Part shown: positions 1 through 64,000 of the stretch, piece by piece | How positions within the stretch are numbered: position 1 is the stretch's first letter | Layout: each line of letters starts with the position of its first letter | Translations under genes and position numbers: made by a program | Notes under the pieces: generated by a model | Told to the model about the DNA's origin: nothing | The model's input: only the letters and a program-made list of their open reading frames with translations | The model's database searches: none | NCBI GenBank assembly: GCA_965219415.1 | Contig: OZ244742.1 | Coordinates: 128,001-192,000 of the forward strand | Origin: Candidatus Marinacidobacterales bacterium | Lineage (GTDB): Bacteria; Acidobacteriota; Vicinamibacteria; Marinacidobacterales; DATDRI01 | Length of the DNA stretch: 64,000 nucleotides | Direction of reading: 5' to 3'

Positions 1-1304
1 CCCGAGCGTACGATTGATCGGTATGAGATAGGTGGCCGCGACGCGTTGCACGTCCTCCGGCGTGACCTCCCCGATCCAGTCTCGCTGAAGGAATAGCATC
101 CGCCAATCACCCAAGGCCGCCCACTCGGGAGAGCTGGATGGCGGCCTCCTCGGAGTTTCGCATCGTGGCTTCCCAGTTTTTTAGACGACTCGCCTGCGCC
201 CGTTGAACCTCTTGCTCAGTCGGGGGCGTCTCGGCAAGTAGCTCGATCTCGTCTACTAGGGTGGCGCGCGCATCGTCGATGGACTTCTCCTTTCGGACTT
301 CGGCGAAAAACATGAGCATCCCAGGCTCGGCGAGCTGCTCGGCGAACTCGCCAACGCTGGCTGCCTTCTTCGTTTCCACCAAAGCCTTGTGAAGCCGCCC
401 CGACGGCGTATCGCCAAGGATGAAAGACGTCAAGTCCAGCGCGGCGAAGTCGGGATGCGTTCCGGCCGGGATGTGATACGCGGCAGCCACCATTTGTACG
501 TCTCTCACTCGGCGCAGGGTCACCGAGCGCTCGCCGTCTTGTGGCGGCTCGACCGTATAGAGTCGCCGCAGCTCCCGTTCTGGCTTAGGGATGCGACCGA
601 ATTTCTCTTCGATGAGCTCGAGCACTTTTCCCTCATCGAAATTGCCGGCAACTACCAAGATGGCATTGTCGGGTTGATACCACTTTCGGTAGAAGGCCTG
701 CAGACGATCGATGGGGACGTTCTCAATATCGGAGCGCGCACCGATGGTGGACTTCCCGTAGTTGTGCCATAGGTAGGCGGTCGCGAAAACGCGCTCCATC
801 AAGACGCTCTGGGGGTAGTTCTCACCCATCTCGAACTCGTTGCGCACCACCGTCGTCTCCGAGTCGAGGTCCTTCTGAGCGATGAAGCTGTTGACCATAC
901 GATCGGACTCCAGATCGAGCGCCCACGCCAGGTTCTCATCGGCGGCCCGGAAGGTCTCGTAATAGTTGGTCCGTTCGTACCAAGTCGTGCCGTTGGCCCG
1001 CGCGCCGTGCTCGGTCAGCTCCTTGTCGATGTCCGGATGCTTGGAGCTACCTTTGAAGACGAGGTGCTCCAGCAGATGAGCCATCACTGTCTCGCCGTAG
1101 TTCTCGTGCTTCGAACCGACGAGGTAGGTCACGTTTACAGTGATGATTTGTTGAGATGGATCGGGGAATACGGAGAACTCGGAGTCCGTTATCCAGCACG
1201 TACTCCGTGATGCCTTCGACCGAGGTACCCTTCTCGATGCCCTCTGGCGCCCCCACACCCAGCAGGGCAAGCGCGATAACTGCGAGGACCATTCGCGTGC
1301 TCAT
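1..1304 (-). CDS. M16 family zinc peptidase (insulinase-like), runs off window start, frameshifted
   Basis: Signal-peptide start [16 protein letters not shown]...[11 protein letters not shown] (ORF 1047..1304) shifts near 1170 into ORF 107..1270 with HLLEH (HxxEH) and ETTVVRNE; a second shift occurs near 125. Confidence 0.85.
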
Positions 1305-1346
1305 CTTTGTTCCTCCTGGTCCTGGAAGATAACACGAACCCGGCCG

Positions 1347-1787
1347 CTAGCTCAGCAAGCCGAGTCGCATGGCCACCGCGGTTTCCGGGCAAGCACCTTG
1401 CAGCTCTTTGGAAGCCTTGAGCGCAGGGTCGAGCTCTTCGCGAGGCATCCTCTCGAAACCGAAACGAGGGAAGAAGGCCTCCGCCGTTTCGGTCAGCAGA
1501 TAGATCGTAGTGACGCCGCTCTCCTTCGCGCGGTCGAGTAGTTCCTTTACCAACCTTCCGCCCAACCCCCGGTCCCGCCCGCTCGCCGCCACCGCCAGGG
1601 AGCGGAGGAGCCCTGCATGACCATAACATTCGAGCCCGATGGTTCCGATCAGTGTTTCATTCTCTCGGGCAACCAGAAAACCCTCTACGTTCTCCTCGAC
1701 GCCGTCGACGGGAAGCTCGCAAGTCGTTAGCAGAGCGAGCATAGCCGTGAGCTCGGTCCGCTCCGCCTCCCGAATCAAAGTGCTCAC
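1347..1787 (-). CDS. arsN2: GNAT N-acetyltransferase, ArsN2-like
   Basis: LLRSLAVA..RDRGLG acetyl-CoA motif, YLLTETAEAFF, C-terminal ELQGACPETAVAM; its GTG start overlaps the arsM stop (GTGA at 1784-1787). Confidence 0.8.
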   Translation of the reverse strand: MSTLIREAERTELTAMLALLTTCELPVDGVEENVEGFLVARENETLIGTIGLECYGHAGLLRSLAVAASGRDRGLGGRLVKELLDRAKESGVTTIYLLTETAEAFFPRFGFERMPREELDPALKASKELQGACPETAVAMRLGLLS

Positions 1788-2688
1788 GCTGCCGCTTGCT
1801 CTTTGGTGGGTTTCACCGCCGAGACCTGAATGCTGGCCACTCTTCCCAACAGACGATTGGCGAGCGGTCTCAGAACGAAGGAACGTGGGCTCGCTGCACG
1901 GCGCAAGAAAGCTCCGACCCACCCGTGCTCGCCGAAAAGCGCAGAGAGCTGCTCGGTGTCGTAGACGTGCCTAGCGACGACTTCGACACCGGTGAAGCCG
2001 GCCTTCTTGATGGCGTCCAAGTAATCCTTTTCCGGTAGGGCGCCGCTCAAGCAAGAAGCATAGAGCGCCGGGGTTCGAAAGGGACGCGGAATGCGGGCCA
2101 CGATATCGCTGACCGAAACTCGTCCCCCGGGTCTCAGCACGCGATAGGCCTCGCGAAAGACCTTCTCCTTGTCGGGTGCGAGATTGATGACACAGTTCGA
2201 AACGATCCAGTCCGCGTCGTCGTCGTCGATGGGCATGGTCTCCGCATCTCCTTTTAAGCGGAACTCGACGTTGTCCGCCCGCGCTTTGCGGGCGTTGGCG
2301 CGGGCCCTTTCGATCATGACCGGCGTCATATCGAGACCGATGACACGACCTTCTGAGCCCACTCGCTCCGCCGCGAGAAGACAGTCGATCCCCGCCCCGG
2401 AGCCGATATCCACGACGGTCTGCCCTTCTTGGACGCCCACGAAGGCAACGGGGTTCCCACAACCGAACGAGCTCTGGACGGCATCCTCCGGCAAGCTCGC
2501 AAGCTCATCCTTTTTGTACCCGGACAGCTCGACCAATTCGGTTCCGCCGCCGCAACAGCCACTCTTCGTCGAAGCCGGTTCCTGCTTCACCTCGCTCGAT
2601 GCCGGGCTGCAACATCCGGGCCCCGTCCCTCGACGGCCCGTGTGTAATGCTCTCTTACCCGTTCCTTGATCTTGACCGCATCCGTCAT
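1784..2688 (-). CDS. arsM: Arsenite S-adenosylmethionine methyltransferase, one frameshift near 2625
   Basis: AGGAG RBS then ATG at 2688 (MTDAVKIKERVREHY); CC pairs, SFGCGNP, VVDIGSGAGID SAM motif, ISNCVINLAPDK-type motif, ASCLSGAL. Confidence 0.9.
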
Positions 2689-2739
2689 TCTCTTCTCCTT
2701 TTATTTGTATACTGCAAATATCATCCCAAAAAAGGGGGT

Positions 2740-3228
2740 TCAAACACAGCACTCCCCGCTCCCCGGACTCACTTTCCGGACGAGAGTGCAGATGGCCCGA
2801 ACGACTTCCTCCCGGACATTTTCCGGCATCGAGAGAAGAATCTGCTCTTGGGTGGCCAGGAGATCGTCGGTGATCTTTTCGTGGGTCCTCTGGCCCGCCT
2901 CGGTGAGCTCGACGCGCACGATGCGACGATCGTCGCTGTCCTTTTGCCGCCGCACAAGCTTCTTCTTCACCAGGCCATCGACGAGCCTCGTCACCGTGCT
3001 GATCTGGAGGCGTAGGTGGCTCGCCAGCTCCTGCATGGAAAGCGGGCCTCGGGTGGCCAGCGCGTCTAGCAAATAACACTGAGACACGGTGATGCCGTAG
3101 CAGCAGATCTCGTTCTTGTTCCGAAACTGGTATTGGCGTACGAACTCGGTAAGGGCGCGGTGAAGCGTCATCGCCGAGCGCTTGAGCTCGAGGGTGGCCT
3201 CCCGGATGGCCGCGTCCGTTACTTGCAT
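2740..3228 (-). CDS. MarR family regulator with two vicinal Cys pairs
   Basis: wHTH SMQELASHLRLQISTVTRLVDGL, DDRR..V.LTEAG; EICCYG and C-terminal ECCV; first gene of the ars cluster. Confidence 0.85.
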   Translation of the reverse strand: MQVTDAAIREATLELKRSAMTLHRALTEFVRQYQFRNKNEICCYGITVSQCYLLDALATRGPLSMQELASHLRLQISTVTRLVDGLVKKKLVRRQKDSDDRRIVRVELTEAGQRTHEKITDDLLATQEQILLSMPENVREEVVRAICTLVRKVSPGSGECCV

Positions 3229-3277
3229 GACACAAATATATGCTCAGAGGTTCGTCTTGTCAAGCCAAAAAACGGAG

Positions 3278-4573
3278 CTAGAAACGCCAGCCGCGGAACT
3301 GCAGCCCAGAGAGTTTCCCCTGGAGCCCTCTTCCCAGCCCCAGAACGAGTGGAAAAGCTAGGTAGATGAAGACTAGCAGCCCGTAGCCGAGTAGCACCAT
3401 TTCCTTTCCTTCCGGTCGGTCCGCCACCACGAAGGGCCGCCAGAGGACGCTAAACTCGGGTACGTACCAGCAAAGGAACTCGTACTCCGCCGCACGGCAA
3501 TCCTCAAGATGGTCGAGACCGTAAACGGCCCCACTCGCTCCCACCAAGAAGGAAACCGCGAGGAGTCCCAAAAGTAGGAGGTTCCTCCCCACGGCTGGCT
3601 TCGGCCGAAACAAGCTCACCGCAAGCACGAAAGACGCGGGAATCGATGCAAAGAGGAGAAACCTCGGCCCCCACACCCAGCCCCCGTACCAAGCCCACCA
3701 TCTCGAGTAAACGAGCACCAAGCCAACGAGGAACCAAATCCATAGATGGTAGCTACGTCTGAGCCCTTCTTCTAGAGTGCGCATGGCGGCGGTAAAGGAG
3801 AGCAATAGCCCCGGTGCAAAGAACACCAGACCCTTGCCGAAAGAAAAAAGGAGTGACAGGACGCCAAAAAAGATCGGGTAACTGAATCCCGGCTGCCCCG
3901 AGTACGTCAGTATGGTTTCCGCCCCTGCGTTTCCTTCGTACCCTGTGAGCCACGGTGAGCCGCGCCTTACCCAAGACTCGAAGAGGACCAGTCCGGCTGC
4001 CGCGACCGGCACGAGAAGATACCGAAAGCGTTTTTTGTGGAGTGCCTCCGACCCCGTTACACCTCCCAATCCCACCATCGATGCCGGCGTGTTGACGGCA
4101 CCGATGATCATCGCGCTCCATCCCCATCCGGCCCATCGAGGATGACCAACTTGCGTTGCGAGAACGGCAGCGCCTACCACCATCGTCGTAAACACTTCGC
4201 CGTAGAAATCCTTTAGATGGTTCGGGAACATGGATCCGATCAAGAGAATTAGCAGAAATGTGCGGACGACACTTGGATCGAGCTTGTCTTTGAGGAGGCG
4301 GTAGAAAACGAACAGTCCTCCGGCAAAAACGAAGAAATTGAACCTCGCAATCCACCACTCAGCCGACTGGTACAGCTTGCCCAGCGGCCATAGAACGAGG
4401 GCAAACAGAGGACCCACCATGGAGTATCCGGTGGAAACAATCTTGTCGGCGTTCATCAAGCGCCGGAGCGACCGGAAACGAACGTATCCATCGCCGGAAA
4501 CATCATGGGGCAAGCAGAAGAAGAGAAGAACCAGACCCGTCAGGATGAGAGCTAACTCAATTCTTCTGGACAT
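3278..4573 (-). CDS. Polytopic membrane protein, possible GT-C glycosyltransferase
   Basis: Intact 431-aa ORF with about ten hydrophobic segments, an acidic DVSGDG loop after TM1 and WYGGWVWGPRF; the GT-C call is inference. Confidence 0.55.
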   Translation of the reverse strand: MSRRIELALILTGLVLLFFCLPHDVSGDGYVRFRSLRRLMNADKIVSTGYSMVGPLFALVLWPLGKLYQSAEWWIARFNFFVFAGGLFVFYRLLKDKLDPSVVRTFLLILLIGSMFPNHLKDFYGEVFTTMVVGAAVLATQVGHPRWAGWGWSAMIIGAVNTPASMVGLGGVTGSEALHKKRFRYLLVPVAAAGLVLFESWVRRGSPWLTGYEGNAGAETILTYSGQPGFSYPIFFGVLSLLFSFGKGLVFFAPGLLLSFTAAMRTLEEGLRRSYHLWIWFLVGLVLVYSRWWAWYGGWVWGPRFLLFASIPASFVLAVSLFRPKPAVGRNLLLLGLLAVSFLVGASGAVYGLDHLEDCRAAEYEFLCWYVPEFSVLWRPFVVADRPEGKEMVLLGYGLLVFIYLAFPLVLGLGRGLQGKLSGLQFRGWRF

Positions 4574-4667
4574 GGAGCTTCTCGTCTTGCGCCAAATAGA
4601 CCTCTCCCATCTCGCCCTCGCCGATCTTCTCGAGGACTTTGCAACAAGAGACTGTCTTTCCGATCAA
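4557..4667 (-). pseudogene. 36-codon N-terminal stub of a Ser/Thr protein kinase
   Basis: Hand translation [36 protein letters not shown], closely similar to the start of the kinase at 36549 ([31 protein letters not shown]); purine-rich RBS upstream. Confidence 0.8.
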
Positions 4668-4815
4668 GTTCCCTTCCTGGCGTCACCGGCCTAGTTGCCA
4701 CTATCGAACTAGTCAGACGCCGGGAGAATAGTCGGTTTTGTATTGTCAATCTACTTCCACCCGGAGAATCCACGGCTTGGCTATGATAGGGGCGGGTTTT
4801 TGGAGGCCTAACCAA

Positions 4816-6573
4816 ATGAAGAAACTCTTTGTTGTAATGCTGGTGTTTATTGGACTTCTCACTATTCTCGGCGTCGCGGTAGGCCTCGGAGTTGGTTTCG
4901 TTCAGCGCATGGTCAAGGGCAGCGTTCCAGAAAGGACGATCCTCCAGGCGAACTTCGAGAGGCCGCTCATTGAGTACATCCCCGACGATCCGGTGGGGGC
5001 CCTCGTTAAGCAGGAGTCCCCCACCGTACTCGGCGTGGTCGAAACCCTCGACAAAGCCGCCGCCGACGACCGGGTCATGGCATTAGTGGCGCGCGTCGGG
5101 GCTTCGAGTCTTGGCTTGGCGCAGATTCAAGAGATCCGGGACGCCGTCCTACGCTTCCGTCAGAGCGGCAAGCCCGCCATCGCGTACGCGGAGACCTTCG
5201 GCGAGTTCAGACCGGGAAACGGAGTCTACTACCTGGCCACTGCATTCGATGAGATCTATATGCAGCCCTCCGGCGATCTCGGGCTCACTGGACTCATGGC
5301 CGAGAGCCCGTTCCTTCGAGGGCTGCTCGACAAACTCGGGCTCGTGCCTCGCGGGGACCACCGCTACGAGTACAAGAACGCCCTCAATGTTTTCACCGAA
5401 CGCGCGTACACCGATCCCCACCGCGAAGCCACCCAGGCATTGCTCGATTCCATGTTCGAGCAAATCGTGAACGGCATCGCCGAAGCGCGATCTCTCTCGC
5501 AAGATCAGGTGCGTGCCATCGTCGACCGAGGCCCATTGTTTGGGCAAGAAACCGTGGATGCCAAGCTCGTGGACGGCCTCGCTTACCGTGACGAGGTTCG
5601 TGAGCGGGTCAAGGAGAGTGCGGGCGAAGACGCCGAGTTTCTTGATCTGTCGAAGTACCTTGACCTTGCCGGCCGTTTGTACGGCGACGGTGAGTCCATC
5701 GCTCTCATATATGGCGTGGGAAGCGCCACGCGAGGGAAGAGCAAGTACGATCCCTTCTCCGAGTCCGTCAACATGGGCTCCGAAACCGTTGCACGGGGGA
5801 TACGCGATGCCATCGACGATGACGACGTCAAGGCAATCCTCTTCCGGGTAGATAGCCCCGGAGGATCGTACGTGGCATCCGACACCATCTGGCGGGAGAC
5901 CATCCGCGCCCGGGAAGCGGGAAAACCCGTCATCGTGAGCATGGGTGAGCTTGCGGCGTCGGGAGGCTATTTCGTGAGCATGGCCGCCGACAAGATCGTG
6001 GCTCAGCCGGGCACGATCACCGGTTCGATCGGCGTTCTTGCCGTGAAGTTGTTGACACCGGGGTTTTGGGAAAAGACCGGTATCTCTTGGGACGAAGTCC
6101 ATACTAGCGAGAACGCGAGCTACTGGTCCAGCCTGCAAGACTACACGCCCGAAGAATGGTCTCGGTTTCAGGCCTGGCTCGACCGCATCTACGAAGACTT
6201 CACCGCCAAGGTCGCGGATGGACGGAACATTCCGAAGGAGAGGGTTTTGGAGATCGCGAAGGGTCGTGTCTGGAGTGGAGAGGATGCCAAAGGGCTCGGT
6301 CTCGTCGACGAGCTAGGAGGATTCTCTGAGGCGATCGCACTCGCCCGTGAAGCAGCCGGCATCGACGCCGACGCCGCGATCCATCTGAAACGTTTTCCTC
6401 CGAGGAAGTCCCCTTGGGAACTTTTCTTGGAACAGAGATCAGGAAACCAGGAGACCAGAGCGATGATCGCCGTCGCGGCCCGCGCCGGTGAGTTGGTCGA
6501 GCCTTTGACGCGGCTCGGGCTCACGAAGGCGCGTGGCGTTTTAGAGATAGAGGAGCTGGAGCAAAACTGGTAG
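4816..6573 (+). CDS. sppA: Signal peptide peptidase SppA (protease IV, 67K type)
   Basis: GGAGG RBS, N-terminal TM, YYLATAFD, RVDSPGGS, AASGGY, TITGSIGV, GRVWSG. Confidence 0.93.
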   Translation: MKKLFVVMLVFIGLLTILGVAVGLGVGFVQRMVKGSVPERTILQANFERPLIEYIPDDPVGALVKQESPTVLGVVETLDKAAADDRVMALVARVGASSLGLAQIQEIRDAVLRFRQSGKPAIAYAETFGEFRPGNGVYYLATAFDEIYMQPSGDLGLTGLMAESPFLRGLLDKLGLVPRGDHRYEYKNALNVFTERAYTDPHREATQALLDSMFEQIVNGIAEARSLSQDQVRAIVDRGPLFGQETVDAKLVDGLAYRDEVRERVKESAGEDAEFLDLSKYLDLAGRLYGDGESIALIYGVGSATRGKSKYDPFSESVNMGSETVARGIRDAIDDDDVKAILFRVDSPGGSYVASDTIWRETIRAREAGKPVIVSMGELAASGGYFVSMAADKIVAQPGTITGSIGVLAVKLLTPGFWEKTGISWDEVHTSENASYWSSLQDYTPEEWSRFQAWLDRIYEDFTAKVADGRNIPKERVLEIAKGRVWSGEDAKGLGLVDELGGFSEAIALAREAAGIDADAAIHLKRFPPRKSPWELFLEQRSGNQETRAMIAVAARAGELVEPLTRLGLTKARGVLEIEELEQNW

Positions 6574-6578
6574 GGCTG

Positions 6579-7157
6579 CTAACCGTCTTGCTCGTAAGCA
6601 GCCTTCAACCACTTCTTGACCTCGGCATTGAAGTCGCCGACCTCGGTAAGGGCGATGCAGTGAGTGACGCGCCCGCCTCCAACGCGATCGGTCTGCTCGA
6701 GTCGCCCCTTCGCCTTGACCCCGGGAAGCACCAACCCCAGGTCCACCCGCGTGCGCGTGCTCGGCTGGATGGCCGCAAATTGACGTTTGCGCGTGAAGGT
6801 TACGTACGTCTTGCGAGGTGAAACGACGACGTCTCTTCCAAGTGCTTGAGCGGTTTTCACCGCGGCTTCGTATATTGGTTTGAGCTCCGTCTTCGCTCCC
6901 GAAAACATGGCCTCGACGAGCTCGTCTCCTGCCTCATAGGGCGCGGCAAGATCCTGTCCCTCCGCCTTGGCAACGATGACCGCTGCGGTGGGACCACCCA
7001 GACTGTGGTGCATCCGCAGCCAGGCAACGCGCTCCCTTGTGGTCTTGGGGCCTTTCGTTTTGACCATGCGGGCCCATTGCTCGAGAGTCTTGCCGGTTCG
7101 GTTGGGGAGGTTCCGGGCCAGTGCTTCCAACATTTCCCGCGGAGACGTAGGGGCCAT
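6579..7157 (-). CDS. DUF4287/DUF5655 domain protein
   Basis: NLPNRTGKTLEQW N-terminus; PRKTYV, RQFA, RVDLGL, EVKKWLKAAY. Confidence 0.75.
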   Translation of the reverse strand: MAPTSPREMLEALARNLPNRTGKTLEQWARMVKTKGPKTTRERVAWLRMHHSLGGPTAAVIVAKAEGQDLAAPYEAGDELVEAMFSGAKTELKPIYEAAVKTAQALGRDVVVSPRKTYVTFTRKRQFAAIQPSTRTRVDLGLVLPGVKAKGRLEQTDRVGGGRVTHCIALTEVGDFNAEVKKWLKAAYEQDG

Positions 7158-7296
7158 GAGTCAGCTCCTTCCGGCGAAGCGTCGCCTGATTGACTATAGT
7201 CGAGGAAACCTGGAGACTCTACTACGAGGCGGAGAGATACCGAAGCCCCAGGTCAATCCCAGATCAATCCCAGCTCAATCATGGACACTTTCTAAG

Positions 7297-7494
7297 ATGG
7301 CCAAACGCAAGAAGAAACCCCGTTCGAAGAAACGTAAGAAACAGAGAAAAGTGTCTACGCGAAAGAGGACGGTGAAATCCGTCAAGGGGCTCTCCCGTCG
7401 CACCAAGGCGCCGCCGACAAGAGCCCACGGTCCAAGGCGCCCGCCTAAGAAAAGGTCCAAGACGAAAGAGCTCTTGGAAGAGGAAGGTTGGTAG
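7297..7494 (+). CDS. Small very basic Lys/Arg-rich protein (65 aa)
   Basis: MAKRKKKPRSKKRKKQRK...ELLEEEGW, 29 of 65 residues K/R; fills an intergenic gap; no clear RBS. Confidence 0.5.
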   Translation: MAKRKKKPRSKKRKKQRKVSTRKRTVKSVKGLSRRTKAPPTRAHGPRRPPKKRSKTKELLEEEGW

Positions 7495-7509
7495 TCGGGG
7501 GCGTTTTCT

Positions 7510-10500
7510 CTATATCTCGCGGGGGAGGACATCAGCCGGCTGGGGCCGACCACAAAGATAACCCTGGATCGCGTCACAGCCTTCTCGGTAGAGAAAGGCT
7601 AGTTGCTCCTCGGTTTCAACACCCTCGGCGATCACGTCTAGCCTGAGTTTGTGCCCGAGTCCGATGATTCCTGCCGCGATCGATGCGTCGTTCCGCTCCG
7701 TGGTGATGTCCCTAACAAAGGTCTTGTCGATCTTGAGGGAATCGATGGGGAATCGCCTCAGATAAGCGAGGGAAGAGTAACCGGTGCCGAAGTCGTCCAC
7801 GGCAATTCGAACCCCGAGGGACTTGATACTGGCAAGCGTCGCCTTGGTCCGCTCGGTGTCCTGCATGAGGTGGCTCTCGGTGATCTCGAGCTCCAGGCAC
7901 TGCGGAGCGAGCTGGTAATCCTGAAGCGCGCGGCTAACAATCTGCACCAGATTCTTGTCTTCGAACTGTCTCGGAGAGAGCTCTTGTCAATAGGTGTGTA
8001 AAAAAGTTCAGGCAGCAGCAACCTTCGACGACTCCGTTACCCTGTCTCCATCTTCAAATCGAACGCCCAGGTGAACCTCTCGCATCAGCTCCGGTGCGTT
8101 GAGCCGGCGAAAATTCTTCTCCGCAACCAGAAGCAGTTTGAAGATTGTCGCAGTGGCGGACTCGACTTTCTTGAACCTTTTGGCCGCATCCGTTCTCAAT
8201 CTCAGTGCAGCGAACGGTGATTCCACGACGTTGCTCGTGCGAAGGTGTTGCCAGTGAGGCTTGGGAAAGGAATAGAAGCTGACCATCCGCTCCCAGTCCT
8301 CGTCGAGCACGTGCGCGGCCCCCGGAAGACCCTTGCGCAAGCACCAATCCTGGAACTTGGCCTTCTTCGTCTCGCACTCCTGCAGGCTGGTGGGGTAGGG
8401 GGTCGCCGTCAACAGCGGCTTGGCCTGCGCCTGGTCCCTTTTCGGAATCCGGTCCAGTACGTTGAGGATTCGGTGGTTCCAGCACCGCTGCTCCTCAGCT
8501 TCTGGAAATACGTTTCGGGTCGCGGCCCAGATGCCGAGATGACCGTCACCGATCACCAAACGGGGACATCTCAGACCGCGCTTCTTCAGTCTCCGTAGCA
8601 GCGACGACCATGACGCTTCGGATTCTCGATGCCCGGCCTCCAGCGTCAGGACGATTTTCGTCCCGTCGGACAGGCCACCAACCGCAACTAGCACCGCCGC
8701 CTTGTCCTTCTCAAGGCCGGCCTTCACGTACACGCCATCTACCCACAGGGACACGAGCTCGAGTTCGTCCAGTGGGCGAGCTAGCCACTGCTCGTACTCT
8801 CCCTGCCATTTCTGTTTCAGCCGCGACACCGTGCTGGGAGAAAGTGGAGCGTCCTCCCCTAGAAGCCCGCGGAGCGCCAGATCGAAATCTCCGTGAGCTA
8901 GTCCATGCAGGTACAGCTCCGGAATCAACTCGCTCACCGTTTCGCTCCGACGCTTGAACAGCGGAAGCACTCGACTTTCGAACCTCTCCTCCACGTCCCC
9001 TACTCTCGGCCGGCGAACCGTCACCGTGCCCACGCTCATCGTCAGCTTCCGAGGCTTACCGTATCCATTTCGATAGCCCGCCGTTGTGTCCACGGGCTTC
9101 CGTCTCTCCGATTTCTCACGCCCGAGAAGCTCCGTGACTTCGGCTACCATCAGCTCCTGCACCCAATCCTGGATCTCGAGCCTCGCCTACTTCTCCAGCG
9201 ACTCCCAAGCCACCCTTGACGAGCTCCGTCGTCTTGTGGTCTTTTCCTTCATGGCGGTGTCTCCTTCCGTTGGCCCCTTCAGGCCGTGTTTCGTGACGCG
9301 GAAGGTTACTTCGCCTTTACTTTATTTCCACACCTTCTGAGGGTAGCTCCTCGGAGACAGGTTGACCGCCACCCGCAAGTTGTTGAACCCGGCCGTTTGT
9401 CATTGTCGCACCTGTTCACAAGCATTTCGAAGGATCCACTCCCCCGCCGTGATAATCAGCCCGGTATCCTCGAGGAGATAGATGAAGTCCATCGGCGCGA
9501 TCAAGCCGCGCTCGGCGTGCTCCCATCGCACCAACGCCTCGACCGCCAAGAGCTCGCTGTCCTCCAGGGATAGCTGCGGTTGGTAGTGGAGGCGAAACTC
9601 GTTCCGCTCCAATGCGTGGCGCAAGTCCCTTTCCAGGCTCATCCGAGTCAGGACTTCAGAGTGCATTTCCTTGCTGAAGATTTGGTAACTGTTTCTTCCG
9701 CGCTCTTTCGACCGATACATGGCCGAGTTGGCACATTTGAGCAGCTGATCGATGGTGTCTCCGTTATCTGGATAGAACGCGATACCCACGCTTCCGGTGA
9801 CGACGACCTCTTGATCGTTCACGCGAAACGGAGATGCAGCGCGTCGAGAATCCTTTGGGCAACCACCGTAGCCTCTTGCTGATGCTCGAGGTCGTCCAAG
9901 ATGATGGCAAACTCATCGCCACCCAGGCGCGCCAGGGTCTCGAACTCCCGGACGCACTCACCGAGCCGGCTACTCACTTCCCTGAGGAGCGCGTCCCCCG
10001 CCTCATACCCGAAGCTCTCGTTGATGCCCTTGAATCGATCCAGGTTGAGAACCAACACCGTCACGTGAGTTTCCCGGCGCTTCGCTCGAGCCAAGGCGAG
10101 GGAAAGTCTCTCCTGAAATAGCCGCCGGTTGGCCAGCGCGGTGAGCTGGTCGTAGTACGCCAAGCGGGTTAGCTTCTCCTCGGACTCTTTCCGTTCGATC
10201 GCGTAGCGAAGCGCTCGATTGAGAAGACCGGCATCAAATAGCCCTTTCAGAATGTAGTCCTGCGCTCCCACTTGAAGTGCCTGGACCGCCACGCTTTCAT
10301 CGTCCATGCCTGCGAGCACGATGATGGGCAGGGATGGCGCGGTTGCGCGCAGCCGGGCAACCGACTCCAGCCCACGCGCGTCGGGAAGCGCGATGTCGAC
10401 TAAGGCGGCCTTGAAGGAAATGCCGTCGAGCAATCGCAGCGCCTCGCTCAAGCGATTGACTTGTATGGCGCGGTGACTCGCTCCCGCAAAATTGGTTAGC

Positions 10501-10976
10501 AGCTCGGAGATCACCCGCCTATCGCCGGGCTTATCTTCGATCAATAGAATGGCACTCGCGGGGTCCCCGATGGCCTGAGGACTCCAGGCTTCCGCCCCCG
10601 CTCGCGCGGCATGCAGTTGAACACCGTCTCGAATGGCTGCGCCCAGGCTCTCTCGGCTCCATGGCTTGGCAAGGACCCCATCGACGATGCTGGAATCGAT
10701 CGGAGCCCCGAGGTTAGCCGCCGCCGTGACCAAGAGATAGGTCGCCCACGGACATTTCACGCGGAGGCGCTCGATGAGACTCAGGCCGTCCGCGCCGACG
10801 AGACGGAGATCGGATGCGATAACGGTATATTGATGGCGGCTCGCCAGAGAGAGCGCCTCTTCGGCACCACTCGCGAGATCGATGAGGAAGCCGAGCCGCT
10901 GCAGGGAAGAAGCGAACGCTTCCCGGGTGGATTTTTCGTCGTCTACAAAGAGAATGCGCTCGTCCTGCCGCATCAC
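7510..10976 (-). pseudogene. REC-REC-GGDEF-EAL diguanylate cyclase/phosphodiesterase, disrupted by IS256
   Basis: Two receiver domains, RLGGDEF, EALVRW, ELEITES, DDFGTGYSSL; frameshift near 9820, TGA at 9400; removing the IS restores VNLSPRQFED. Confidence 0.9.
7978..9349 (-). mobile_element. IS256-family element, type A copy 1
   Basis: Imperfect TIRs GAGCTCTTGTCAATAGGTGTG / GAGCTACCCTCAGAAGGTGTG; 8-bp TSD CTCGGAGA; transposase 8008..9252 (WVDG, IGDG, QRCWNH, RTSNVVES) with TAG at ~9188. Confidence 0.93.
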
Positions 10977-11168
10977 GCTCCCTTGGGGAAGAAGACTTCG
11001 CTGCGAGCAAGCCCGCAGAGCGCCGTAACCTAGGCGCCCTGTACTTATGTTTTCTGGATTTCACAACTATACAACATGACAATCCGCCCTGTCTACTGAA
11101 GACGGGTGTCAGGCGCGAGTGCTAGTTGGGGATCAGACGTTAGTCCTGACCCGGGAAGGCGTTCCTAT

Positions 11169-11855
11169 TCAGTGAGGAGCCAGAATTGGGACTGGTAACT
11201 GAAGACCGTAAAGACGATACGGTCCCCTTTGGGGGAGTAGGATGGTTGGGTCTTGTCCGTGGGGTCGAAGGTGATCTGCTCCGGCTTGCCACCGGTCTCG
11301 GGCACGCGAAAGATCTGGAAGTAACCCTTTGGGCCTGGTCCCACGAAGGCGACCCCACCTGCCGTCCGGCGAGAGGCCGATGCCCGAGTAGTGCTGTTCA
11401 CTGTCCCACCGGTGGATCAATCTCGGCGTTCCACCGGTGCGAGGCACCGTGTAAATCGCCTTCTTACCCGGAGGTCCAGCGCTTTCGAAAACCAGCGTTT
11501 CGCTATCGGGCATCCACTCTGTCTGCATCGCGTGCTGCGTGAAACCTTCCAGCGGCACTTCTTCCTGAGGTTGAGTGACCGTGCCGGTCTCTTGATCCAT
11601 CCCCACGACGTAGATCCGCGCTTTCGGCCGGTCATTGACGTGGCTTGGGTAGACCAGCCACTTCCCGTCTGGCGACCAACGCGGCCAACCGGTCTCGTGT
11701 CCGTCTCGGGTGATCTGACGCGACGGTTGTGAACCGTCGGCGGGCTCGATCCACAGATCGTCCGAAGGCCCAAAATGAGAATGAAAGGTGACCCACTTCC
11801 CATTCGGAGACCAGCACATGCCTTGCTCTTCGGAAGTCGACGACTGAACCGTATG
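11169..11855 (-). pseudogene. C-terminal part of a TolB-like PD40 beta-propeller protein
   Basis: Repeated WSPNG/WSPDG/LSPDG/YSPKG motifs; 5' end missing; frameshift near 11355. Confidence 0.75.
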
Positions 11856-12434
11856 CTCTACAGCCTGGGACTTTGAGCTCAAACGAGCTTCGACGTCAGC
11901 CATCGCACTTCGCGTACCTGCGGACGCCAGAGCCGGGATGGTAGCCGCACGCCGGGTCAAATAGAAAAAATTACGCGTGACGAGTGTTCCCCCCCAGCTC
12001 CTTCGTCACGTCCCGCAAACGCCAGCGCCCTCGGTTATCTTCGAGCCAGTCGACAAAGTAATGAAGGCGCGATGCATAACTCGCCATATCCCACTCCGGT
12101 AACGAAGCCCCAGCAATTCCCACACGAAACAGCCTTCGGTAGGTTGTTCGCGCCAGGCACAGCGAGCCACACTGAGACTGCTCTCGATGAACGACACGCA
12201 CTCGAAACGCCACAGCTCGGCCCGAAAGGTTTCCTGGACCGTCATTTCAGCAGAATGGTCGTAGGGTGTGTCGACTCGGGCTCGGGCGGCTCTGCCGAGA
12301 AACTCGCCGAAGTCTTCCTCGAGCCTTGGGGCACCGACCGATTGATACCAGCGGGATAGCAGAGAATTCTGATGGGGCGACCGATCGCCGCCGGCAACAA
12401 GCGCCATCAGCGCCAATGAGGCTAAAACGTGCAC
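11856..12434 (-). pseudogene. DUF1460 (amidase-like) protein, 3'-truncated and frameshifted
   Basis: Signal peptide, FECVSFIESSLSVARC, YASRLHYFVDWLEDN, then NFFYLTRR...ADVEARLS fused to the PD40 fragment. Confidence 0.7.
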
Positions 12435-12582
12435 CGGGACTTTATTCTACACCCAACTGGCCGACGTCGAATGCCCACCCCCTGACGCGCTAACGTTGAG
12501 AAGCCGCCTCACTTGGGGTTAGAGTAGGGCCGCATTTGAGCCTGCCGCGGAAATTCGGCGGCTCACAAAGGGAGAAGGCGAC

Positions 12583-13026
12583 ATGGCACGCAAGTACGAG
12601 CTCAGCGGATCCCTCCGATTCATCAACTCGCTCATGAGCCCGCTCGCCAAGTGGGGTTTCGGCCCGGATGTTCTGCATGTCCTGACCACCACCGGGCGAA
12701 AATCGGGACAACCCCGCAGCACGCCGGTCAACGTCATAGCCATGAACAACGAGCGGTGGATCGTCTCGCCCTACGGAGAGCGGGGATGGGTCAAGAACGT
12801 TCGCGCCGGAGGAGAAGTCCGCATTCGGCGTGGGTCGAAAGACGAAGCCATTCACCTAGAGGAGGCTGACGCCCAGACCGCCGCCCCTGTTCTGCAGGAG
12901 TACGTGAGGACGACCCCGATTACACAGCCTTACTTCGACATCACTCCCGATTCGTCACAAGTTGCCTTCGTCGCCGAGGCCGTGAAGCATCCGGTCTTTC
13001 GAGTCGTCGCGAAGGGTCCGGCGTAA
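12583..13026 (+). CDS. Deazaflavin (F420)-dependent nitroreductase family protein
   Basis: LTTTGRKSGQPRSTPV, GWVKNVRAGG, HPVF. Confidence 0.85.
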   Translation: MARKYELSGSLRFINSLMSPLAKWGFGPDVLHVLTTTGRKSGQPRSTPVNVIAMNNERWIVSPYGERGWVKNVRAGGEVRIRRGSKDEAIHLEEADAQTAAPVLQEYVRTTPITQPYFDITPDSSQVAFVAEAVKHPVFRVVAKGPA

Positions 13027-13042
13027 AAGGAGGATTCCATTC

Positions 13043-14030
13043 ATGAAACCCGACCGACTGCTCAGCTTGATCGCCCTTGGCTTGTTGCTCACAGCATCCA
13101 CCCTCTCGGCGGAAGAGGATGTCGTCGCGACGTTCTCAATTGTTGCGATAGATCCGGATACCGGTGCGATGGGTTGCGCGGTGCAATCCCGCTACTTCGC
13201 GGTGGGAGCCGTCGTGCCGTGGGGCGAAGCCGATATCGGAGTCATCGCTACCCAGGCGAACGTGAACGTCGGTTACGGGCCGCAGGGCATGGCCTTGCTG
13301 CGACAGGGGCTCAGTGCGGATGAAGTGCTGGAACGGCTACTGGCGGAGGACACGTTTCCCGGTAAGGATGGTCGACAGGTCCGCGATCGTCGACCCGAAA
13401 GGCAACCTCGCGGTGTTCACCGGCCCCGAGGCTGCCGATTGGGCGGGACACAAAAAAGGTAAGAACTATTCCGCGCAAGGCAACATATTGGCCGGCCCGC
13501 AAGTCGTCGATCAAATGGCGGAGGCGTTCGAAAAATCCACGGGCGGTCTCGCCGAGCGATTGCTCGCCGCACTCGAAGGTGGCCAGGCCGGCGGAGGCGA
13601 CCGGCGCGGCCGGCAGTCGGCGGCGCTTCTCGTTGTCGAAGAAGGTGGCGGCCGCAATACCAACAATGATGTCACGGTTCGACTCCACGTCGAGGATCAT
13701 CCGATGCCGATCCTGGAACTGCGTCGGCTGCTAAAAATCCAGTTTTCCATGAACGCCATGTCGAAGAGTCGCGGTTTGGCTCGCGAAAAAGACGCAGAAG
13801 GTGCTCTCGCCGAGGCGCGACGCGCGGTGGAGCTCTGGCCGGACGGACCCAATACGCATCTCAACTTGGGCCTCCTCGCCTACTCCGCGGGCGACAAGGA
13901 AACCGCCCTATCCGAGCTCATGAGAGGCGCCGCACTCAACCCGTATTTCTGCACCCAGCTCAAGGCCACCATAATGTGGACCGAGCACGAGGGCCTCGAA
14001 GAGGGCTTCATGAAGAAGTTCTGCCATTGA
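13043..14030 (+). CDS. DUF1028 (Ntn-hydrolase-like) protein with C-terminal TPR, frameshift near 13380
   Basis: Signal peptide then TFSIVAID, IATQA, AQGNILAG, GGDRRGRQSAALLV. Confidence 0.85.
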
Positions 14031-14052
14031 CGATGACGTCAGGAGGTCTAAT

Positions 14053-15381
14053 TTGTTGAGACCAACCACTATTTTGTTCTTCCTAGGCGCGCCACTGTTG
14101 CTGGCGAGGCCCGCCCTCGCCCAGAACAAGCCCCAAGCTTTCGTCGGCGCCCGGATCATTCCGGTAAGTCCGGACGGAAGTGTAGAAATCGACGACGGCG
14201 TTCTTGTCATCGAAGGGGGCGAAATCGTCGCGGTGGGTCCCGCCGGCTCGGTCGACATTCCGTCGAACGCCGAGCGGCACGATGTGTCCGGTTCGCTCAT
14301 CATGCCCGGGCTCATTGATACGCATAGCCACATCGCTGGACCACGGGGAGCCGATGGCAGCGCGCCCATCCAGCCCGATGCCCGTGTGATCGATTCCCTC
14401 AACATGCGCGACGCGCGCGTTCAAAAGGCGCAGGCGGGTGGCATCACCACTGCCAACATCATGCCGGGGTCCGGGCACCTGATGAGCGGTCAAACCCTCT
14501 ACCTCAAGTTGCGAGAGGGACGCATCGTCGACGATTTCCTCATCCGTAGAGAGGACGGGACGATCGCGTCGGGCATGAAGATGGCGAACGGCACGAACTC
14601 GCGAAGGGATCCCCCGTTTCCGGGCACACGAGCGAAGTCGGCGGCACTCGTAAGGGAGCAGTACGTCAAGGCTCAAGAGTACCGCGACAAGATTCGTCGC
14701 GCCGACGGCGACCCGGATAAGATGCCGCCGCGCGACCTACGCATGGAGGCGTTGGTCGAGATCCTTGACGGCAAGCGCATGGTGCACCATCACACGCACC
14801 GCTACGATGACATCCTCACTGTTTTGAGACTTGCCGAGGAGTTCGGATTCCGGGTCGTTCTGCAACACGCAAGCGACTCACACAAAGTGGCCGCTGAAAT
14901 CGCCGCGGCCGGTGCGCCGGTATCGATCATTGCGATCGACAGCCCGGGAGGAAAGATCGAGACCAAGGACGGACAATTCTCGCAGGGGAACGGCGCCGCG
15001 CTCGAGCAAGCTGGGGCCCTCGTGGGTTTTCATACCGATGACGGCATCTCCGACTCTCGACTGTTTCTGCGTTGCGCTGCTCTTGCGGTGCGGGCGGGGA
15101 TGACGCGCGCCGGAGCGATTTACGGACTCACCATGGCGGGAGCCAGGATGCTAGAGCTCGAGGAGCGTATCGGATCCCTCAAGCCAGGTAAAGACGCAGA
15201 TTTCGTCGTCCTTTCTGGAGATCCGCTTAGCGTGTACACGAAGGTCTTGCAAACATGGGTGGAGGGCGACAAGGTTTTCGATCGGGACAATGCCCAGGAT
15301 CGCTTGTACGCGGTGGGTGGCTACGGGGCCGGCCACGATCAGCCGCTGGTGTTCCAAGAGCTCTTGGACGAGGGACGCTAA
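14053..15381 (+). CDS. Secreted amidohydrolase family protein
   Basis: MPGLIDTHSH, GFHTDD, IGSLKPGKDAD. Confidence 0.88.
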   Translation: MLRPTTILFFLGAPLLLARPALAQNKPQAFVGARIIPVSPDGSVEIDDGVLVIEGGEIVAVGPAGSVDIPSNAERHDVSGSLIMPGLIDTHSHIAGPRGADGSAPIQPDARVIDSLNMRDARVQKAQAGGITTANIMPGSGHLMSGQTLYLKLREGRIVDDFLIRREDGTIASGMKMANGTNSRRDPPFPGTRAKSAALVREQYVKAQEYRDKIRRADGDPDKMPPRDLRMEALVEILDGKRMVHHHTHRYDDILTVLRLAEEFGFRVVLQHASDSHKVAAEIAAAGAPVSIIAIDSPGGKIETKDGQFSQGNGAALEQAGALVGFHTDDGISDSRLFLRCAALAVRAGMTRAGAIYGLTMAGARMLELEERIGSLKPGKDADFVVLSGDPLSVYTKVLQTWVEGDKVFDRDNAQDRLYAVGGYGAGHDQPLVFQELLDEGR

Positions 15382-16601
15382 TGCGAAGCCATGGAGGAGT
15401 TTTGTTGTATGCGTTGGCGACCCTCTTTTTGTCCTGGCCTCTTCAGGCCCAAGTCGCCGTCCGGGGGGAGACGGTCTATACGATGGCCGGCCCTCCCATC
15501 TCGGATGGTGTCGTCCTGATCCGCGACGGCAAGATCGAGCGCGTGGGTCCTGCCTCTACTGTCACGATACCAAACGGATTCCGGGTTCTGACCGCCCAGG
15601 TCGCCACACCGGGGCTGATCGATGCGCACACCGTGGTAGGCATCGCCGGTTACCTCAACCAACCGACCGATCAGGAGCAACTGGAACCCTCTGCACCGAT
15701 GCAGCCCGAACTGAGAGCGATGGACGCCTACGACGCGCGGGAGCGGCTCGTGGAGTGGCTTCGGGAGTTCGGCATCACCACGATCCATACCGGCCATTCC
15801 CCCGGCGCTCTCATATCTGGACGGACGATGATCGTGAAGACGCGGGGCAACAACGTGGACGAAGCCGTTCTCGTTCCCGAAGCCATGGTCGCTGCGACAC
15901 TCGGTGACAGCGCCCGAGGGGAAGACAGGAAGCCGCCCGGAACGCGGGCGAAGATGGTGGCGATGCTGCGAACGGAATTCATCAAGGCGCAAGACTATCT
16001 CGACAAGCAGGCAAGTGATGACGAAGAGAAAAAGCCCGATCGCGATCTCAGACTCGAAGTCTTCGGCAAGATGCTCAATCGCGAGCTTCCGCTCCTCGTG
16101 ACCGCCCAGCGCTCTCAGGATATTTTGACCGCCATTCGCCTTGCCAAGGAGTTCGAAATTCGACTCGTCCTGGACGGCGCTGCGGAGGGCTACTTGGTCA
16201 CCGAACAGATCAAGGCGTCGGGATATCCCGTCATCTTGCACCCCACCATGTATCGCTCGGGCGCCGAGACCGAGAATCTCACCATGGAGGCCGCATCCCG
16301 CCTGAAGGCGGCAAACATCCCATTCGCCCTCCAAAGCGGCTATGAGTCCTATGTACCGAAGACTCGCGTCGTTCTCTTCGAAGCGGCCCTCGCCGCAGCC
16401 AATGGGTTATCCTTCGAGGAAGCGCTCTCCTCCATTACCATCGACGCCGCTCGTCTGCTTGGGGTCGACGATCGCGTGGGGTCGCTCGAATCAGGCAAGG
16501 ACGGTGACGTCGCGCTCTACGATGGAGACCCCTTCGAGTACACGAGCCACTGCGTGGGCACCGTGATCGATGGAGAAGTAGTCAGCGAGGTGGTTCGGTA
16601 G
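15381..16601 (+). CDS. Secreted amidohydrolase family protein, partner with partly degenerate metal site
   Basis: TAATG overlap with the upstream gene; PGLIDAHT, VGSLESGKDGD. Confidence 0.85.
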   Translation: MRSHGGVLLYALATLFLSWPLQAQVAVRGETVYTMAGPPISDGVVLIRDGKIERVGPASTVTIPNGFRVLTAQVATPGLIDAHTVVGIAGYLNQPTDQEQLEPSAPMQPELRAMDAYDARERLVEWLREFGITTIHTGHSPGALISGRTMIVKTRGNNVDEAVLVPEAMVAATLGDSARGEDRKPPGTRAKMVAMLRTEFIKAQDYLDKQASDDEEKKPDRDLRLEVFGKMLNRELPLLVTAQRSQDILTAIRLAKEFEIRLVLDGAAEGYLVTEQIKASGYPVILHPTMYRSGAETENLTMEAASRLKAANIPFALQSGYESYVPKTRVVLFEAALAAANGLSFEEALSSITIDAARLLGVDDRVGSLESGKDGDVALYDGDPFEYTSHCVGTVIDGEVVSEVVR

Positions 16602-18249
16602 GAGCGGCTTGCGAGGTCCTTACAAACCGGAAGTTCCTGGCTCGCCCCATGCTGGGCCGAAATCCGGACACGTTTCCCTGGGCGTCTCTATCGAAGACAA
16701 TACTTCCCCACTCCCAGCGGAAACCATCGCGAAACATCGGCTCGAGCGCTGGGTCATCCAAGTCAAGACCGACCACTGTCAGTTCGCCGTCTCCTGATAG
16801 TTGAATCTGGTAGGTCGCGTCGACGTCCTCGCAATAATAGGAACCCCGGTATACGCCTAAGTCCGTCTCGGGCGGAGGAAGGTCACGCAGAGACTCGAAC
16901 TGGAAGGGCCGCTGGCCTCGGCTCTGCAACTTCAGTCGATTGTTCCCGTCGAAAACGACGTCCACTTCGTCCATGCCCCGAACCGCACGGAATCGGTTCT
17001 CATCCTGCCCCAGCAGACGGTAAGGGTATCCGTCGATTTTCAGTACATGGACTCCCTCTTCCACCGCGAGCTCCACAAACTCTCCCGTCCGCTCGCCCCA
17101 GTACTCGCCGACCCTGCCTTCCAGAAACGCTTCCTCAACCGCAACTCCAACCGACGAGGGTTCCGGCGTCATGTGCTCGCCCAAGTAAATGTCCGCGATC
17201 TTGCGCGCCAACGCCGTCGGCTGCGCATCGCGCCGGTTGCAAAGGCAAATGACAGAAAACTTCTGCTTCGGAAACTGCAGGATGCCGGCACGGTAACCGA
17301 CCCAGGAGCCTCCATGCCCGACGGTGTCGAGCCCGCGGTACGAGCTCACGCCCAAACCGAGAGCATAGTCCTGAGAGACGCCGTCGTTCAGTACACCCGG
17401 CGTCAGCATCTCTTTCATGACGGCGTCCCCACCCAGTTTGTTGTCGTAAAAGTTCTGATCCCAGATGAGCAGATCCTCCACCTTGGTAAAGACGCCGCCA
17501 TCACCGACCAGGTCGATCTTCGAGACATCGACTTCGAAGCCACCGCCCTTGGTGCGCCGATATCCGGTCGCGCGGTTCGGGACAATCATCCGCAGATCGT
17601 CGAGGAAGAAGGTGTTCGTCATTCCCAAAGGCTGAAATATCCTTTCGTCCGCCCACTCCCTTAGGCTTTTCTCGGTTGCCCGAGGAATGATCTGTGAAAT
17701 GAGAAAGTATCCGGAGTTGCTGTACAGGTATTCGTCACCGGGCGGGAAGTTGAGGTGCTTCTGCCGGGCAATGATCGCCAGAGCGTCTTCGACCGTAAAG
17801 TAGTCATTCTCCGAAGGATTACCTGCGATGTCCATTAGCTCCAAATAGTCCCGGATCCCGCTCGAGTGGTAGAGCATCTGGCGAATCGTTACCTGGGCGG
17901 GAAGATTTCTAAGCTCGGGGAGATGTTTTCGAACGTCGTCGTCGAGAGAAAGCTTTCCCTCGGCAGCCGCGAGAGCGATCGCGATGGCGGTAAACTGCTT
18001 CGAGACCGATCCGATGCGAAACACCGTCTCGGGAAGATTCGGAATGCCGTAGTCCAAATTCGCCATCCCGTAGCCGCGTTGGTAGATGAAGTGGCCGTCC
18101 TGGATGATGCCCAGTCCGCAGCCGGGAACGTCGGCGCGATCGAAATCCTTGAAGAGGGCGTTGACCCGATCAGTGCGTGAATCCGGCGGCGCGGCAGAGA
18201 CTAGGCTCGCCAGAAAAAGAGGGGCGAGAATTGCTGGGCTACCCTTCAT
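16582..18249 (-). CDS. Serine hydrolase, beta-lactamase class C-like
   Basis: GSVSKQF (SxxK), YSNSGY, HGGSW; signal peptide. Confidence 0.9.
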   Translation of the reverse strand: MKGSPAILAPLFLASLVSAAPPDSRTDRVNALFKDFDRADVPGCGLGIIQDGHFIYQRGYGMANLDYGIPNLPETVFRIGSVSKQFTAIAIALAAAEGKLSLDDDVRKHLPELRNLPAQVTIRQMLYHSSGIRDYLELMDIAGNPSENDYFTVEDALAIIARQKHLNFPPGDEYLYSNSGYFLISQIIPRATEKSLREWADERIFQPLGMTNTFFLDDLRMIVPNRATGYRRTKGGGFEVDVSKIDLVGDGGVFTKVEDLLIWDQNFYDNKLGGDAVMKEMLTPGVLNDGVSQDYALGLGVSSYRGLDTVGHGGSWVGYRAGILQFPKQKFSVICLCNRRDAQPTALARKIADIYLGEHMTPEPSSVGVAVEEAFLEGRVGEYWGERTGEFVELAVEEGVHVLKIDGYPYRLLGQDENRFRAVRGMDEVDVVFDGNNRLKLQSRGQRPFQFESLRDLPPPETDLGVYRGSYYCEDVDATYQIQLSGDGELTVVGLDLDDPALEPMFRDGFRWEWGSIVFDRDAQGNVSGFRPSMGRARNFRFVRTSQAAPTEPPR

Positions 18250-18252
18250 TTG

Positions 18253-19686
18253 CTACTGAAGCCCAACCTGCCCGTTCACGGACTCGATGAGCTTCTGCGA
18301 ATCGTAACCCACGCCATCTTTGAAAACGGTTACTACCTGCCGAATATCAGTCGGCACCTGCACCGGATCTCCCTTGATCACCACCAAATCGGCCAGCTTG
18401 CCGGGCTCGACGCTTCCGATTTGGTCTTCGAGACCGAGCACCTTGGCGCCGTTGAGGGTCATGATTTGGAGGGTCTCCACCGGTGTGAACTCCGCCTCCA
18501 AGAGCAATTCGTAGTTTCTCTGATCCCCGAAGCCTGGGAGCGCACCACCGTTTCCGGTGGGATCCACACCCGCCGCCAGAAGCCCGCCCGCTTGCACGAA
18601 AGCGTACTCGAATGCCTGGGCACGCGGGAACAGCTGTTTCATGTTCGACTCTTCTGCCTCGGCTGCGATCTCTGCCCGCGCCGCGAGGTACTCCTCTCTC
18701 GCGCCCGGGGAGAGTGCCTGGAGGTTTCGATCCTCGAGCGGCGGACGGCCCGGTACGTAGAGCTCGTAGACCGCGAGCGTAGACGTCATCGCCACGCCGT
18801 TGTCCACCATGTGTCGGATCGTCGCTTGGACCTCGTCGCTGGATATGTCTAGATCTCGCAAGCTTTCTTCGAGATCGGTCGGGCACTCGTCGGCTTTCTT
18901 GGTGGCATGCCAATCACTGTTCGTGAAGAAGCCATGCTCCAGGTTGTCGATCCCGAGATCCACCGCCTCGGTAAAGGAGACCGAGCAAATGTGTCCTGTA
19001 AACTTGAGCCCGCGCTGGTGCGCTTCGTCGATAGCGGCGGCCAGCTCGGCGCGAGAGATGCGGGTATAGGCCTTGAACCATGTGGCGCCCTCTTCTGCCC
19101 AGTACGCAACCACGCGCCGGGCATCGTCGGGAGTAGAAACTTGCGCCATGGTGGCACCCGCCCGACCCGGCGCCGGTCCCGAGATGTAAGGGCCGGTGAT
19201 GTGCATGCGTGGTCCTACCGACTCGCCATCTTCGATGGAACGCTTCATGTTGATCTCACTGTAGGGAGAGAAGCTTCCGGTTGTTCGGATCGTCGTGACA
19301 CCACTGGCCAAGTAGAGCCGCGGAGAGCTCGTGTTCATCTGGGCCTCACGGCGGTTGGTCGTATAGAACGTATGGTCATGGAGCCCGACGATACCTGGAA
19401 TCACGGTGTGGCCCTTGAGATCCAAAACATCCGCGTCCTCAGGAATGCTGACTTGGGAGGATTGCCCTACTGCCGCGATCTCACCATCTTTGATGACGAT
19501 GGTCTGATCTTTTTTCGGGGCCGCCCCCGTTCCGTCGACCAGTTGCACATGAGTGAGCGCGATCGTTTTAGCATCGAAGCTAACGAACTCCTTCGCGTCC
19601 TCAGACAAAGAAGAAGCCGGTTGGGCAAACAAAGACCCCGACGACAACGAGGTAACCGTCGCGGCAATCAAGATTTGGCGTCGCAT
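18253..19686 (-). CDS. Secreted amidohydrolase
   Basis: IPGIVGLHDH, WFKAY, TGH, LEHG, AGVDP, IGSVEPGKLADL. Confidence 0.88.
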   Translation of the reverse strand: MRRQILIAATVTSLSSGSLFAQPASSLSEDAKEFVSFDAKTIALTHVQLVDGTGAAPKKDQTIVIKDGEIAAVGQSSQVSIPEDADVLDLKGHTVIPGIVGLHDHTFYTTNRREAQMNTSSPRLYLASGVTTIRTTGSFSPYSEINMKRSIEDGESVGPRMHITGPYISGPAPGRAGATMAQVSTPDDARRVVAYWAEEGATWFKAYTRISRAELAAAIDEAHQRGLKFTGHICSVSFTEAVDLGIDNLEHGFFTNSDWHATKKADECPTDLEESLRDLDISSDEVQATIRHMVDNGVAMTSTLAVYELYVPGRPPLEDRNLQALSPGAREEYLAARAEIAAEAEESNMKQLFPRAQAFEYAFVQAGGLLAAGVDPTGNGGALPGFGDQRNYELLLEAEFTPVETLQIMTLNGAKVLGLEDQIGSVEPGKLADLVVIKGDPVQVPTDIRQVVTVFKDGVGYDSQKLIESVNGQVGLQ

Positions 19687-19696
19687 GAACTCCTCC

Positions 19697-21763
19697 TCAA
19701 TCCACTGTGAAAACGAGCTTCATACCCGCTTCCAAGTGCTCGGCGATGTGGCAATGGGCCATCCAACGCCCGGGATTCGAAAGCTCCAGAAGGATATCGA
19801 TCGTGGTGCCGACTGGCAAGAGCACGGTGTCTTTCCATACCCGGTTCTGGTTGGGCACTCCGTTTTGGGACAAGACGATAAACCGCTGGCCATGGATATG
19901 AAAGGGATGCTGCATGGCGTGGAAGGCGTCCCGATCGTTGGTCAGGCGTATCTTGACCACGTCTCCCACCTTGAATCGCCAATCAATGTCCATGTTCTCG
20001 AGGCTTGTTTTCGGATCCTGCAGAATCCAGTGCACTTCGGAGCTGGTGCTGACCCAGTTCATCATCGGCATCGTCCCGCCCCACTCCACCGGATTGAAAT
20101 AAACGCGGTCGACCCGCATCCGCTGCATCACGGCGGGAGGAAGGTCCTCGAGCGCCAGGGTGAGGACAAGTTCGTGATCCACCCCCCGCCCGAAATGCGC
20201 TTCGTATTGAGCAATGTCCGCAGCGACGTCAGCGTTCTCTCGAAGGGCTGAAAAGTTCGTCTCATGACCAATGGCCACCCCCTCGGTAGCCACGTGCACC
20301 TTTCCCAGCTCCTCGGTTTCAGCGAAGAAGTTGCCGAATGTATGGTTTAGTACTTGGACGCGGTTGTTCAGAAGATGTTGCCCAGCCTCTGCGAATCGTA
20401 CTTCCACGATATAGCGTTCAGCGGGCGCAATCACCACGGAGTCTGCCCACGTCTCCCGCTCGAACTTACCGAGATCCGAGCCCACGACCTTGATCGGCAA
20501 GTCACCGAAAGACAGGTTGAAGGTGCGTGTATTGGACACGTTGGTCAAGAAGAAGCGCACCACCTCTCCGCGTTTCACCGACAGCTGATAATCGGGCTCT
20601 CCATTGATAAGGAAGACGTTCCCGAATCTCCCCATCAGAGTGTGAGTGGCGTTTTCCTTGCCAAACGGAAAGAGACCGTCCTCGGTAACGAGAAGGTCGT
20701 CCAACATGAGGACCTCTTCTCGGTTGACCGGATTGAAGTAGGTAGGGCTCGGGGGCCGGACCAACAGGTTGCCGTAGAGTCCGAGGTCTTGCTGGATGTC
20801 CTCCCGGTGGTGTGGGTGGTACCAGTAGATTCCGGCATCTCGAAAGAAAATCCGATACTGGAATGTATCCCCGGGCTCTACCGGGTCCTGCGTCACCCCG
20901 GGCACACCATCGAACGGATTATCGAGACGCACGCCGTGCCAGTGGACGGTCGTTGAGCGCTCGGTGAGATTCGTGAAGTTGACGAAGATCGTGGAGTTCT
21001 GGGACACTTGGATCAATGGTCCCGGATACTGGCCATTGAACCCATACATGATGTACGTGTGCCCGTGGATACTCCGTCTCACGGGAGCGGCCACCAGGTC
21101 GAGCGTTTGCCCGTCCGCGAGCTTCACGAGCTCCCGAGGTCTTGCATCCGGCACCGCGTCGAGGTCGTCGACCCGAGGTAGATAAGGCTCCGAGCGCGGA
21201 CGAAGACCTTCCATTCCTGGAATCATCCTCACCATCGGATGCATCGGCGGATGGGTCCAGCCGTCACCACCATGGTGGGCCGCTCGGCTGGTAGGTTTGG
21301 CGGGGAGCATCAAGTGGCTATCCGGCATCATGTGGCTGCTCGGAGACATTCCTCTTAGAACGAGTCGTCCCTCGCGGTCTGCAACATCGGCAGAAGCTTC
21401 CGCCGAGACCATGATGGTGAACTTGTTGAACGCGACCTGCCCAACGCTCTCGTTCCAGCCGTTTTCGATCTCTCCGAGCTTCACCATCGGACTCAGCAGG
21501 GGCGTCGTGACCCATGCTACGTAGGCGGTGTAATCACCGAGCGTCGACGGCTCAGGGAGACCCTCGATTCTCAGGCTGACGTCGTAAACATGATGTCCTT
21601 CCCGCGTCACCGCCATTCCGAATGGAGACTGAACCCAGCCGAGCTCGACCACACCGCCCGCCCCGTGCATAGCGGGTGTCGGCAGAAGCTCGATGCTGTA
21701 CATCGAGGGATCGCCCGTCGCCTGTGCGGCCGCGACCGCCAGGGAGAGGAAGAAAAGGAGCAC
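19697..21763 (-). CDS. Three-domain multicopper oxidase with extra N-terminal domain
   Basis: Copper motifs HWHG, WYHPH, HPFHIHG, HCHIAEHLEAGM; His/Met-rich linker. Confidence 0.93.
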   Translation of the reverse strand: MLLFFLSLAVAAAQATGDPSMYSIELLPTPAMHGAGGVVELGWVQSPFGMAVTREGHHVYDVSLRIEGLPEPSTLGDYTAYVAWVTTPLLSPMVKLGEIENGWNESVGQVAFNKFTIMVSAEASADVADREGRLVLRGMSPSSHMMPDSHLMLPAKPTSRAAHHGGDGWTHPPMHPMVRMIPGMEGLRPRSEPYLPRVDDLDAVPDARPRELVKLADGQTLDLVAAPVRRSIHGHTYIMYGFNGQYPGPLIQVSQNSTIFVNFTNLTERSTTVHWHGVRLDNPFDGVPGVTQDPVEPGDTFQYRIFFRDAGIYWYHPHHREDIQQDLGLYGNLLVRPPSPTYFNPVNREEVLMLDDLLVTEDGLFPFGKENATHTLMGRFGNVFLINGEPDYQLSVKRGEVVRFFLTNVSNTRTFNLSFGDLPIKVVGSDLGKFERETWADSVVIAPAERYIVEVRFAEAGQHLLNNRVQVLNHTFGNFFAETEELGKVHVATEGVAIGHETNFSALRENADVAADIAQYEAHFGRGVDHELVLTLALEDLPPAVMQRMRVDRVYFNPVEWGGTMPMMNWVSTSSEVHWILQDPKTSLENMDIDWRFKVGDVVKIRLTNDRDAFHAMQHPFHIHGQRFIVLSQNGVPNQNRVWKDTVLLPVGTTIDILLELSNPGRWMAHCHIAEHLEAGMKLVFTVD

Positions 21764-21992
21764 GGCGGATTATTGTTTGGCCGATGTCTGGAGTCAAAGG
21801 TGGCCGTGCCGGAGCGCTGCGTAGCGGGAGGAGAGGTTGTTACCTTTAGTTACTCGGTCCGGGCCGAGTGCCGGCTCCGCAAGAACCGAGATCGCTGAGA
21901 AAAATAATTCACTTTTTTGCTTGACAGCTTATTCGCGGCGATATGAAAAATATGGCGGGTACGATCTGGAGTGGGCCTGTACGTGCGACAAA

Positions 21993-22052
21993 CAAACGAT
22001 AGTCACGCTCGTTTGCTCAGATAGACTTCGAAAATGCCTCGATGCGTGCGCC
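21993..22052. repeat. Left arm of a degenerate inverted repeat flanking the HNH gene
   Basis: Hand alignment to the reverse complement of 23258..23317 gives about 38 of 62 identical columns, mismatches mostly transitions. Confidence 0.55.
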
Positions 22053-22104
22053 TTCAACACGAGCGCGCACAGAGCGTCAAAAAAGTCCGTGCTATAAATG
22101 GCGG

Positions 22105-23309
22105 ATGAACCAAAAAAAAGAATTGAAATCGCTTTCCCGACTATCGGATGACGAGCTTCTTGTTCGACTGTCGAACGTTTTGAAACAGTCGCGGCGTGTC
22201 GAGTCGGTTCTCGTTGCGCATATCGCCGAAGTCGATGCACGCCGACTGTATGCCCGTGAAGCATCGTCATCGATGTTTCAGTATTGCGTCGATGTGTTGC
22301 ACTTGTCCGAGGCAGAAGCCTACCTACGCATAGCCGCCGCACGTGGGTCGCGCCGACATCCGGTGCTGCTGACGATGCTCGACGATGGGCGTCTTCACTT
22401 GAGCGGCATCGCGGTGCTGGCGCCGTATCTTACCACGTCAATTGCGAGGAGCTCTTGGCTCGAGCAACCCACAAGACCAAGCGCGAGCTCCTGGTGCTGG
22501 TGGCGGAGATTGCGCCGAAACCGGACGTCTCGCCCTCCATCCGGAAGCTTCCGAAGCGGCGACAGAAGCCGGAAAGCGAACAACGTACGTCCTGTGCCGA
22601 AAGTACTCCGTCCGGAAAGAGTCCAGCCCCTGAACCTGAGCCCGCCCCGGCTCCCGAAGCGGCTGACAAGCCTCCGGTCGTCGAGCCGCTGGCACCTGCG
22701 CGCTACAAAGTGCAGTTCACCGCGAGCGCCGAGCTTCACGACAAGCTCCAACGGCTCGCGGCGCTCATGCCGGGTGCCGACCTCGCTTCCATGCTAGAAG
22801 CGTCGGTGACGGAGAAACTCGAACGGCTCGAGGCCAGGCGCCTCGGCAAAGTCAAAAATCCGAGAAAGAGCCTCGAAGATGCCGACACCGTGCCGAGAGT
22901 GCGCGGAATTCCCGCTCCGGTGAGGCGTTTCGTGTCGGAGCGGGATCAGGCTCAATGCACGTTCGAGAGCAGCGAGGGTAGACGATGTCCCGGGCGCCTA
23001 GGGCTGCAATTCCATCACGACGACCCCTACGGGCTCGGCGGCGATCGAAGTGCCAACAACGTCAGACTTTTGTGTCGTCCGCACAATCTCTACATGGCGG
23101 AGATGGACTACGGCAAAGACAAGATGGAGCGGTACCGCCGTTCCGCCGACCGGGTCGGTGAACCGAAGCCGTCGTTTCTACTCTTTCCGGACAGAGTTCA
23201 AGAATCGCCGCCCCGGCAGTCGTTCGCGCGAGCCGGCGTCTGGCCTAGCTCAGATTTGGCACCCACGTTGAGGGGCCTCCAAAATCGAGCGCGGGCAAAC
23301 GCGCGCTGA
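22105..23309 (+). CDS. DUF222-like / HNH endonuclease protein, frameshift near 22435
   Basis: N-terminal LSDDELL...LVAHIAEVDARRLY helical domain; C-terminal RDQAQC..C..LQFHH...GG..SANNVRLLCRPHN HNH motif. Confidence 0.85.
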
Positions 23310-23317
23310 CAAGTTTG
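23258..23317. repeat. Right arm of the degenerate inverted repeat flanking the HNH gene
   Basis: Reverse complement CAAACTTGTCAGCGCGCGTTTGC...CCTCAACGTGGGTGCC resembles 21993..22052 CAAACGATAGTCACGCTCGTTTGC...CCTCGATGCGTGCGCC. Confidence 0.55.
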
Positions 23318-23429
23318 CTATTGCGGGGAGTTGCACTAGTAATCCGCCAGAATTAGGCCAACCGCTTGCCTCCGTCTTTCCTCTGGGGGTACCATCCTCG
23401 ACCTTAGCGATTTTCCGCGGAGGATCTCG

Positions 23430-24992
23430 ATGGCGCGCTCTGGTACTCTTCTTTCAATTATTCTCTCGTTGGGAGCGGCAGCCGCGGCGCAGGACGTGCG
23501 GTCCATACCCGACGTCCACGAGGCACGGCTCGACAATGGCCTGCGTATCCTGGTGCTCGAAGATCACTCGCAACCGCGGATCGCGTGCAAGATCCTCTAC
23601 CATTTCGGTGCGGTCGTGGAAGAGCCCGGGCGGCTGGGAAGTGCTCACTTTCTAGAGCACCTGCTGTTCAAGGGCACCGCTACGATCGGCACGGAAGATT
23701 GGAACGCGGAGCAGCCTCTGCTCAAGAAGATCTTCCGTCTCGAGGAGGAGCTACTTCAAGAGCGAAATCGATCCCGGCGTGAGCTCCGGCAACGCGGCGT
23801 CTTTCTCGACTATCAGCATCAAACGACGACTCCTCGGATCGAGGAGATCGAAGCGGAGCTCCGGCGGACCATCGACCAGCACGCTCCCCTGGTCGATACC
23901 TCCGAGATCGAGAGCTACTACCAGCGGGTGGGAGGGACGAGACTGACCGCGACCACCGAGCAAGAGTACATGAAGTTCGACATCAATTTGCCCACCGAGA
24001 AGCTCGAGATCTTCTTCCGTGTCGAAGCCGATCGCATGGTGAACAGCCAGTGGCGCCAGTTCGAGCCCGAGGCAATGATCCTTTGGGAGCAGCGACTCGG
24101 CGATTTGAACGGCCCGTCGACACCGTTCCGCGAAGCACTCGCCTCGGTGAGCGGCTTCATTTCTCCGATCTACTGGAACGAAGGCTATCCCTCCGACTTT
24201 CCGTTGCTCGATCGTCACTACACGCGCCATCTCTACGAGAAGTGGTTCGTTCCCAATAACACCATCTTGGTCTTCGTGGGGGACACGACCCTCGCGGAGG
24301 TTGAGCCGCTCACGGAGCGCTATTTCGGATCGATGCCGCGCGCCACCGAGACTCATGACACGCTCGCGGTCGAACCGGCCCACGAAGAGACCATCCGTGT
24401 CGAGATGACGACGCCTCACTACGGGCCAGTCATTGATCTGCGACACCGGATACCCGGAGTCGGGCATCCCGATCGCCCCGCGGTGGAGCTTCTGCGTGAA
24501 ATCGTGGGAGCACGGGACGGGCCGGTAGGAGAAGCGACCGTTGAGGCAGGGCTCGCCACGTCGATCTCGGCGAATACTGTCGTCACCCACACCGATCGCT
24601 TCAGTTTTCCGGGAACGTTGAACATCGTGGTCCAAGCGAAGAGGAACGAAGAGCTACCAGCGCTCGAAAAGACTCTTCTTGCATCTGTCGAGGAGATTTC
24701 GAAGACGCTCATAGATGCCCGGACCATCGAGTTGGCCAAGAAGCAACGCCGAGTCTACTGGGAGCGGCGCCGACTCAACTGGGACGACGTGGCCTTTGAC
24801 CTCGGCCACTACGAGATCATGGACTCCTGGAAGACACTCTACCGAGAAATGGATGGAGTTCAACAGGTCACCGCGGAAGACCTCCGACGCGTCGCGCAGA
24901 AGTACTTCATCGACTCGAATCGCATCATCGGTGTGGCACGTCGTGGTCGCGCGGAGACGGTGTCGACCACTGAGTCTGGAGGCCGGCGATGA
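23430..24992 (+). CDS. M16 family peptidase, catalytic subunit
   Basis: Signal peptide, LDNGLRILVLEDH, AHFLEHLLFKGT. Confidence 0.9.
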   Translation: MARSGTLLSIILSLGAAAAAQDVRSIPDVHEARLDNGLRILVLEDHSQPRIACKILYHFGAVVEEPGRLGSAHFLEHLLFKGTATIGTEDWNAEQPLLKKIFRLEEELLQERNRSRRELRQRGVFLDYQHQTTTPRIEEIEAELRRTIDQHAPLVDTSEIESYYQRVGGTRLTATTEQEYMKFDINLPTEKLEIFFRVEADRMVNSQWRQFEPEAMILWEQRLGDLNGPSTPFREALASVSGFISPIYWNEGYPSDFPLLDRHYTRHLYEKWFVPNNTILVFVGDTTLAEVEPLTERYFGSMPRATETHDTLAVEPAHEETIRVEMTTPHYGPVIDLRHRIPGVGHPDRPAVELLREIVGARDGPVGEATVEAGLATSISANTVVTHTDRFSFPGTLNIVVQAKRNEELPALEKTLLASVEEISKTLIDARTIELAKKQRRVYWERRRLNWDDVAFDLGHYEIMDSWKTLYREMDGVQQVTAEDLRRVAQKYFIDSNRIIGVARRGRAETVSTTESGGRR

Positions 24993-25717
24993 GCGCGCGG
25001 AGCATTTTAGTTGCGGTGGCCCTCTGGGCTTCCATGGCAGAGGCGCAGGTCGAGCGTCTCGCCTTCGAGGATCCCGACGTCGTGGTCTTTGGACCCTCAC
25101 GCTTCAGCTTGCCCGATCCGGGCGATCACCGCGACGAGTTGGGCGAGGGACTCGTGGCCTACGTGGCAGAAGATCCGACCACGGCCACGGTCGAGCTGAC
25201 GGCGCTCATTGGAGCCTCCCAGTTGGACGACCCGGCGGGTAAGGAAGGATTAACGGAAGCCATCGTGTACGCGATGACGAACGCCGGTTCGAAAGGGCTG
25301 GCAAGCGGTGTACTCGCCGAGAAGCTCTACGCGATGGCGGCCGAGCTCGATGCAAGTGTGGACAACGAGCATACACGGCTCCGTCTGTCGCTCCTGACGG
25401 AGGATCTCGATGACGGCCTTGCGCTCTTCGCCGCACTTCTCCGGGAACCACGCCTGGATGCAGAGACCTTGGAAGTCTACCGTCGCCCCAGACCGACGCA
25501 CGGTTGGAACGAGGACGATCCCCGACAACGGGCGGCGGCGGAGTTTCCTGCGATCCTTTACGGCGATCACCCGCGGGAAGACGCGCTACGGAGGCAAGTC
25601 TCAAGGCATTGACGGTCCGGGACCTCTAGGCGTTCCATCGCGATCCGAAACGCCGAGCATCCGCAGTACAAGGCGAAGCTCGAAGATTTTGGTGAGGTCA
25701 TCGTCCACGCCCAATGA
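24989..25717 (+). pseudogene. M16 non-catalytic partner with large internal deletion
   Basis: ATGA overlap; DPAGKEGL, LYGDHP; frameshift and TAG near 25575-25630, then jumps to an apparent C-terminus RNAEHPQYKAKLEDFGEVIVHAQ*. Confidence 0.7.
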
Positions 25718-25780
25718 GGGGAATCGGAGCGGCGAACCTCCCAGGGAAGGTCTTGTCCGGACAAGTTTCTTTGCAGTCCA

Positions 25781-26505
25781 CTATTTGTCTGTCGGGACGA
25801 GGCGCTTCAGTTCCTCGAACCAGTTGAGGACGACACGGAGCTGGGTCACCCGTTCACTTGGCTGCTCGGTCACCTCGAGCATTAGAAACCGCCCGTCGGC
25901 AGCGACATCGTAACTTCTGAGGGGGAAGGTCCATTCGTATCGGTCCTCCTCGAAAAGCATGCGGGGCTTTCCAGCAATAAATGCCGGGTCCTCGCCCCGG
26001 GACCGGGATACGGCTGGACGTAGACCTCGGGCCGGTCAGACTCATCGGAAGTGTACGCCAGCCAACGACCGTCAGGTGAAAACGTCGCGTATTGTTCCCC
26101 GAACCGCGTTTGGACGAAGGGCCTCGGTTCATGCTCGGCGTCGTCGAACGGCAGCACCCAGATATCCGCACCGGTTGTAGGAGAGTCCTCTAAGAAGGCA
26201 AGCGCCTTGCCGTCCGGGGACCACGAGGCGGCGGTTTGGTAGTTCTCGCTGGTCGTGAGCCGTTCGAGGCCGCTACCGTCCGGCTGCGCCCAAAAGAGGT
26301 TCGCCGGTCCACCCGTCGTCGACGCGAAAGTGATCTGCTTACCATCCGGCGACCAAACGGCACTCTGGTTCGCTCCTTCAAACGTCATCCGGGTACGTGT
26401 GCCACGAGAGATATCGTAGACAAAAATGTTGTGCTGCTCGCCTTCGTGAATGGGCACGGCCACTCGCCGGCCATCGGGCGAGAGCCGGGGGTCAGAGGCA
26501 TCGCC
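25781..26505 (-). pseudogene. C-terminal PD40 region of a Ser/Thr kinase-type protein
   Basis: SPDG repeats, AYTSDESDRPEVYVQPYPG, terminal VTQLRVVLNWFEELKRLVPTDK*; 5' part missing. Confidence 0.8.
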
Positions 26506-26582
26506 GACAAATCTACGACCTGATGAACTGAAAAGCAAGAATTGCCTTTCCGATGGAAGTTTTTGTGACAGGCTACTTATCT

Positions 26583-27966
26583 GGGTCTACGCGGATTCGT
26601 GTGGGTTGAAAACTGCATTTCTGGGTAATGGCGGAAGGAAAGTCGCCACGATCTTCAGCTTGAGATATTCCTCGTCGCGATAGCCGTAGGCGCGTCGTTG
26701 CAGAACACGGATTTTGTTGTTGACCCCTTCAACTAGGCCGAGACTGACTTTGTTCTCCGGATGACAGTAGGAGGCGATACCATCCCAATGGGGCTCAATC
26801 ATACCGGCGAACTTCTGGTACGGATGCAGGCGTTGCCATTTGAGGCTGTCTTTCCAACGAGTGAAAAAGGCGCGAGCGCCGCGTTCGGTGCGGTAATCCC
26901 AGAGTTGCCCGAAGACCTCCTTCAAAATATAGGCGGTGTTCAGGCGCCGGTTGGCCTGGAGCAACTTTTTGAGTGCGCGGCGACCGTCTAGGCTCAGGTT
27001 CTCCCGCCGGGAAAGCAAAGTGTAACGCTGCCCCTTGATGTACGACCGGTCCTTGCCGCTGAGGCGTTTGTACTCACCGCGCCGGACCTCATCGAAGGCC
27101 TTTGACAGATGACGCATGATATGAAACTTGTCGAAGATGATCCGCGCATTAGGCGCGTTGTGAATCACCGAGTTCCGGAAGGGCTTCCACGTATCCATGG
27201 CGGCCAGCTTGATACGGGCGCTTTTCTTTCCGCCCGGCGCCTTGAAGAACAAATCGATGTCGGTTTCTTTGCGACCCTCACCGCCCACCCAGATGGGACG
27301 CGCCCGCTCCAGGTCGCTGACAATGACGCGATAGTTATGTCCCTTGCGGATGGAGATCTCATCGACACCGATGGCCCGAGGCGCCGGTAGCCCCGCCCGG
27401 TCGACCTGCTCTTGCATGTAGAGCGTATCCAGAGCCTTCACCGTACCGTGGTGCAGACGTTCCATCTCGGCCACCGCCTTGTTCGGCATATCCCGGCACA
27501 GCTTGCCCACATGCGTCGCAAAACGCTGGGTGTAGCGCGAGTTGTTCGCCAGCCAGTCTAGGTGTTCTACATGCACACCGCCGCACCCAGAACAGTTGAC
27601 GCGCCAACGCTCGTATTCCAGATAGATCCGCCAGCCTGCCAACGACAGGTCGCGGACCCGGCACACTTGCTTGTCATAGCGCCCCCGGCACCGTTGCCCA
27701 CAGTAAGAGCACACAGCTGTTTTTTTCGCCTCTTGAGCTGGATGACGCGGGCGTATCGGTCACCGAATAGACCCTTCAATCCGGCACCAACCACGAAACC
27801 TGGCAGCGCAAACAGCGAGCGGATCGACTGGGAATTTTTCACTCGGCTAGCCTATCCTAAAAATGGACCACTTTTCAGCACCTGATGAAGTACTCGATAC
27901 CTTTTCCACACAATGAGTTACACTGTTTTTCCGTCAGAACTTACCCACACGAATCCGCGTAAACCC
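26583..27966 (-). mobile_element. ISL3-family element
   Basis: 24-bp TIR GGGT(C/T)TACGCGGATTCGTGTGGGT; 8-bp TSD ACTTATCT; transposase 26587..27842 (CSYCG, IGVDE, FDKFH, EGVNNKI) split at an A7C run near 27720. Confidence 0.95.
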
Positions 27967-28126
27967 ACTTATCTCAACGGTTTTGTTACGAACCGAAACA
28001 ATCAAGTAACCTATCCCCGAAATACGGTCATCGGAAACGAGCCATGGCAATGTAGTTTGGCTATAATGCCGATTGATCGGGCATCAAAGAAATCAAAAAC
28101 TTGAATTAAGGTTTGGGAGAAAACGA

Positions 28127-29236
28127 ATGCAAATCAGACCCTTTCTCTTGGATCAGTGGCTCGAGGAGTACGAACACGTTCCTTACAACCTAGCCGTGAG
28201 TACGGGACCGGCGTGGACGGTAAGAGGACTTCTGGAGCTCATGACACCCGGCGAGAAGGAGCATTTCCTGAATGGCCGGGTGTCCTACACGACTGCCGAT
28301 GGCACCGAAACGCTGAGGGAGGCGCTAGCGGAGATGGAGGGTGTCCAACCGGAAGACATCCAGATCGTTACCGGTGCCTCCGAAGCTCTCCACGTCCTTT
28401 TCTTCATGACCGCATCACCCAACGCCAATATCGTCGTGCCGAGTCCGTGTTTTCCGACCTTCACCGAGCTGCCGGATGCACTGGGCGTCGAGCCCCGCAC
28501 GTACGAGCTACGACCCGAGAACGACTTTCGAATCGATGTCGATGAAGTGAAGCGGCTAGTGGACGATAATACGAAGCTCGTTCTCGTTAACTCCCCGCAC
28601 AATCCAACGGGTGCGATCGTAAGCCCGGACACGCTGCGCGAGCTCCACGACTTCGTCGTCGGTCGCGAAATCCAATTTGTCGTCGACCAGGTCTACCACC
28701 CCATCTACTACGATGCCGACTTCCCTTCCGCCACGGTGCTCCCCCATGCCACGATCCTTGGCGACTTCTCCAAGGCCTTTAGCCTCAGCGGTCTCCGCGT
28801 CGGTTGGTTCGTCGAGCGGGACAAGGCGCGCCGAGAACGGTACTGGAACACGCGCGCCTACTTCACGATCAGCAACAGCTCGGTGAGTGAAGCACTCGCT
28901 GAAACCGCAGTTCGAAACCGCGAGAGGCTTTTCACCCAAGCCAAAGCGATCGCCACCACGAATCTGGCACTCCTCGACAGGTTTTTCGAAGAGCAAAAGG
29001 ATGTACTCGGTTGGGTGCGCCCGGGGGGCGGCTTCACTGCGTTTCCGAACCTGGTCAACGGCGAAGATGCCCGGCCCATGTGCAAGGCGGCGGCCGAGCG
29101 CGGTGTCTTGTTGGCCCCGGGAGACTGCTTCGGCTACCCGCCCCACTTTCGATTGGGCTTCGGAGCCTGTGACGACGGGTTTCCGCAAGCGCTCGAGGTG
29201 CTCACGGATGTCTTGACCGAGGTGAAATCGCATTGA
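28127..29236 (+). CDS. PLP-dependent aminotransferase class I/II
   Basis: VNSPHNPTG, DQVY, GDFSKAFSLSGLRVGW. Confidence 0.9.
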   Translation: MQIRPFLLDQWLEEYEHVPYNLAVSTGPAWTVRGLLELMTPGEKEHFLNGRVSYTTADGTETLREALAEMEGVQPEDIQIVTGASEALHVLFFMTASPNANIVVPSPCFPTFTELPDALGVEPRTYELRPENDFRIDVDEVKRLVDDNTKLVLVNSPHNPTGAIVSPDTLRELHDFVVGREIQFVVDQVYHPIYYDADFPSATVLPHATILGDFSKAFSLSGLRVGWFVERDKARRERYWNTRAYFTISNSSVSEALAETAVRNRERLFTQAKAIATTNLALLDRFFEEQKDVLGWVRPGGGFTAFPNLVNGEDARPMCKAAAERGVLLAPGDCFGYPPHFRLGFGACDDGFPQALEVLTDVLTEVKSH

Positions 29237-30372
29237 TCCTCCCGAATCAGCGGACACTCTTCGACATACCGGACGACGTGGCGTACTTGAACTGCGCCTA
29301 CATGTCCCCTCTGATGAAGTCGGTTACCGAAGCCGGGAAAAAAGGCGTCATGAGGAAGGCCAGTCCCTGGAAGATCGGCGCTCCCGATTTTTTCACCGAT
29401 TCCGACTCCTTGAGAGAGGTCTTCGCGCGACTCATCCGCTGCACAGCAGAGGATGTCGCTATTACCCCGGCCGTCAGCTACGGGATCTCGACCGCGGCTC
29501 GCAACCTGCCGCTCGAGAAGGGCCAGTCGATTGTCGTCGCCGAGGACCAGTTTCCCTCGAATTATTATCCCTGGCACGAAAGAGCTAAGGAAATAGACGC
29601 CAAGGTCAAAAGAGTACCCAGACCCGGCGACGGTGACTGGACGTCGGCCGTGCTCGAGGCACTCGATGACGAAACCGCCACTGTGGCACTGCCCAACTGT
29701 CACTGGGCAGACGGCGGTCTCTTCGACCTACGCATGATCGGAGAGCAGTGCCGTAAGCGCGGAACGCACCTCGTCGTGGACGCGAGTCAGTCTCTCGGTG
29801 TCCTGCCATTTTCAGTCGAGGAGATCCAGCCCGATTTTCTGGCCGTTCCCACATACAAATGGCTCCTAGGACCTTATTCGCTGGGATTTCTCTACGTATC
29901 CAAGCGTTGGCAGGACAGCCTCCCCATCGAGCACAGCTGGTACCACCGCCGCAACGCCGAGAACTTCTCGCGGTTAGTTGACTACGAGGAACGCTTCGCC
30001 GCCGGCGCCCGCCGCTTCGATGTGGGTGAGCGATCGAACTTCGCACTCCTCCCCATGGCTGATGCCGCGATTCGGCAGATTCTTGATTGGGGGGTGGAGA
30101 ACATCCGTGACAGCGTCGCGGCCATTGCCAAGCAATTGGCCGACGAGACCAGTTCCTTGGGGCTCGACTCCCTCCCTGCCTCGCTGCGCGCCAGTCACTA
30201 TCTCTGCCTCAACCTTCCCGAGAAGGCACCGGCCGATCTCCCCACGCGTCTTGCCAAGGATGACGTCCATGTCAGCATCCGCGGCTCGTCGCTACGCGTG
30301 ACACCGCATCTCTACAATACGGACCAAGACCTCGACCGCTTCATATCCTGCCTTAAGAAAGCTCTCTCCTAG
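29233..30372 (+). CDS. Aminotransferase class V / cysteine desulfurase-like protein
   Basis: AYLNCAYMSP, VVDASQSLG, YKWLLGP, RVTPHLYN; overlaps the upstream stop. Confidence 0.88.
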   Translation: MILPNQRTLFDIPDDVAYLNCAYMSPLMKSVTEAGKKGVMRKASPWKIGAPDFFTDSDSLREVFARLIRCTAEDVAITPAVSYGISTAARNLPLEKGQSIVVAEDQFPSNYYPWHERAKEIDAKVKRVPRPGDGDWTSAVLEALDDETATVALPNCHWADGGLFDLRMIGEQCRKRGTHLVVDASQSLGVLPFSVEEIQPDFLAVPTYKWLLGPYSLGFLYVSKRWQDSLPIEHSWYHRRNAENFSRLVDYEERFAAGARRFDVGERSNFALLPMADAAIRQILDWGVENIRDSVAAIAKQLADETSSLGLDSLPASLRASHYLCLNLPEKAPADLPTRLAKDDVHVSIRGSSLRVTPHLYNTDQDLDRFISCLKKALS

Positions 30373-30413
30373 TAGATTCGCCGGAAGCGGCAATATAGAC
30401 TGCATCAAGCTCT

Positions 30414-33099
30414 ATGTTCGCCTCCAAAACCGGTGCAACATTAACGTTAACCTTGTGGTTACTCACTCTCGCTGTGGTGCCGGAAACTGCCGCGCAGGAC
30501 GAAGCGTCACTTTGGGGCAGGCTTCTGAAAAGAATAGAAATCAGCGGGTTACGTCACACGAAAAGAGAGCTCGTCATTCGGGAGCTGGCGTCCAAGGAAG
30601 GCCAGCCCTACCTGGCGGAGAATGCCAACCGAGATCCGGAGCGTTTGGATCGTCTGGGCGTTTTCAGCTCGGTGAAATTCAACGCCGTCGCCGAGGGCGA
30701 AGGTGTCGTCCTGCAGGTCGACGTCCAAGAGACGTTCCCGTATCTACCCACCCTGAGCATTGAAATCACGGAAGAAAACGGGACGGCGGTTGGTCCGGGC
30801 TTCAAGTCCGTCAACCTCCTGGGCAAAGCCATCAGCAATCGGAGAGAGCTCTTGTCAATAGGTGTGTAAAAAAGTTCAGGCAGCAGCAACCTTCGACGAC
30901 TCCGTTACCCTGTCTCCATCTTCAAATCGAACGCCCAGGTGAACCTCTCGCATCAGCTCCGGTGCGTTGAGCCGGCGAAAATTCTTCTCCGCAACCAGAA
31001 GCAGTTTGAAGATTGTCGCAGTGGCGGACTCGATTTTCTTGAACCTTTTGGCCGCATCCGTTCTCAATCTCAGTGCAGCGAACGGTGACTCCACGACGTT
31101 GCTCGTGCGAAGGTGTTGCCAGTGAGGCTTGGGAAAGGAATAGAAGCTGACCATCCGCTCCCAGTCCTCGTCGAGCACGTGCGCGGCCCCCGGAAGACCC
31201 TTGCGCAAGCACCAATCCTGGAACTTGGCCTTCTTCGTCTCGCACTCCTGCAGGCTGGTGGGGTAGGGGGTCGCCGTCAACAGCGGCTTGGCCTGCGCCT
31301 GGTCCCTTTTCGGAATCCGGTCCAGTACGTTGAGGATTCGGTGGTTCCAGCACCGCTGCTCCTCAGCTTCTGGAAATACGTTTCGGGTCGCGGCCCAGAT
31401 GCCGAGATGACCGTCACCGATCACCAAACGGGGACATCTCAGACCGCGCTTCTTCAGTCTCCGTAGCAGCGACGACCATGACGCTTCGGATTCTCGATGC
31501 CCGGCCTCCAGCGTCAGGACGATTTTCGTCCCGTCGGACAGGCCACCAACCGCAACTAGCACCGCCGCCTTGTCCTTCTCAAGGCCGGCCTTCACGTACA
31601 CGCCATCTATCCACAGGGACACGAGCTTGAGTTCGTCCAGTGGGCGAGCTAGCCACTGCTCGTACTCTCCCTGCCATTTTCTGTTTCAGCCGCGACACCG
31701 TGCTGGGAGAAAGTGGAGCGTCCTCCCCTAGAAGCCCGCGGAGCGCCAAATCGAAATCTCCGTGAGCTAATCCATGCAGGTACAGCTCCGGAATCAACTC
31801 GCTCACCGTTTCGCTCCGACGCTTGAACAGCGGAAGCACTCGACTTTCGAACCTCTCCTCCACGTCCCGTACTCTCGGCCGGCGAACCGTCACTGTGCCC
31901 ACGCTCATCGTCAGCTTCCGAGGCTTACCGTATCCATTTCGATAGCCCGCCGTTGTGTCCACGGGCTTCCGTCTCTCCGATTTCTCACGCCCGAGAAGCT
32001 CCGTGACTTCGGCTACCATCAGCTCCTGCACCCAATCCTGGATCTCGAGCCTCGCCCACTTCTCCAGCGACTCCCAAGCCACCCTTGACGAGCTCCGTCG
32101 TCTTGTGGTCTTTTCCTTCATGGCGGTGTCTCCTTCCGTTGGCCCCTTCACGCCGTGTTTCGTGACGCGGAAGGTTACTCCGCCTTTACTTTATTTCCAC
32201 ACCTTCTGAGGGTAGCTCCTCGGCCGCCGCCGCCCGGTTCGGTGGCCAGACGGTCGTGGAAGTCAGGGCACAAACCCCTTTGTTCCTGAGCTCAACCATG
32301 TCCTATGAAGGTGCCTTCGTGTACCGTGACCGTTTCAATGAAATTTACGAGTTCCAAGAGGTATCCACAGATTTCGACGTCGGTTTCGGCCGGAGGGGCG
32401 AGACCGGCCGGTTCGGCGCCATCTTCAACTTTCTTTCTGTGAAAAGCGATACCAGTGGGGAGACACTCTCGCCGGTAACAAAGATGAGATCCCTGCTCTG
32501 GGCGCTTTCATTAGTTATGACAGCCGGGACCTCATCTCGAATGCCCATGAAGGCTGGCAGAACCAGTTTGTGGTAGCCAAAAGCGGGATTTTCGGGGCCG
32601 ACAGTGACTTTTGGACCTACACCATCGACGTTCGGAGGTATCAACCCATTGCCCCGCGCCACACGCTCGCGGGGTTCTCCCTCGCTTCGTTGCCACCGGT
32701 ACCGTGGGCGAAGACATACCGGTCTATCTGCAGTTCAACATTGGCGGCACCAACACGGTGCGCGGCTGGACCCTTGGAGCTCGGGAGGGCAAGAACCAAT
32801 TCCTCAACACTCTTGATCCGGAGCGAGGAGCCATCAATTCGTATCGGTACTCAATCTTTGGTTTTTCCGGATTCCTGGGGCTGCAACTGGCAGCGTTCGG
32901 GGACCTCGGGACCGCCTGGAACGATGGGGACCAGTTCATGCCCAGCTTCATTGGTGGGTACGGGTTCGGACTAAGGGCTATCATTCCCTTCGTCAACATG
33001 GTCCGTCTCGATCTCGGCTGGGGGGAGGCCGGTATGGGCGTGCAGGTCGCGATCGGCGTGATGGAGAAGGCGGACATGCAGCGTCGCCGCGTCAGGTAA
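30414..33099 (+). pseudogene. BamA/TamA (Omp85) family outer membrane protein disrupted by IS256
   Basis: POTRA motif IEISGLRHTKRELVIREL; barrel IGGTNTVRGW, FGDLG, GFGLR, VRLDLGWG; several frameshifts. Confidence 0.82.
30846..32218 (-). mobile_element. IS256-family element, type A copy 2
   Basis: Near-identical to 7978..9349; transposase 30876..32121 with an extra T near 31680; flanks ATCGGAGA / CTCGGCCG. Confidence 0.93.
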
Positions 33100-33128
33100 C
33101 CATAGGACAGCTTTCTCGGAAGATTCAC

Positions 33129-33555
33129 ATGAAGAAAATAATCCATTGCTTCAATGCCACGGTGCCGCGCCCAAAGGTCTTTGCGGCGTTGACGACAGAA
33201 GAAGGTCTCTCTAGCTGGTGGAGCACCAAGGTGAAAACAGACGGGAGCTTGGGCAGCATCGTCGAATTCACGTTCCTCGCCGACTTCAACCCGCACATGA
33301 AGATCGTGACCTTGGACGGGCCCGGGCTCTTGGAATGGAAGTGCGTCGGGGGTCATGAACCGTGGGCCGACAGCAGGTTCCGCTTCGCCCTCAAAGAGAC
33401 GGACGGCGGCACGGAGATCATGTTCACCCAGGAAGGACTACGCCCGGGAGCTCAGCGACGAGGTCTACGGAGTCTACAACTACAACTGGGGGTACTATCT
33501 CGAGAGTCTGAGACTCTACTGCAAGGAAGGCGCGGGCAAGCCGTTCGAAGCGTGA
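33129..33555 (+). CDS. SRPBCC (AHSA1/START-like) domain protein, frameshift near 33435
   Basis: KVFAALTTEEGLSSWW, EWKCVGG, NWGYYLESL. Confidence 0.8.
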
Positions 33556-33591
33556 CAGCGTTCCGGACAAAACCACGCCCGTCCTCTTTTT

Positions 33592-36549
33592 TCATTGCGT
33601 GATTTGCGCTCGTGCTTCTTCGAGCTCGGGGAGGCCCTCGTCGGCATCCTTCCAAAGTTCGAGAAACCGTCCGTACTCTCTTCCTGCGCCTTTCGTGTCA
33701 CCCGCCGCATCGAGAACCCGCGCAAGCTCCAATACGTACCGCGGCTCCAGCCACATCGTCCACCGGACTTCGAGGCCCGGTTCCAGGAGGCGCCGATAGA
33801 TCCCGATGGCTTCTGCCGACTTGCCCTGGGCCCTTCTGACCCGCGCCAACCCATCGGTGGAAAGGCAACACGTTCCGGAGCCCGCTGCGGATGGGTGCCG
33901 CCAGGCCGAATATCATTTTGAGCTCTGGCTCGCCCGCCAGGAAGGCCTTCTCCGCACCTGCGAGGTCGCCGCTCGCTAAGGCGATCTCGCCTTCGATGGA
34001 CCGATGCCACCAGACATGGGCGGGATCGCTCCCGTCGTAGGCCTGGCTCTGAACGTCGAGTTGCGCGCGCGCCGCCTGTAGATCACCCGACCGAGCGTAT
34101 GCCGTGCCTGCGAACAGGACCGATACCATGCGAAGGTTGCCCTTCCATCTTGAATCGGTCACCCGGGGCAGCAGCGTCTCCACGCGTCCGGTCGACCGCA
34201 GCACGGTCTGATATTCCTTGCGTTCCAAAGCAATGAGGGCGGACAAGACTTCAATCGCCGCGTCGCCGTGCAAATTCTCTAGCTGCTCCGCCGACCTCCT
34301 TCCTTCCATCAGTTCTTCGATCCGACCGAGTCTGGAGAGTGCCAACGCACTCAGGAAGTGAAGGACCACCGGGGGACCGCCGCTATGCTCGGCCATCTCA
34401 CCGAAAAAGTCGTCGTAGTCCCCCATCATGGCGTACGCCCAACTCCGTCCCAGATGCGACACATAGAAGGACGGATCTAATTTCAGGGCCTGGGCGTAAG
34501 TCCTAAGAGCCCGCTCGGGCTGGCCATTCACCAGTAACGTCTCGCCAAGGCTATCGTGTGCGTTGGGCTCGTTAGGCTCCTCACGGGCGTAAGCTTCAAA
34601 CGCAGCGACCGCCTCCGGGTACCGCCCCAGATAAAGAAGCGCATAGCCGAGCTTGTTGTAGAGGGGGCCGGAGTCCGGTGATACCTCCAATCCCCGCCGC
34701 GCCGCCGTGACGGCCTCCTCCAAGCGGTTGGTTGCGATGTAAGCCCCGCTCAGACGGTCGTACCCGTGCGCATCGTCCGGGTAGCGACTGACGAGCTTCT
34801 CGTAGAGCTCGACGCCTTGACCCGGTTTCTGTCGCGCACGAAAGCGTAGTGGGCTTCGATCGCGAGCCGCTGGCGCTCGGGTAGTCGCTCACGGTTCTCG
34901 TACGCCTTTTCGAGACGAGAGCTCCCAACACCAAACTCCCCACGAGTGTCGGCAAGAACCGAAAGCTCTAGGTGTGCCATAGCGAAAGATGGATCGATCT
35001 TCACCGCTCGCTCCAGAAGTTCTCGCGCATCTCCCAGGCCGAAATTCGACGATGCCTCGAGCCCATCGCTGTAGAGTCGGAAGGCGTCGAACGAAGCGGT
35101 CGTAATCTCGGCGAGCGGACGTCCCGCCGTGTGATCGCCGAGGCTCAAGCTGGTTCGGATACGCCGAGTGATTTCGTCCACCATCGGAAAGATGTCTTCT
35201 TCCCTGACGCTTTCGGCGGCCAGCACCCGTCCGCTGCCCACATCGTGCACCTGCACATCGAGACGGATCTCGCGCCCGGACTTGAAAATACCCCCGGTCA
35301 CCACCGCTCCGGCTCCTGCTTGACGCGCCACCTCTGCAACCGAGGACTGGTCGAACGTTTCGGGACCTTCCTCGCCGATCTCTTTAAGGATCTGCTGGAT
35401 GCGTTGACCGCTCACCACGTCGAGACCGGGCGTTTGCGCGAGATCGGTAATGAGCATGGTCGAAAGTCCCTTAGAAAGCCATTCGATTTCTTCATCGGTG
35501 CCTGTACTTTCGAAGTGCATAACCGCGACCGCGGGTCGGCCTGATGCGCCGATCCCCGGAGACTCCGACCGCCTGTCGTGCAAGAAGCCCAGCGCAACGA
35601 CTGCCGCCACCGCTATGCCTGCACCAGCCCATAGCCAAGGCCTTAGAGCTCGTCGGGCAACTGCCGGTCGTCCGCCGCCGATTATCAACTCCCTGAGCTC
35701 CTTTAGATCGATAGCCAAATCCTTCATGTTTTGGTAACGATCCCCGAAATCCTTGGCTAGACACTTGCGCGTTATCCTCTGGAGCTCGACCGGAGTCTCT
35801 CCGCCACGAAGCTCCACCGGTGGCAGCTCGTCATTGATGACGGCATTGAGTGTCTCCACCACAGTTCCTCGCCGAAAGGGCGACTTGCCGGTGATCATTT
35901 GGTGAAGCACCACCCCGAAGGAGAAGATGTCGCTCCGGGCATCGACGGTCTGTCCGCGCGCCTGTTCCGGAGACATGTAAGCCACGGTGCCCATCACGAC
36001 ACCCTCGCGGGTCCTGATCCGCGTCTTCGTAATGTCGTCCGGTCCTAACACGCCCCCAGGGGTCGCTCGCTCGACGAGCTTGGCGAGTCCGAAGTCGATG
36101 ATCTTTGCGTAGCCTTGCTCCGACACGAGAACGTTGTCGGGTTTGAGATCGCGGTGAACGATCCCGCGCTCATGCGCCGCGGAGAGGCCTTCCGCCACCT
36201 GAACCGCCAGGTCGAGCGTTTCGCGGAGGTCGAAGTCTCTTCCGCGGATAGTGGTACGCAGACTCTCCCCACGCACGTACTCCATGGCGATGAACGTCCG
36301 GCCATCTGCTTCTCCGATCTCATGAATGACGGCGATGTGGGGATGCCCGATCCCGGCCGTCGCTCTCGCCTCTTGGACGAACCGTCGCCTACGGGTCTCT
36401 TCCCGAGCGAGGTCGGCTAGGTCCTCGGCAAGAAACTTGAGCGCGACTTCGCGTTTGAGCTTGGTATCTTGGGCGAGATAAACCTCTCCCATCCCGCCTT
36501 CACCGATCATTCTTAGAATCTTGTAATGGGAAACCGTCGTTCCGATCAT
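33592..36549 (-). CDS. Ser/Thr protein kinase with TolB_N-like and TPR domains, frameshifted
   Basis: GEGGMG, VALK, HRDLKPDN, DFGLAK, YMSPEQ, TM segment and TPRs across ORFs 34750..36549, 33698..34723 and 33592..33849. Confidence 0.9.
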
Positions 36550-36742
36550 ATCTTCGTACGGGCACCCGTGCGGGACGCCAGAACAGGAACGTGCTACTCA
36601 CCCGACGTGGCCAGGCGTCCGTTGCTGCTATCGGGTAAGTCAGACGCCGATCGTACCCTTGGCCTTTCCAGGAGACAACCGGGGAGCCGTCCTTGCGTCG
36701 TCTCTTGAGTTCCACGCTCACGTATTGCAGAATCTGTTATAC

Positions 36743-38656
36743 ATGACGCGCTCGCAGGACGGTGCCTTTCGAACCGCCTACCTCCGTTCTCTCGAGGACC
36801 CGGAAGCTTTTTGGGGCGAAGCCGCCGAGGCGGTCCACTGGCACAAGAAGTGGGACAAGGTCCTCGACGACAGTAACAAGCCTTTCTATCGCTGGTTCCG
36901 TGGTGGTCAGCTGAACACCTGCTACAACGCTCTCGATCTGCACGTCGAGAACGGCCGTGCGGATCAAGCGGCTCTCATCTACGACAGCCCGGTCACCGAC
37001 ACAATTCGAACCTTCACCTACCGCGAGCTGCGCGATGACGTGGCGCGCTTTGCTGGCTGCCTCGCAACCCAGGGAGTCCGCAAAGGCGACCGCGTCATCA
37101 TCTACATGCCGATGGTTCCGCAAACCGTCGTGGCCATGCTCGCATGCGCCCGGCTGGGGGCGGTGCACTCCGTGGTGTTCGGCGGATTCGCATCCAACGA
37201 ATTGGCAATTCGTATCGACGACGCGACGCCCACAGTGATCGTTTCGGCGTCCTGTGGGATTGAGGCCACGCGTGTCGTCCGGTACAAGCCCCTTCTCGAT
37301 GACGCCATAGCGCTTGCTAGGCACAAACCCGACAAGTGCATCATTCTCCAACGTCCAATGGAAAAGGCAGAGCTCGTCCCCGGTCGGGATCTCGACTGGA
37401 ATGAAGCCACGGACTCCGCCGAGCCCCATGATTGTGTGCCCGTGGCATCGACCGATCCTCTCTACATCTTGTACACGTCAGGAACTACCGGCGAGCCGAA
37501 GGGGGTCGTTCGTGACAACGGTGGTCACCTCGTCGCCCTGAAATGGTCCATGAAGCATATCTACGACGTGAATCCCGGGGACGTCTACTGGGCGGCATCC
37601 GATCTGGGTTGGGTCGTCGGCCACTCCTACATCGTCTATGGCCCGTTATTCAACGGCAACACCACCGTGCTCTATGAGGGAAAACCGGTAGGAACGCCCG
37701 ACGCCGGTGCTTTTTGGCGAGTCATCTCCCAGCACGGTGTCGGAACACTCTTCACCGCGCCCACCGCATTCCGTGCCATCAAGAAGGAAGACCCCGACGG
37801 CGACCTCATCAAGAAATACGATCTCTCAGCGTTCAAATCGCTGTTTCTAGCCGGGGAGCGATGCGATCCCGACACGCTCCAATGGGCGGAACAAAACCTC
37901 CGCGTGCCGGTCATCGACCACTGGTGGCAAACCGAGACTGGCTGGGCGATTTGCTCGAACTGCCTCGGAATCGAGGCACTTCCCGTGAAGCACGGCTCAC
38001 CTACCAAGCCCGCGCCGGGTTGGGACGTGCGGGTCTTGGACGAAAACTGCCACGAGGTCGAATCGGGAACCATCGGCGCCTTGGTGATCAAATTGCCGCT
38101 ACCACCCGGCACCTTTCCAACTCTTTGGAACGCGGACGAACGATTCGTCGAGGCCTACCTCACCGAATTTCCGGGGTTCTACAAAACCGCCGATGCCGGG
38201 TTCATCGACGACGACGGCTACGTCTATGTGATGTCACGAACCGACGACATCATCAATGTCGCCGGCCACCGCCTCTCTACCGGAGGGATAGAAGAGGTTC
38301 TCTCCGCCCATCCGGATGTGGCCGAATGTGCGGTGATGGGTGTCGCCGACGATCTCAAGGGAGAGATATCGCTCGGATTACTCGTCCTCAAGTCGGGTGT
38401 CGAGCGCGACGATGCCGAAATCGTCAAAGAAGCCATCCAGATGATCCGAGACCGGATCGGGCCGGTCGCGGCCTTCAAGGTAGCGACCGTCGTCGAGCGG
38501 CTGCCCAAGACACGCTCCGGTAAAGTCTTGCGGGGCACCATGAAAAAGATCGCCGACGGCGAAGATTACAAGATGCCGGCCACCATCGACGACCCCGCCA
38601 TCCTGACTGAGATCGCGGCACGACTCCAAGAGATCGGGTACCCCCAGGGTCAATGA
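36743..38656 (+). CDS. prpE: Propionyl-CoA synthetase
   Basis: YTSGTTGEPKGVVRDNGGH, DHWWQTETGW, LPLPPG, GHRLSTG, LPKTRSGK. Confidence 0.85.
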   Translation: MTRSQDGAFRTAYLRSLEDPEAFWGEAAEAVHWHKKWDKVLDDSNKPFYRWFRGGQLNTCYNALDLHVENGRADQAALIYDSPVTDTIRTFTYRELRDDVARFAGCLATQGVRKGDRVIIYMPMVPQTVVAMLACARLGAVHSVVFGGFASNELAIRIDDATPTVIVSASCGIEATRVVRYKPLLDDAIALARHKPDKCIILQRPMEKAELVPGRDLDWNEATDSAEPHDCVPVASTDPLYILYTSGTTGEPKGVVRDNGGHLVALKWSMKHIYDVNPGDVYWAASDLGWVVGHSYIVYGPLFNGNTTVLYEGKPVGTPDAGAFWRVISQHGVGTLFTAPTAFRAIKKEDPDGDLIKKYDLSAFKSLFLAGERCDPDTLQWAEQNLRVPVIDHWWQTETGWAICSNCLGIEALPVKHGSPTKPAPGWDVRVLDENCHEVESGTIGALVIKLPLPPGTFPTLWNADERFVEAYLTEFPGFYKTADAGFIDDDGYVYVMSRTDDIINVAGHRLSTGGIEEVLSAHPDVAECAVMGVADDLKGEISLGLLVLKSGVERDDAEIVKEAIQMIRDRIGPVAAFKVATVVERLPKTRSGKVLRGTMKKIADGEDYKMPATIDDPAILTEIAARLQEIGYPQGQ

Positions 38657-39750
38657 GGCTTTATCGGGCAGACGTCGTCGGGAGTATGCTGCGCCCCGAC
38701 TATCTCTTGACCGCCAAGAAGGAACACCGCGCCGGGACGATCTCGCACCGGGAGCTCAAGCGGGTCGAAGACCGCGCCGTCGACGAGTGCATTGCGATGC
38801 AGAAACGCTGCGGCGTGGACGTCCTGACCGACGGAGAGATGCGGCGCAATCTCTTTTCGAGCCAACTGGTTCAGGCCACCGAAGGGTTCGAACGCGTTTC
38901 CGGCAAGTCGGTCGACTGGTTCTCCCTGGAGGGAGAGATCGTGTCCGGCCCGGTATCCATCGGCGTGGTCGGCAAGCTCAAAAGGAAGCGTCACCTTTCG
39001 TCCGAGGAGCTCGTCTACCTCCGCGCCAAGACCAAACATCCAGTCAAGATGACCATCCCCAGCCCTGCGATGTTCACCTTCAACTGGGTGCCCGGAGTAT
39101 CCGATGCCGCTTATCCGACCAACGCGGCCTATTTGGAAGAGGTGACGGATATTCTCAAGGGCGAAGTCATCGAGCTCGTCCGCCTAGGGGCCCGGTACAT
39201 CCAAATCGACGCTCCCGAGTTCGGCATGATCCTCGACCTCCACCAACAGGACTGGTTCCGAGCCAACGGGTTCGAGCCCGAACGCATGGTTCGTGACGGG
39301 ATCGATGTGATCAACACCATCATCGAAGGCCATCCCGACGACGTTACTTTCGCCCTCCACATTTGTCGCGGAAACAACGCCAGCCGATACATGGCGAAAG
39401 GCAGCTATGCCGCAGTGGCGAAGGAGATCTTTGGCCGTACCAAAGTAGATCGCCTGTTGCTCGAGTATGATGACGAGCGTTCCGGCGATTTCGAGCCGCT
39501 CAAAGAAGTACCCGAAGATAAGCTCGTTGTGTTGGGCCTCATCACTACCAAGTGGCCCCGGGATGAAACCAAGGAAGACCTCGAGACTCGGATCCAGCAG
39601 GCGGCACGATACATCCCCCTGGAACGCCTGGCATTGAGCACTCAATGCGGCTTCGCTTCGGTCGCACAGGGAAACGCCATCACTCCTGAGGTTCAAGAAA
39701 AGAAATTGAGGCTCGTCGCCAGAGTCGCCAGAGACGTCTGGCCCGATTGA
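38653..39750 (+). CDS. Cobalamin-independent methionine synthase II-like protein (catalytic domain only)
   Basis: ADVVGSMLRP, TDGEMRR, YIQIDAP; Zn ligands in HICRGN, LLEYD and QCGFAS. Confidence 0.88.
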   Translation: MRLYRADVVGSMLRPDYLLTAKKEHRAGTISHRELKRVEDRAVDECIAMQKRCGVDVLTDGEMRRNLFSSQLVQATEGFERVSGKSVDWFSLEGEIVSGPVSIGVVGKLKRKRHLSSEELVYLRAKTKHPVKMTIPSPAMFTFNWVPGVSDAAYPTNAAYLEEVTDILKGEVIELVRLGARYIQIDAPEFGMILDLHQQDWFRANGFEPERMVRDGIDVINTIIEGHPDDVTFALHICRGNNASRYMAKGSYAAVAKEIFGRTKVDRLLLEYDDERSGDFEPLKEVPEDKLVVLGLITTKWPRDETKEDLETRIQQAARYIPLERLALSTQCGFASVAQGNAITPEVQEKKLRLVARVARDVWPD

Positions 39751-39759
39751 GAGACTACC

Positions 39760-41175
39760 TTGGTTAGGCTCGCAGCCCGTTCCCTCGTTGCTCTCACTCT
39801 GGGGCTATACATCTGCAATTGTGGAACGGAGCCGTCTCAGCAAAAGAGACCGAACATCTTGGTCATCCTTGCCGACGACCTCGGTTACACCGACCTAGGA
39901 CATCTTTGGGAGCGAGATCCGTACTCCGAACTTGGACCGCTTGGCTCGAGAGGGGCTGCTGCTGACGAACTTTCTCGTCTCTCCAACCTGCTCCCCAACA
40001 CGGGCGATGTTGCTGACCGGCGTCGATAGTCATGTTGCAGGCTTGGGAACGATGTTTGGCATCGCCGATGACAATCAGGTCGGCCAGCCCGGATACGAGG
40101 GCGTCCTCAGTGACCGCGTCGTCACGTTCCCGACCCTGCTTCGGGAAAGCGGCTACCGCACTTACATGGTCGGCAAGTGGCACCTAGGGATGGAGGAGCA
40201 CGAGGGCCCACACCGGCGTGGCTTCGAACGTTCGTTCGCTTTGCTTCCGGGCGGTGCGTCGCACTTCAGTGACGCCGAAAGGAACACCGAGATGGACGCC
40301 CCGGCTCCCTATCGCGAAGACGGCCGGGAGGTCGGTTTGCCGGACGATTTCTACTCGAGCAATTTCTACACCGACAAGCTCATCGAGTACTTACGGGACG
40401 GCTTGGGCGAGGACGACCAGCCTTTCTTCGCCTACGCCGCCTACACCTCTCCCCATTGGCCACTTCAGGTTCCCGACGACTATCTCGACCGCTACCGGGG
40501 CGTCTACGACGAAGGCTACGACGTCCTTCGTGCACGACGTTTCGGGAACGCGCAGCAACAAGGTCTCCTTCCTCCCACCGCAGCGCTGCCGGCTCGGATT
40601 CCGTTCGAACGACCCTGGGGCAAACTGTCTGAAGAAGAACGCAAGACTTCGACGCGTACCATGGAGATTTACGCCGCCATGGTGCAGAACCTCGATCACA
40701 ATATCGGTCGCTTAATCGACTTTCTCCATCAGTCTGGCGAGCTCGAAAACACGTTCATCTTCTTTGCATCCGACAACGGCCCAGAGGGCAATCCGCTCGC
40801 CCAGTACGTGAACCCAGATGGATGGCTCGAGAGACGCTTCGACAACAGCTACGAGAACATTGGACGGGTCAACTCCTATGTCTATTACAGTCCTGGATGG
40901 GCGCCGGCGGTCGTGGCGCCGTTCCGGTTGTTCAAAGCATTCCCTAGCGAAGGGGCGTTCGCGTCCCGGCTATCGTGAGGTTTCGTGGCCTCAATCGTGA
41001 CGGTGAACGTAGTGACAGCGTCGCAACGGTCAAAGATGTCGCCTCAACGGTCCTGGATCTCGCGGGAGTCGACCATCCCGGAACGGCTTTCCAGGGAAGA
41101 AACGTAGCCCCTATCGAGGGGACATCGATGCTCCCCTTCCTGACCGGGCGCTCCGTCTCCATTCACGACGACGAT
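39760..41175 (+). pseudogene. Arylsulfatase, frameshifted and 3'-truncated
   Basis: RPNILVILADDLG, CSPTRAMLLTG, GKWHLG, SDNG; ends at SIHDDD where IS110 non-coding DNA begins. Confidence 0.85.
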
Positions 41176-42690
41176 CCGGCTCCCTATCATTGGCGAGGCT
41201 TTGAACGGAAGCACTCCCCAGGGTCAGAATCCTAACAATCGCCATCTCGGGCCGGAGCCTTCACTCACAAAAATACATGTGAGGTCAGTGATGCACAAGC
41301 GCGTGAAAAAGAGTGGTAGGAAGTCGAAGAATCTGTCGCCGCAATCGCTGCCGGTGACAAGGTCGAAGGTAGCAGGCATCGATATTGGCAGTCGTGAGCA
41401 TTGGGTATGTGGGCCGGCCTTGTCGGACGGTAAAGTGAACGTGCGGGTGTTTTCCCCAACGACACCGTCTTTGAATCAAATGGGGGATTGGCTCATCGAG
41501 CAAGGAGTCGAATCGGTTGCGATGGAAAGCACCTACGTCTATTGGATTCCGATTTATGAGTTGCTTGAATCGCGGGGTCTTGAAGTGGTGCTGGTAAATG
41601 CTCGACAGTTAAAAAACGTCCCCGGGCGTAAAACCGATATGCATGACTGTCAGTGGCTGCAGCTGTTACACAGCTGTGGTCTGTTGCGAGGCTCGTTTCG
41701 TCCTGGTGAGTCGATCTGCCGCCTACGCTCGCTTCACCGACAGCGTTGCAGCCTCATCGAGCAGTGTAGTCGAGCTATTCAATGGATACAGAAATCTCTG
41801 GACCAAATGAACGTTCAGGTCCATCGTGCAGTGACCGACATTACCGGCGTCACAGGCATGCTCATCGTGCGCGCCATCGTTGATGGTGAGCGTGACCCGT
41901 CAAAGCTGGCTGCATTTCGTGACCAACGCTGCAAGAAGAGCGAAGAGGAGATCGCCGAGCATCTTACCGGCACTTGGCGTGACGAGCATCTTTTCAACCT
42001 CGCATCGGCTCTGCGTCTCTACGATGCGCTACAAGCCGAAGTCGAACTGTTCGACCAGCGTATCCTTGAAGTGCTCATCGAACTCCAGCCGCCACAACGC
42101 AGACACCACAACGTGCCAGCTCATCCAAATCCGCAAAAACGATACGACATGCAGCATCGGGGCGAGAGCGAACTGCGCAACGAGCTGTGGCGTTTTGCTG
42201 GATGCGACCTCACCAGGATCGACGGAATCAGTCCAACCACCGCCGCCATTGTCCTCACCGAGATCGGATTCGACCTCTCTGATTTCCCCTTCGAAAAATT
42301 CTTCGTCTCATGGCTACATCTCGCCCCACGTCGCCCTATCTCCGGCGGTAAACAACTCTCCAAACGCCGCAACGGCACCGGCTCCAATCGCATCGCCGGT
42401 GCCTTACGTATGGCCGCTGTATCTCTCTCCCGCTCCAAGACCGCCCTAGGCGCTTACTATCGCCGCACTGCTCGCCGTAAAGATGGCAAAACCGCCGTCT
42501 TTGCTACAGCACGCAAGCTCGCCCAGCTCGTCTTCCGCATGCTCAAATATGGCCACGATTACATCGATATCGGCGAACGCGCCTTCGAAGACCGTTTTCG
42601 CCAAAACCACATCAACGGTTTACAAAAGGCAGCCGAAGCTCTCGGATACACCCTCACTCCCCAGGCTTCCGGAGGGTAGTTTCGGGTCAG
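41176..42690 (+). mobile_element. IS110-family element 1, left end apparently deleted
   Basis: Transposase 41291..42679 with GIDIG, AMESTYVYW, GRKTDMHD (DEDD) and ISGG; right end GGGTCAG is repeated at 41221..41227 in the upstream non-coding DNA. Confidence 0.88.
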
Positions 42691-43632
42691 GTGAGCTTGC
42701 TCCGGTTTGGTGGACAAGTTGACTATGCAAACCGGTTTGCTTCCAAGAGTCTAAGTTCGAACTCGATGGGACTGACGTTCCGGAGCGTTGAGTGCCGTCG
42801 CCTCGGGTTGTAAGAAATTGGTGATGTAGTCGACGGTAGCCCATCGCGCCTGCGCTCGAGTCGGCAGAACGAGTCGGTAGAGAGATTCGGTTTTCAGCGT
42901 GCCGAAGAAACTCTCGACGACGGCATTGTCCCAGCAGTCGCCCTTTCGACTCATGCTGCACTCGATTCCGTGGCGTCGCAAGAACGCGCGGTAGTCTCTG
43001 CTCGCGTACTGCACGCCACGGTCCGAATGATGAACCATCCCACGCGGTGGTCGTCGGTGACGCACCGCCATCTGAAGCGCCGAGACAGCGAGCTCTGCGG
43101 CGAAGATGATTCGCCACCGCCCAACCGATCACGCGCCTCGAAAATAGGTCCATGACCACGGCCAAATACAACCAGCCTTCCCACGTTCGGATGTAGGTGA
43201 TGTCCGCAGCCCAGACTTCGTTGGGGGTCTTCGGCAAGAACTGGCGCTGCACGAGGTCTCGAGCTACGGGGCGCGAGTGCGACGAATCCGTCGTCTTCCG
43301 AGAACGTCTCGGCAGGCGCGCGCACAGGCCTTTCTCTCTCATGATGCGAGCAACGCGCCGACGCCCAACAGACTCACCATCCGCACGGAGCTCGTCCACA
43401 ACACGAGGACTTCCGTAAACTCCGCGGTTGGCTCGGAAGGACGCAACGATTTTTACGGACAGGCGCAGGTCATCTCGTTCACGGCGGCTGGGCTTCCGCC
43501 TCAGCCACGCATAGTAGCCGCTCCGAGAAACCTGGAGCAGCCGGCACATCCACGAAACGTGGAACTCCTCGCTTTGGATCCGAATCGCTGCGAACTTCAT
43601 TTCTTCATGCTCGCGAAGTACGCCGCCGTTTT

Positions 43633-45238
43633 CCTAAGAAACTCCGGTGTGCGGACTCGATGCAGCCGCCTCTACCAACGTGTAGCCTAATTGACGAGCG
43701 CGACGCTGGAGGTTGTGGAGGACCCTCTCCTGATAATGTCTCTCGTAGTAGTCGGTGCCAGGATCGACATAGGCGAGTCCGAAGCGAACGGCGTTGTAGA
43801 ACAGCACTGCTAACTTTCTCGCTGTCGCGGTCACTGCCTTCGCCTTGCCGACTCGTGCGCCCACTCGACGGTAGAATGCACCAAGGGCGGTCTGCGTTCG
43901 CCCAACGTTCACCGCAGCGATACGAAAGAGCGCGGCGGCGCGATTCGAGGACCGACGCGACTTCGAACTCAGCACGCGGCCGCCCGAGATCTTGTTGCCG
44001 GGTGCTAGGGTCAGCCACGACGTGAAGTGTTTGGCGGTCGGCCATTTCCGCATGTCGTCACCGCATTCGGCGACGAGTCGCAGAACCGTGTACGGACCCA
44101 ATCCATGGATCTGGCTCAAATCGGCACCCAAGAGGGTATACAGAGCTCCCCGTACATCGAACTTCGGTTCGTTCTTCCCGCTCGCATGTCGGACACGTGG
44201 AATCGGCTCGTCGGGCGCAGTTCGATCGTGGTTCAGCTCGCCTATAGCGGCTTCGACCTCCACGTCGCATTCGGTGACCCTCGCTTGAACGAAGTCATAG
44301 AGTTGGAGCTCATGGCGTAGCGCGAAGAGGTGTTCGAGCCGGTAGTTACCTGTCAGAGCCTCGCGGATCGTTTCGACAGATTGCTTGCATCGGACGTCAC
44401 GGTACTGGGCAAGCACGTCGGGCTCGTGAACACCGCCGACTATAGCGCGAATGATCTTCATGCCCGTGACACCTGTAATATCAGTCACTACGTGCTGAAG
44501 CTGGACGTTCATCTGCATAAGGGCTTTCTGCATCCGCTGGATGTGCGTCGCTGCCTGGTTGATGAGGCGTTCACGGTGGCGAAGAAGTGCCCGGAGCCGA
44601 ACCAACTGACCACGAGGCCGGAAGCTGCCGCGAAGAAGACCATGCTCGTGCAGCTGCTGTAGCCACTGAGCATCGTTGACGTCGGTCTTCCGCCCTGGGA
44701 CATTCTTGACGTCACGTGCGTTGACCAGGAGCACCTCGAACCCGCGCGCTTCCAAGATCTCGAAGGCTGGAATCCAGTACACTCCTGTCGATTCCATAGC
44801 GATGGTGGTGATCCCGACCTCTGCGAGCCAGTCGGCCAACTGGTGTAGGTCGCCCGTGAAGCTTCGAAACGTCCGCACGGACATCTCGACCCGCTCCGGT
44901 GGGACCGCAACCACATGGAATGTCGCTCCGATGTCGATTCCTGCGGCGTTAACGTGGATGGACGTAATGGATCGTCTGGACGACTTCCGGCGCTTCCTTC
45001 TTGTCATCATTCCTCCTTCCGGATTAAACCCGAAAGGAGGGATGGGCGGAAGTTCATCATTTTCCTAAACGGGATCGCCAAATGGCGCCACCACTGTCAA
45101 GTCCGCAGCCACCCCCGGACCATGTTTTTTTACGGGATCGAAATCACCAGTAAGCGGACGGCCTCTCCTCTCGAGTAGCCAAGAGGGTAGCCGTCAGGGA
45201 GTTTCTGGTTCAACAGGAGGCGCGCCCGCGCTCGAAGG
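43633..45238 (-). mobile_element. IS110-family element 2, intact
   Basis: Transposase 43634..45010 (GIDIG, AMESTGVYW, GRKTDVND, ISGG); no TIRs; removing it with a 2-bp AA core restores IS3 orfA LKKTAAYFASMKK*. Confidence 0.93.
45011..45238 (-). ncRNA. Putative bridge/seek RNA region of IS110 element 2
   Basis: 5' hairpin GACGGC..GCCGTC, then two CGATCCCGT-N7-(C/A)ATG modules with N7 = AAAAAAA and TTAGGAA; the latter equals the element's right end plus core. Confidence 0.65.
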
Positions 45239-45571
45239 TTTTTTAGAAAGTCACGCTCCATCCGAAGCTCCCGAACTTCCTTTCGGAAGCCACGCAGTTC
45301 TTCGAGTTCCTCGCTCGTCAGGGTTCCGGGACCGCCTTCACCACGGTCGATCCTGTCCTGCCTCACCCAGGCATAAAGCGACGTCTCCGTCACATCGATA
45401 TCCCGGGCTACCACGCTCACTGCCTTGCCGCTCTCCCGAACCAGCTGCACTGCCTCTGCTCGAAATTCCTTCGTGAACTGCCGACGTTTCTTTTTCTCTG
45501 CCATCTGAACACCCATATACCTCTCCGTTCGTTAGGTGTCCACTGAAACGAAGCAGGCCCAAGGTCTCGCC

Positions 45572-46644
45572 TTACTCTACAATCGGAACACTATCTTCGT
45601 ACGTATCCCAGTTCTGCAAGAGCTCCCTGACTACCGCACTGCCTACTCGATAAGCGTTCTCGAGTGCAGGAAAGTAAGCTGAGTAGCCTTTGTCTTTCTT
45701 TTCACCGGAGAGGCTTTCCGCGGCGCTCAAGCCTTCGTGCGGCATGACGTAATTGCTCGCGCTTCGCAAGACCAAAAGGCGGGCCCGGTCCACCTTTCCC
45801 GCTTGCGCAAGAAAATTGAGGGCCTGGTGGGTGCCGGTATCTTCCATTGCCGAGGTGACGAAGTTTCCCTCGTCGTTGGTCCAGTAGTCTACCCAGTCGT
45901 TGGCCCAATCGTTGGCCCAATCGGTGAGCAGTCGGCCGTGCCAGAAGGTAGAGGAGGCCATGTTGTCACCTTTTAGGACAAAGGGAGGTCTCCGGGCGTT
46001 GGGGAAATGGACGTATCGGGAGCGCAACACTTTCATGGCTTCTATATCTTGAAGCGGAATGTCTTTGGTGAGTTGAAAGGCCCATTCCATGAGACCGGTA
46101 TTGAGGTGGTAAACGGCCCCTTCGTCATCGTCCGGGCGAGGCTTTTCGTAGGGACGGGACTTGCGCAAGGGAACGTAACCTGTGGGCCAGTCCTGGGGGC
46201 TTCGCGCATATCGATCTCATGCGCGATGTCCCCGTCCACAAGCCATTCGGCCCACGCGACTGAACCGAGCGACATATCCGCGGGGTCGGCTCCCGCGATG
46301 CCCGCGACCAACCAGTAAGCCTTGGTCAGGTCGAAGCGGGGATCCATTCCGAGTGCCATGACCGTGGAAGCCGCCCGTGCCGTGCCTATGCCGGTCACGA
46401 CGCCAAGAACGCCGTGTTCACTGTACCGGAGGTTCCGGTACCCCTGAGGAAAAGAGATGGTCTCGGGAAGTGGGAATTGCTCCACCCAGTTTTGAAATTC
46501 CCCGGGGCGGTCACCGGCATCATCGGCGGGTTCGAACATCGCGACGACGACGACCTTGACGGGGAGCCGGGCGTCAGGTGTTTGCGAGGGGTAAAGGGAC
46601 CCGGCTAGAAGAATGAGAGGAACAATCGATAATCCGCTCGTCAA
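45572..46644 (-). CDS. Purine nucleoside permease (NUP family), frameshift near 46185
   Basis: VKVVVVAMFE, YWLVAGIAGADP, FVTSAMEDTG, LVLRSASNY, LENAYRVG. Confidence 0.85.
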
Positions 46645-46645
46645 A

Positions 46646-46722
46646 TGGTACGCCTGAGAGGACTTGAACCTCCGACCTACGGATTAGGAATCCGTCGCTC
46701 TATCCGGCTGAGCTACAGGCGC
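46646..46722 (-). tRNA. tRNA-Arg (anticodon CCT)
   Basis: GCGCCTGTAGCTCAGCCGGATAGAGCGACGGATTCCTAATCCGTAGGTCGGAGGTTCAAGTCCTCTCAGGCGTACCA, 77-nt cloverleaf with encoded CCA. Confidence 0.97.
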
Positions 46723-46751
46723 ACAAGGACTTAGGACGACGCCCGATCCCG

Positions 46752-46775
46752 GTGTAGTGAATACCGTAGTGGAAT
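46752..46775. repeat. Putative integrase arm-type sites; second copy at 53717..53740
   Basis: GTGTAGTGAATACCGTAGTGGAAT vs GTGTAGTGAATACCGTCGTGGAAT, each holding tandem GTAGTG(G)AAT-like units. Confidence 0.65.
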
Positions 46776-46779
46776 GGAC

Positions 46780-47431
46780 CCCGGTTTTTGCTCCATGATT
46801 CGCTCCACGCGTCCGCTTTGTGGCTCGGGCTCATATGGGCATATCGTACCACCATGTCCAACTCTTTCCATCCGCCGAGCTCCTGGACGGTGCGGAGGTC
46901 GACGCCGCCCATAACCAGCCTTGAGGCGAAGGTGTGCCTCAGCGTGTGGGGCGTCACATCTTTCGATAGACCCACGGTTCGCCTGGGCCGTGTCGAAGGC
47001 TGTGCGAATGGATTTCAACTGTTCGCCCTTGCGCGGCCCCTTCCAGGCGACAAAGATCGGGTCCTCAGGGCCTGTGTCGGTCGAAACCTTGCGTAACTTC
47101 GACAGCGCCGCATGTAGCTCGCTGTTAATCGGGATCGTTCTCGTCTCTCCATTTTTTGCGTAGGCTCCGTCGACCGTGAGCTGCTTGCGCGCCAAGTCAA
47201 CATTGCCCATCGAAGCGTGAGTGCCTCAGAGGCGGTCCGTGTGCCGGCATGGATGCCCACGAGGACAACGGTCTTCAGCGGTTCGGAGCAAACTGCTAGG
47301 AGCCGTTCCTCTTCATCGTGATCCAGGAATCGGATCTTCCCCTTCGGTTCCTTCAGGAACTTCACTTCGCAGACAGGGTTCTCACCCTCGAACTTCTTCC
47401 ATTGCCTGCACCGATTGAACAAGGCTTTCAA
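46780..47431 (-). pseudogene. Tyrosine recombinase/integrase remnant
   Basis: IRFLDHDEEERLL, AGTR.SE, AKNGETRTIP, TPHTLRHTFAS, LGGW, VRYAH spread over three frames; N-terminus missing. Confidence 0.88.
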
Positions 47432-47673
47432 GGTCCGGCGACCCGCGGGAGAAGCGGATGCTGGCAGCTTGGAGGCTTCTTGGAACCGTTCTCCGAAGGG
47501 ACTTCCTTAGTCTGATGGAACATCTTGGCGCACGCAAGAAGGTCCGGCGGAAGGGAGTCTAGCTAGCCCGCTTTTTCACGGAAGGGATGGGGACCATACC
47601 CTCTTCCCACCGGCCGTAGGCGGCATACCTCCTGTTTGTCCCCGCTCCGCTTCCGGTCGGCTTCGCCGCCAAC

Positions 47674-49456
47674 ATGGGCGGTGCGGGCCTAATGTCGCTC
47701 GTCCTACCCTTTCCAACCATCGGAGCTGGCGCGGTAGAGGAGGTGTTGAGTCTGTCTTTCATGGCCTTGACTCCGGGCAGCAGCACGCTAGGAATCTTTG
47801 GGAGTCCTCCAGCCATCCTGTTCTCCGGCGGCTTCCCGTTGTTTCCCGACCCGACGCTCGCGAGTGGCACCGTCACCGTGACAGGCGGAAAGTGTGCCAA
47901 TCTTAGTTGGGAATTGAAACGGCTCCAAACCCCGTGGTTTGGTGGCGTTGGACAAAACAAAATCAAACCGCGAAGAAAGGAGCCGAGATGGGAAGTCTGC
48001 TACGTTCGGTCAAGAAACGCAAGAAGTCGCGTCGTTTGGGTGAGGTCGAGATGGTGAGGCACGAGGATTACGGGGAACTCGCGCTGGACGCCAAGGTAGA
48101 GATGATCCGTTGGTTGGTCCCCCTTGGTCTAATGCACGTTCACGAGTTGCTCGACGACGAAGTGAAGGCGTTGGCGGGAGAGCGATACTCTCGCAAGGAC
48201 GAGCTGGAGCGCGGTCGCCGTCCCGGAAGCAACCCGGGCACGGTAGGGCTTGGCGGCCAGCGGGTACCGATCCGTGTGCCACGGGTTCGGAGCATCGAGG
48301 GAGGAGAGATTCCGCTTCGCTGCTACGAGGCGGTGAGCCACGGCGGTGAGGTGAATGATCTTCTGCTGAAACGAGTTCTCTACGGAATCTCTTGTCGCAA
48401 CTACGAGGCGGCAGCGGAAGCGATTCCGGGCGCCATCGGGCTGTCGAGCTCAACGGTGTCCCGAGGGTTCGTGCAAGCGAGCGCTGCGAAGCTGCGGGAG
48501 ATGCAGGAACGGGATCTGACCGGCGAGGATGTGGTGGTGCTGTTTCTGGATGGGAAGACATTCGCCGAGGCAACGATGGTCGTGGCTCTGGGCATCACGC
48601 TTTGCGGGGAAAAACGCTTCTTGGGCTTCGTGGAGACGGACACGGAGAACGCGCAGGTGTTGACGCCGTTCCTGCGTTCACTGCTCGAGCGGGGACTCGA
48701 TATCTCCCAGGGTCTGCTGGTGATCATCGACGGCGGCAAGGGTCTCCAAGCGGCAGTCAAGAAGGCATTCCGTAAGCGGGCCCTGATACAACGCTGCCAG
48801 TGGCACAAACGTGAAAACGTAGTGAGCTACCTGTCCAAGGGCGAGCAGGCGTCATGGCGCAAGCGGCTCCAGTGGGCCTACAACAGGCCGGAGTACGAAG
48901 AGGCCCTCACTGCGCTCGAGCAACTCCACGGTGAGTTAGAAGAGCGGAACCAATCTGCAGCTGACAGCCTGGAGGAAGGCCTCGAGGAGACGCTGACGTT
49001 GCATCGACTCGGCGTGCACGCGGTGCTGGGCCGTTCGTTCAAGACGACGAACTGCCTTGAGTCCGTCAATGCTCTCGTCGAGGAACGCTGCGCGAAGGTC
49101 GACCACTGGAAGAACTCGAGCCAACGCCAGCGCTGGTTGGCAACGGCGCTCGTAGACATCGAACCGCGCTTGAGGAAGGTGGTGGGCTACCGCCATCTTC
49201 CCAAGCTTCGCGAAGCTCTCAAGCGGGAACTGAAGATCGAGGCGAAGACATCAACCGTATCGAAGAAGAAGGTCGCTTAAACGTGAGCCGTGGAGAGTTT
49301 CAACTAAGAATGGGCTTGACTCTGCCTCCAGGCGTTCCGGAGCCAGCAACGTTTCTATTGATGGCGATCGGTTTGGCGGGGGTGAGCTTGCGTGCAACGC
49401 GGCGAGGCCAACGGTGGCCGGCTTCGGGCAATACCTCTGGTGGCCCCTCTCAATAG
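47674..49456 (+). pseudogene. PEP-CTERM protein remnant (cohesin-like beta domain) split by IS256
   Basis: ...VLSLSFMALTPGSSTL...ASGTVTVTG continues in frame after the IS into GVPEPATFLLMAIGLAGVSLRATRRGQR. Confidence 0.7.
47888..49322 (+). mobile_element. IS256-family element, type B
   Basis: Transposase 47988..49280 (FLDGK, IIDGGKG, QRCQWHK, TTNCLES); TIR core TCTTAGTTG; TSD degenerate. Confidence 0.9.
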
Positions 49457-49485
49457 CGCGATACCAAATCGGCTCTCGGAAGGAA

Positions 49486-49815
49486 TCAATCGGGGATTGC
49501 GATATAGAGCATTTCCATTGGCAAGCCCTTCTGGTCAAAAGAGGGCTCCCCAACGAGACGTTGCAACGTGCCGCTGCGTGTCTCCGCTGTCACAAAGGCT
49601 TCGAGGGCATCGACGATGTCATCCGCTCTAACATCCTTCCGACGTATCTCCGCTAGAGCCCGGTCGAGCAAGTCGCCCGCGTCCTTCTCGTACCTCATGA
49701 GAACGTCGAGCCGCTCATTCCGGCCGGCTTGTGTCGACTTCCTATGCTTCATTGGCTTCTTTCCAGCCAGCGCCCAGAAGCACACCTCGGGGTGAATCTC
49801 ACGGACGGCGAAACC
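49486..49815 (-). pseudogene. DUF429 domain C-terminal fragment
   Basis: REIHPEVCFWALAG, DDIVDAL, DQKGLPMEM. Confidence 0.7.
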
Positions 49816-50043
49816 GTTTTGGACAACCTCAGCGAATCAGCCTGGTCACCCTTAAAGGCCCTCGTTTGCACTCCGTGTGCCTGCCGTGCTACTAGCAACC
49901 TAACGGAAGGGCCAGGAGTCTTGCTCCACAATCTGGTCTACTACGCATTCTCCAAGCAGTAGTCCACCCCTAGCCAACGGCTCCACTCTGGTCCCTTCCA
50001 GCTGGGCGTTTCCAATTCCGAAAATGCGACGGAGGAGGGCCTT

Positions 50044-52320
50044 ATGGAACGGGTGGGTCGGAGTGTTTGGGTTCTTTTCACGTTTTGCCTTATTTTTTGT
50101 CTGGCGGCCCTTGGCGAGCTGACATGGATTTATTGGAAGTTCGTTCCCGTACACGCAGTGGTTTTTGCGGGCCTCGCCGCAGAGCTTCAACTTCAAGATA
50201 GGATAGTCATCAGTGCTTCGCACTGGTTTATCCGGAGTTATAACCAGAAGTTGTGGATCGCCTGAATGAGAAAGGCGGCGTATCCTTCCATGTAAGACAA
50301 AGGCCAAACCGGTTTTAGCGAACCGGAGGAAGGAAACGCCACCGATGCTGAGGATACAAGATCCACCGAAGGAAACGAAACATGAGGAAGTCGGGACTGC
50401 GCTCGATGAGCTGGCTCGTGAGGGGGCGCGTCGAATGTTGATGACGGCGCTGGAGGAGGAAGTCGGAGACTACATCGAAAGCCACTCTCCGGAACGAGAC
50501 GAGAACGGACACGCGAGCGTAGTCCGCAACGGTCGAGCTCGAGCCCGCAAAGTGACGATGGGCTGCGGAACGATGGAAGTCGAGGCGCCGCGAGTCAACG
50601 ACAAGCGGGTGATCGATGGAGAACGTCAGCGCTTCACGAGCAGCATCTTACCTCCGTATATGCGTCGCTCCCCGAAGGTGAGTGAGGTTTTGCCGTTGCT
50701 GTACTTGCGCGGATTGTCGACGAACGATTTCGGGCCTGCGCTGAAGGAGCTGCTGGGCGAGGAGGCTTCGGGGCTTTCGTCGACGGCGATCACGAGGCTG
50801 ACGGCGAAATGGCAGTCGGAGTACGAAGAGTTTCGGAAACGAGACTTGAGCCGCGAGGATTACGCGTACATCTGGGTCGACGGCGTTCACTTCAATGTTC
50901 GTCTCGAAGACGACAGGCTTTGCACCCTTGTCGTTCTTGGTGTTCGGGCGGATGGGACGAAGGAGCTGCTCGCGGTGGAGGACGGTTATCGAGAGAGCGA
51001 GGAGAGCTGGGCGTACGTGCTGAGGGAACTAGATCGCCGCGGGATGAAACCTCCTCTTCTCGCCATCGGAGACGGCGCCTTGGGATTCTGGGTTGCGGTT
51101 CGAAACGTATGGCCGGAAACCCGTCACCAGTTGTGCTGCGTTCACAAGACAAAAAACGTCCTCGACAAGCTACCGAGGCGTCTTCATGGCCGTGTGAAGA
51201 GCGCCCTGAACGAGATCGTCAAGGCTGAGACCAGGGAGCAGGCGGAAGAAGCTCTTGAGCGGTTCGAATCGGACTACGGGGCCAAGTACCCCAAGGCTGT
51301 CGCATCCCTGACCAAGCACCAGGACAAACTCCTGACGTTCTACGATTTCCCCGCCGAGCACTGGGAGCACATCCGAACCGCCAACCCCATCGAGTCGGCG
51401 TTCGCCACGGTGCGACTCCGGCAGAGAGTTACCAAGGGAGCAGGCTCCCGTTCGAAAACCCTCCTCATGGCCTACAAGTTACTCGACATGGCGAGCCAAC
51501 GATGGCGCCGGGTGAACGCCCCCGCACTTGTCGCTCGGATACTTGAGGGAGAGAAGTTCGTCGACGGATTAAACGAAGAAGCGAGGAACGCCGCTTGACT
51601 CAGAAAGTTGATCCACAACTCTTGACAATATCTCGTTTATCCGGCTTCTGCCATTATTCATCCTCGTCGCTGTTTTGCTCAGTGGAGTGGTTATCACGGC
51701 GCTGCTAATTGCTTTTACGAAGATGCGTCGCTCTCCGTCCTTTGTCGTCGCAATCTCCACCCTCGTGTTGCTCTTTGGGATGGCTGCCGCTGCGACTTCC
51801 GCTTACGCGGTCTATAGGATGAATTTCACCTTAGTGGCAGCAGTGTCCCACTGGGCAGCTAGAGAGAAGGCGATTGAAAAGCTGGAAGAGGAATGGAACG
51901 AAGCTTTCGGGAGCAGAGATGTTGATGCTTTGGCGAGCATGATCACTGACGACTTCGTAGCAATGCCACCGAACGAGCCCGCGCTCGTCGGTAAAGAAGC
52001 CTACGTGCCATGGATAAGGGAGTTTTTGGCTGGATTGGAAGATGAGAACACGAATACTGAATCAGACGTTTCGACTGATGAAATTGTAGTCGACCGTGAT
52101 TGGGCGTTTGTGCGAGCCACCGTCAGCTGGGCGACCACGCCTGCTGCTGGTGGCGACCCGACGGCGGAAGGCCAAGTCTTGTACATCCACATCATTGCAC
52201 AGAGAGCCCGACGGCTCCTGGAAGCTTGCCCGCGACATTTGGAACGAGGACAACCCACTCGCGGGCTCGTCAACGCACTTGTCACTCACCTCTCCTAAAA
52301 GGAATGAATTTGGGGTGTGA
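50044..52320 (+). pseudogene. Membrane protein with SnoaL/DUF4440 domain, split by IS256
   Basis: SHWFIR|LLPLF rejoins across the TSD; four TMs, then AFGSRDVDAL, MPPNEP, DGSWKLARDIWN; late frameshift. Confidence 0.75.
50235..51634 (+). mobile_element. IS256-family element, type C copy 1 (intact)
   Basis: TIR GAGTTATAACCAGAAGTTGTGGATC / GAGATATTGTCAAGAGTTGTGGATC; 9-bp TSD GTTTATCCG; transposase 50345..51598. Confidence 0.95.
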
Positions 52321-52408
52321 GGATTGGGGGAGAGAGAGAAGAAGAGAGAGATGCCCACACGCCCCGGATTTGTTTTAGGGGGTCACGCTCACACAACCCG
52401 GAATGGCT

Positions 52409-53050
52409 TTAGGGGGAGTAGCCCGTCCGTGTGCGCACCGTTAGGCCGGGCCGGCCGTGCACACGCACTTCGACCTTGCGCCAATCATCCTCGCGACCAT
52501 TGGTTATAGGCACGTAGGAGATCCCGTATTGATGATTCAGGTCGCGTTGTACCGACTCCAAATTCCCTTCCAAGTCTTGGGCATTTTTCGCAAACAATGC
52601 AAGGCCGCCACTTTCCTGCGCGATTCGTTTCAGAAACGGTTTATTCATCGGGCGTGCTGTAGTTCCGGTCGCGAGCGAGTGGCGCCGGCTGTCGACGCCC
52701 AACGGGTAGATCACCACATCCGAACGCCGTACTGCTTGAGCCACATCTTTTTGCGAAGCGACACTACCGTAACCTGCGACCCTCGAATCGATCCCATCCG
52801 GATTCACCCGTTTGCATTCGGACAGTAAGTAGAATCGATAACTTCGGTACTTCAAAATGAAGTCGATTCGCGTTCCTTGGCCCTGAACGTAAACGGGGAA
52901 CTCTGAAACAACGAACTCCCAGCCAGCGTTCTCCTCGTTGCGCAGCCGGTCGATCTCCTTGATAACGGCAAACTGGAATCCATAGCCGTGCCTGCCAAGA
53001 GCGGCCTCGAACTCTCGGACTAACTTGTCGTCTGCGGGCTCGTTGGGCAT
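52409..53050 (-). CDS. Chimeric ORF: PD-(D/E)xK nuclease-like N-terminus fused to VWA C-terminus
   Basis: RIDFIL...LSECKRVNP then DGIDS...VVIYPLG, LKRIAQESGG, QYGISY, WRKVEV, VRTRTGY; junction near 52800. Confidence 0.6.
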   Translation of the reverse strand: MPNEPADDKLVREFEAALGRHGYGFQFAVIKEIDRLRNEENAGWEFVVSEFPVYVQGQGTRIDFILKYRSYRFYLLSECKRVNPDGIDSRVAGYGSVASQKDVAQAVRRSDVVIYPLGVDSRRHSLATGTTARPMNKPFLKRIAQESGGLALFAKNAQDLEGNLESVQRDLNHQYGISYVPITNGREDDWRKVEVRVHGRPGLTVRTRTGYSP

Positions 53051-53217
53051 ATCCTCGGCCTCGTAGCTTCAGCGAATCGCAGGCTACGGCGTGTGGGGCC
53101 CGAGTGTCAATCGATGAACGGGGGCTTGCAGGGTCAAGGGACAGGGATTGGCGGGGTGGAAAAGAATTTCTCATAGAGCCAAGCAAGCGAAGCTCCAAGC
53201 GCGATCAGCCACGGAAG

Positions 53218-53694
53218 CTAAGCCATCCAGGGCTCGCGTCTAGCCTTTTTTTCGCGGCGTATAGACTCGCGACCTTCTGAGACGCCAATCGCGTTCAGTC
53301 GGGGAGTGTTTGTGATTTCACTATTCGTTATGGCGCCGTCTCTCTGCGGAATGCTAATGACACCGTACTTGAGCGCTCGCCGCCGCAATCGGCGGTCAAG
53401 TTTTAGTCCATAGACCTCCCCGAAACCGTAGGTCAATCTGACGAGTCGCGAGCGCTCCTCGCGGAGTTCGGCGGTCCGCGAGTTCGAGCAAAGCTCCTCG
53501 AGTTTCTTGTGATCGACGATTGCCATGGAGGGCTCTATTGCTTTGTCGCGGATCCGCGCGAGTTCTTCGTCGAGAAGCCACATTCGAAGCGTGATGTAGC
53601 GCGTCATGATGACACGCTTAACGGCAAGGGCGAACGCCCATGGTAAGAGGGCGAGCGAAGACGAAGTGATTCGGTCGAGCGGTCGCGGGCTCAT
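53218..53694 (-). CDS. Hypothetical protein
   Basis: 158-aa ORF at the island end, no recognisable motif. Confidence 0.3.
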   Translation of the reverse strand: MSPRPLDRITSSSLALLPWAFALAVKRVIMTRYITLRMWLLDEELARIRDKAIEPSMAIVDHKKLEELCSNSRTAELREERSRLVRLTYGFGEVYGLKLDRRLRRRALKYGVISIPQRDGAITNSEITNTPRLNAIGVSEGRESIRREKKARREPWMA

Positions 53695-53857
53695 CAGCGG
53701 CAGACACCCTCGAAAAGTGTAGTGAATACCGTCGTGGAATTATAGGCGAAACTGGGGTAATTCCGGGGAAACCTGAGGAACAGAAAACTGCACTCAACTC
53801 ATTGCGGCTGAAGAGATTAACCCTGTTTTCAACAGGTTGGAAAAATGCGTCCGGTTT

Positions 53858-53899
53858 GATTAGGAATCCGTCGCTCTATCCGGCTGAGCTACAGGCGCA
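53858..53899 (-). repeat. att-site copy: 5' 41 nt of tRNA-Arg(CCT)
   Basis: GATTAGGAATCCGTCGCTCTATCCGGCTGAGCTACAGGCGCA, identical to 46682..46723. Confidence 0.92.
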
Positions 53900-53950
53900 T
53901 CAATAAGTTACGCGGACGACGCTTTCGAGCGTCGGAAAAAGCGTCGGGAA

Positions 53951-54172
53951 TTATCCTCCTCTTTTTGGGGGTGGATTGGCAAGGTCCTCGACGGCGGTGG
54001 CAAGGTGCTCATCATTGACATGAGCGTAGCGTTCCACCCTCTCAAGAGTCTTCCAGCCGCCTAGTGCTTGGATGCTGCTCACGTCCTGCTTGTTCATAGT
54101 CAACCAGCTCGCGAATGTGTGCCGGAGCACGTGCCGGGTCAGCTTGCCGACACGCACAAGGTCAAGAAGCAA
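53951..54172 (-). pseudogene. Second integrase C-terminal remnant
   Basis: RHVLRHTFASWL, LGGWKT, ERYAH; same position relative to the tRNA fragment as integrase 1; tandem GCGTCGG(A/G)AA motifs at 53928-53950. Confidence 0.85.
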
Positions 54173-54300
54173 TCCAATTCCTTCAGTTGGGCGTGATCGA
54201 CGAATTGAGTATCGGCTTCGATACCGCGGAATTCGAGATGCGCGAGAGCGCAGACGGCGAAAAAATTCGGCTTATCACCCGGCTCCGTCCCGAAGAAACG
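54172..54300 (+). pseudogene. HK97-type phage prohead protease fragment
   Basis: QFLQLGVIDELSIGFDTAEFEMRE...IRLITRL resembles the G.IDGLSIGF catalytic-Ser motif. Confidence 0.5.
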
Positions 54301-54481
54301 CGAATCTTGAGCCAGTATGAGAATCAGTTAGAAACGGCGTTGGGTAGATGGGCGCGCGACTCGTGCCTCCGGCTCAGCACGAAGGGTTCACATAAACGCC
54401 GTTATTATCGGTCCCGGTTCCCAGTTATAAACCTCCAGGTCATTTCGAAAGATGCCCCGTCTTCACCAAAATAGTACACAC

Positions 54482-55795
<1,314 letters not shown>

Positions 55796-57667
55796 CTAGA
55801 TCTTATAATTGCACCTAGAGTTGCTAAGACAGGAGATATTGTCAAGAGTTGTGGATCAACTTTCTGAGTCAAGCGGCGTTCCTCGCTTCTTCGTTTAATC
55901 CGTCGACGAACTTCTCTCCCTCAAGTATCCGAGCGACAAGTGCGGGGGCGTTCACCCGGCGCCATCGTTGGCTCGCCATGTCGAGTAACTTGTAGGCCAT
56001 GAGGAGGGTTTTCGAACGGGAGCCTGCTCCCTTGGTAACTCTCTGCCGGAGTCGCACCGTGGCGAACGCCGACTCGATGGGGTTGGCGGTTCGGATGTGC
56101 TCCCAGTGCTCGGCGGGGAAATCGTAGAACGTCAGGAGTTTGTCCTGGTGCTTGGTCAGGGATGCGACAGCCTTGGGGTACTTGGCCCCGTAGTCCGATT
56201 CGAACCGCTCAAGAGCTTCTTCCGCCTGCTCCCTGGTCTCAGCCTTGACGATCTCGTTCAGGGCGCTCTTCACACGGCCATGAAGACGCCTCGGTAGCTT
56301 GTCGAGGACGTTTTTTGTCTTGTGAACGCAGCACAACTGGTGACGGGTTTCCGGCCATACGTTTCGAACCGCAACCCAGAATCCCAAGGCGCCGTCTCCG
56401 ATGGCGAGAAGAGGAGGTTTCATCCCGCGGCGATCTAGTTCCCTCAGCACGTACGCCCAGCTCTCCTCGCTCTCTCGATAACCGTCCTCCACCGCGAGCA
56501 GCTCCTTCGTCCCATCCGCCCGAACACCAAGAACGACAAGGGTGCAAAGCCTGTCGTCTTCGAGACGAACATTGAAGTGAACGCCGTCGACCCAGATGTA
56601 CGCGTAATCCTCGCGGCTCAAGTCTCGTTTCCGAAACTCTTCGTACTCCGACTGCCATTTCGCCGTCAGCCTCGTGATCGCCGTCGACGAAAGCCCCGAA
56701 GCCTCCTCGCCCAGCAGCTCCTTCAGCGCAGGCCCGAAATCGTTCGTCGACAATCCGCGCAAGTACAGCAACGGCAAAACCTCACTCACCTTCGGGGAGC
56801 GACGCATATACGGAGGTAAGATGCTGCTCGTGAAGCGCTGACGTTCTCCATCGATCACCCGCTTGTCGTTGACTCGCGGCGCCTCGACTTCCATCGTTCC
56901 GCAGCCCATCGTCACTTTGCGGGCTCGAGCTCGACCGTTGCGGACTACGCTCGCGTGTCCGTTCTCGTCTCGTTCCGGAGAGTGGCTTTCGATGTAGTCT
57001 CCGACTTCCTCCTCCAGCGCCGTCATCAACATTCGACGCGCCCCCTCACGAGCCAGCTCATCGAGCGCAGTCCCGACTTCCTCATGTTTCGTTTCCTTCG
57101 GTGGATCTTGTATCCTCAGCATCGGTGGCGTTTCCTTCCTCCGGTTCGCTAAAACCGGTTTGGCCTTTGTCTTACATGGAAGGATACGCCGCCTTTCTCA
57201 TTCAGGCGATCCACAACTTCTGGTTATAACTCGTAAGACAGCCATAGGTAATGCACTCTCTATTTATAAAGAACAGCTCTATCTTATTGATCCGGCAGAT
57301 CGGGATTCTTCCAAGGTTGAAATAGGAGATATCAGAGATAAAACCTTTGTGATGGTACCTGACTCATGCGGTCTTTCAGAAATCACCAGATCTATTTTGA
57401 GAAGTACCAGTAGAGACTTCAAAGAATATGAGGGAAAAGCCATGACTTATCAGGTCCTCGTTGACTGGTCTGCAAATGGATTGGGTTGCGCCGTTTTACC
57501 AAAGAGCAACATTCCTGAAAGGAATAAAAAAGACCTTGATCACCAAACGGTCGAAACCCATCGCTATAATTTTTGAGGCAAAGTGGCAGTCTTCACAAAA
57601 GAAGATAAAATCCTCCGTTAAACACTTAAAGACAAGCTCTGAGAAAATATACTCTGACCTGGTTTGA
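55796..57667 (+). pseudogene. AT-rich LysR substrate-binding domain fragment split by IS256
   Basis: LDLIIAP...|YKEQLYLI...PDSCGLSEITRSIL...SANGLGCAVLPKS; visibly lower GC than the surroundings. Confidence 0.7.
55833..57232 (-). mobile_element. IS256-family element, type C copy 2 (intact)
   Basis: Transposase 55869..57122 identical in protein sequence to 50345..51598; flanks (C/G)TAAGACAG. Confidence 0.95.
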
Positions 57668-57668
57668 A

Positions 57669-57691
57669 TCTATCCGGCCGAGCTACAGGCG
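57669..57691 (-). repeat. Third, shorter tRNA-Arg 5' fragment (end of putative island 2)
   Basis: TCTATCCGGCCGAGCTACAGGCG, 22/23 identical to the tRNA 5' region. Confidence 0.75.
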
Positions 57692-57756
57692 AGTTGCGAC
57701 GAAGAGAGTTTGGCGCATTGTGAAAAACGTGGGGAGATTCGGCGGCGGTTGGCGAA

Positions 57757-58860
57757 TCACGCGTCGCGCTTCCTCGCGGGCAAAGTCACCGTTACCGCCG
57801 TACTCTTCCCGAGTTCGCTCTGGATCTCGATCTCCCCTTTGTGTTCCTGAACGGTCTTGTACGCGGTGGGCAGGCCGAACCCCATCTTTATACGGGCCTC
57901 CGCGGCGTTGAACCCAAAGTCGAAGATGCGCGCCAAGCGTTCCGGCGGGATGCCCTTGCCGGTGTCGCGAATCTGAATTGTCACGCTGCCCTCGTGCGAA
58001 GTCGTGAAAATTTCGATTTCGCCCTCTCCCTCAATCGACTGGGCAGCGTTCTTTAGCAAGCTCAAGAAAACCTAATTCAACTGACCCGGTGAACCATAGA
58101 TTGGTGAAGTGTCCCCGCGCCGCATTGTCACAGTGATCTTGTCTCCGATTTGGGGCGTCATCAGCGTGAGAGTGCTCTCGATGCCTTCTTGGATGTCGAA
58201 GACCTGGTACCCCGCCTCGTCGAGCCGGGCGAAGCTGCGGAGGCTGTTGACGATGTTGGTGACTCGGCGGGTGCCAGTACGGATGACTTCGTTGGCACCG
58301 GCCATCGTCTCGAAGGCGGTTTGGACCCCTCGATCGGTGCTGTACTCACGGGAGCCTTCCAGGGCCTTACCTAGTTTGCCGACCGCCCGTATCAGAGTGT
58401 CGTGCATGCTAGTGATGGCCCCTAGCGGCGTATTCATCTCGTGAACAACGTCGGCGACCAGGCTACCCAGAGAGGTCATTTTCTCTTGCATCACTAGCTG
58501 GTTCTGCGTGTCCCGGAGTTGCCGTAGAGCCTTTTCGAGCGTTCGGTTTTGCTCCTCTTGTTTCACGATCAGGTAGAGCGTCAAGCCAAATACGATCGTG
58601 GAGATCACCGCGATGTTGAGGACGAACAACAAAGTGTTTGCCCCAGGCGATATGTCCAATTCGAACCCCTTCACTCGACTGTCCATCAGGCCACTGAACA
58701 CGGTCAGGAGTAGATAAGTCGCCAGCCACTTCACGCTCAATTTGGCGTCCTGAAACGTGAGCGAGCCGATCAGGGCCAGCATGGACCAAAGCATCACGGC
58801 TCCGGAGGGGACGAAACCGCCAAGGACCCACTGGAACAGAAAGGGCAGGAGCAGAAGGCA
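57757..58860 (-). pseudogene. Membrane sensor histidine kinase, 5'-truncated, with in-frame TAG
   Basis: VVHEMNTPLG, LLKNAAQSI, IRDTGKGI, GFGL; TAG at 58072 within LN*VFL. Confidence 0.85.
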
Positions 58861-59091
58861 CCAGTGCGCGGATCATCTCGACCTTCGAGTCCACCTCGAG
58901 CTCCCCGTATCCCTCTTGCTCCATGACCTCTACTTCACCTAGACGACGCGTCTTCTTGCGTTCCTTGACCCTTCGTAGCAGACTTCCCATATCGGCTCCT
59001 TTCTTGAGCGGCTTGATTTCGCTTTTGACAACGTCATCAAACCACCCGAGAGGGGGCCGTTTCAAATTTCAACTAAGAGTGACACACATTC
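58857..59091 (-). mobile_element. 5' fragment of an IS256 type B relative
   Basis: End GAATGTGTGTCACTCTTAGTTG and MGSLLRRVKERKKTRRLGEVEV, homologous to the 47888 element. Confidence 0.85.
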
Positions 59092-59180
59092 GATCGTCTT
59101 GTCAGGTCTTGCCAGCTGGTGCTGGACAACAACGGAGGCGATTATATCCGTCGGTACTTGGAGAAACGACCCCGTGGATA

Positions 59181-60582
59181 GAGATATTGTCAAGAGTTGT
59201 GGATCAACTTTTCTGAGTCAGGCGGCGTTCCACGCTTCTTCGTTTAGTCCGTCGACGAATTTCTCTCCCAGAATAAGACGAGCTACGAGTCCCGGCGCGT
59301 TGACGCGACGCCAGCGGTGGCTTGCCATGTCGAGTAGCTTGTAAGCCATGAGAAGGGCTTTCGATCGAGACCCAGCGCCTTTGGTACTCGCTGCCGGAGT
59401 CGAACGGTGGCGAACGCCGACTCGATGGGGTTCGCGGTTCGAATGTGCTCCCAGTGCTGGGCGGGGAAACCATAGAAGGTGAGCAGCTCGTCCTGATGGT
59501 TGGTCAAAGACGCCACGGCCTTGGGATACTTGGCTCCGAAGTCGGATTCGAACCCCTCGACCGCTTCTTCGGCTTGCTCCTTGGTCTCAGCCTTCACGAT
59601 CTCGTTCAGAGCGCTCTTCGCGCGGCCGTGAAGACGCTTCGGCAACTTGTCCAGGACGTTCTTCAGCTTGTGAACCCAACACAACTGGTGGCGCGTTTCC
59701 GGCCATACGTTTCGAACGGCGGCCCAGAACCCCAAGGCTCCATCTCCGATCGACAAAAGAGGGGCCTTCATCCCGCAGCGTTCAAGGCCCCTGAGTACGT
59801 ACGACCAGCTTTCCTCGCTCTCTCGGTACCCGTCCTCAACCGCAAGCAACTCTTTCGTCCCATCGGCCCGAACCCCAAGAATGACAAGGGTGCACAGCCG
59901 ATCGTCTTCAAGCCGGACATTGAAATGGATGCCGTCGACCCAGATGTAGGCGTAGTCCTCTTTTGCTCAGGTCCCGCTTTCGAAACTCGTCGTATTCCGA
60001 CTGCCATTTCGCTGTCAGCCTCGTGATGGCTGTCGACGACAGACCCGACGCGTCTTCGCCCAGGAGCTCTTTCAGCGCAGGCCCGAAATCGTTCGTCGAC
60101 AAACCGCGAAGATACAGCAACGGCAATACCTCGCTCACCTTCGGAGATCGACGCATGTACGGTGGCAAGATATCGCTCGTGAATCGTTCCCGTTCTCCAT
60201 CCTCCACACGTTTGTCATTCACTCGCGGTGCTTGCACTTCCACGGTTCCGCACCCCATCGTTACCTTGCGGGCTCGAGCTCGACCGTTGCGCACAAGCAC
60301 GGCGTGACCGTCCTCGTCCCGTTCCTGGACATGACGTTCCACATAGTCCGAGACTTCCTCCTCCAGCGCCGTCTTCAGCATCCGACGTGCTCCCTCTCGT
60401 GCGAGTTCCGTCCAGTGTCTTTCCAACTTCTTCCTGTTTCGTTTCCTTCGGCGGATCTTGTATCCTCAGCATCGGTGGCGTTTCCTTCCTCCGGTTCGCG
60501 AAAACCGGCTTTTTGTTGCGACTTCGTGGAAGGATACGCCGCCTTTCTCAGCTAAGCGATCCACAACTTCAGGTTATAACTC
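59181..60582 (-). mobile_element. IS256-family element, diverged type C, frameshifted
   Basis: Same TIR type; transposase from 60472 in pieces; flanks CCGTGGATA / CGTTGGATA. Confidence 0.9.
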
Positions 60583-60601
60583 CGTTGGATAAGGCGGCCG
60601 A

Positions 60602-60740
60602 TGTCGCTTTCTCTTACAATTTTCGTTCTTGGGAGACTTTTCTAGCTCGCGCAGCGGATCTTCGCTATTTTTGCGGCTTTCTGAACTCTGCTCAGCGCAA
60701 CGGCCGACGCTCCCGTGGGAGAACGTCGGCAACTCTTACG
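60602..60740. promoter_or_regulatory. Two enhancer-like sites for a sigma54 activator (PrsR-type)
   Basis: TGT-N11-ACA TGTCGCTTTCTCTTACA at 60602..60618 and CGTCGGCAACTCTTACG at 60724..60740. Confidence 0.6.
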
Positions 60741-60805
60741 ATTGTGAAGGTCGAGCGTGGGCGGCACTGGCGTGTAACAGATTGAGCTTGTGCGGGTTAG
60801 TAGAT

Positions 60806-60821
60806 TGGCCCGGCGATTGCT
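60806..60821 (+). promoter_or_regulatory. Sigma54 -24/-12 promoter
   Basis: TGGCCCGGCGATTGCT with correct GG-N10-GC spacing, 40 bp before the ATG. Confidence 0.8.
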
Positions 60822-60860
60822 TACATCAGCTGTGAATCATATTAAAGGGGGACTCAACAC

Positions 60861-61043
60861 ATGTATGCGAGATTCCTGCGAACTGCATGGAAGGGCATCG
60901 GAGCATTGGCGGCTCTAGGCTTTCTAGCCACACCCGCGTGGGCCAGTAGCATACACCGGGTACCGGAGCCTAGCTTAACGGCGCTGCTCGCCGGTGGGCT
61001 AGCTGCCGCGGCACTGATCGCTAGACTTTCGCGCCGCAAGTAG
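60861..61043 (+). CDS. Minimal PEP-CTERM protein (60 aa)
   Basis: AAAGGGGGA RBS; signal peptide ending AWA, SSIHR, VPEP, hydrophobic helix, RLSRRK tail. Confidence 0.85.
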   Translation: MYARFLRTAWKGIGALAALGFLATPAWASSIHRVPEPSLTALLAGGLAAAALIARLSRRK

Positions 61044-61105
61044 CTCGGCTAGCCTCGAACCCGGTCCCAGAGTACGGGGCGAGAAGGCGCGCTTGAGATC
61101 ATCGA

Positions 61106-61944
61106 GTGGCTGATTTTCTCCTCACTCGTACAGGGTCCATTTATGCCGGCGCTTACTTTGGCGCGGTCTTCCTCATGGCGATCTGGGAGGCCGTGGCGCC
61201 TCGGCGTTCGTCGACCGCCCCGCTTGGCAAGCGCTGGCGCACTAACATCTCGCTGGCCTTGATCGACTCTGCGCTCATGCGCTGGGTCTCACCCATCACC
61301 GCTATCACCGCCGCAGTGATCGTCTCTGAGCGTGGATGGGGGCTCTTCAACGGAATGGCGGTGCCTTATTGGCTCGCCTTCACTTGTTCTCTGCTTTTCC
61401 TTGACCTCGCTGGGTTCGGTCAGCATTTTCTGCTTCACAACATTCCCGCCTCTGTGGCGCGCCCACCGAACGCATCACGCAGATCTAGACGGCGACTTCT
61501 CGACCGGTGTACGGTTTCACCCCTTCGAAGCTCTCCTCACCATAACGATGAACCTCGCGGTGATCATTGGCCATCGGTGTACCGGTGCTTGCCGTTTTCG
61601 CCTACGAGACCCTCGTTGCGGCGTCGACCTTTGTAGTGCATGGCAACGTGCGCTATCCGCTAGGGATTGACCGTATCCTTCGACTCGTCATGGTGACGCC
61701 CGAGATGCATCGTGTTCACCATTCGATTCTGTTGCGCGAGTCGAACAGGAACTTCGGAATTTTGCTGTCCTGCTGGGACCACTTCTTCGGAACTCATCTA
61801 GACCAGCCAGCGGGCGGTCATGAAGCCATGACCCTAGGAGTGCCGGAGCGAAGAGACCCAAAGTACCTGTCGCTTCATTGGGTACTGGCCGATCCCTTCC
61901 TGGCCGACACCCCGCAAGCCCCGGAACCGACGCGGTCGGAATAG
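61106..61944 (+). CDS. Sterol desaturase / fatty acid hydroxylase family protein, two frameshifts
   Basis: His boxes QHFLLH, HRTHHAD, RFHPFE, VHGN, HRVHHS, NFG...WD. Confidence 0.87.
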
Positions 61945-62327
61945 GAACTATTCAGCCGAAGTGAGGCTGTCGGCGCTATGCCTTCCGCTCGGCGGGATCG
62001 TCGAGCTTCACAACTTCTTCCCCACGCAGAGCGGATTTTCGAACGGAGTTTTTGCCTCGCCTCGCGCTCGGCGAGGGTCAAGAAACTGTAGGACGTCTTA
62101 GTCAGCTTTTGAAGGAACGAAATCTCGAGATGGCTCAGGTAGAGTTCCACACCGTCTTTCTGGCCCCCGGGCAGGGTGATATCGGAGAACTTGCGTCCGA
62201 ATGACTGGCGTGTCTTCTGCTCTTTATCCGTAATGAAATGGTACTCGGCCTTCAGCAACTTCTGAATGAAGGCCAATTCCAGATATGTGAGGCTGAGACA
62301 CGCTCGCCTGCTATTCGAGGCGGCCAT
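61875..62327 (-). CDS. Hypothetical protein with internal duplication
   Basis: LSLTYLELAFIQKLLKAEYHFITDKEQKTRQSFGRKF vs LYLSHLEISFLQKLTKTSYSFLTLAEREARQKLRSKI. Confidence 0.55.
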   Translation of the reverse strand: MAASNSRRACLSLTYLELAFIQKLLKAEYHFITDKEQKTRQSFGRKFSDITLPGGQKDGVELYLSHLEISFLQKLTKTSYSFLTLAEREARQKLRSKIRSAWGRSCEARRSRRAEGIAPTASLRLNSSYSDRVGSGACGVSARKGSASTQ

Positions 62328-62404
62328 GGGTAAGTCTTCCTTTGCTGGCTTTGGTCCTTAGCTGTTCAAGCTTGATTGTCTTCAGCGGCGCACCGACGAG
62401 ACAG

Positions 62405-63443
62405 TCAAGTACCGATCTTGTAATTGTTCTGGTCGTCCGGCGTCGGCAAATACGAGCGGAACATGTCGGTGGCACGTTTGTAGACCTCGGCCTCGGACGT
62501 GCCCCAAATGATGAAAGGCTCGTGCGGGTTGGGGTGCGTGACATCGACTAGGGCGAAACGCTCTCCGACTCGCGCTAGGTTCCAAGCATGGCGTCCGCTG
62601 AAAACGTAAAACTTCAGGTCCCCTTTGACGAGACGGGATTCTATCCCTGCCTCTTGCAAATAGAGCTGATAGAAAATCGACAAGTGCCGGCAGACCCCCA
62701 GCCCCATGTCCAGGTATTTCGACAGTGGCAATGCTCCGATCGCCGTACTCGTGGAGAAGCTTGTCCACGCCGCGTTCGTTGAACTTGATGTCCCGACGTA
62801 CCGCGCGGTAGTACTGAGCCAAAAGATCCTCGAGCGCTCCCGTGGTCACCATGCGACGCTTGCAAGCCACCAGGCGACCGCGCACGTGTTCCTTGTCGAC
62901 CTTGATCTTCTCGCGTCCATTGCGTTCCGTCACGGAGGAGAGCGATCCCATGTCGGTATACCCGTTCATTAGATACTCCGGGATACCTTGGTGGACCCGA
63001 CCGGCGGGTCCGGTCCGACTCTGTCGGTCCATGAGGATCTCCAGATCCACGGCCGCCCGCACGTAGCGCTCTTTTCTCCCCGGCTCCGCGATTCGGCCGA
63101 TCGCCCGGTTCATGGCGCGGATGCAACTGACAGGCTTCATTTTCCAGCTCGCAGAGAACTCGGTCAGCTCGGTGTGCTCCAGCTCGTAAGCGATGTGTTT
63201 TCCACTCGCGGGGTCCTCGTAGTAGGACCGATCCAAATAGTCGTCGTCCCCGAGGGCCACCGAGCGGGCGAGCGAAGACTGCTGGGCGGTCAGCCGATCC
63301 AAGAGTCGCCGGGTGCTCCTAGGGCCATGGTGCTTGAGGAACGGCGAGCGGTAAGTCCCCGCCTCTTTACCTTCAGCGGCGAGATCGGCGCCAAGGATAG
63401 TACTCCCCTCGGCGCGGGCGAGCCCGCGAAGTCCAAATCTCAT
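62405..63443 (-). CDS. Transglutaminase/EDR1-like cysteine protease-fold protein, frameshift near 62730
   Basis: GVCRH, SRLVKG, HAWN, LVD (Cys-His-Asp triad). Confidence 0.7.
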
Positions 63444-63490
63444 AAGAACCTGTTTAGTTGTAGGTTCGGGAGGCCCAGGCTGTCAAAGAC

Positions 63491-64000
63491 TCAGCTGTAC
63501 CGCAGGATAGATTGGACGTCGTAGTCGGTGAGCTTCTCTCGTCCCTTGAGGAAATCCAGCTCCACCAGGAAAGTCAGAGCCTCGACCTTCCCTCCGACCT
63601 TTTCCACCAGCTCTGCCACGGCGCGAGCGGTACCCCCTGTGGCCAGGACGTCATCGACAATGACCACTCGCTGCCCCGCCTGGATCGCGTCCGAATGCAT
63701 CTCCAGGGAGTCCGTCCCGTACTCCAGCTGGTAGGTCACCTGGACCGTGTCGGCGGGTAGCTTTCCGGGCTTCCTCACCGGGATGAGGCCCTTCCCGAGC
63801 TTGTAGGCCAGACCCGATGCGAAGATGAACCCGCGGCTCTCGATGCCCACCAACGCGTCGTAGGTCTTGTTATCGAGAGCCGACGATAGCAGATCGATGG
63901 AACGCCCGAACGCACTGGGGTCCCTCAGGAGCGTGGTGATGTCCTTGAAGACGACTCCCTTTTTGGGAAAGTCGGGAATGTCACGAATAACTTGCCGCAG
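63491..64000 (-). CDS. apt: Adenine phosphoribosyltransferase (start lies outside the window)
   Basis: IRDIPDFPKKGVVFKDITTLL, GIESRGFIF, VRKPGKLP, YQLEYG, VDDVLATGGT. Confidence 0.97.
   Translation of the reverse strand: MRQVIRDIPDFPKKGVVFKDITTLLRDPSAFGRSIDLLSSALDNKTYDALVGIESRGFIFASGLAYKLGKGLIPVRKPGKLPADTVQVTYQLEYGTDSLEMHSDAIQAGQRVVIVDDVLATGGTARAVAELVEKVGGKVEALTFLVELDFLKGREKLTDYDVQSILRYS

Follow-up and report, generated by a model that had tools for sequence, protein, structure and literature searches.

An IS110-family element in the frameshift run of an IS3-family host, with predicted bridge-RNA guides that appear to be set to that run

The window, i.e., the whole 64,000-nucleotide stretch of Candidatus Marinacidobacterales DNA analyzed here, contains an IS110-family element that interrupts an IS3-family insertion sequence at its A8 slippery run. 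The ends of the element were set by comparison with four uninterrupted copies of the host IS3 in the same genome. The locus has the following features:

42692..45561, minus strand: host IS3-family element, broken at its A8 slippery run
45130-45516, minus strand: host IS3 orfA
42620-43600, minus strand: host IS3 orfB pieces
43633..45238, minus strand: IS110-family element, 1606 bp, with start CCTTCGAG at 45238 and end TTTCTTAGG at 43633
43634..45010, minus strand: recombinase gene, 458 aa, with its stop codon TAG within the terminal TTAGG
45239..45244, minus strand: left junction, A6, composed of four left-target A's and the AA core (45239-45240)
43629..43632, minus strand: right junction, A4, composed of the AA core (43631-43632) and two right-target A's

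According to Pfam, host orfA contains HTH_Tnp_1, and orfB contains HTH_21 and a partial rve domain. Read on the minus strand, the left junction is CT-A6 followed by CCTTCGAG, and the right junction is TTTCTTAGG followed by A4-CGGCGG. All four uninterrupted copies read CT-A8-CGGCGG; the occupied site, with six plus four A's compared with the empty A8, has thus gained exactly two, and without the element it encodes LKKTAAYFA. Moreover, contigs from three public runs omit positions 43631-45238 (1608 bases, of which two letters fit either side) and present the identical empty site. Insertion adds one extra copy of the 2-nt core common to target and donor, with no further target duplication. These comparisons bear out an earlier note on this DNA, which had placed an IS110 element inside the A-run at the orfA/orfB junction of an IS3 and had proposed that its removal with an AA core restores the end of orfA; every coordinate was confirmed. 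Insertion would presumably silence a host element. In the present host nothing is left to disable, because a frameshift in orfB is common to all five copies.

The recombinase has an intact reading frame and consists of PF01548 (E 4e-24) followed by PF02371 (E 1.8e-12), i.e., a DEDD (RuvC-like) domain and a Tnp (Transposase_20) domain. A phmmer search of the protein against the PDB gave no match, even at E 10; its link to IS621 therefore needed a fold search. With the AlphaFold model (pLDDT 82), the best PDB matches found by Foldseek were IS621 (8WT9/8WT6; E 5.5e-11, TM 0.69) and ISCro4 (9T56), all chains of synaptic complexes. In particular, D26, E73, D110, D113, and S342 are invariant among 28 sequences and agree in order and spacing, as distinct from a residue-by-residue superposition, with D11, E60, D102, D105, and S241 of IS621. 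That the element belongs to the IS110-family bridge-recombinase elements, with a predicted protein fold in agreement with IS621/ISCro4, is part of an explanation that is regarded as highly probable as a whole.

The 5' non-coding end of the element, 228 nt upstream of the gene, is predicted to fold as an RNA with a three-way junction. The features assigned to this end and to the element's termini are as follows:

45031..45173, minus strand: predicted bridge RNA core, with target-binding and donor-binding arms closed off by a basal stem (45168-45173 paired to 45031-36)
45150..45158, minus strand: putative right target guide (TCCGCTTAC), complementary at positions 2-6 to the top strand over the right target's first 5 nt
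45124..45132, minus strand: putative left target guide (TAAAAAAAC), same sense as the left target, the AA core, and the element's first C
45094..45102, minus strand: 5' strand of the donor loop (ACTTGACAG, ACTTG conserved), the expected place of a right donor guide; no complementarity to the element ends
45061..45069, minus strand: putative left donor guide (TTTAGGAAA), in the same sense as TTAGG of the right end and the AA core
45184..45213, minus strand: candidate internal promoter, with TTGAAC (45208-45213), an 18-nt spacer, and TACCCT (45184-45189)
45198..45206, minus strand: left copy of a subterminal inverted repeat (AGAAACTCC), reverse complement of 43637-43645
43637..43645, minus strand: right copy of this repeat (GGAGTTTCT)

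RNAalifold applied to 54 relatives gave 33 pairs in seven helices, with compensatory changes in 19 pairs; 95.3% of the cells are paired, compared with 87.5% after shuffling and at most 49.7% after sliding, and none of 500 shuffles reached the observed values. Three G-U pairs are invariant in 54/54 sequences, and the strand of the RNA is therefore fixed. These data support a structured non-coding RNA with predicted target and donor loops in the long non-coding end; Rfam gave no match in 40500-46000 at E up to 1, and none of the 22 listed runs is an RNA run. It is possible that the candidate promoter would start this RNA at approximately 45177, just ahead of the basal stem. Conservation is the single basis of the proposal (the TAnnnT columns are retained in 39/43, 39/43, and 30/45 relatives), and a stricter sigma-70 promoter scan of 43560-45320 found none. 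The inverted repeat falls inside the spacer of this possible promoter, beyond the predicted RNA. It is 6-9 bp long and asymmetric, set back by 33 nt on the left side of the element and by 4 nt on the right; over 27 distinct pairs it matches at 7.37 of 9 positions compared with 6.86 after shuffling, with joint changes in L032, L037, and L074.

Two copies of a scaffold, each carrying a 7-nt guide, had been proposed in this non-coding end. Both were found, at 45121-45140 (N7 = AAAAAAA, 45125-45131) and at 45058-45077 (N7 = TTAGGAA, 45062-45068); the latter heptamer is the element's own right end plus core, and its recurrence at 43631-43637 was verified. With at most one mismatch, the scaffold pattern has four matches in the window, compared with 0.17 expected from shuffles (0/100 shuffles reach four); two lie in the element, and the others (39285-39304 and 32949-32968) are within unrelated ORFs. 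The two scaffolds are read as homologous modules, each a hairpin followed by a guide. The reading of these segments as guides is supported, as both track their sites, and their length must be revised from 7 to 9 nt.

The left target guide is identical to the left junction at positions 3-9 in 23-25 of the 25 distinct pairs compared, variable letters are tracked, and the overall match is 7.76/9 compared with 6.06 after shuffling. In particular, the A-rich segment is not invariant but changes with the left flank in relatives that have other targets (TTGTCAAAC in L019, TTTGACAAC in L030, CAGGGAAAC in L061, and CAAGAAAC in L016). At the window site, the left guide would match better one register rightward (8/8 vs. 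6/8). Positions 3-5 of the left donor guide are identical to the right end in all 20 distinct pairs, variants included, and the TTAGGAA segment covaries with the element's own right end (TCAGG in L071 and L076, ATAGG in L016, and, in L040, TCGAG with an AC core). Of 25 distinct pairs, 24 have AA as their core; in L040, AC takes its place in both guides and likewise at the two junctions, and this relative has a right target guide that does not match its own site.

The earlier note had been unable to name the right-hand guide arms, and only one of them can now be supplied. The right target guide (45150-45158) pairs at 3.48 of 5 positions over 54 distinct pairs, compared with 2.76 after shuffling (maximum 3.13 of 2000), and the observed register is the best-pairing one in all three site types of the source genome. 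A right donor guide does not seem to exist: mutual information, a position-wise complement scan, and an alignment-free scan of both donor-loop strands found nothing above controls. The element's first bases vary freely among close relatives, and no tracking change was found. Two candidates for this guide were rejected, namely, the mid segment CTCGAGAGG, similar to the left end's complement but in fact the 5' strand of the basal stem, and GAAGGAGGA, ahead of the start codon, which is the ribosome-binding site. A "handshake" role of guide position 9 proved uninformative, as the C of the left target guide and the element's first C are both invariant; donor guide position 9 equals the first right-target base in just 11/20 pairs.

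The explanation favored here, which is considered very likely, is that of an IS110-family bridge-recombinase element whose guides are set to the A-run at the IS3 frameshift site and which lands in other insertion sequences. Its 5' non-coding end would encode a bridge RNA of approx. 145 nt with a three-way junction. In the target arm, the right target guide, located on the 5' side, would pair with the top strand just right of the core, and the donor arm would use the same hairpin-plus-guide module, its guide reading the element's own right end and core. Target and donor would share the 2-nt AA core, and recombination would add one extra copy of it. The guides would be set to an A-run followed by GC/CGG, i.e., the heptamer of the -1 frameshift in IS3-family elements together with the codons that follow it, and the element would thus land in other insertion sequences, always in the sense orientation. 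The anatomy, the empty sites, the covariation, and the fold are shown by the analysis. The RNA is presumably made and presumably guides the reaction, and the choice of the site may reflect its being conserved, present in many copies, and of no harm to the cell (a "safe harbour"). The element would then be a parasite of parasites that acts by the already known bridge-RNA mechanism.

Relatives from more than 10 phyla sit at the same place in IS3 elements, and other relatives occupy the A8 -1 frameshift run of IS630-like elements or lie in IS21-like or IS1380-like transposase genes; the host genes were confirmed by Pfam. In the IS630-like host, the DDE_3 frame is -1 relative to the HTH frame. In another genome, four empty IS630-like copies read TTC-A8-G, six occupied copies have A7 on the left, and the occupied loci of that genome whose right side was read have A3 there, so that A8 has become 7+3 and the gain is again two; occupancy in that genome is 6/11 among the copies with a readable site. 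Left junctions are A6 or A7 in 45/63 readable cases, and right junctions are A3 in 55/80. When removals of 0-4 nt were tried at 38 sites, the motif was readable in 20, and removing 2 nt was the sole removal that restored the host frame in 17 of these. Head-to-tail pairs of elements occur at two loci in the source genome and also in L062 and L075; the joint inside the pairs of the source genome is the sole proxy for that of a presumed circular intermediate. A 3-nt core, suggested by the AAA joint of the tandems, is ruled out by the empty sites and the frame restoration.

Whether the element is aimed at the recoding motif as such, as the earlier note held, is a separate matter. A reading with an appreciable, if lesser, probability accepts RNA guidance and holds that the clade evolves guides to any short, conserved, multi-copy, harmless sequence, such as transposase genes, A-rich heptamers being frequent because an AA core needs neighboring A's. 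The near-constant AA core agrees with this, as do members of the clade inserted in an IS21-like gene between YKK and SIR, in an IS1380-like gene between FWA and NQL, and in a non-coding repeat between TTTGACAA and TGAAT, none of which is a frameshift site. In the source genome, moreover, a 38-bp remnant of the element adjoins the A-run of a repeat with A7-GCGCTT, and another 33 copies of this repeat are unoccupied; the one copy translated has no reading frame that stays open across it. However, three separate host groups (two IS3 subgroups and the IS630-like element) were entered exactly at the slippery run, and these groups make up the largest share of loci. The proposed aim holds for these three groups, and the clade also enters non-recoding sites in IS21-like and IS1380-like genes.

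The source genome contains five full copies of the element, with no difference over the aligned lengths. Other copies had been expected in A-rich sites, and the remaining four, arranged as two tandem pairs, indeed interrupt the A8 slippery run of another IS3-family element, unrelated to the first; an empty paralogue of this second site type has A8, with flanks 100% and 99.9% identical. The element copies of a tandem are separated by AAA rather than AA, and whatever the register, an A8 run that received two 2-nt insertions would have 12 A's compared with the 13 observed. An A9 target, slipped excision, or unequal exchange are possible sources of the extra A. It is improbable, on balance, that the element is a dead relic here and that its five identical copies spread passively, by host duplication or unequal exchange. 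Only three loci are occupied, both tandem loci share the same 7-3-3 A pattern, and one of the tandems is 4 kb away from an empty paralogue in inverted orientation. Furthermore, a 22-copy IS3 with a canonical TT-A7-GCCGCG site is occupied in 0/22 copies, even though its pairing score of 12.0 equals or beats the 11.0 of occupied sites. Against passive spread, the three loci belong to two IS3 elements that are unrelated, the tandem flanks are only ~80% alike between loci, yet the five copies are without difference, the reading frame is intact, and related strains carry the element beside further flanks. Finally, it is very improbable that the modules are DNA sites bound by the recombinase (internal copies of the end sequences), with the A-run chosen via protein or DNA shape: the subterminal inverted repeat outside the predicted RNA would suit such sites, but they cannot account for the way in which one module changes with the flanking target from relative to relative, for compensatory base-pair changes alongside invariant G-U pairs, or for a right target guide that is complementary, not identical, to its match.

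The favored bridge-recombinase reading can be set beside known systems. According to the available parts of the reports on the IS621/ISCro4 bridge recombinases and their bridge RNAs (Durrant 2024, PMC11208160; Hiraizumi 2024, PMC11208158), these systems share with the present element a two-domain DEDD and Tnp protein of the same fold, an RNA encoded upstream of the gene with separate target and donor loops (here predicted), left guides that read the bottom strand and a right target guide that reads the top strand, and a 2-nt core common to target and donor. Set against those parts of the reports, the recombinase is larger (458 aa vs. ~320 in IS621/ISCro4); compared with IS621, the core is AA instead of CT, the two loops branch from a three-way junction, the inverted repeat is longer (6-9 bp vs. 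2-3 bp), and the search for a right donor guide was negative. Within the target loop, the right guide is 5' of the left guide, whereas in IS621 the left guide (~position 53) comes first and the right guide (74-82) second.

ISEc21 is another IS110-group element, in which a seekRNA from the upstream non-coding region directs insertion into IS3-family transposase genes, as described in the consulted portion of Siddiquee 2024 (PMC11187229). It resembles the present element in its group, its upstream non-coding region, and its targets, but inserts in IS3 at another site, has a transposase of 358 aa from another cluster, and has its top-strand match 3' of the bottom-strand match, the opposite of the order found here. 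The same portion of that paper assigns the present guide order to the tested IS1111 members and places proteins of 395-455 aa in the subgroup containing IS110 itself. The present element lacks the IS1111-group trait of a downstream RNA region with a long right end, as its stop codon lies in the last 5 bases and its non-coding end is upstream; its inverted repeat, 6-9 bp and asymmetrically placed, compares with subterminal repeats of 7-17 bp in that group. Certain IS1111-group elements reportedly target the ends of other mobile elements: IS4321/IS5075 enter repeats of the Tn21 family, and IS1383 enters those of IS1384. These are likewise DEDD elements within other mobile elements and have subterminal inverted repeats; however, their non-coding RNA region is downstream of the gene and their targets are terminal repeats, whereas here the region is upstream and the target is coding sequence.

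Tandem IS110 modules and half-match recombination are covered in the accessible passages of two preprints (10.64898/2026.08.14.744561 and 10.64898/2026.08.31.748434). The head-to-tail pairs of complete elements seen here are alike, except that their joint has one A beyond the core; this A may reflect register slip within the homopolymer, which is absent from those passages. A literature search that left aside supplementary tables, where such targets might be listed, gave no report of an IS110 element at the frameshift run of an IS3 or IS630 host, and the parts of the bridge-RNA papers in which "IS3" and "frameshift" were looked up give no account of such targets. The mechanism and the aiming of an IS110 element at IS3, at another site, are known; the slippery-site specialization, the reversed guide order, and the AA core set the present element apart.

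A broader extension is more speculative and is considered rather doubtful: the element may belong to a many-phyla clade of large bridge recombinases whose sole habitat is other insertion sequences, with A-run register slip, host switching, and donor recognition without a right donor guide. An AA core with A-run targets would let the register slip, giving the extra A of the tandems and joints of 2, 3, or 5 A's. The host frameshift run could gain or lose an A with each insertion or excision, and the host transposase would thereby be switched on or off; donor recognition would use one guide and protein contacts to the inverted repeat. If true, the clade would represent a mechanistic variant of bridge recombination that naturally regulates populations of IS3 and IS630.

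For the narrower reading, in which the predicted guides are set to the frameshift run, the locus would offer a natural case of a guide RNA set to the one short sequence, the frameshift run, that is hard to alter for two large IS families. It makes parasitism between insertion sequences testable, with an occupancy of 6/11 in one genome and 0/22 for one host in another. For tool builders, it provides a well-sampled bridge-RNA architecture unlike that of IS621 (reversed guide order, three-way junction, AA core, and no visible right donor guide), in which dozens of natural re-targeting events may reveal which guide positions are read. The case also shows the effect that a homopolymer core has on the precision of the joint.

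The element under study (1606 bp, IS110 family) lies on the minus strand, inside an IS3-family host element, and its principal features are as follows:

45244-45231, minus strand: left junction, reading ...GACTTTCT-A6-CCTTCGAG...
43644-43618, minus strand: right junction, reading ...GAGTTTCTTAGG-A4-CGGCGGCGTAC...
43634-45010, minus strand: recombinase ORF of 458 aa between the junctions, with DEDD_Tnp_IS110 and Transposase_20 domains

The flanks carry orfA with HTH_Tnp_1 and pieces of orfB with HTH_21 and a partial rve domain. The host IS3 also occurs uninterrupted at four places in the same genome, all reading CT-A8-CGGCGG; thus, the element is 1606 bp long, begins with CC and ends with GG, and its insertion adds exactly two A's. 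The same 1608-base skip occurs in contigs of three public runs, with two letters ambiguous. Restoring the site gives an orfA with LKKTAAYFA at its end and, from the A-run onward, an orfB in the -1 frame, which identifies the insertion point as the slippery heptamer. The earlier note, made from the sequence alone, had proposed insertion at the IS3 orfA/orfB frameshift run with a 2-bp AA core, and the four empty A8 copies and the restored frame bear this out. The AlphaFold model of the recombinase (pLDDT 82) matches IS621 chains 8WT9 and 8WT6 (E 5.5e-11, TM 0.69) and ISCro4 9T56. Across 28 sequences, D26, E73, D110, D113 and S342 do not vary, and they are spaced similarly to the catalytic residues described for IS621.

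The upstream non-coding end appears to encode a bridge RNA. Both scaffold copies that had been reported there, with the N7 strings TTAGGAA (45062-45068) and A7 (45125-45131), are present; the window contains four matches to the scaffold pattern, where 0.17 would be expected. Matches at 39285-39304 and 32949-32968 (minus strand) lie inside unrelated ORFs and are taken as chance. An alignment of 54 distinct sequences yields a consensus of 33 pairs in seven helices, 19 pairs showing compensatory changes. Paired cells amount to 95.3%, compared with 87.5% in shuffled alignments and no more than 49.7% after sliding the partners, and the covariation score is 0.292 against 0.141 in the control; none of 500 shuffles matched the observed values. 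Three G-U pairs are invariant in all 54 sequences, so the transcribed strand is the sense strand. The predicted shape is a basal stem around two arms with a short closing stem on each, and each arm comprises a 5' strand of 9-10 nt, a hairpin GGUGA...UCCC, and a G with a 9-nt segment after it. The two scaffolds correspond to the 3' halves of the two arm hairpins. In a single-sequence fold of 45011-45041 (minus strand), CCUCCUUUCGGG pairs with CCGGAAGGAGG and hides the ribosome-binding site; the 3' strand of the basal stem is the same CUCCUUUCG, and the two folds are mutually exclusive. Such exclusive folds could tie RNA folding to recombinase translation.

Three guides are assigned within this RNA:

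45124-45132, minus strand: left target guide TAAAAAAAC, tracking the left junction
45061-45069, minus strand: left donor guide TTTAGGAAA, tracking the element's right end
45150-45158, minus strand: right target guide TCCGCTTAC, the 5' strand of the target arm

Positions 3-9 of the left target guide are identical to the left junction in 23-25 of the 25 distinct guide-flank pairs, and its variable letters (positions 3-6) follow the flank; on average 7.76 of 9 positions match, against 6.06 when pairings are shuffled (maximum 6.96 in 2000 shuffles). Positions 3-5 of the left donor guide equal the right end in all 20 distinct pairs, TCAGG and TCGAG variants among them, and the ATAGG variant of relative L016 is matched at position 2. 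The covariation anticipated for the two N7 strings is thus found: the A-rich one follows the target (25 pairs) and TTAGGAA the element's own right end (20 pairs). Over its positions 2-6, the right target guide complements the first five bases of the right target (3.48 of 5 paired, against 2.76 shuffled; maximum 3.13), with pairings such as CAACU with AGTTG, CAUCU with AGGTG, and AAAGU with ACTT. At each of three site types in the genome, the right target guide pairs best in the register that is observed. Relative L040 has AC in place of AA in both guides and both junctions, which is the rule for bridge RNAs, whose target and donor guides carry the same core (PMC11208160). The order of right guide, hairpin and left guide is opposite to that described for IS621 and ISEc21 but the same as in the IS1111 members tested by Siddiquee et al. 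(PMC11187229).

The earlier note had found no right-hand guide arms; the target one is now located, and three tests on family sequences gave no candidate for a right donor guide. Bases 2-3 of the element vary among near-identical relatives with the RNA unchanged, and in the donor arm the 5' strand includes a conserved ACUUG. The element also has an inverted repeat of 6-9 bp (AGAAAC...), one copy set in by 33 nt from the left end and the other by 4 nt from the right end; the copies change jointly in relatives L032, L037 and L074. The repeat sits between a -35-like hexamer and a conserved -10-like hexamer, a candidate promoter that would start the RNA two bases ahead of the basal stem; a strict promoter scan made no call at this site.

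Recombinase relatives number at least 8000, the best 120 being 74-96% identical. From named genome records in more than ten phyla, 80 loci were sampled, and distinct pairs were used for statistics because several loci came from one genome. Among them, conservation is strong in the non-coding end upstream of the gene and in the final 12 bases. A6 or A7 precedes the element in 45 of 63 readable left junctions and A3 follows it in 55 of 80 right junctions. In a right-flank motif screen of 81 loci (the 80 plus the window), the IS3 pattern KK|AAAFFA was found in 27 and a second, QKK|..ELLGI, in 7; 46 matched neither, at least 6 of them judged by eye to be further IS3 cases, and in one the right end was not found. 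Pfam identifies the hosts of L021, L042 and L060 as IS3 (HTH_Tnp_1 left, rve right), those of L078 and L065 as IS630-like (winged-helix domains left, DDE_3 right), and that of L049 as IS1380-like (DDE_Tnp_1_4). The host of L016 is a protein with a Mu-transposase C-terminal domain, which we read as IS21-like from its N-terminal helix-turn-helix. In every Pfam-confirmed representative locus, the insert is oriented in the sense of the host gene.

An independent replicate comes from the genome of L078 (G001, loci L087-L100), where 15 copies of the IS630-like host were found, 12 of them readable at the site:

Empty, 4 copies: TTC-A8-GTGGCC
Empty variant, 1 copy: A7
Occupied, 6 copies: TTC-A7 on the left
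Other sequence after an A6 run, 1 copy

The occupied loci read in that genome carry A3-GTGGCC to the right of the insert, which again amounts to a gain of two A's. In the A8 host, the DDE_3 frame is -1 relative to the helix-turn-helix frame, and on this basis we read the run as a probable recoding site as well. Across 38 sites tested with removals of 0-4 nt, 2 nt was the sole removal restoring the host motif in 17 of 20 motif-readable sites. L045 and L084 require removal of 1 nt; for the third exception, L032, the script probably chose the wrong frame. Five copies in one genome (L030, L031, L033-L035) lie in a non-coding TTTGACAA|TGAATATGAG repeat, with two bases between the right-end GG and TGAAT/TCAAT in two copies and three in the others (AA, AAA or AAC), a spacing that may be another sign of imprecise register.

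The genome of the window (8.05 Mb, three contigs) contains the element in five copies, the window's included, with zero differences across aligned lengths, plus a 38-bp right-end remnant. The four copies outside the window form two head-to-tail pairs in another element, whose two occupied copies are only ~80% alike; an empty paralogue reads CC-A8-GCC, and its flanks match those of one occupied copy at 100% and 99.9% identity. This host is IS3-like, with a 155-aa orfA ending ...LEIQKKASELLGIPLN and a 438-aa DDE ORF in the -1 frame that overlaps it at the A8 run. The pairs read A7-element-AAA-element-AAA, one A above the yield of two 2-nt insertions into A8. Head-to-tail pairs of relatives also occur in the right flanks of L062 and L075, in two other genomes, with joints of 5 and 3 A's. 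The remnant (L006, C3:4546039-4546076) adjoins AAAGCGCTTACGCTCC, part of a repeat with GC-A7-GCGCTT present at 33 further places; the one copy translated has no reading frame open across it.

The proposal that insertion disables the host element is not borne out at the window site. The five host IS3 copies, 99.5% alike, are as follows:

Window 42620-43600
Contig C1: 1070647-1071907 and 719414-720675
Contig C3: 281193-282415 and 2360779-2362040

All share an orfB frameshift that splits the rve domain after its first and before its second catalytic D, so the insertion inactivated no working element here. The genome has 654 runs of at least seven A's. A 22-copy IS3 (among its places, three on C1) with a canonical ...VERDVLKKAAAFFAKESE-stop end and a TT-A7-GCCGCG site is occupied in 0 of 22 places, and its predicted pairing score equals or exceeds that of occupied sites; another repeat, present in 52 copies and scoring less well, is likewise unoccupied. 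Abutting the host IS3 end at 42692/42693 is the 3' end of a second IS110-family element (41172-42693, plus strand; 492-aa ORF, 46% identical to the recombinase). Five other copies extend upstream past 41172, so the window copy is cut at its 5' end; two align only from 41453 and one only from 41660. The ORF list also places pieces of a tyrosine-recombinase-like ORF beside an apparent tRNA gene (46640-47431, minus strand) and a 457-aa ORF resembling an IS256-type transposase (47907-49280, plus strand).

Bridge RNAs and seekRNAs have already been published (PMC11208160, PMC11208158, PMC11187229), as have tandem IS110 modules and half-match recombination (10.64898/2026.08.14.744561, 10.64898/2026.08.31.748434). 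IS1111 members are described as aiming at the ends of other transposons (work cited in PMC11208160), and ISEc21 as targeting IS3 transposase genes at DDE codons (PMC11187229). In the article texts searched, there was no account of an IS110 element targeting IS3 or IS630 frameshift runs, and neither 'IS3' nor 'frameshift' occurred in the bridge-RNA papers checked for the respective word. The bridge RNA mechanism and the attack of ISEc21 on IS3 genes are known, and the targeting of IS3 and IS630 frameshift runs by IS110 elements appears to be new.
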